This document shows positions 1 to 32,000 of a stretch of DNA of 32,000 nt, in pieces. The stretch comes from Deltaproteobacteria bacterium (GTDB taxonomy: Bacteria > Bdellovibrionota > JACOXK01), in the NCBI GenBank assembly GCA_016182335.1, contig JACOXK010000134.1, positions 350 to 32,349 on the forward strand, given 5' to 3'. The notes beneath the pieces were generated by a model, which worked only from the letters and a program-made list of their open reading frames with translations, made no database searches and was not told the DNA's origin. The position numbers and the translations under genes were made by a program. Each line of letters begins with the position of its first letter. Positions within the stretch are counted from its first letter, which is position 1.

Positions 1-15
1 TTGACTTCAATTACC

Positions 16-81
16 TATGACTATTTTGGCATGTAGGTCATAATAGACTTGACTATTTTGGCATATAGGTCATAATAGACA
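16..81 (+). promoter_or_regulatory. Two tandem operator-like repeats overlapping a predicted sigma-70 promoter of the AAA ATPase gene
   Basis: GACTATTTTGGCATRTAGGTCATAATAGAC occurs at 19-48 and 51-80 (one mismatch, 32-bp period). TTGACT (49-54), 16-bp spacer, CATAAT (71-76) lies in the second copy, just before the ATG at 87. Confidence 0.6.
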
Positions 82-86
82 TAACG

Positions 87-1238
87 ATGGATATTAAACG
101 TTATCTTCAGGCTCATCTGACAAAGGACCTTCAAAAGAAAATGGTTTTTTTGGGCGGACCCCGCCAATGTGGCAAAACAACTCTTGCAGAGCATATCCTC
201 AGAGACTTTCCTTACCATGCTGACAAAAAAGGCCTTTACTTGAATTGGGATGATGATGACCACCGTCAAAGAATACTAAAAAGAGAATGGAGTGATAATG
301 ATGAGTTGGTTTTTTTTGATGAGCTCCATAAATTTCACAGATGGAAAAATTGGATTAAAGGAACGTACGACACAACAAGGGCAAAACATCGATTTTTGGT
401 AACAGGAAGTGCTCGCTTAGATACTTACAAGAGAGGCGGCGATTCACTTTTGGGACGCTACCATTACTGGCGTCTGCATCCTTTAACTTTAGCAGAGTCT
501 ATCAAGGGTATTTCACAGGGTGATTATTTTAAAAGACTCATGACTGTTGGAGGTTTCCCTGAGCCATTTTTGGACAATAATGAAAGCGAAAGTAAAAGGT
601 GGCGTAAAGAAAGAATAGAGCGAGTTATTAAGGACGACATTCGTGATCTTGAACAGCTTCATAATATTTCTGCGCTTGGATTATTTTTGGATGCTTTAAG
701 GCGGCGAGTTGGAGGACAAATTGTCTTTTCAAATATCGAAGTAGATTTACAAGTTTCTCAGAAAACGCTTAAGAGATGGCTTGCGATTTTTGAAAATATG
801 TATCTGGTTTTTGCAGTGCGTCCATTCACAAAAAAACTTCCCCGCGCTATTCAAAAGCCTCCAAAAGTATATTTTTTTGATAATGCCGATGTCATGGGTG
901 ACGAAAGTCAGCGTTTTGAAAACTTAGTAGCAACCCATCTTCTTAAAAAGATTCATTTTTTGGAGGATAGCACGGGGGACTCTTATGAGCTCAGATATGT
1001 TCGTGACAAAGAGGGTCGTGAAGTCGATTTTTTAATTCTTCGTGAGGACAAACCCTACATGTTGATTGAAGCAAAACTCACAGATTCAACACCGCATAGA
1101 GCTTTACAGTATTATGCTGAAAAGTTGACTCCCAATTATGCTATTCAAATCGTTGCTTATCTTAAGCACCCATTTAATAAGGGAAAACTTTCTGTGCAAT
1201 CTCCCTTCGATGAACTCTCAAAACCGCTCACTCTATAG
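87..1238 (+). CDS. AAA-type ATPase, DUF4143-like family, unknown function
   Basis: Walker A GGPRQCGKTT near the N-terminus, Walker B-like LVFFDELHK, C-terminal YELRYVRDKEGREVDFLILREDKPYMLIEAK nuclease-fold-like motif typical of ATPase+DUF4143 proteins. Confidence 0.88.
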   Translation: MDIKRYLQAHLTKDLQKKMVFLGGPRQCGKTTLAEHILRDFPYHADKKGLYLNWDDDDHRQRILKREWSDNDELVFFDELHKFHRWKNWIKGTYDTTRAKHRFLVTGSARLDTYKRGGDSLLGRYHYWRLHPLTLAESIKGISQGDYFKRLMTVGGFPEPFLDNNESESKRWRKERIERVIKDDIRDLEQLHNISALGLFLDALRRRVGGQIVFSNIEVDLQVSQKTLKRWLAIFENMYLVFAVRPFTKKLPRAIQKPPKVYFFDNADVMGDESQRFENLVATHLLKKIHFLEDSTGDSYELRYVRDKEGREVDFLILREDKPYMLIEAKLTDSTPHRALQYYAEKLTPNYAIQIVAYLKHPFNKGKLSVQSPFDELSKPLTL

Positions 1239-1386
1239 GTAAAAAAGTGAATAATTATAATCTTAAACGTGCCAAAAAATGATTTCAATATATTTCTATT
1301 TTATTATTTCTCAAAACAGTTTTTTCATGCATCGGTTTCATTGACAACATTTTAGTGAATGATACATCTTTTTGAGGTCTCAAATG

Positions 1387-2088
1387 GAAGGGAAAAAGCT
1401 TGATTACTATTTTAAAATTATTAAAATCGTAACACCGTTTCTTCTTATAGGAGTTGGGGTTTTAGGATATGTCTCTTTGTATCCCAATCAATTCGTTGAC
1501 GTTGGATACGCACCTGTGCAGCCCATTGCATTTTCTCATAAATTGCATACGCGTGATCTTGAAATTTCATGCTTTTATTGTCATGGAAATACTCTTTCAT
1601 CATCGCATGCAAGTATTCCTTCAACTCAAACCTGCATGAATTGTCACAGTCTTGTGAAACCTGACAGCTCAGAAATACAGAAAATTCACAAAAGTTTTCA
1701 GAATAACAAACCTATCGAATGGATTAGAGTTCATAAGTTGGCTGATTTTGCCCATTTTAAGCACAATGTTCATATCCAAGCAGGCGTAGACTGCGCCAAT
1801 TGCCATGGGGATGTGAAATCAATGGATGTTATTCAACAAGTAAAGCCTATGAATATGAGCTTTTGTTTGGATTGTCATAGAGGGAAAACGGAAATTATAT
1901 GGGCAGACTGGAAAAAAACAACAGCAGAGAAATGGGAGCCGTATAAAGTGCCTGATCAGATTGCCACTTCCCCTGGATTCCCTCTATTGGCTGCGCCTAA
2001 AGGTGGGAATGACAGTGTGCTAGGTGGGTGGATTCAAGAGCATAAAAAAAGGGTTGCCAGTGACAGGTGTTCCAGCTGCCATTATTGA
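1387..2088 (+). CDS. actA: Multiheme cytochrome c subunit of alternative complex III (ActA-like)
   Basis: Five CXXCH motifs (CFYCH, CMNCH, CANCH, CLDCH, CSSCH) after an N-terminal TM helix; first gene of an act-ordered cluster. ORF track start is 1372; ATG at 1387 follows a GAGGT sequence. Confidence 0.88.
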   Translation, partial: EGKKLDYYFKIIKIVTPFLLIGVGVLGYVSLYPNQFVDVGYAPVQPIAFSHKLHTRDLEISCFYCHGNTLSSSHASIPSTQTCMNCHSLVKPDSSEIQKIHKSFQNNKPIEWIRVHKLADFAHFKHNVHIQAGVDCANCHGDVKSMDVIQQVKPMNMSFCLDCHRGKTEIIWADWKKTTAEKWEPYKVPDQIATSPGFPLLAAPKGGNDSVLGGWIQEHKKRVASDRCSSCHY

Positions 2089-2097
2089 GGAAAAAAC

Positions 2098-5000
2098 ATG
2101 AATAATTTTAAAATAGATATGGATTCTTCGGCTACGCCTCAGGATGACAAGATTGCCACGCCACCTGCGGTGGCTCGCAATGACGTTGCTCTGAATGAAG
2201 GAAATGGGCTGGATGTTACCAGAAGAGGGTTTCTTTCTTTGCTCGGAGCAAGTGTTGCCTTAGCAACCTCGGCTTGCCGCAAACCAGTTCATAAAATTCT
2301 TCCCTTTGTAAAAGAGCCAGAAAACCTCAAGCCAGGCATTTCCAAATACTATGCATCAACTTATCCTTTAGCTGGTACTTCTTATGGAGTCCTTGTTGAA
2401 ACAAGAGAAGGCAGACCTATCAAATTGGAAGGCAATCCTGATCATCCGTTAAGTCAGGGAGCTACTCATCACTTAGCGCAAGCTTCTATATTGGATGTGT
2501 ACGACTCAGACAGAAAAAAATATCCAACTATCGGTGCAAGTCGTGTCAGCTGGGAACAGTGGATTGAGGTCACGTCGACAATACTTAAGAATGCACAAAA
2601 TAAAAATAAAAGAGTGTGTGTTCTTCATGAGTCATCTGCAAGCCCCACTTTACAAGAGGTTTTAAGAAAGTTCTCGAATCAATTTAAGAACATCAGCGTT
2701 ATTGAATTTGAGCCAACATCTTCTGAAAATGAAACTATTGCTTTTGAAGAGTGTTTTGGTCTTTCTAGCATTCCACAGCCAAAGCTGGACAAAGCTTCAG
2801 TGATTTTAAGCTTGAATAGTGATTTTTTAGGAGATCCTCGAAACAATGTTTCTTCTATCAAAGAATGGACGAAAACACGTAAAATACCCTTACAACAAAA
2901 TTCCATGAGTCGGCTTTACAGTGTTGAGAGTTTCTTGTCTCTAACGGGAACAAACGCCGATCATCGATTGGCCCTCAAACCTTCGCAACTTTTAGAGTTT
3001 GCCTTGGGGTTGGCAACAATTCTCATAGAAGAATATCAAATAGGTGATAAAAATCTCATACCCATTTTTGAGAAAGTTTCACGCCCTACATACTCTTCTG
3101 CCTACTCTGAAGCTTTTTTGAAAACTCTGGCTTTAGATCTCTCTGAAAACATTGGCAAAAGCCTTGTTCTTGTTGGTCCTCAAGAATCCAAAGAACTTCA
3201 CATTGCAGGCCTCCTTCTCAATGCTCTTTTGAAGAGTTTCTCTAACACTTTGAATTTAAAAAATTATACAACCCGGTCAAAAAACGGCTATGGGAAAATT
3301 AAAAATTTCCTTGAGGATCTTAAACACAATAAAGTTGATGTTTTAGTAACTCTCGGTGGAAACCCTGCTTACCATTTTGGCGAAGCATTCAGCATTCCTG
3401 CCCAAAAAATTCAAAATAATATTCGCTTGAGTCTTTATGAGGATGAAACTTCACAAGTCACTCGTTATGATGCACCCCTCTCTCATTTTTTAGAGTCATG
3501 GGACGATTCAAAGCCTACTTCGACATCTTTTAGCATTCATCAACCGACTTTAAGGTCTTTGTACCAATCACGATGCACGGGGGAGATGCTTTTGGAGTGG
3601 CAAGCGCATCTTGAGAATATAACGATTCTTCCAACGGAAGCATGGATTTCTGAAATCAAAAATAATTTTAAGCACAATTGGAATGAAATTCTCCAAAAGG
3701 GGTATATAAACGTGGATTCAACACCTCTTGCATTGAGCCCAATTAATGTTTCTGCTGTGAGCAGGATGATCGATGAAGGAAAATATCGATCCTTCGGGCT
3801 TCGCCGCCCTCAGAATGACAAAAAAAACAAGCAGGATGACCCGTCTTCGCCTCATGGCTTCGACGAGGCAAGCAATCACAATGACGCAGTTATTGAACTG
3901 CAGTTTGAGATAAGTCATGCAACGTTTGACGGACGTTTTGCCAATAACGGTTGGTTACAAGAGCTCCCCCACCCCGTTACAAAAATAACTTGGGATAACG
4001 TGGCAAACATGTCTTCAAAAACAGCGCAAACACTGAACCTTAAAAACGAAGATGTGATCGAACTTGCATACGGCAATAAAATTTTAAGCCTTCCCGTTTT
4101 TATTCAGCAAGGCTTGGCAGAGGGTGTTATCACGACTCAAATTGGTTATGGAAGAACGCATGCTGGGCATGTCGGCTCAAACATTGGTAGCAACGTGTTT
4201 CCGCTTCTTATGGCTTCTGATTTTTCTTGGTCTCTGACACAAAATGTTTCCATCAATAAAACAGGAAAAACTTATAAAATAGCAACGACACAAAAGCATG
4301 CCGATCTTATGGGCCGCCCTATTGCTCATGAAGCAGCTCTTGATGATTATAAAAATAATCCTGATTTTCCAAAACAAGACGATCATAGTGAGTCATTTGA
4401 TCTTTACAAAAAAGAACATACTTATCCAGGGCATAAATGGGGAATGAGCATTGATCTGACAAGTTGTGTCGGATGCAATGCCTGCGTTACGGCTTGTAAT
4501 ACAGAGAACAACGTTCCTGTCGTTGGAAAAGACCAGGTGTTGAAGGGTCGAGAAATGCATTGGATTCGAATTGATAGATACTATCGAGAAACAGAACAAG
4601 AATCCCCGGCAGTTATTCATGAGCCCATGCTGTGCCAGCACTGTGAAGACGCACCTTGTGAAAATGTCTGCCCTGTGAATGCTACAACACACAGTGAAGA
4701 GGGTTTGAATGAGATGACATACAATCGTTGTATTGGCACTCGATATTGCTCCAACAACTGCCCTTATAAAGTTCGAAGATTTAACTTCTTTGATTACACA
4801 GATGACATTTTAACTCCTGAGGAACTGGGAAAAAATCCAGATGTCACAATACGCATGAGAGGTGTGATGGAAAAATGCACTTTCTGCGTTCAAAGAATTC
4901 AAGAAGCGCGAATAGATGCAAAAAGTCATGGGCACGAAAGAATCTCCGATGGGGGCGTAAAATCTGCCTGCCAACAAGTTTGTCCTGCAGATGCTATTGT

Positions 5001-5160
5001 TTTTGGTGATTTGAATGACCCATCTTCGCAAGTTGCGAAACTTTCAAAATCTCCTCACGGATTTCATATTTTACAACATTTGAATACAAAACCGTCCATA
5101 ACTTATTTAGCTAAAATTAGAAATCCTCATCCAAACTTAAAGGAGTTTGAATCATTATGA
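2098..5160 (+). CDS. actB: Alternative complex III molybdopterin-like/iron-sulfur fusion subunit (ActB-like)
   Basis: Tat-like motif VTRRGFLSLLGASVALATSAC, GRPIKLEGNPDHP, GRFANNGWLQELP, and C-terminal ferredoxin clusters CVGCNACVTACN, CQHCEDAPCENVCP, CIGTRYCSNNCP, CTFCVQRI. Confidence 0.92.
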   Translation: MNNFKIDMDSSATPQDDKIATPPAVARNDVALNEGNGLDVTRRGFLSLLGASVALATSACRKPVHKILPFVKEPENLKPGISKYYASTYPLAGTSYGVLVETREGRPIKLEGNPDHPLSQGATHHLAQASILDVYDSDRKKYPTIGASRVSWEQWIEVTSTILKNAQNKNKRVCVLHESSASPTLQEVLRKFSNQFKNISVIEFEPTSSENETIAFEECFGLSSIPQPKLDKASVILSLNSDFLGDPRNNVSSIKEWTKTRKIPLQQNSMSRLYSVESFLSLTGTNADHRLALKPSQLLEFALGLATILIEEYQIGDKNLIPIFEKVSRPTYSSAYSEAFLKTLALDLSENIGKSLVLVGPQESKELHIAGLLLNALLKSFSNTLNLKNYTTRSKNGYGKIKNFLEDLKHNKVDVLVTLGGNPAYHFGEAFSIPAQKIQNNIRLSLYEDETSQVTRYDAPLSHFLESWDDSKPTSTSFSIHQPTLRSLYQSRCTGEMLLEWQAHLENITILPTEAWISEIKNNFKHNWNEILQKGYINVDSTPLALSPINVSAVSRMIDEGKYRSFGLRRPQNDKKNKQDDPSSPHGFDEASNHNDAVIELQFEISHATFDGRFANNGWLQELPHPVTKITWDNVANMSSKTAQTLNLKNEDVIELAYGNKILSLPVFIQQGLAEGVITTQIGYGRTHAGHVGSNIGSNVFPLLMASDFSWSLTQNVSINKTGKTYKIATTQKHADLMGRPIAHEAALDDYKNNPDFPKQDDHSESFDLYKKEHTYPGHKWGMSIDLTSCVGCNACVTACNTENNVPVVGKDQVLKGREMHWIRIDRYYRETEQESPAVIHEPMLCQHCEDAPCENVCPVNATTHSEEGLNEMTYNRCIGTRYCSNNCPYKVRRFNFFDYTDDILTPEELGKNPDVTIRMRGVMEKCTFCVQRIQEARIDAKSHGHERISDGGVKSACQQVCPADAIVFGDLNDPSSQVAKLSKSPHGFHILQHLNTKPSITYLAKIRNPHPNLKEFESL
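2122..2185. repeat. Compound palindromic repeat (type A + type B) inside the actB 5' coding region
   Basis: GATTCTTCGG-CTACG-CCTCAGGATGACA followed by GATTGCCAC-GCCACCTGCGGTGGC-TCGCAATGACG. Perfect hairpin GCCACC-TGC-GGTGGC at 2160-2174. The same flanks recur at 10681-10722 and 28788-28842. Confidence 0.72.
3788..3886. repeat. Second palindromic repeat copy inside actB
   Basis: GATCCTTCGGGCTTCGCCGCCCTCAGAATGACA (3788-3820) matches the type A repeat; hairpin GCCTC/GAGGC at 3849-3869; ends AATCACAATGACG. Encodes the polar segment RSFGLRRPQNDKKNKQDDPSSPHGFDEASNHNDA. Confidence 0.65.
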
Positions 5161-6545
5161 ATCAGGCCACAACACCTGAAATATTGGGATGTGAGCCCCT
5201 TATCATTGGGCACAAGTCCCGAGCTGAAATCACAGAACTCGTAGCTCATCCGCTGGACCACTTTCCAAACAAAATCTGGTTTGCTCTTCTGGCTGTGAGT
5301 CTCTCTGCATTTGCTATAGGACTTGGATGCATAGCATGGCTTATTTATAAAGGGATTGGCGTGTGGGGAAACAATAACCCGGTGGGCTGGGGTTTTGATA
5401 TCGTCAATTTTGTTTTTTGGATTGGCATTGGCCATGCTGGAACTTTGATCTCTGCCATTCTTTTCTTATTTCGACAGAAATGGAGATGCGCCATTAACAG
5501 AGCTGCAGAAGCCATGACGATTTTTGCTGTCATGTGTGCAGGAATTTTTCCTGCCATTCACGTGGGCCGCGTATGGTTTGCATGGTATCTTTTCCCACTT
5601 CCAACTCAGCAGAATCTCTGGGTCAACTTTCGATCCCCTCTACTTTGGGACGTTTTTGCGGTATCCACTTATCTAACCGTATCAGCTTTATTCTGGTACA
5701 TGGGATTGGTTCCTGATCTTGCTACCTTAAGAGATCGAACAAAAAATCCTGTTAAAAAAACAATTTATTCGATTTTAAGTCTAGGATGGAGAGGAGCCTC
5801 TAGGCAATGGAAACACTATGAGTCGGCCTATATGATATTTGCAGGGCTCTCAACGCCTCTTGTTCTTTCAGTCCACTCTATTGTGAGCTTTGACTTTGCA
5901 ACCTCCGTTATGCCAGGCTGGCACACCACTATTTTCCCACCGTATTTTGTTGTTGGCGCTATTTTTGGTGGGTTTGCCATGGTGCTGCTTCTCCTCTCTG
6001 TTACGAGAAAAGTTTTTCATTTTGAAAATATCATCACAATATCGCATCTGGACGCCATGAATAAGATTATTCTTTTCTGCAGCCTTGTGATTGGGCTTGC
6101 ATATGCGACAGAGTTTTTCATTGCCTGGTACAGCAGCAACTCATTTGAATACTACACGTTTGTAAACCGCATGCTTGGGCCCTATGGATGGTGCTATTGG
6201 ATCATGGTTTTATGCAATGTTATGGCACCCCAAATTATGTGGTTTCGAAAGTATCGACGAAATATACTGGTTATGATTATTGTTTCATTTTTAGTTACGA
6301 TTGGTATGTGGTTTGAGCGTTTTGTTATCATCGCAACTTCTCTTTCAAGGGACTATTTACCAAGCTCTTGGGATATGTATTATCCAACGCGCTTTGATTT
6401 TGGGGTTCTCTTGGGTTCTTTTGGGTTGTTTTTTACTTTGTATCTTATTTTTGTAAGGGTTTTACCTGCACTTTCGGTCAGTGAATTAAAAGGCATTCTG
6501 AAATCAAGTAACCCTAAAGGTGAGGTGGATGATGTTCAAGCTTAA
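5157..6545 (+). CDS. actC: Alternative complex III integral membrane quinol-oxidising subunit, NrfD/PsrC-like (ActC-like)
   Basis: Polytopic NrfD-like protein; motifs GIGHAGTLISAILFLFRQKWRCAINRAAEAMTIFAVMCAGIFPAIHVGR and FEITSLSRDYLPSSW-like C-terminus; overlaps the actB stop by 4 bp. Confidence 0.92.
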   Translation: MNQATTPEILGCEPLIIGHKSRAEITELVAHPLDHFPNKIWFALLAVSLSAFAIGLGCIAWLIYKGIGVWGNNNPVGWGFDIVNFVFWIGIGHAGTLISAILFLFRQKWRCAINRAAEAMTIFAVMCAGIFPAIHVGRVWFAWYLFPLPTQQNLWVNFRSPLLWDVFAVSTYLTVSALFWYMGLVPDLATLRDRTKNPVKKTIYSILSLGWRGASRQWKHYESAYMIFAGLSTPLVLSVHSIVSFDFATSVMPGWHTTIFPPYFVVGAIFGGFAMVLLLLSVTRKVFHFENIITISHLDAMNKIILFCSLVIGLAYATEFFIAWYSSNSFEYYTFVNRMLGPYGWCYWIMVLCNVMAPQIMWFRKYRRNILVMIIVSFLVTIGMWFERFVIIATSLSRDYLPSSWDMYYPTRFDFGVLLGSFGLFFTLYLIFVRVLPALSVSELKGILKSSNPKGEVDDVQA

Positions 6546-7101
6546 GCCCAAAACTCCTTTCAAACAAATTCATCCACACAGTGGAATTGCGGCCCAATTC
6601 GGTGAGCCCAACCACCTTCTTGACGCTGTGAAAAGATTGAAAAAAGAAGGTTTGAACGAAATAGAAGTTTTCACACCCTATCCTGTTCATGGCATTGACG
6701 CTATTTTGGAGGAGAAAAGGTCTAAAATCCCTTGGGTTAGTTTTATTGCCGGTTTTGTTGGCTTATTGGTTGCACTTCTCATGCAATGGTGGATGAGCGG
6801 CGTTGATTACAGACTTAATATTGGAGGCAAGCCGTTTTTTTCAGGCCCTGCTTTTGTGCCCATTATGTTTGAAGTAGCCGTTTTATTTTCTGCATTGGCA
6901 ACGTTTGTTGTTGTTTGGGGTGCCTGTGGGCTTCCAAAATTTTCAAGCGTCTTCGAAAAAGACCATCGCGCTTTGAGGTCCACTAATGATGAATTCCTAG
7001 TTTACTGTGACCGCTCAGATCATAGATTTGATGCTGCTCGCATTGAAGAAATCCTCAAAAACTCTGAGGCATTTGATATTAGGGTGGTGGGCGAGTTATG
7101 A
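6529..7101 (+). CDS. actD: Alternative complex III subunit ActD-like (DUF3341-type)
   Basis: AAQFGEPNHLLDAVKRLKKEGLNEIEVFTPYPVHGIDAIL followed by two TM helices; gene order. ORF track start is 6520. Confidence 0.88.
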   Translation: MMFKLKPKTPFKQIHPHSGIAAQFGEPNHLLDAVKRLKKEGLNEIEVFTPYPVHGIDAILEEKRSKIPWVSFIAGFVGLLVALLMQWWMSGVDYRLNIGGKPFFSGPAFVPIMFEVAVLFSALATFVVVWGACGLPKFSSVFEKDHRALRSTNDEFLVYCDRSDHRFDAARIEEILKNSEAFDIRVVGEL

Positions 7102-7775
7102 GTTTTTATGCCATCTCTCAGGCGCTTCGATATTTTTCTCGGGCACGCGATCGTTTTTTCCAGCGTATAAAACGTCGCTCGGCTCTCGGCTTTGCTCTTT
7201 CACTACGCCGCAAGTGGCTTCGTGAAAACCATGCCCGCAAACCCTCCGAGACGTCCCTCGAAAAACATCAAGTCGCCCTGAGTTTCCTGCACATTATTTT
7301 ATTTGTTGGATTGTGTGGTGGTTGTCAGAGATCTTTTGAGAATCCACCCCTGAGGGTTTTTCCAGACATGGATGACCAAAAAAAAGTAAAACCTCAATCA
7401 AAGTTTTCTTTTTTCGAAGGTGGCCAATCTTTGCAATATCCAATTGAGGGAACTGTTGCCCGAAATGATTTGGATTTCACTAAAAATAAAAACGTCGACT
7501 ATGGAAAATTTCTTTACTCTAGTTACTGTCTACCCTGTCACGGTATCACTGGCGAAGGATATGGCCCTGTTTCAAAACGAGAAATAGCCGCCCTTTTAAG
7601 ACCACCGTCTTTAAAAGATGGAATAACTCGTACTTGGTCTGATGAACAGATTCATCAATTGATCACACAGGGCAGAGGCCGCATGGGCTCTTACGCTCAT
7701 CTTATAAACTCTGAAGACCGTTGGGCTGTCGTAGGCTACATAAGACAATTACAAAAAAAAGGTGGAGCAAAGTAA
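7098..7775 (+). CDS. actE: Monoheme cytochrome c lipoprotein of alternative complex III (ActE-like) with a 60-codon N-terminal in-frame insertion
   Basis: YCLPCHGITGEGYGPV heme motif, downstream VGYIRQLQ; lipobox-like LFVGLCGGC displaced to about residue 70 by an Arg-rich insert. ATGA overlap with the actD stop supports the ATG at 7098. Confidence 0.85.
   Translation: MSFYAISQALRYFSRARDRFFQRIKRRSALGFALSLRRKWLRENHARKPSETSLEKHQVALSFLHIILFVGLCGGCQRSFENPPLRVFPDMDDQKKVKPQSKFSFFEGGQSLQYPIEGTVARNDLDFTKNKNVDYGKFLYSSYCLPCHGITGEGYGPVSKREIAALLRPPSLKDGITRTWSDEQIHQLITQGRGRMGSYAHLINSEDRWAVVGYIRQLQKKGGAK
7099..7285. mobile_element. Palindromic mini-element inserted in frame in actE, flanked by TGAGTTT direct repeats
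   Basis: TGAGTTT at 7099-7105 and 7279-7285, 180 bp apart. Inverted arms CTCAGGCGCTTCGATATTTTTC (from 7117) and GAAAAACATCAAGTCGCCCTGAG (to 7282); inner inverted repeat TTTCAC/GTGAAA at 7198-7227. Confidence 0.72.
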
Positions 7776-8969
7776 ATGCCGCATAAACTTAAAAACACAG
7801 ATCTTTACATTCAACCTCACAGTGGGGTGACGTTTGTTAAAACCGTCAATTTATCTTTATTTCTGCTAACTTCAGCGCATTTCATCGTTTCAGCGTTTGT
7901 GGATATTCACAGAGTCATGTTTAATTATCTCTTTAGTTTATCGATTGTCCTATCTCTTATTCTTGGCGGTTTTTTCTTTACGATGCTTCATCATGCTACA
8001 AAATCCAAATGGAGTGTTGTTGTTCGGCGCATAAGTGAATCTTTTACATCCCTTGTTCCTTTTGGTGTTTTACTTATTCTTCCATTGCTGGTTGGAATTC
8101 CCCATCTATACGAATGGTCCAATGCACAGCATCTTTCCCATGATGTTGCTCTGCAAAGCAAATCGCACTATCTCAACATTCCATTTTTTGCTATACGATC
8201 CTTAAGCTACATGCTTATTCTGTGGTTTCTTTATATAAAAGTCATTAAACCATCTTACGAGCAAGACTATACTGAAAACATTCAAACCACTGCTCACTTG
8301 TGGAAATGGAGCTGCATTGGTCTTTTTCTTTTTGGTTTAACAGTTCAATTTCTCTCCTTTGACTGGCTCATGTCACTCTCCCCTCATTGGTTTAGTACTA
8401 TTTTTGGCGTGTACGTGTTTTCAGGATGTGTTGTTGGTGGTTTATCCGCCATGATTCTTGTTATTGCACTGCTACGCTACTTTGGTTACATGGCCATGGT
8501 CACGGAACATCATCTTCATGATTTGGGAAAACTTCTTTTTGGTCTTAACGTTTTTTGGGCTTACATTGCATTTTCCCAATACATGCTGATTTGGTATGGC
8601 AACATGCCCGAAGAAACTGTTTTTTTTATAGTGCGTCAGACCGGCGAATGGAAAAACTTTTCACTTATTCTTCCCATAGGACATTTCGTCATTCCGTTTT
8701 TATTTCTGATTTCACGTTCTGTTAAAAGAAATATTATTCTTTTAAGTTTTGGCGCTTTTTGGCTTCTTCTGATGCACTGTGCAGATTTATTCTGGCTCAT
8801 CATGCCCAATTTCTCAAAAGAAAAAGTGCCTTTTGGAAGTCTTGAAATAGGGGCTTTTGTATGGGGATTAAGTCTATTTCTGTTTGCTGCGCTTTCAAAA
8901 TTACAGAAAAATGCTTTGGTCCCTATCAGAGACCCTCATCTAGCTGATTCCATCAATTTTCATCAGTAA
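7776..8969 (+). CDS. actF: Alternative complex III membrane subunit ActF-like
   Basis: About 10 TM helices; motifs LSFDWLMSLSPHWFSTIFGVYVFSG and LGKLLFGLNVFWAYIAFSQYMLIWYGNMPEET. Confidence 0.9.
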   Translation: MPHKLKNTDLYIQPHSGVTFVKTVNLSLFLLTSAHFIVSAFVDIHRVMFNYLFSLSIVLSLILGGFFFTMLHHATKSKWSVVVRRISESFTSLVPFGVLLILPLLVGIPHLYEWSNAQHLSHDVALQSKSHYLNIPFFAIRSLSYMLILWFLYIKVIKPSYEQDYTENIQTTAHLWKWSCIGLFLFGLTVQFLSFDWLMSLSPHWFSTIFGVYVFSGCVVGGLSAMILVIALLRYFGYMAMVTEHHLHDLGKLLFGLNVFWAYIAFSQYMLIWYGNMPEETVFFIVRQTGEWKNFSLILPIGHFVIPFLFLISRSVKRNIILLSFGAFWLLLMHCADLFWLIMPNFSKEKVPFGSLEIGAFVWGLSLFLFAALSKLQKNALVPIRDPHLADSINFHQ

Positions 8970-8975
8970 TTGCAC

Positions 8976-9647
8976 TTAGGAATGCTTATATAGTCTGGTC
9001 TTAGGCTCTGCTTGGGGCATTTTTTGTAATTGATGGGCGTTGATAAAAACATCCACTGTTTTTTCATCAAATTGTGTTCCTGCACAGCGACGCAATTCAG
9101 CATAGGCAAGTTCAGCGGACATTGCTTTTCGATAAGGCCTGTCCGATGTCATAGCATCAAAAGCGTCAGCTACGGCAATTATCCTTGAAGGAAGAGGAAT
9201 ATTTTCTGCCTTTAAACCATCAGGGTATCCCAACCCATCGACTCTTTCTTGGTGGGATCTAACCCATTGAGCTACATTTTTAAGGGAACTTACCTCACAT
9301 AGAATTTCAAAACTATGAATGGGGTGTTGTTTGATGATTTCAAATTCTTCATCTGTAAGTCCAGAAGGCTTATTAAGAATTTCAAGTGGAGTTCCTATTT
9401 TTCCAATATCGTGCAATAAAGCCGCTAGTTCTATTTCATGAAGAATGGCTTGAGAAAATGAAAAGTTTCTTGCAACCATTAATGAATAATAAGCCACACG
9501 CCTTGAGTGCCCCAAAGTGTATTTATCTTTGGCTTCTAAAGTTTTGATAATAGCATTGAGAGCCTCTTCGACTATTTTTTTATTTTGCGCTTTAAGTCTC
9601 TCAACTTCTTTGCTTAACTTTAAAATCAACTCATCTCTTCCATCCAT
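8976..9647 (-). CDS. HD-GYP domain phosphodiesterase/hydrolase
   Basis: HSRRVAYYS, LLHDIGKIG, HPIHSFEIL, RSHQERVDGLGYPDGL, IIAVADAFDAMTSDRPYR. Confidence 0.93.
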   Translation of the reverse strand: MDGRDELILKLSKEVERLKAQNKKIVEEALNAIIKTLEAKDKYTLGHSRRVAYYSLMVARNFSFSQAILHEIELAALLHDIGKIGTPLEILNKPSGLTDEEFEIIKQHPIHSFEILCEVSSLKNVAQWVRSHQERVDGLGYPDGLKAENIPLPSRIIAVADAFDAMTSDRPYRKAMSAELAYAELRRCAGTQFDEKTVDVFINAHQLQKMPQAEPKTRLYKHS

Positions 9648-9767
9648 GTACTCCCTATCGGATGGAATGTGAAATTAGCTTAATCTCTGTTCAAAAAAAC
9701 CTGCCTGACCCTCTTTTCAATCTCAAACTTCGTCATTAGACTCGTTTTCGATAAAAAAAGAGTTTCC

Positions 9768-9828
9768 GCCTGTTAATCTAATCGTAACTGCTGCGCACGC
9801 TCGCATTTACGCTAAGATTAACAACGGC
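9768..9828. repeat. Long imperfect hairpin in the intergenic region between the sigma factor and HD-GYP genes
   Basis: GCCTGTTAATCTAATCGTAA pairs with the reverse complement of TTACGCTAAGATTAACAACGGC with few mismatches; a second small inverted repeat CGGTTTT/AAAACCG is at 9834-9854. Confidence 0.6.
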
Positions 9829-9898
9829 TCCATCGGTTTTCGAATCAAAAACCGTGCCGACTTCATGAAAATCAACTCAGTGGCAGGGCTGTGCTATA

Positions 9899-10666
9899 TT
9901 ACGCTGGATTCAACTGGTTTTTAAATCTCTTTTTGAGTATCCCCATCGCCTGGGTATGAAGCTGGGAGACCCTGGACTCTGTGACATTTAATATTTCACC
10001 AATTTCTTTTAGATTCAGATCCTCATAGTAGTACAGTGCCAGTACTAATCGCTGCTTTTCAGGCAACTCTTCAAGATTTGAAATGATCATCTCCTTGATA
10101 TCTTTGTCATTCAAACTTGAGAGTGGATCATCGAAGGAGTCCATTTGTATCAGTTTTAAAAAGTTTTTTTTGTCAGATTGTGAAAAATCAGAAAATGAAT
10201 CAATATTTAAAATAGAAACGGGCTTTGTTTGGGAGAGTAAATCATGTAATTCTTCAAGGCTTACACCTAGCTCTTTTGCAATTTCCTTATTGCTAGCGCG
10301 CCTCCCAAGCCTTTTCTCAATAGCAAAACACGCACGCTCAAGCATTTTAGATTTCTCTCGAACACTTCGAGGGACCCAATCCTGAGCTCTTAATTCATCA
10401 AGAATGGCACCTCGAATTCTAAATTCAGCATAAGTTTTAAATTGGTTATCTCGTGTAGGATCGTATTTTTCGATAGCGTCGATCAAACCAATCACGCCAG
10501 AACTTACTAGATCGTCAAGCTCAATATTTGCAGGTAATCTCATGGCAATTTTTTTTGCTATGAACTTAATTAATGGCATATACTCTTGAATCAATTCACT
10601 TCTCTGACGTGAATTTAAGTATTTGAGTTTTTTTTTATTCCACTGATTTCTTACTGATACCCCCAT
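9899..10666 (-). CDS. RNA polymerase sigma-28/FliA-WhiG family sigma factor
   Basis: EYMPLIKFIAKKIAMRLPANIELDDLVSSGVIGLIDAIEKYDP, QFKTYAEFRIRGAILDELRAQDWVPRSVREK, and C-terminal LPEKQRLVLALYYYEDLNLKEIGEILNVTESRVSQLHTQA. ATG at 10666 preceded by GGGGGGAG. Confidence 0.9.
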   Translation of the reverse strand: MGVSVRNQWNKKKLKYLNSRQRSELIQEYMPLIKFIAKKIAMRLPANIELDDLVSSGVIGLIDAIEKYDPTRDNQFKTYAEFRIRGAILDELRAQDWVPRSVREKSKMLERACFAIEKRLGRRASNKEIAKELGVSLEELHDLLSQTKPVSILNIDSFSDFSQSDKKNFLKLIQMDSFDDPLSSLNDKDIKEMIISNLEELPEKQRLVLALYYYEDLNLKEIGEILNVTESRVSQLHTQAMGILKKRFKNQLNPA

Positions 10667-10680
10667 AGCATCTCCCCCCT

Positions 10681-10722
10681 TGTCATCCTGAGGCCACAAG
10701 GCCGAAGGATCTCAGAGTGACA
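10681..10722. repeat. Type A palindromic repeat upstream of the sigma factor gene
   Basis: TGTCATCCTGAGGCCACAAGGCCGAAGGATCTCAGAGTGACA; its reverse complement matches GATCCTTCGG...CCTCAGGATGACA copies inside actB. Confidence 0.65.
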
Positions 10723-10836
10723 CAGATTTAGAGAGCAACTTTTATGCCATTAAATATGCCAATGATTTCACAAGTTACCTGTCAAAATACTGACGATAGG
10801 TCTCATGAGCCCCAAGAATTTGACACCATCCTTGTG

Positions 10837-10864
10837 TAAAGACCACATCGGTTTATTCCGATAA
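10837..10864 (+). promoter_or_regulatory. Possible sigma-28-like promoter ahead of the lipoprotein remnant and mlaEFD
   Basis: TAAA (10837-10840), 16 bp, TCCGATAA (10857-10864), resembling the TAAA-N15-GCCGATAA class. Confidence 0.35.
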
Positions 10865-10871
10865 GAAAGGC

Positions 10872-11205
10872 ATGAACATTGTTCTTAGGCCTATTTCATT
10901 ACTTGTGTTTTTTTTGATTTTTTACGGCAATGGCTGCTCCATCATGGATATTAGTGTAGAGCCTAAAAGAAGTGAAACTTACAAATTAGGAACGCTATCT
11001 GATGACTGAAATAAGACTGGATGAACGAGAAGCACAACATACGATAGCAACGGGAAAGCTCGATGGCGTACTTATTAAAATGAATATTTATGTCTTAAGA
11101 AAAAATTATTGCATTTATGATCTCACATATTCTGCAAAGATAAATACTTATGATGTGGGGGTTGTGGAATTTGAGCGCTTTGTAGCTGCCTTTCATGCAT
11201 GGTGA
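10872..11205 (+). pseudogene. Truncated and frameshifted lipoprotein gene upstream of mlaE
   Basis: Frame 1 (10872-11009) encodes MNIVLRPISLLVFFLIFYGNGCSIMDISVEPKRSETYKLGTLSDD; overlapping ORF 11002-11205 encodes TEIRLDEREAQHTIATGKLDGVLIKMNIYVLRKNYCIYDLTYSAKINTYDVGVVEFERFVAAF, resembling only the C-terminus of a lipoprotein family. Confidence 0.55.
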
Positions 11206-11208
11206 AAT

Positions 11209-11988
11209 ATGGTTGAACTTTTTTTCGAAAGATTTGGAAAGGTCATCACAGAGTTTCTAGAATTCTTTGGTGGATTTGGAAGAATACTATTTCAATCCGC
11301 CAGAGAAATGGTGACACCTCCTTATTATGTTTCACTCACCCTAAGCGAGGTTTATTCCATTGGCTATAAATCGATTCCCCTCATTGCGGCCACCTGCCTC
11401 TCAACAGGCATGGTCATAGCACTTCAAATCGCCTATGGTCTTGAAAAATTTGGTGGCCAGCTCTATGTACCAAAAGTCGTGGCCCTTTCGTTCATTCGAG
11501 AACTAGGACCCGTTTTTACAAGTCTTATGGTAGCTGCACGTGTTGGCGCAGGCATCGCTGCCGAAGTTGGCTCGATGAACGTTACGGAACAGATTGATGC
11601 CATAAGGGCTTTGGGAACAAGCCCCATCAAGAGAATTGTCATCCCAAGAGTTCTTGGAACTCTCATTTCACTACCACTCCTCACAACTTTTGGGATTCTC
11701 ATTGGTCTTATTGGTGGGATGATCGTGTGTTACACAGATCTATCTCTCACACCTCAATATTATTACAATAAAATTATGGAAACTCTGACCTTAAAGGACT
11801 TTTTTTCGGGTCTTGGAAAAACATTTTTCTTTGCTATTTTTATCTCGATCATAGGATGCTTCAAAGGGTTTACAACAACGGGTGGCACACGTGGTGTAGG
11901 CCTTTCAACAACAGAATCAGTCGTGATTTCGGCTATTACAATTCTTATTTCAGATTTCTTTTTGTCTAAATTTTTCTTGAGCTTGTAG
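11209..11988 (+). CDS. mlaE: MlaE-like ABC transporter permease (lipid asymmetry/retrograde transport)
   Basis: GGQLYVPKVVALSFIRELGPVFTSLMVAARVGAGIAAEVGSMNVTEQIDAIRALGTSPIKRIVIPRVLG is the MlaE/YrbE signature. Confidence 0.95.
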   Translation: MVELFFERFGKVITEFLEFFGGFGRILFQSAREMVTPPYYVSLTLSEVYSIGYKSIPLIAATCLSTGMVIALQIAYGLEKFGGQLYVPKVVALSFIRELGPVFTSLMVAARVGAGIAAEVGSMNVTEQIDAIRALGTSPIKRIVIPRVLGTLISLPLLTTFGILIGLIGGMIVCYTDLSLTPQYYYNKIMETLTLKDFFSGLGKTFFFAIFISIIGCFKGFTTTGGTRGVGLSTTESVVISAITILISDFFLSKFFLSL

Positions 11989-11994
11989 GAATGT

Positions 11995-12741
11995 ATGGAG
12001 AAAGAGCAAAAAAATATTATTGAAGTTTACAATCTGCACAAAAGATTTGGGGGAAATATTGTTTATCAGGGAGCTACCCTTTCTGTTAAAAAAGGAGAAG
12101 TCCTCACTCTCATCGGAGGCTCTGGATGCGGGAAAAGTGTCATGCTCAAACATTTGATAGGCCTTTTGTGCCCCGATGAAGGAAAAATCCTATTCGATGG
12201 ACAGGACATTACCCTCTTAAGCGAAAAAGAATTCCTCCCGATAAGAAAGCGAATTGCCATGTTATTCCAAGGAGGAGCCTTGTTTGATTCTTTAAGCACT
12301 TTTGAAAACATTGCCTATCCTCTCCAGGAACATACAAATCTTTCTTCTGAAGAAATCAGAAGGAAGGTTAAAGACGTTCTGGAGTTGGTCGGTTTAGACG
12401 GTAAGCAGAACGTTTACCCCCATGATCTGAGTGGTGGGATGAAGAAACGTGTTGGATTAGCCAGAGCCATTGTTCTAGAACCAGAAGTAGTTCTCTTCGA
12501 TGAGCCAACAACGGGCTTGGATCCTTACAACACTCGAAAAATCAATGAGGCCATTATTAACCTCAACAAAGAAAAAAAGATGACATGTCTCATTGTCACA
12601 CACGACATGCCAAGCACTTTTGAAGTTACAGATCGTATCGCCATGGTTCATGAGGGAAGAATCATTATTGAGGACCAGAAGGAAAAAGTAAAAGAGAACG
12701 ACATTGTTCGTTCTTTTATTACGGGTGAGAAGGTTTTTTAA
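11995..12741 (+). CDS. mlaF: MlaF-like ABC transporter ATP-binding protein
   Basis: GGSGCGKSVMLKHLIGL Walker A, LSGGMKKRVGLARAIVLEPEVVLFDEPTTGLDP signature and Walker B. Confidence 0.95.
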   Translation: MEKEQKNIIEVYNLHKRFGGNIVYQGATLSVKKGEVLTLIGGSGCGKSVMLKHLIGLLCPDEGKILFDGQDITLLSEKEFLPIRKRIAMLFQGGALFDSLSTFENIAYPLQEHTNLSSEEIRRKVKDVLELVGLDGKQNVYPHDLSGGMKKRVGLARAIVLEPEVVLFDEPTTGLDPYNTRKINEAIINLNKEKKMTCLIVTHDMPSTFEVTDRIAMVHEGRIIIEDQKEKVKENDIVRSFITGEKVF

Positions 12742-13613
12742 TGAAAGAAAGATTTATAGACATTAAAGTTGGTTTTTTTGTTTTCTTGGGAGTGCTTCTC
12801 ATTTGCGTTATGATTTTACTCGTAGGAAGTGACAAGCTTCTTTTTAAAGCCAACTACACACTTTATTGCAAATTCCCAAATATTATGGGGCTCCAAAATG
12901 GTGCTGGAGTGCGACTTGCAGGTTATAACATTGGAACTGTCAGTAACGTCTTTTTCTCTAAGGATCCTGACGAAAAAGAGGCCGTTATTGTTGAGTTAAC
13001 TATAGAATACAGCAAACGGGAATACATTCGAATGGACTCTAAAGCTACTATTAATACGATTGGTGTTCTAGGGGACAAGTATATTGAAATTACTTTCGGA
13101 TCACCATCTCAACCCGTGATTGAACCCAATGGTTGGATCGCAGTGGATGCCCCTAAAGAGATCACTGATTACCTAAGTAAAGTTGGCGGCATTCTCAATA
13201 AAATTGATCGCGTGATTTCGTTTGTTGATGATAAGCTTGAAACCTATAAGAAAGAAGGAACCATCACCAAAATCCTCAACAATTTAGTGACAGTCACAAC
13301 CAATATGGCCTCTATCACGGAAGAAATCAGAAAGGGAGAAAGCGTTCTTGGCAAACTTGTTTATGATACAAAACAATCAAAAGATTTTTCCTTGTTCTTA
13401 AGCAATCTCAAAAATATTAGTTTCAAATTGAATTCTGGAAAAGGAACTTTTGGTGCCCTGATCAATGACCCAACACTTTATGAAGATTTAAAAACGATTC
13501 TTTCAGGTGCTTCACGCAGCAAAACTTTTAAATACGTGATCCGACACGCCATCCAAAAATCGGAAGAACTTAAAGAAGAGAGGAAAAAGGAAGAAGAAAC
13601 AGCTCTCAAATAA
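12741..13613 (+). CDS. mlaD: MlaD/MCE-domain substrate-binding protein
   Basis: N-terminal TM, VGFFVFLG, FPNIMGLQNGAGVRLAGYNIGTVSNV, GVLGDKYIEITFGS; third in the mla order. Confidence 0.92.
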   Translation: MKERFIDIKVGFFVFLGVLLICVMILLVGSDKLLFKANYTLYCKFPNIMGLQNGAGVRLAGYNIGTVSNVFFSKDPDEKEAVIVELTIEYSKREYIRMDSKATINTIGVLGDKYIEITFGSPSQPVIEPNGWIAVDAPKEITDYLSKVGGILNKIDRVISFVDDKLETYKKEGTITKILNNLVTVTTNMASITEEIRKGESVLGKLVYDTKQSKDFSLFLSNLKNISFKLNSGKGTFGALINDPTLYEDLKTILSGASRSKTFKYVIRHAIQKSEELKEERKKEEETALK

Positions 13614-13641
13614 ACTACTGCCAGTTTACGCAGGCAGTTTT
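13612..13641 (+). terminator. Intrinsic terminator-like hairpin after mlaD
   Basis: AAACTACTGCC-agtttacgca-GGCAGTTTT immediately after the mlaD stop. Confidence 0.5.
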
Positions 13642-13672
13642 CAGAATTACACGTCTTTGACGTGGGAGACCC

Positions 13673-14320
13673 TCAAGGCGTTATGATTTTAACATCGTCG
13701 ATCAAATATATAATCGATTCACCAGAAGGCACCGGGGCCGTTAGAAAAAAAGAAACGGGCACAGACTGATCTCTAAAGGAACTTATATCAATATCCACAT
13801 CCAACCACTGCGTTTCAGAAGGAAACCCGGAAGGTCCGTTATTAATCACCTTTGTCGCGTTGGTCTGGTTTTCTATAATATTAGTCAACTCACATGTTTC
13901 ATGACTAACATTGATCTTCGCACTGGCAATGAGAGGTTGACCAGCAACCGGTTCTTTTAAAATCACTTCAAAAAGCCTTACATAATTCTGCTTCTTTAAA
14001 GTACTATAAAGCGCTTTTATCTTAAATTGCACATGATTGCCTTCCTGAATGGAACTTAAATCAGTATGAAAAAAATTAAAATCTACAATATTCTCACCCA
14101 CTTGTCCGAGTGTAATTTTAGCCATCTTGTTTCCTTCCGGAGCTACCACGTTTCCAACACTGAGGACAGCCTCAACAACACCTGACGTCCCAAGATTATC
14201 GGCAGTTAATGTCCAGTTTGAAAGTCCATCTTCAAATCCTCCATTTAAAATTGAAGAATGCGCGAAATTAATAAAACTCAAGAATACAAAAAACACTCCC
14301 ACATAAAGTATTTTTCTCAT
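13673..14320 (-). CDS. Secreted protein of unknown function, possible beta-sandwich/carbohydrate-binding-like fold
   Basis: Signal peptide MRKILYVGVFFVFLSFINFAHS, then ILNGGFEDGLSNWTL...IYLIDDVKI, a GFE-GLSNW...DDV pattern. ORF track start is 14395. Confidence 0.6.
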   Translation of the reverse strand: MRKILYVGVFFVFLSFINFAHSSILNGGFEDGLSNWTLTADNLGTSGVVEAVLSVGNVVAPEGNKMAKITLGQVGENIVDFNFFHTDLSSIQEGNHVQFKIKALYSTLKKQNYVRLFEVILKEPVAGQPLIASAKINVSHETCELTNIIENQTNATKVINNGPSGFPSETQWLDVDIDISSFRDQSVPVSFFLTAPVPSGESIIYLIDDVKIITP

Positions 14321-14494
14321 AGTACATGCTCCTTTCTCTTTTAATATAAATATTGAATCAAATCTGTCAATGTACAAGACCAACGTAAAACTCATTGGTG
14401 CAGATGCATCTGACGATCTTGGCAGATCAGTTTCAGGTGGACAATGAATTAATTCCAGCTACCTGCATGGACAGGAGAGCGTGTCCAAAAAATA

Positions 14495-16762
14495 CTAATC
14501 AGACAGTTTACCCAGTCTGTTTTTAGCTGCTAAAAATTTAGGGTTAAGTTTCAGTGCTTTATTAAAGTGTTCTTGAGCCTTATCTTTTTCATTGAGCTCA
14601 ACTTCTGCAACGCCCAATAAATAATAAACGGCAGGGTTCTTCGGCTCAAGATGCGACGCCTTTTCTAAGTTATCTTTACTTTTGTGCCATTTTTTTAAGA
14701 TTTGATAAGAGCTGCCCAGGTTCATATACGCTAGAGCAAAACCTGGATTTAAACTTAAAGATTTTTCAAAATGCTTCACAGCTTCTTCTGTTTTTCCTTG
14801 AGAAAGCAAAATCCCGCCCATATCATTATAAACGATGGCATTGTTGGGTTGAATTTTTTGCGCTTCTTCTAAAAGATTGAGGGCCTTTAAAGTTTCTTTT
14901 TGGGTAATCAACTCACGTGCTTCATGAAGGTAGGAATCAATTTATGAAAACTTTGGGTTTAAATCAAACGCTTTTCGATATTCCTCTTGAGCTTTGTGCC
15001 AATTTTTTTGTTTTTCATATAAGAAACCTAAATTGTAGTGCGCCATAGGGTCTTTAGCATTGATAGATAACGCCTTTTCATACGCTTTCACGGCCTTTTT
15101 CGAACGGTTGAAATCTCTTAAAATATTTCCCTGATTAACATACAGAGATGAAAGCTCTGGCTTTAGAGCAATAGCTTCTTGAATGTGATTTAGAGCGAGC
15201 CTAAAACTTTTCTTTTCTTTATATAAAAGGGAAAGCTGATTGTGCACCACATAGGCTTTGTTATAACCTGGATTTTCTTGTAAAATCTTTTCATACGCTG
15301 CAGTAGCTTCTTGAGTTTTTCCTGATTCTTCCAAGTGATACGCTTCTAAAAGAGGGTTTCTTGTATCAAAGTGAGACTTAAGGGTTTTTTTCTCTTTTGA
15401 CTCATCTATGTTTACCAACTCTCCCTGATTTACATAACCTAAAGATACCAGCTTTTCTTTTAAAGTATCATCAGAAGAAGAGCGTATCGGTGGTGGTTGA
15501 TCTTTCTTTTTGCCTCTTTCATAGCTTGCAATATAAGAAATTTTTTCAATATCAAACTGCTCTTGTTTAAAGGCAGAAGACATAATTTGCCCTTTCATAT
15601 CTTGCGCTAAAGGCTGATCCATAAGATATAACAGTGTTGGAGCCACATCATAAAGATCATAGCCCTTAATTTCCTTTCCTATTGAAAATTGAGGTCCTAA
15701 AAATGCTATAATTCCATGCTCATCATGCCACCTTTCTTCTGCGTTTTCACCAATGGCAGCTGATGTATTAAGACGTTCATCTTTAAATTTAAACCCATGA
15801 TCTGAAATCAGAACAAATGAAGTATTGGGATGAGCCACTCTTAAAAAATCCCCTAAAATCTGATCTAAATAAACATAGGTTTGTCCTACAGCATCTTTGT
15901 ATTTTTCAAAATCTTCCTTCGATACGCGATCAAGCTTGGGTGGAGCATAATCCATATAGGTATGCATCATCGTATCTGGGGCATCCAGATAAAATGCTAG
16001 GAAATGTGGTTGATCGGTTTCTATTTTTTCCAAAGCAAGTCTGGACATTGTTTTAATGGAGGACAAAATCATGCGAAGATTATACTGAGGGTTCTTGATA
16101 TCGTATTTTCCCGTTTCATAACTTTTTTCAAATTCTTCTCTTCGAATATGAATAAAGGGCTTAGACTCCTCGTAAGTAATGCCAGAAGGGGAAGCTAAAA
16201 GATGTTGTCTACTCACAACATAGTCTTGCGGCCAAGAAAGTTTATCTATTGTTAAACGATCCCCAACAATTCGAGGGAAAATATGATAGCTTAAACGATC
16301 TGATACCAAAACCCCATTGACGGGCTGTGCAGGCCACGAAACAAGCCAGTTAAAAACACCCACGCTGAATCCTTCATCCCCTAAAATATCCCACAGTGTT
16401 CTGACTTGAATTCGATTGCTCATCACAGGAATTCTAGTTTTTTGGTCCTCATTCCATTCTAAAAAATCTACAATGCCATGCTCATCGGCACTTTTCCCTG
16501 TAGCAATCGTTGTCCATAAAACAGGGGACAGCATGGGAGAAAAAGATTTTAAATATCCAAAAGCACCCTCCGTTTTAAAGCGCTTAAAATGGGGTAACTT
16601 CCCTTCTTGAATGAAATGATCAATGATATCCCAATCGGCACCGTCCAAGCCAATAAGAATGACTTTACCAGATTTGGAATGAAAATAAAAAAAGGCAGTT
16701 ATTGCCAATACAACAATTAAACTCCCAAAGATTAAAAACCGTTTTTTATTCTTTATGTGCAT
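14495..16762 (-). pseudogene. Membrane-anchored type I phosphodiesterase (AlkP superfamily) with C-terminal TPR repeats, interrupted by one in-frame TAA at 14942-14944
   Basis: IGLDGADWDIIDHFIQEGKLPHFKRFKTEG, SPVLWTTIATGK, FLAFYLDAPDTMMHTYMDY, VLISDHGF, EERWHDEHGII. TPR units run through the stop in the same frame: ...EYRKAFDLNPKFS*IDSYLHEARELITQKETLKALNLLEEAQ... May still be translated to 606 aa. Confidence 0.72.
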
Positions 16763-16858
16763 TTGATTTAATTATCTGGTTCGAATTTACAAATCAAGCG
16801 CTATTTGTGCACGAAAATTTGTATTGTTTTTTTGTCCTCGGAAGCTATACATAGCACT

Positions 16859-17665
16859 ATGTTAGAGCACCTCACTTTGCTTGAAAATAAAACAATCTAT
16901 CTCTTAAGAGAAGCTTATAGCCAATTAAGAGAAAACACCGCTCTTCTCTGGTCAATTGGAAAGGATTCCACCACTATGCTTTGGATTGCCAGAAAAGCTT
17001 TTTTTGGTACAATTCCTTTTCCCGTTATGCATATTGATACGAGCTATAAATTTAAAGAGATTTATGAATTTAGACAAAAATATGCCTCTCTATGGAATTT
17101 AAATCTCATTGTTACAAAAAATGAGGCTGCCTTAAAAGAAGGCATGAATTTTAAAAAGGGTAGATTTGAATGCTGCGATGCTCTCAAGACACAAGCGCTT
17201 AAATTGGCTTTAAATCACCATCATTTTAAAGGCGTTTATCTTGCTATCCGCAGAGATGAACATGGCATTCGCGCTAAAGAAAGATATTTTTCTCCTAGGA
17301 ATGAGCAGTTTCAATGGAACTATCAAAATCAACCTCCAGAGCTATGGAATTTATTTAAATCTACAACAGCACAAGACGAACATATTCGAATTCATCCTAT
17401 GCTCGATTGGACAGAAATTGATATTTGGAGATATATTGAAAGAGAAAAAATTCCTGTCAATTCACTTTATTTTTCTAAAAACTTCAAACGTTTTCGAAGT
17501 ATTGGCTGTGAAACTTGTTGTGAGCCTGTTGATTCTAAAGCAAGAAATTTGAAAAAAATCATTCATGAACTGGAAACGACTACTATTTCAGAACGATCGG
17601 GCAGAGCACAAGACAAAGAAAACTCTTACAATATGCAAAAATTAAGAAGTCTTGGATACATGTAA
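16859..17665 (+). CDS. cysD: Sulfate adenylyltransferase small subunit (CysD/NodP-like)
   Basis: LLWSIGKDSTTMLWIARKAFFG, CCDALKTQALKLAL, LAIRRDEHGIRAKERYFSPR, FRSIGCETCCEPVDS, ISERSGRAQDKE. ORF track start is 16805. Confidence 0.88.
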   Translation: MLEHLTLLENKTIYLLREAYSQLRENTALLWSIGKDSTTMLWIARKAFFGTIPFPVMHIDTSYKFKEIYEFRQKYASLWNLNLIVTKNEAALKEGMNFKKGRFECCDALKTQALKLALNHHHFKGVYLAIRRDEHGIRAKERYFSPRNEQFQWNYQNQPPELWNLFKSTTAQDEHIRIHPMLDWTEIDIWRYIEREKIPVNSLYFSKNFKRFRSIGCETCCEPVDSKARNLKKIIHELETTTISERSGRAQDKENSYNMQKLRSLGYM

Positions 17666-18903
17666 TGAAAGAATCCTTTAACATTGTCATTGTGGGCCAT
17701 GTAGATCATGGAAAATCTACGCTGATAGGCAGACTCTTATATGACACACGGTCCCTTCCCAAAGAAAAAATCGTAGAAGTCAGAAAGATTTCCAAAGAAC
17801 TTGGCAAAGAAATGGAATTGGCTTTTCTCATGGATCATTTAAAAGAAGAAAGAGAAAAAAATATTACAATTGATACTACTCAAATATTTTTTAAAAGCCG
17901 AAAGCGAAATTATGTCATTATTGATGCCCCTGGTCATGTTGAATTTACAAAAAATATGTTAACAGGGGCAAGCCGTGCTGACGGGTCACTACTGATCATC
18001 GATGCCCATGCTGGCATTCAAGAGCAGACTAGGCGCCATGCTTATCTTCTCAAAATGCTTGGCATTAAAGACCTGATTGTTGTTTTAAATAAGATGGACC
18101 TTGTTCGTTATAAAGAGCACGTTTTTAATACTTTAAAAGAAGAGATTTTAACATTTTTAAAAACGCTGAACCTATATCCCTCTTTTATTATTCCACTCTC
18201 TTCAAAAGAAGGAATCCATATTTCAAAATACTCTTCACTTATGCCCTGGTATCAGGGACATTATTTAATAAACGCTCTGGATCAATTAAAAATGAATGAA
18301 AAAACAAAAAAGCCGCTGCGATTGCCCATACAAGATATTTATGAATGTGATGGCACGAAAATAATTGTTGGAAAAATAACCTCTGGAACACTCAAACAAG
18401 GCCAAAAGGTCACATTACTCCCAACTCGTGAGCAGGTTCAAGTAGCATCCATAATGGCTTTTGGTAAGAGTAAAAAGAAAAATGCACAAAAAAATGAAAA
18501 TATCGGACTTATAATAACGCCCTCTTTACCGATAAAAAGAGGAGATGTCTTGAGTGACTCACACCAGTCCGCCAAAATAAAAAATATCTTTGGGGCTCAT
18601 TTATTTTGGATATCCGAAAAACCTTTAAAAATTAATGAGCCATTCACTTTAAGATGCAATACACAGAGTGTACATTGTGAAGTGCTTAAAATTGAAAAAA
18701 GAATTAACTCTTCAACTTTGCAAGTATTGGAGATAGATGCTTCTCTTCTTAACACAAATGAAGCAGCTGTCGTTGTCTTAGAAGCAAAAGTTCCCCTCAT
18801 TCATGACCCATTTAACTTTATCGAAGAAATGGGAAGATTTGTCATTGAACAAGACTTTAATATTCAAGGTGCAGGTGTGATTAAAGAAGACACACTCTTT
18901 TAA
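17665..18903 (+). CDS. cysN: Sulfate adenylyltransferase GTPase subunit (CysN/NodQ-N-like), no APS kinase domain
   Basis: GHVDHGKSTLIGRLLYDT, NITIDTTQIFF, DAPGHVEFTKNMLTGASRADGSLLIIDAHAGIQEQTRRHAYLLKMLGIKDLIVVLNKMDLV; start overlaps the cysD stop; 412 aa. Confidence 0.88.
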   Translation: MKESFNIVIVGHVDHGKSTLIGRLLYDTRSLPKEKIVEVRKISKELGKEMELAFLMDHLKEEREKNITIDTTQIFFKSRKRNYVIIDAPGHVEFTKNMLTGASRADGSLLIIDAHAGIQEQTRRHAYLLKMLGIKDLIVVLNKMDLVRYKEHVFNTLKEEILTFLKTLNLYPSFIIPLSSKEGIHISKYSSLMPWYQGHYLINALDQLKMNEKTKKPLRLPIQDIYECDGTKIIVGKITSGTLKQGQKVTLLPTREQVQVASIMAFGKSKKKNAQKNENIGLIITPSLPIKRGDVLSDSHQSAKIKNIFGAHLFWISEKPLKINEPFTLRCNTQSVHCEVLKIEKRINSSTLQVLEIDASLLNTNEAAVVVLEAKVPLIHDPFNFIEEMGRFVIEQDFNIQGAGVIKEDTLF

Positions 18904-20960
18904 AATAAACTTTTTCCGTCTAAATCAAGTGCCTTTATGTATTGGTCATCGTACCCTGTCATTTTTAAGATCGTCGGCATCATATCGTAGATGGACACTG
19001 TGTCCTGAACCAGAGGTTTGTTCATGAACAAAACGCCCGGCACAAGCTCAGGATCAAACAAATGATCGCCAGACCATTTTTTCAAATTGTCTTCCAACAA
19101 CTCGCTGGGCACTGCCCCCATAGCCGTTTGCCAGGATGCACGATAACCCTCATGAAATCCAACATAAAGATCTGGGGCATCATTGGCTTTATCACCCCAA
19201 AAAATTTCTTGTCCTAAGTAGACGCGAGAGACGATTTTTTCAGAATGTTTTTGATCGACCCACGTCTGTAATTTTTCAGATATCTCTTTTTTAAGTTCTT
19301 CACTTTCTGATTCTACAATGCCTTCTGCCTCTCTTCCCTTTTGGTTCATATAAATACCCCCAAACCCCAACGCATAGGCTTTTGTTTTTGTCCAATCAAT
19401 GTCTTTTAGTAATTCCTGGCCACTACTGGCTGATTTATTTTTTAATACTAAATAACCATTGTCCCTCAACCAACTATTTAAATGAACCGCTCTTCTAAAC
19501 GTGCCAAATCCATGATCCGATAAAACAATGATTGTATCCTCTTGTCCGATATGACCCATCACTTCACCTAAAATCTGATCCATTTTTTCATACCAATCAT
19601 AGATAGCCGTTTTATATTGTTGGGCAGCCTTATCGTCATAAAGAGGGTGCTTGGGATCAATATAGCGCCAAAACATATGTTGAATCACATCAGAAGATCC
19701 AAAATAGAAAAAAAGAAGCCCCCGATCAAAGCGATTTAATTCGTAAGCCAAAATTTTTTTCTTTTCGGTGAGCAATGTATTGATTTGCAAAAGGGCTGCA
19801 TCCTCGCCAAGTCTGCCTTCATTGACCGCCCATGTATCGGCCGGCATGCCTTGAGTATGAAAGCAACCTATATGTTCTGCAAGTTCTTGACTGTACTTTT
19901 TCGGGTGTGAAATTTGGAAATAAGGATTTTTAGGATCAAAGTTTATTGGACTTAAATAAAGATTAAACTCTGGCTCAAGAGATGCCAAATAAAATCTTAC
20001 AACACCTCTCATTTTCTTAAACAAACCCACTTTAAACGCAACTTCTTTCCACCCACTCCACTCACCCACTGTGAGCTCAAATTTATTATTTTCATAAATA
20101 ATGTAGACGGTGTTCTTATCCTTTTGAACAACTCGAAAAGGTGTTTTTACATGGGCTGCGTCTTTAAAAAAGCCTTTTATTTTAGGACCAATGAAATCTA
20201 ATTTCATCATTCGAGAATTATAGATGTTAAAAACTTTTCCTCCCGTCGTATTTTTATTTTCTAAAACTTCTGAGGTATAAAAAGTAAATGTGCCTTCTGT
20301 CCCCAGAATATCTGGCACCCCCATACCAGAAAGCATTGTGCCAAATACTGCATCAGGGGGGAACGTAAGAGGATGAGATATAATCGCGGTGGGGATTTTT
20401 TTATCTGATGTGTACTGCCAAAAACGTTTGTCTTTAATAATAGATTTTACTTTCCCTTGAGTGGTATTTGAAAGAGACAGTCTCAAATCATATGTCTTAG
20501 GATCTCTTAAAATAAAGTCGAAAATACCCGTTTTTGCAGGATTTTTGCCCGTAGAAAAGGCCGTCCAGGCAACCGGGGACTGAGGTGGATTTGTCGTCTG
20601 TAAACGCTTGTAAGATCCATGAGATTTAAGCATTGAAAAATGGGGCAATTTTCCTTGTGCCATCATCGGTTCCATAATCTTTGGGCTAAGACCATCCATG
20701 CCTAAAATAATTATTTTTCGATTGAAATTACCGCTTTGACTACTATTTTTCATAAAAAAAAATCCAGCACTGAAGAGGACTAAAATGATAATGCAAAAAA
20801 ATGTAAAATAAAACTTATGCCTTCTCATAAAATTAACAATTTTCTTAAAAAAAATTACGATAAGACCTAATAAGCCTGACAAAAGACCTAATAACCAACC
20901 ACCAATACTAAAAATGACGTACCCCGAAATAGGATCAATATAACTTAAGTTTAAATCCAC
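18900..20960 (-). CDS. Membrane-anchored type I phosphodiesterase/nucleotide pyrophosphatase-like protein (AlkP superfamily)
   Basis: N-terminal TM segments including YIDPISGYVIFSIGGWLLGLLSGLLG; IILGMDGLSPKIMEPMMAQGKLPHFSMLKSHG; SPVAWTAFSTGKNPAKTGIFDF; YFGSSDVIQHMFWRY; LSDHGFGTF; GDHLFDPELVPGVLF. Confidence 0.88.
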   Translation of the reverse strand: MDLNLSYIDPISGYVIFSIGGWLLGLLSGLLGLIVIFFKKIVNFMRRHKFYFTFFCIIILVLFSAGFFFMKNSSQSGNFNRKIIILGMDGLSPKIMEPMMAQGKLPHFSMLKSHGSYKRLQTTNPPQSPVAWTAFSTGKNPAKTGIFDFILRDPKTYDLRLSLSNTTQGKVKSIIKDKRFWQYTSDKKIPTAIISHPLTFPPDAVFGTMLSGMGVPDILGTEGTFTFYTSEVLENKNTTGGKVFNIYNSRMMKLDFIGPKIKGFFKDAAHVKTPFRVVQKDKNTVYIIYENNKFELTVGEWSGWKEVAFKVGLFKKMRGVVRFYLASLEPEFNLYLSPINFDPKNPYFQISHPKKYSQELAEHIGCFHTQGMPADTWAVNEGRLGEDAALLQINTLLTEKKKILAYELNRFDRGLLFFYFGSSDVIQHMFWRYIDPKHPLYDDKAAQQYKTAIYDWYEKMDQILGEVMGHIGQEDTIIVLSDHGFGTFRRAVHLNSWLRDNGYLVLKNKSASSGQELLKDIDWTKTKAYALGFGGIYMNQKGREAEGIVESESEELKKEISEKLQTWVDQKHSEKIVSRVYLGQEIFWGDKANDAPDLYVGFHEGYRASWQTAMGAVPSELLEDNLKKWSGDHLFDPELVPGVLFMNKPLVQDTVSIYDMMPTILKMTGYDDQYIKALDLDGKSLF

Positions 20961-21049
20961 ACATATCTCCTACAGGGTTTTGAAATTCCAACGCCGCTCT
21001 ACTCTATTATTTTATCTTTCTAGTTGAGTCAACATGGGTCTGTAGGGGT

Positions 21050-22441
21050 TTAGGAAGATGGAAGAATTCTTTTTCTCTTTAACTTTTCAATAAGAGTTGT
21101 CCTTTTAAGATTAAGCATTGAAGCTGCTCTTTTTTTGTTACCACTTGTTCGATTCAGAACAGTGTTTATGATTGTGTTCTCAAAATCTTCAACTGCTTTA
21201 TTAAAATCAACTCCAAGCTCTGGTATATACAACTCATTAAAAACAAGAGAATCTTCTTTCCTAAATAATGACATGGGAAGGTCTTTTATTTCTATGCGAC
21301 CACCGTCTTTTAAAATCATGGTCCTCTCCAAAACATTTTCAAGTTCCCGAACATTTCCCTGCCATGAATAATAACATAATGCATTCATCGCTTCCTCACT
21401 CAGGCCCAAGATTCTTTTTTGATGATTATTCTGTCGTTGATTGAAGCTTTCAACGAAGTGCCGAACAAGCAATGGGATATCTTCCCTTCTTTCACGCAAA
21501 GAGGGAATGAGAATAGGGATGACATTCAGGCGATAATACAGATCTTCTCTAAATGTTTTTCTCTTAACCGCTTTTTCAATATCTATATTGGTCGCCGCCA
21601 AAATCCTTACATCAATAGATTTATTTTTTCCACCCACCGGATCAATTGTTTTGCTCTGAAGTACTCGAAGCAATTTCACCTGAAGGTTCAATGGCATGTT
21701 TCCTATTTCATCGAGAAATAAGGTTCCACCATCCGCCATTTCAAACCGGCCCATCCTATCTGCTACAGCCCCCGTAAAAGAACCTCTCGTATGACCAAAG
21801 AGCTCCGATTCTAAAAGAGCTTCAGGAATAGCTCCGCAATTAACTGTAATAAATGGCTTATCAGCTCTGTGGCTATTATAGTGAATTGCTGATGCAACAA
21901 GCTCTTTGCCTGAACCACTCTCTCCTAGAATGAGCACAGTGCAATTTGATGAAGCAACTTTTTGAATGATCTCAAAAACTTGTCTCATAGCCGTACTTTT
22001 TCCAATGAGATCTTCAAATTTAAAATGGGCTTTAAGTTGTCTTTGATAAATAGTGTTTTGTTTCTCAAGTTTTTGATGTCCCAAAGCTTTTTCAAGAAGA
22101 TTATGCACTTCCTCAAGTCTAAAGGGTTTTGTAATGTAATGAAAAGCCCCACGTTTTATAGCTTCAATAGAGGACTCAATACTCCCATAACCCGTCATGA
22201 CAATAACGCACGGCCTGTGACTATTAGAACCAATGCGCGTCAATAAATTCATCCCATCCATATCTGGAAGTCTTAGATCTAAAAGAATCGCGTCAAATTT
22301 TTTCTGCTCTTGTAAATCGAGAGCTTCTTTTCCATCTTTGACGCATGTAACAGTGTACTGACAGGACAATAAATATTTATGAAGAGCCAGGCGACAGCCC
22401 GCGTCGTCATCTACAACTAGTACGTGGGATTTTTCAGACAT
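21050..22441 (-). CDS. NtrC-family sigma-54-dependent response regulator
   Basis: Receiver domain (VLVVDDDAGCRLAL, ILLDLRLPDMDG, YITKP), AAA+ domain (GESGSGKELVASAIH, ESELFGHTRGSFTGAVADR, DGGTLFLDEIGNM), Fis-type HTH (NRTSGNKKRAASMLNLKRTTLIEKLKR). ORF track start is 22495. Confidence 0.93.
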   Translation of the reverse strand: MSEKSHVLVVDDDAGCRLALHKYLLSCQYTVTCVKDGKEALDLQEQKKFDAILLDLRLPDMDGMNLLTRIGSNSHRPCVIVMTGYGSIESSIEAIKRGAFHYITKPFRLEEVHNLLEKALGHQKLEKQNTIYQRQLKAHFKFEDLIGKSTAMRQVFEIIQKVASSNCTVLILGESGSGKELVASAIHYNSHRADKPFITVNCGAIPEALLESELFGHTRGSFTGAVADRMGRFEMADGGTLFLDEIGNMPLNLQVKLLRVLQSKTIDPVGGKNKSIDVRILAATNIDIEKAVKRKTFREDLYYRLNVIPILIPSLRERREDIPLLVRHFVESFNQRQNNHQKRILGLSEEAMNALCYYSWQGNVRELENVLERTMILKDGGRIEIKDLPMSLFRKEDSLVFNELYIPELGVDFNKAVEDFENTIINTVLNRTSGNKKRAASMLNLKRTTLIEKLKRKRILPSS

Positions 22442-22565
22442 TCGTCTTATCTCCCTCAAGCTAAAACGACTGCAACTGTACTTTGTTAAAGGCAATTAAA
22501 ACGCTTACACAACCACAACTCAATTTAAGAGTAACATCGTGACAACGAAAGTCAATTTTCCCACA

Positions 22566-22686
22566 GCAATGCCATAGTTATGATGGCTACTGCGTTCTAG
22601 CCCGTTGGGCTCCTCGACGTACAGCACAGCACACCTACGTCGTCATCCTCCCAGCGGCCTTATCTGCCTCATAACTATGACATCGC
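22566..22686. repeat. 121-bp imperfect palindromic element between der and the response-regulator gene
   Basis: Outer arms GCAATGCCATAGTTATGA / TCATAACTATGACATCGC; middle CCGTTGGG / CCCAGCGG; inner CGACGTA / TACGTCG (22615-22621 / 22636-22642). Confidence 0.7.
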
Positions 22687-22695
22687 TAATAACAA

Positions 22696-24009
22696 TTAAG
22701 AGAACAACACCTGAATGGGGGCTCCTGTAAATTGATACTCTCTGTAAAGTTCGTTGATGAGATACTTTTTGTAGGGATCTTTCAAACTGTCACGAGGATT
22801 AGTTTTAAAATAAAACTTCGGTGGGGAAACTTCCATTTGAGATAGTTTTGTAATTTTAGGTAATTTCCCACGATAAAGTGGAGGAGGAACTCTCTGTACC
22901 CGACTTTCAACAAAGAGCCCAAGTTCGGAAGTTGAAAGAAGTCTCTTTCGAGCTACGTATAAGTCCTGAGCTATTTTAAAAAGCTTTATGACGCGCTGAC
23001 CGCTCAAAGCAGAAAGAAAAATCATGGGGGACCAAAAAAATTGAGGGTAAAAATCCCTAAAGTCCCTCTCAAACTGAACCGACGTTTTAGAATCCTTTGT
23101 TACAAGGTCCCATTTATTCACAATGAACACCAAAGATGTTCCTTCATCCATGGCCATGTGGGCAATTTTGAGATCTTGTTCAACAATCCCTTTGTCTCCA
23201 TCCACAACAAGAAAGGCGACATCCGCCCTTTTCATAGCCATCCTTGACCGATGGGTGGCATAAAACTCTAGACTTTTATTAACTCTTGCAGGCTTTCGAA
23301 TACCCGCAGTGTCCACAAAAGAAAAAAGGATATTGTCTCTCACAATAGGAACATCAATAGAGTCCCGCGTCGTCAGCGGTTCGTTGCTTACGATACACCT
23401 ATTTTGTCCAAGAAGTTTGTTCGTCAGAGTTGATTTGCCAACATTGGGGCGTCCCACAATAGCAATTTTAATTTCTTCCTGAATAGCTTCATCACTCTGG
23501 GATGGCTCAATGGGTGGAAGTGCTCCTTCTATGGCATCTACAAGCGCCTCTAAACCCAACTTGTGTTCTGCTGAAATGGGATAAAAAACATCTTCCCCAA
23601 GTTCATAATAATCAATAATTCTATCTTCGTGAAGAGGATCATCCATTTTGTTGATCACAAGAAGAATATTCTTACTCATTTTTCGAAGTTCTCGAATGAA
23701 ATCTTTGTCCACAGGATGTAGTCCCTGAGTCCCATCCATTACATAGAGGAGAAGATGAGACTGTTGCAGAGCAATATGAACCTGCTCCTGCATAAGACGA
23801 TCCAACTCACTTAAAATAGTAGGTTCTAACCCGCCTGTATCAATCAACTGAAATTTTTTTGTTTTTCCAAAGACAAGAGCATCATGCCGATCTCTCGTAA
23901 CCCCCGCTTCCGGGGATACAATAGCGGATCGGCGTTTAACGATTCTGTTAAACAGAGTTGATTTACCCACATTGGGTCTGCCGATAATAGCAACTTGAGA
24001 ATATTTCAT
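22696..24009 (-). CDS. der: Ribosome biogenesis GTPase Der (EngA)
   Basis: Two tandem GTPase domains: VAIIGRPNVGKSTLFNRI and IAIVGRPNVGKSTLTNKLL; C-terminal KH-like domain. Confidence 0.97.
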   Translation of the reverse strand: MKYSQVAIIGRPNVGKSTLFNRIVKRRSAIVSPEAGVTRDRHDALVFGKTKKFQLIDTGGLEPTILSELDRLMQEQVHIALQQSHLLLYVMDGTQGLHPVDKDFIRELRKMSKNILLVINKMDDPLHEDRIIDYYELGEDVFYPISAEHKLGLEALVDAIEGALPPIEPSQSDEAIQEEIKIAIVGRPNVGKSTLTNKLLGQNRCIVSNEPLTTRDSIDVPIVRDNILFSFVDTAGIRKPARVNKSLEFYATHRSRMAMKRADVAFLVVDGDKGIVEQDLKIAHMAMDEGTSLVFIVNKWDLVTKDSKTSVQFERDFRDFYPQFFWSPMIFLSALSGQRVIKLFKIAQDLYVARKRLLSTSELGLFVESRVQRVPPPLYRGKLPKITKLSQMEVSPPKFYFKTNPRDSLKDPYKKYLINELYREYQFTGAPIQVLFS

Positions 24010-24692
24010 AAAATATCCAATTGCATCAGAGCTTGTTTTGCTGCATTTTGCTCTGCTTCCTTCTTACTTTTTCCCTGACCTTTAGAAAGAATTTTACTCT
24101 TCAAAACAAGGTTCACTTCAAAGATTTTTTTATGATCAGGGCCATTTTCCTGGATCACTCTGTATTGAGGGGTCGTATGGTGTTTTAACTGAACAAACTG
24201 TTGAAAGCTAGATTTATAATCAAAAGAATCGTAATGGTTTTCAACATCTTCTATTTCATGATCAAACAAGTGCGCCACAACTTCATAAACTTTTTGAAAA
24301 CCACCATCCAGATAAATAGCCGCGAGAATAGCCTCAAGAGCACAGGCCAATATAGAGTCTTTCCCTCGTCCGCCAGACTTTTCCTCTCCACGGCCTAAAA
24401 AAAGAAACTCTCCAAGATTGAGTTTTCTTGAGATGTTCGACAAAGTTTTTTCATTCACAAGGGTAGCTCTCATCTTTGAGAGATCCCCTTCTCTTTTTGT
24501 TTCAAATTTTTTCATCAGGATGTCACTGATGACAAGATCAAGGATGGCATCCCCTAAGAACTCAAGCCTTTCGTTGTGAAACTCACTGTGCTGATTTTCG
24601 TGCTTGAATGACCCATGAGTGAGGGCTTTTTGAAGCAGCAACGAATCGTGAAAAGGGTATTGCAGAAGATGTTCTAAGGCAACAAAATTCAT
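24006..24692 (-). CDS. rnc: Ribonuclease III
   Basis: ALTHGSFKHENQHSEFHNERLEFLGDAILDLVISD, DSILACALEAILAAIYLDGGF, C-terminal dsRBD with GQGKSKKEAEQNAAKQAL. Confidence 0.96.
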   Translation of the reverse strand: MNFVALEHLLQYPFHDSLLLQKALTHGSFKHENQHSEFHNERLEFLGDAILDLVISDILMKKFETKREGDLSKMRATLVNEKTLSNISRKLNLGEFLFLGRGEEKSGGRGKDSILACALEAILAAIYLDGGFQKVYEVVAHLFDHEIEDVENHYDSFDYKSSFQQFVQLKHHTTPQYRVIQENGPDHKKIFEVNLVLKSKILSKGQGKSKKEAEQNAAKQALMQLDIL

Positions 24693-24798
24693 AATGTGCC
24701 ATTACTAACACACTTGGGACCAAAAAATAAGAGGCTGCCCTGCGCCAGCACAAAGTTGCCAGGATGTTTCTACCTGGCTAATATCTTTAACATACAGT

Positions 24799-26628
24799 AT
24801 GAGATTCTTAAGACTTAAATATTTTTTTATTGGAAAGCCCATTGCCACCGATAGAGCTGCTCATGAGCTTATTCCAAAGTGGAAAGCCTTGGCAGTCCTC
24901 TCCTCTGATGCTTTATCGTCTGTTGCTTACGGAACAGAAGAGGTGCTTATCCCACTAGCTGCATTTGCAGCTACAGCTGTCGCTTGGTCCATGCCCATAG
25001 CGCTTGCGATTGCAGCCCTTCTCACTATTCTTGCCTTATCTTATCGGCAGACAATTCACGCCTATCCACACGGAGGTGGTGCCTATACGGTCGCAAAGGA
25101 AAATTTAGGCCTGAATGCAGGACTTGTAGCAGGAGCTGCTCTTTTGATTGACTACGTTCTGACTGTTGCAGTTTCAGTAGCCGCTGGCATTGAAAACATT
25201 GCTTCAGCATTCCCATTTATCGCTCATCATAAAGTTGCTTTTGGGTGCATCGTTGTCCTCTTATTAATGGTTACCAATTTAAGAGGGGTTCGTGAGTCCT
25301 CTAATGTTTTTGCTTTTCCAACCTATTTCTTCATCTTATCCTTCATAATTATGTTTGTTGTCGGAGCATGGCAAATGGTCACAGGGTCAGCATCACCAGT
25401 AGCTCCCATACTTCACGAAGCCTATCCTGCCATTCCATTATTCTTGCTGCTCAGATCCTTTGCGTCCGGATGTGTGGCCGTCACTGGAACCGAAGCTATT
25501 TCAAATGGTGTGCCTATTTTTAAAATACCCTCTGCTCAAAATGCCAGAACCACCCTCACATGGATGGCCTTCATACTTGGGTCCTTTTTCTTAGGTGTTA
25601 CATTATTAAGCCATGTCTATGGCATTTATCCTCAAGAAGGAGAAACCGTTGTTGCAGCCCTCTCACGTGCCATTTTTGGTTCTTCTGTATTTTATTATTT
25701 TATTCCAGTCTCAACGGCTCTCATATTACTCTTAGCGGCAAACACAAGTTATGCCGATTTCCCTAGGCTGTGTTCTTTAATTGGTGATGATCGCTACCTT
25801 CCCAGACAATTTAAAAACCGTGGTGACAGACTTGTTTTTTCAAACGGAATATTTGGCTTAAGTGCTGCAGCCGTCTTTCTTATCATTCTTTTTAAAGGAC
25901 GAACTCACCATTTAATTCCCCTGTATGCAGTCGGGGTCTTTATATCTTTCACCCTATCGCAATTGGGCATGGTGCGATATCATTTCAAACACCGTAGAAA
26001 AAAATGGTTGATTTCCTCTCTTTTTAATGGCTTGGGTGCACTAACGACGTTTGTTGTTCTCCTTGTTGTTGCCGTCACAAAATTTATCTTTGGCGCCTGG
26101 ATAGTCCTTCTCGTTCTGCCGTGCATGGTGGTTGTATTTCGCCGAATTCACCATCATTATCTTGCTGTTGGAGCAGAACTCTCATTAATAGGTAAAAACC
26201 CTCCACCAAGGTTGGAACCTTTCAATCACGCTGTCGTCATCCCCATTTCTGGGATTCATTGCGGTGTTCTTGAGGCATTAAGATATGCCCTGTCTCTTTC
26301 TCATAATGTTCGCGCCTGTTATATAGAATTTGATCCGGAGGCCACAAAGCGCCTCCTTCCACAGTGGGAGCAATGGGCTGCACAAATTCCATTGGAGATC
26401 ATTAGATCACCCTTTCGCTCTATTGTAAGACCGCTTCTTCGATACATAAACCAGGTCGATCATGAAACTCAATGCGATATGATAACTCTTATTATTCCAG
26501 AATTTATCACGAAAAAATGGTACCACCAATTTCTTCACAACCAAACAGCCTTTTTTATACGAGCTGCTCTTATTTTTAAACCAAAAATCGTCGTCACAAG
26601 TGTTAGATATCATCTTCAAAACACATAG
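24799..26628 (+). CDS. APC-superfamily permease resembling KimA-type potassium:proton symporters
   Basis: FIGKPIATDRAAHELIPKWKALAVLSSDALSSVAYGTEEVLI, LSYRQTIHAYPHGGGAYTVAKENLG, NTSYADFPRLCSLIGDDRYLPRQF; 12 TM-like helices and a cytosolic C-terminal domain. Confidence 0.82.
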   Translation: MRFLRLKYFFIGKPIATDRAAHELIPKWKALAVLSSDALSSVAYGTEEVLIPLAAFAATAVAWSMPIALAIAALLTILALSYRQTIHAYPHGGGAYTVAKENLGLNAGLVAGAALLIDYVLTVAVSVAAGIENIASAFPFIAHHKVAFGCIVVLLLMVTNLRGVRESSNVFAFPTYFFILSFIIMFVVGAWQMVTGSASPVAPILHEAYPAIPLFLLLRSFASGCVAVTGTEAISNGVPIFKIPSAQNARTTLTWMAFILGSFFLGVTLLSHVYGIYPQEGETVVAALSRAIFGSSVFYYFIPVSTALILLLAANTSYADFPRLCSLIGDDRYLPRQFKNRGDRLVFSNGIFGLSAAAVFLIILFKGRTHHLIPLYAVGVFISFTLSQLGMVRYHFKHRRKKWLISSLFNGLGALTTFVVLLVVAVTKFIFGAWIVLLVLPCMVVVFRRIHHHYLAVGAELSLIGKNPPPRLEPFNHAVVIPISGIHCGVLEALRYALSLSHNVRACYIEFDPEATKRLLPQWEQWAAQIPLEIIRSPFRSIVRPLLRYINQVDHETQCDMITLIIPEFITKKWYHQFLHNQTAFFIRAALIFKPKIVVTSVRYHLQNT

Positions 26629-26629
26629 T

Positions 26630-27664
26630 TTATATGAGTCCTAGTTGTGGGGATTTTTGAGTAGATAGAGGTTTAATTTTAAAATATTCATAGGCCAAAG
26701 TGCTTGCCATGCGTCCACGTGAAGTTCTATTAAGATATCCTTCTTGAATTAAATACGGCTCATAAACATCTTCAAGAGTTCCCTTTTCTTCGTGAAGAGC
26801 TGAAGCCATAGTTTCGATACCTACAGGGCCGCCATTGAATTTTTCAATAATAGTAAGTAATATTTTTCTATCCATAGCATCAAAGCCCATTTCATCAACG
26901 TCCAACATATTGAGTGAATCCTTTGCAACATTTTTGGTAATGACACCCTGGGCACGGACTTGAGCAAAATCACGAACACGTTTTAAAAGTCCGTTGGCAA
27001 TACGGGGAGTACCTCGAGATCGTCTGGCAATTTCTAAAGCACCATCTTCTTCAACGGGAATATTTAATATTTTTGAGCTTCGAGTAATAATTTTATAAAG
27101 TTCCTCAGCCTTGTAGTAGTTGAGTCTGGCAATAAACCCAAACCTATCCCTTAAGGGTGATGTGAGTAATCCTGTACGAGTGGTAGCTCCCACGAGTGTA
27201 AATCTTGGCAAATCCAATTTAAGTGTTCGAGCGCTGGGACCTTGTCCAATAATCAGGTCTAATTTAAAATCTTCCATAGCAGGATAAAGAACTTCCTCCA
27301 CAGAAGCATGTAGCCTATGAATTTCATCGATAAAAAGGACTTCTCCTTCTTTTAAGTTGGTAAGAATGGCGGCCAAGTCTCCGGTCTTTTCCAGAATAGG
27401 ACCAGAAGTTGAGACTAAATTCACACCAAGCTCTTTGGCAATGATGATAGCAAGAGAAGTTTTTCCAAGCCCAGGGGGGCCAGAAAAGAGACAGTGGTCT
27501 AAGGGTTCTTTTCTTTTTTTGGTAGCTTCAATAAAAACTTTTAAATTATCAATAACATTTGATTGACCAACGTATTCATCAAATCGCGTCGGGCGCAAAG
27601 AAACATCAAAATTTGTTTCCTCTGCCATTAAAAGAGAGGGATTCACAACTCGATCGTTACTCAT
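26630..27664 (-). CDS. ruvB: Holliday junction helicase RuvB
   Basis: [71 protein letters not shown]. Confidence 0.98.
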
Positions 27665-28236
27665 CGCAGCGCTATCTGCCTTAATACGTTCTTAACTAAT
27701 ACCTCAACACCAAGATCATTCGTACTCATCTTATTAATAATCTTTCTTACATCTTCTTCTCTATATCCTAAATTGACCAAAGCACTCACCGCATCCTCAC
27801 AGTGGGAGTTCGCGCCAGAAGTGGAGCTTACAAACTTTTCAATCTTGCCTTTTAATTCAAGAAGAATCTTTTCTGCCTTTTTCTTACCAATACCTGGAAT
27901 GGAAGAAAGAGCTTGAATATTTCCCTGAAGAAGAACTGTTTTTAATTTCTCAAAAGGCATGCCAGATAAAATAGTTATCGCTAACTTTGGGCCTATTCCA
28001 TTGACTGAGATAAGAGTTTTAAATAAATCCTTCTCTTCAGAACCTAAAAAACCGTACAGTTCTAAGGCGTTTTCCCGAATATGTGTGTAGATAAATAACT
28101 TACATAAGGACTGAGAGTTTCCAAGTTTTTCACAAGTTTGCAATGAAATCTTTACTTCGTACCCTACCCCATTAACATCCAAAAGAAGACGATCAAGTTT
28201 AGTTTCTAAAATTTTTCCCGATAAATAACCAATCAT
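27661..28236 (-). CDS. ruvA: Holliday junction DNA-binding protein RuvA
   Basis: [66 protein letters not shown]. Confidence 0.97.
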
Positions 28237-28287
28237 AAATTCAGTTTTAAGTTATAAGTTTTAATTGGCATTTAATCTATAACTCTT

Positions 28288-28782
28288 CTAACATGCCCTA
28301 TCAATTCTCTCCTTAAATTTATATGTTTGAGCATGACACATTGCAATGGCCAACGCATCTGCAGCATCTTCAAAAGGAGGGTTGCTTAGTTTTAAAATCA
28401 CCTGAATCATTCTTTGCACTTGTTCTTTCGGAGCGTTTCCTATACCGACTGCAGCCTGTTTTACTTCTAAAGGAGTGTATTCGTAAATTGCAACCCCCTT
28501 ATGAATCGCTGCAAGAAGAGATACCGATCGAGCTTCTCCTAATTTCAGCATGGATTGGGCATTTTTGGAATAAAAAACTTTTTCTATAGCACAATGCTGC
28601 GGTTGAAATTCGAGAATTACGTGCGATATCTTTTCGTATAAACAGGAAAGTTTGTCTGCAAGTTGCTTGAATTCCTTAAGATGAATAACTCCGTGACTCA
28701 TGTGTTGTGAAACATGCCCCTCAACGTCGATAAGACCATAGCCTGTTTTGAGGGATCCTGGGTCTATTCCTAATATTACCAT
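28288..28782 (-). CDS. ruvC: Crossover junction endodeoxyribonuclease RuvC
   Basis: VILGIDPGSLKTGYGLID, CAIEKVFYSKNAQSMLKLGEARSVSLLAA, DAADALAIAMCH. ORF track start is GTG 28788. Confidence 0.97.
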   Translation of the reverse strand: MVILGIDPGSLKTGYGLIDVEGHVSQHMSHGVIHLKEFKQLADKLSCLYEKISHVILEFQPQHCAIEKVFYSKNAQSMLKLGEARSVSLLAAIHKGVAIYEYTPLEVKQAAVGIGNAPKEQVQRMIQVILKLSNPPFEDAADALAIAMCHAQTYKFKERIDRAC

Positions 28783-28787
28783 CAACA

Positions 28788-28842
28788 CGTCATTGCGAGT
28801 TCTACGAAGCTCACGGAGTGAGTGAAGTAGAACGTGGCAATC
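28788..28842. repeat. Type B palindromic repeat between yebC and ruvC
   Basis: CGTCATTGCGAG - TTCTACgaaGCTCACggagtgaGTGAgtgaaGTAGAA-type hairpin - CGTGGCAATC; outer flanks match the reverse complement of 2151-2185 in actB. Confidence 0.68.
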
Positions 28843-29594
28843 TATTCCGTCGCTATCTTTTCCATTTCACTTTCATCAATATCAAAATTGGAATAAACCT
28901 TCTGCACATCGTCACAATCTTCAAGGCTTTCCATAAGACGAAGCATTTGCTCAGCTTCCTTTCCTGCTAACTTCACGGTGTTCTTAGGTACCATTGAAAC
29001 TTCTGTTAAATCCCATTGAATTTTGTTTTTCTCAAGCGCCTCTTTAGTGGTTTCAAATGCGCAAGGGTCTGTGCGAATTTCAAACGCATCTTTTTCGTCA
29101 CTAATATCTTCAGCACCTGCTTCCAAAGCAATTTCCATCAACTGGTCTTCTTTCGCTTTAGTTTTATTTACAACAATAACTCCCTTTTTCTCGAACATCC
29201 AAGCAACACTTCCATTGGCTCCCAAATTTCCATTATTTTTCGTCAGAATAGATCTAATTTCAGCTACCGTCCGATTTTTATTGTCGGTCAAACTTTCTAT
29301 AAAAAGGGCTGTTCCACCCGGACCATATCCTTCATAAGTTACTTCTTCGTAAGTAGCTCCCTCTATTTCTCCAGTACCCTTTTTAACGGCTCGATCAATA
29401 TTAGCAAAAGGCATGTTATTCTCTCGAGCAGTTTGAACAGCTGAGCGCAAACGCGGATTAGCCTCCACATTACCGCCACCCACTCGAGCAGCAACAGTGA
29501 TTTCTTTGATCAGTTTTGTAAAAATTTTGCCACGCTTGGCATCAAGCGCCCCTTTCTTTCGTTTAATCGTACTCCACTTACTATGTCCTGACAT
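28842..29594 (-). CDS. yebC: YebC/TACO1-family protein
   Basis: [76 protein letters not shown]. Confidence 0.97.
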
Positions 29595-29786
29595 AAAAAC
29601 TCCTTTAACATTCTCTCAATCACGTTGAGGGATCCATACTTGTTTCTAATAAAACATTTATTGCAAGGCAAGAGAACAAAATTCAATGCTAAGAGAGATG
29701 TCTCTTTAGACATATTTAATAAGGGCAATTACGCAATGTAAAAACTTGACCAGGGAATTCATACCCACCTATAGTACAAGGATCCT

Positions 29787-31328
29787 ATGTTTATATCAGC
29801 TCTTCTTTTTTCTGCCATAGTGAGTTCGGTTCATGTTGGTCCTTATCTTCAGTCTGTTACGAAAAATTCTTCTTGGGTGAAGTGGGAAACAACCCAACCA
29901 CTGCCCAGCATCGTGTACTACGGAAATTCCCTCTCTCTTAAAAATAGTGCTATTGGAGTGAGAAGAAAGGGGAAAACAGTAGATGGAACAACAAAGACAT
30001 GGGTTCACGAAGTAGAGCTACAGAATCTTGCTCCTGCATCTTATTACTTTTACAGTCTTGAGAAAAAACCAGCAACTGAAAACATCTTTCGCTTTCGAAC
30101 ACCACCTCAAAATTCGCAACTTCCCTCATTTAGCTTTTTGGTTTACGCTGATATTCAAGCGAAACCTGACAAAATTCACACAGCTATTTCTAATGAAGTC
30201 ACTGAAATCATGAAAGAAGAGTATGGTGGTACTCCCGAAGAACAACTTGCCTTTGCCCTCATCGCTGGTGATCTCGTAAATAACGGAAATAATTATGACG
30301 AGTTTAAAAAGATTTTTTTCGATCCTATACGTTCTTTAGCTGGACACTTTCCTTTTTATCCAGCGATTGGAAATCATGAGAAAAATAATTCCATTTATTT
30401 TCAATACTTTCACCTTCCAGAAAATGGTACTCCTGGATTTATAGAACACTGGTATTCGTTTGAATATGCTAACACTCACATCATAAGCTTAGACACAAAT
30501 AAGGCCTATCGTATTGATGAACAACTCCAGTGGTTAGATTATGACCTCACGAAGGCCTGTCTTCGTCCCTATGTTGATTTCATCTTTCTTGTCTTTCATC
30601 ATCCCTATATTTCTGAGTTAAATATTGATGACGAAGTCCCATTTTCTGGAAAGATCACCCACAAAGTAGAAGCCAAGCTTCAGGAGTGTGGAAAGGCGGG
30701 AGCTCTTTTTTATGGTCACACGCATGCTTATGCCAGAGGGCAATCCAAGGATGTTCCTCTGTATTGGGTAAGCGCTGCTTCAGGCGGTGGAGCCATCGAT
30801 TATTGGGGACGAGACAAAACCCGAGATTACAAAAATATTCAGAAGTCCTTTGATGAGTACGGCTATCTCATCATTGATGTCACAACTGGCCAAGATGCTG
30901 GCTTTCGCGGTCGCAGATTCTCGCTTGGTGACGATTTTATAACAAAGAAAAGAAATGTTCAGGATTTATTTTATTATAGAAAAAATAACGAACCACCAGA
31001 TTCGCCTACGCTCCTACAAAGCCGCACGTCACCCCTGCTGGCAACAGCTTATCATGATAGTGATGGAGACCTTCACCTGGAAACAGATTGGCAACTCTGG
31101 TCACCGCAGGGACCAATGAAAACTTTCTGGTTTCGTTATGAGAATTGGTACAACCCCTTTGATGGAAATAACAGAGATTGGAAGCAAGGCCCACTAAGAG
31201 ACATTGATACGAACGCAGGATACGATCTTACAACGCTCAAAGTACCTTCCAATTATATCGGCCGTGGTCTCTTCTGGCATGTTCGTTATCGAGATGCTGG
31301 TCTTATCTGGAGCGATTGGTCTGAGTAG
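29787..31328 (+). CDS. Secreted purple acid phosphatase-like metallophosphoesterase
   Basis: N-terminal signal and FN3-like VGPYLQSVTKNSSWVKWET; metallophosphoesterase motifs LVYADIQ, IAGDLVNNG, PAIGNHE, VFHHPYIS, LFYGHTHAYARG. Confidence 0.85.
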   Translation: MFISALLFSAIVSSVHVGPYLQSVTKNSSWVKWETTQPLPSIVYYGNSLSLKNSAIGVRRKGKTVDGTTKTWVHEVELQNLAPASYYFYSLEKKPATENIFRFRTPPQNSQLPSFSFLVYADIQAKPDKIHTAISNEVTEIMKEEYGGTPEEQLAFALIAGDLVNNGNNYDEFKKIFFDPIRSLAGHFPFYPAIGNHEKNNSIYFQYFHLPENGTPGFIEHWYSFEYANTHIISLDTNKAYRIDEQLQWLDYDLTKACLRPYVDFIFLVFHHPYISELNIDDEVPFSGKITHKVEAKLQECGKAGALFYGHTHAYARGQSKDVPLYWVSAASGGGAIDYWGRDKTRDYKNIQKSFDEYGYLIIDVTTGQDAGFRGRRFSLGDDFITKKRNVQDLFYYRKNNEPPDSPTLLQSRTSPLLATAYHDSDGDLHLETDWQLWSPQGPMKTFWFRYENWYNPFDGNNRDWKQGPLRDIDTNAGYDLTTLKVPSNYIGRGLFWHVRYRDAGLIWSDWSE

Positions 31329-31375
31329 GCTATTGAATAGATCTTACAAACCACCCAACTTCCGCTTTCAGTCCA

Positions 31376-31723
31376 TCATCCCCGTCTTCTTTCTTTACGC
31401 CCAAAGCCTATTTGAATATGAAGATGTTGCACTGGGTCATCCATTCTGAGCACAGAAGCAGCATTCAAAAGTTCAGAACTCACCCTTTCTTCTTGTAATG
31501 CTTTTATGGCTTTATCTTCTTCATCTTCAAGAAATTCACCAAGATTATTGATACGAAAAAAAATGATCAAGCTGTTATGTATTCCACAAAGTTGTGCCAT
31601 GGCATTGGAAATAGTGTCTTTCCGCTGATCAGGACTTTTCTGCAAATAGGAAATGCTAGTCTGTAGATTTTGAAACATATCAAGAAGTGATCCCCCAAGC
31701 GCCTGCAAATTGTGTAGTGCCAT
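31376..31723 (-). CDS. Small protein of unknown function
   Basis: 115-aa ORF, overlaps the upstream partial ORF in a way compatible with a co-transcribed pair; no recognised motif. Confidence 0.4.
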   Translation of the reverse strand: MALHNLQALGGSLLDMFQNLQTSISYLQKSPDQRKDTISNAMAQLCGIHNSLIIFFRINNLGEFLEDEEDKAIKALQEERVSSELLNAASVLRMDDPVQHLHIQIGFGRKERRRG

Positions 31724-32000
31724 AAGGAAGCGTAATCCACGTTATGCCATCTTCATCCGTCATTTCTGGAAAGTATCCTTGCAATTTATCAATGATAAAT
31801 TCTCTAATTTTAGCGATAGCCTCTTCCAGCTTCCTTTTGATTTGTGCAATATCCCCAGAATCACCCATGCCCACAGTTAAGTTTCCACTAGGAAAATTAG
31901 AATTTTGAATAGCCAAGGGATTATGAAAAGGGGAAGATGAAAAGTCTGTTTTTAAAGGTTCTGAAAGAATTCTAAATTTTTTTGGGTTGGCTTTTGCTAA
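31680..32000 (-). CDS. C-terminal part of an unidentified protein, 5' end beyond the window
   Basis: The frame of the 31680-31916 ORF stays open to base 32000: LAKANPKKFRILSEPLKTDFSSSPFHNPLAIQNSNFPSG...GAWGITS*. Confidence 0.5.
   Translation of the reverse strand, partial: LAKANPKKFRILSEPLKTDFSSSPFHNPLAIQNSNFPSGNLTVGMGDSGDIAQIKRKLEEAIAKIREFIIDKLQGYFPEMTDEDGITWITLPYGTTQFAGAWGITS

Follow-up and report, generated by a model that had tools for sequence, protein, structure and literature searches.

A GC- and CpG-rich 60-codon in-frame insertion, resembling a MITE, in the predicted signal peptide of an alternative complex III cytochrome

A complete alternative complex III (ACIII) operon lies in the window, by which we mean the whole 32-kb stretch of DNA that was analysed, from the metagenome-assembled genome (MAG) of an uncultured 'Deltaproteobacteria' bacterium. 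According to the ORF list and Pfam, its genes follow the order actABCDEF (Table 1). The fifth of them, a monoheme cytochrome c gene between actD and actF, is identified as actE by this position and by the similarity of its product to solved ActE: the best PDB matches are the ActE chains 6f0k_E (1.5e-16), 6btm_E (1.9e-16) and 6lod_E. The identical 225-residue ActE product is annotated in NCBI (MBI2027566.1, 'Deltaproteobacteria bacterium' MAG) and is present in a Logan assembly. The start codon of actE (ATG at 7098) and the stop codon of actD (TGA at 7099-7101) share the tetranucleotide ATGA, as an earlier note on this DNA had read it.

The remaining window is ordinary chromosomal core, with an Mla transporter, CysD/CysN, Der, RNase III, RuvAB and a sigma-54 activator. 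Neither a transposase or IS nor a tRNA or Rfam match (at the gathering score) was found across the 32 kb.

Table 1. Features of the ACIII operon and of the insert at the start of actE; coordinates are those of the window.
Feature	Coordinates	Strand	Description
actA	1372-2088		five CxxCH motifs
actB	2098-5160
actC	5157-6545
actD (ACIII subunit D)	6520-7101	+	ORF; Pfam PF11821 ActD, E=6.4e-56; TGA stop at 7099-7101 lies in the left direct repeat and overlaps the start of actE
actE	7098-7775	+	225-aa ORF, monoheme cytochrome c of ACIII; Pfam Cytochrome_CBB3; 60-codon insert after codon 2-3
Left direct-repeat copy, TGAGTTT	7099-7105	+	putative target-site duplication
Inserted core	7106-7278	+	173 nt, GC- and CpG-rich; no relative in any database searched
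Left inverted arm, CTCAGGCGCTTCGATATTTTTCTCGGGCACG	7117-7147	+	Smith-Waterman score 15 vs reverse complement of right arm; begins 11 nt inside the left repeat
Inner hairpin, TTTCACTACGCC / GGCTTCGTGAAA	7198-7227	+	12-nt arms, 83% complementary; present in MFE folds
Right inverted arm, ending ...GAAAAACATCAAGTCGCCCTGAG	7252-7282	+	enters the right repeat by 4 nt
Right direct-repeat copy, TGAGTTT	7279-7285	+
Native h-region and lipobox codons (SFLHIILFVGLCGG before C), residues 62-76	7281-7325	+	hydropathy; mature ActE is predicted to begin at a lipidated Cys76
Haem-binding motif CLPCH, residues 144-148	7527-7541	+	C144, C147 and H148 invariant in the homologue alignment
actF	7776-8969

At the start of actE, two perfect copies of the heptamer TGAGTTT follow each other at a distance of 180 nt, start to start. 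Once one repeat and the intervening 173 nt are removed, the reading frame runs from ATG AGT TTC to GGT GGT TGT and encodes MSFLHIILFVGLCGGC; the artificial empty-site sequence at the actD/actE junction is …GAGTTATGAGTTTCCTGCAC…. The signal peptide that results from this removal has an orthologue-like length. The earlier note had described the repeat with these coordinates, the effect of the deletion and an Arg-rich stretch in the added peptide; all of this holds, and the peptide that it quoted is present in the 225-residue ORF. The 7-bp repeat is weak evidence by itself. The window contains 747 pairs of 7-mer repeats at distances of 100-259 nt, or ~1.5e-4 per position and distance, and from this rate we estimate the chance of a 7-mer repeat bracketing the junction at roughly p = 0.02-0.07.

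The 60 extra codons are without a stop, and the ActE sequence downstream of them is intact, including the haem motif. They are stop-free solely in the host frame and in one reverse frame; the joint chance that an insert is both in frame and stop-free is ~4% (0.115 x 1/3). No promoter or terminator was found within the insert.

The closest orthologue (P0002, 65% identity) comes from two metagenome contigs of about 1 kb and shares the ATGA overlap with actD. Its N-terminus starts MKRIVLVIFLLCVSCQKSF (it begins MKRIVLVIFLLCVSCQKSFQNPPLRVFPDMDDQ) and contains nothing that corresponds to the 60 residues. An alignment of ActE orthologues, proposed in the earlier note as a check for an empty site, bears out the expectation: the 60 residues are absent from P0002 and from all aligned homologues (7/7). 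Five of the six other homologues start shortly upstream of the hydrophobic core. The exception, P0008, carries a longer N-terminus, with an extension of roughly 35 residues before a transmembrane helix, and its sequence is unrelated to that of the insert; P0003 is without the Cys at the lipobox position. We conclude with high confidence that the 60 codons represent a lineage-specific insertion and not an ordinarily evolving part of ActE.

The insert stands out from the rest of the window in its composition. The GC content of the core and right repeat (7106-7285) is 52%, against 39% in the window; it is the top 180-nt stretch of the 32 kb, ~3 SD over the mean. It is also by far the most CpG-rich, with 19 CpG dinucleotides in 180-nt windows over the insert vs 5.1 ± 2.5, and an observed-to-expected CpG ratio of 1.62 vs 0.74. 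Codon usage departs in the same way. All Arg codons of the insert are of the CGN type (11/11), compared with 51.5% in the host genes (p about 7e-4), where AGR makes up 48%; TTR is used for none of its Leu codons (0/7), compared with 39% in the host. Both composition and codon usage support an insert foreign to its host, and the Arg-rich peptide needs no other explanation than the translation of CpG-rich DNA.

Inverted arms and an inner TTTCAC/GTGAAA hairpin had been noticed in the insert, and a repeat search finds both of them. The pairing score of the arms was reached by 0/500 shuffles (mean 8.1, maximum 14); relative to the host, the same score falls in the top 0.9% of 192-nt windows, with about 9 loci in 32 kb reaching 15. 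The palindrome is of moderate strength. Its offset from the direct repeats, which the earlier note had flagged as an inconsistency, is real: 11 nt lie between the left repeat and the left arm, and the right arm extends 4 nt into the right repeat. If the arms were the ends of an element, its length would be 166 nt and the reading frame would break. The folding energy of the insert as RNA is accounted for by its GC content (z = -0.12 vs the GC regression; z = -1.95 vs shuffles); folded as single-stranded DNA, with DNA parameters, it reaches z = -3.2.

With respect to the protein, the extension carries a net charge of +11 and, by hydropathy, no transmembrane-like segment; the hydrophobic core begins from about residue 58. 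Residues 72-76 (LCGGC) align with LLAGC (20-24) of R. marinus ActE, so that Cys76 takes the position of Cys24, the residue proposed to be lipidated in that protein (PMC5928083). The alignment also pairs Cys76 with a canonical lipobox Cys in P0004, P0005, P0006 and P0009. The window ActE agrees with the solved ActE proteins (R. marinus 6F0K, F. johnsoniae 6BTM) in its operon position, its CxxCH motif and a Cys aligned with lipobox Cys24 of R. marinus; it differs from them in the length of the predicted signal peptide, 75 residues vs about 15-23, and in its non-canonical lipobox, LCGG before C. A strict PROSITE-like lipobox rule accepts neither this box nor the LCVS before C of the orthologue. 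The restored N-terminus had been called a textbook lipoprotein signal peptide, which overstates it: its Cys does align with those of the homologues and R. marinus ActE, but its lipobox departs from the strict rule and its n-region is without Lys or Arg. For these two reasons, the ancestral N-terminus may differ from the reconstruction.

Between 7098 and the TTG codon directly before the first Cys there is no in-frame ATG, GTG or TTG, and the long form is therefore the only product that would be exported. We rejected a start codon further downstream, with the insert as an intergenic spacer: the first candidate is this same TTG, which leaves no signal peptide. A Tat signal was rejected as well, as 'KRRSALGFALSL' is followed by just 9 hydrophobic or neutral residues and then by RRK, and ActE is a c-type cytochrome; maturation of c-type cytochromes follows Sec export. 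The insert appears to be placed wholly in the n-region of the predicted ActE lipoprotein signal peptide. As this peptide would be cut off during maturation, the mature cytochrome is predicted to stay the same.

We searched for the origin of the insert and for further copies of it. There is no second copy in the 32-kb window. Peptide-pattern scans of the GTDB representative genomes and of the JGI metagenomes gave no match. They missed even the query locus itself, which shows that both of these DNA collections lack the source genome. No copy of the insert was found in IMG/VR viral contigs, plasmids or phages. A degenerate pattern of both arms yielded 78 and 107 single matches in unrelated taxa (GTDB genomes and JGI metagenomes), none of them paired and none extending beyond about 25-40 nt; by our estimate from the pattern length, these numbers are roughly those expected by chance. 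One such match, found in the metagenome that also contains the orthologue P0002, was inspected by eye and dismissed, having no inverted partner.

At the protein level, no other protein with the insert peptide was found, including among those indexed from the source sample in NCBI and Logan. The translation of the insert in all six frames (the host-frame peptide, and the other five concatenated) had no match in 5.8 billion protein clusters; an exhaustive phmmer search of 1.84 billion cluster representatives with the host-frame peptide and a Pfam scan of the insert gave no match either. With the six-frame, phmmer and Pfam searches all empty, a fragment of a protein-coding gene was rejected as the source. 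A fragment of a structured RNA (rRNA, tRNA or other), a source that would account for GC-rich DNA in an AT-rich genome, was rejected too, with no Rfam match at E<=1 and no tRNA. A repeat at 7059-7080 hinted at a local or inverted duplication of the 3' end of actD; Smith-Waterman comparison with both strands of the 200-nt flanks gave p values of 0.04-0.65, without significance once the four tests are allowed for, and this origin was set aside. As no recognisable protein, RNA or flank source emerged, the insert points to DNA of a non-coding type.

Among known elements, the insert is most readily compared with MITEs. These are typically AT-rich; QMITE2 has a length of about 190 bp, repeats of 7-9 bp and terminal inverted repeats of 23-29 bp, and intragenic prokaryotic MITEs with in-frame fusions include intragenic ERIC, QMITE1/2 of Coxiella burnetii and Anabaena MITEs (reviewed in PMC10969869). 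Like a MITE, the insert is shorter than 500 bp (its core measures 173 nt) and holds no transposase gene. Its flanking perfect 7-bp repeat has the form of a target-site duplication and a length within the QMITE2 range, at the chance probability estimated above, and its arms of about 31 nt compare with the 23-29 bp of QMITE2. Furthermore, its transcript is hairpin-forming and its in-frame ORF is fused to the host gene. It differs from MITEs in being known from one copy, in having its left arm 11 nt internal to the repeat and in lacking an identified parent IS; its GC content is also higher than that of its host, in contrast to the AT-rich, intergenic character of typical MITEs.

A second comparison is with the Rickettsia palindromic elements (RPE-1 to RPE-10), of about 100-150 bp, which lie in frame inside functional genes and whose added peptide is tolerated. 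The insert is likewise short, palindromic, in frame and stop-free, and the host protein is retained. The resemblance pointed out in the earlier note stands by analogy, for the outcome of an in-frame, tolerated insert, but it does not extend to the sequence: the six-frame searches, Rickettsia proteins included, were empty. With no sequence relationship to them, the insert falls outside the RPE families. It differs from RPEs in its host as well, an uncultured 'Deltaproteobacteria' MAG and not Rickettsia, and in its location, RPEs being found in mature protein regions whereas the insert is in a presumably cleaved signal peptide. Among the proteins indexed, it does not recur in other genes.

Our best explanation, with a probability of about 0.5, is that 173 nt of GC- and CpG-rich DNA of a non-coding type were inserted where the actD stop meets the actE start, most likely as a non-autonomous MITE-like element, and are tolerated by virtue of the cleaved n-region. 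Transposition would have taken place at a TGAGTTT target on the overlapping stop and start codons, and the target would have been duplicated in the process. Ribosomes starting from the native ATG at 7098 would read through the insert, because 173 + 7 = 180 is divisible by three and no stop interrupts the frame. The 60 residues would then merely lengthen the cytoplasmic n-region, upstream of the hydrophobic core and the lipobox, in a way that fits the positive-inside rule. Cleavage by signal peptidase II would still occur before Cys76, and the release of an unchanged, lipid-anchored ActE would explain why the insertion is tolerated and presumably neutral. Its persistence would be explained by its location in the removed signal peptide together with survivorship, given the ~4% chance of being in frame and stop-free. 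In F. johnsoniae, ActE is beneficial but not essential (PMC8552683), so that a partly impaired precursor would cost less.

Stray DNA, whether intragenomic or external, may instead have been captured in a single event by microhomology-mediated illegitimate recombination or template switching, with TGAGTTT as the microhomology and with neither an element family nor mobility. We regard this as a possible but less probable alternative. The insert would survive for the same reasons, being in frame, stop-free and inside a cleaved signal peptide, and its single-copy state in every data set searched, its non-terminal arms, its foreign composition and the lack of a transposase nearby all agree with a one-off capture. 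However, a random fragment is not expected to carry inverted arms of ~31 nt (0/500 shuffles) and an inner hairpin, and the very large protein and RNA libraries searched hold no donor-like coding or RNA sequence. The lack of copies is itself weak evidence for such a capture, as the DNA collections searched lack the source genome.

It is improbable that the segment is native to ActE, that is, a selected N-terminal extension that arose in situ, either as a cytoplasmic Arg-rich domain altering targeting or anchoring, or as an mRNA hairpin tuning the coupling of actD and actE. ActE N-termini do vary, as seen in P0008 and P0003, and the frame is open. Long n-regions of signal peptides also occur elsewhere: the extended signal peptide region (ESPR) of autotransporters is a long N-terminal extension, compatible with export, before an otherwise normal n/h/c signal peptide. 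The insert is also a long extension ahead of an n/h/c signal peptide, but the ESPR is a conserved, selected motif, whereas the insert has no sequence similarity to it in the Pfam scan and looks like translated junk DNA. Against a native origin stand codon usage, CpG and GC content unlike those of the host coding sequence, the lack of any homologue of the 60 residues among the 1.84 billion cluster representatives, and the absence of the segment from the nearest orthologue, P0002. A native origin also leaves the perfect flanking repeat unexplained.

An error of assembly or sequencing, or a minority population variant wrongly fixed in the MAG consensus, is very improbable. The source is indeed a metagenome-assembled genome and the insert is carried by one sample only, SRR12113430; however, the Logan assembly of this sample and the NCBI MAG contig are identical over 401 nt spanning both junctions, which makes an artefact of MAG assembly unlikely, the 7-bp repeat is far too short for a de Bruijn mis-join, and the insert preserves the reading frame.

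Programmed translational bypassing, from a take-off at AGU UUU to a landing at AGU UUC 180 nt downstream that would yield the native MSFLHII... signal peptide, is the least credible reading: precedents exist in T4 gene 60 and in the GC-rich 'byp' inserts of yeast mitochondria, and the identical 7-nt take-off and landing sequences and the GC-rich, hairpin-forming insert in an AT-rich gene recall them, but the take-off site is not followed by a stop or stalling codon, the gap exceeds the longest known bypass more than threefold, and a skipped insert needs no open frame, so that being in frame and stop-free would be a ~4% coincidence.

Returning to the MITE-like insertion, we consider the insert to be real, lineage-specific and in frame, while its status as a mobile element is unproven. 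The earlier note had read it as an inserted palindromic mini-element. The lineage-specific insertion, the 7-bp repeat and the arms are in line with this view; the left arm is non-terminal, and no further copy was found in any collection searched. The absence of a copy from the window counts against an element, because 32 kb of an element-rich genome might be expected to hold another. The lack of a transposase or IS in the window, the GC-rich composition and an arm score shared by about 9 loci weigh in the same direction. A bolder view, which seems doubtful to us, is that an undescribed family of palindromic mini-elements, compatible with coding, exists outside Rickettsiales in a lineage of the 'Deltaproteobacteria' type, free-living or predatory, and that the insert is the first copy of it to be sighted. 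Such an element, GC-rich in an AT-rich host, with two stop-free frames and a length that together with the duplication is a multiple of three, would leave copies able to persist inside genes, and the copy in actE would have survived by landing in a cleavable signal peptide.

As a one-off, the insert would be a curiosity confined to one uncultured genome. If the mobile-element reading is true, it would show selfish DNA that persists in a functional gene in a host other than Rickettsia, and would suggest a simple rule for the sites where such inserts are tolerated: in a signal peptide that is cleaved, a positively charged extension of the n-region without structure would be lost after export. 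It would also predict that an unusually long lipoprotein signal peptide, of 75 residues, still works, a point of interest for the limits of recognition by Sec and Lsp.

The L-C-x-x-C box of ActE, the monoheme cytochrome c of alternative complex III, is unusual and is common to the window protein (LCGGC, 7309-7325) and its closest orthologue (LCVSC, 456-470 of locus L001). In both, this box, with its Cys at position -3, stands in place of a canonical lipobox, and neither sequence satisfies a lipobox pattern of the strict PROSITE-like type.

In CpG richness, the intergenic region next to an HD-GYP-type gene ranks second in the window, with 14-15 CpG per 180 nt and a CpG o/e of up to 1.9. Inside it lies a strong hairpin, whose 21-nt arms (9771-9791 and 9803-9823) are 86% complementary. 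No similarity was found between this region and the actE insert, and an Rfam search with it gave no match.

Near the window start, a 32-nt unit (TGACTATTTTGGCATGTAGGTCATAATAGACT) occurs in two tandem copies, 94% identical. Further downstream, a cysD/cysN-like pair (16805-18903) is flanked by two type I phosphodiesterase / nucleotide pyrophosphatase-domain genes; one of the two proteins has C-terminal TPR repeats.

Features of the window outside the act operon
Feature	Position	Strand	Context
AAA_14/DUF4143 ATPase gene	87-1238		tandem 32-nt copies (18-81) directly upstream
Intergenic region	9648-9898		between HD-GYP-type gene (8976-9647, minus) and fliA (9899-10699, minus)
Large type I phosphodiesterase / nucleotide pyrophosphatase-domain protein	14942-16762	minus	
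Large type I phosphodiesterase / nucleotide pyrophosphatase-domain protein	18900-20960	minus	

The N-terminus of ActB (2098-2290), among the GC-richer stretches in the window, carries a twin-arginine signal that ends in a lipobox-like ATSAC (…TRRGFLSLLGASVALATSAC). This agrees with the mention of a lipid anchor on ActB in F. johnsoniae (PMC8552683).
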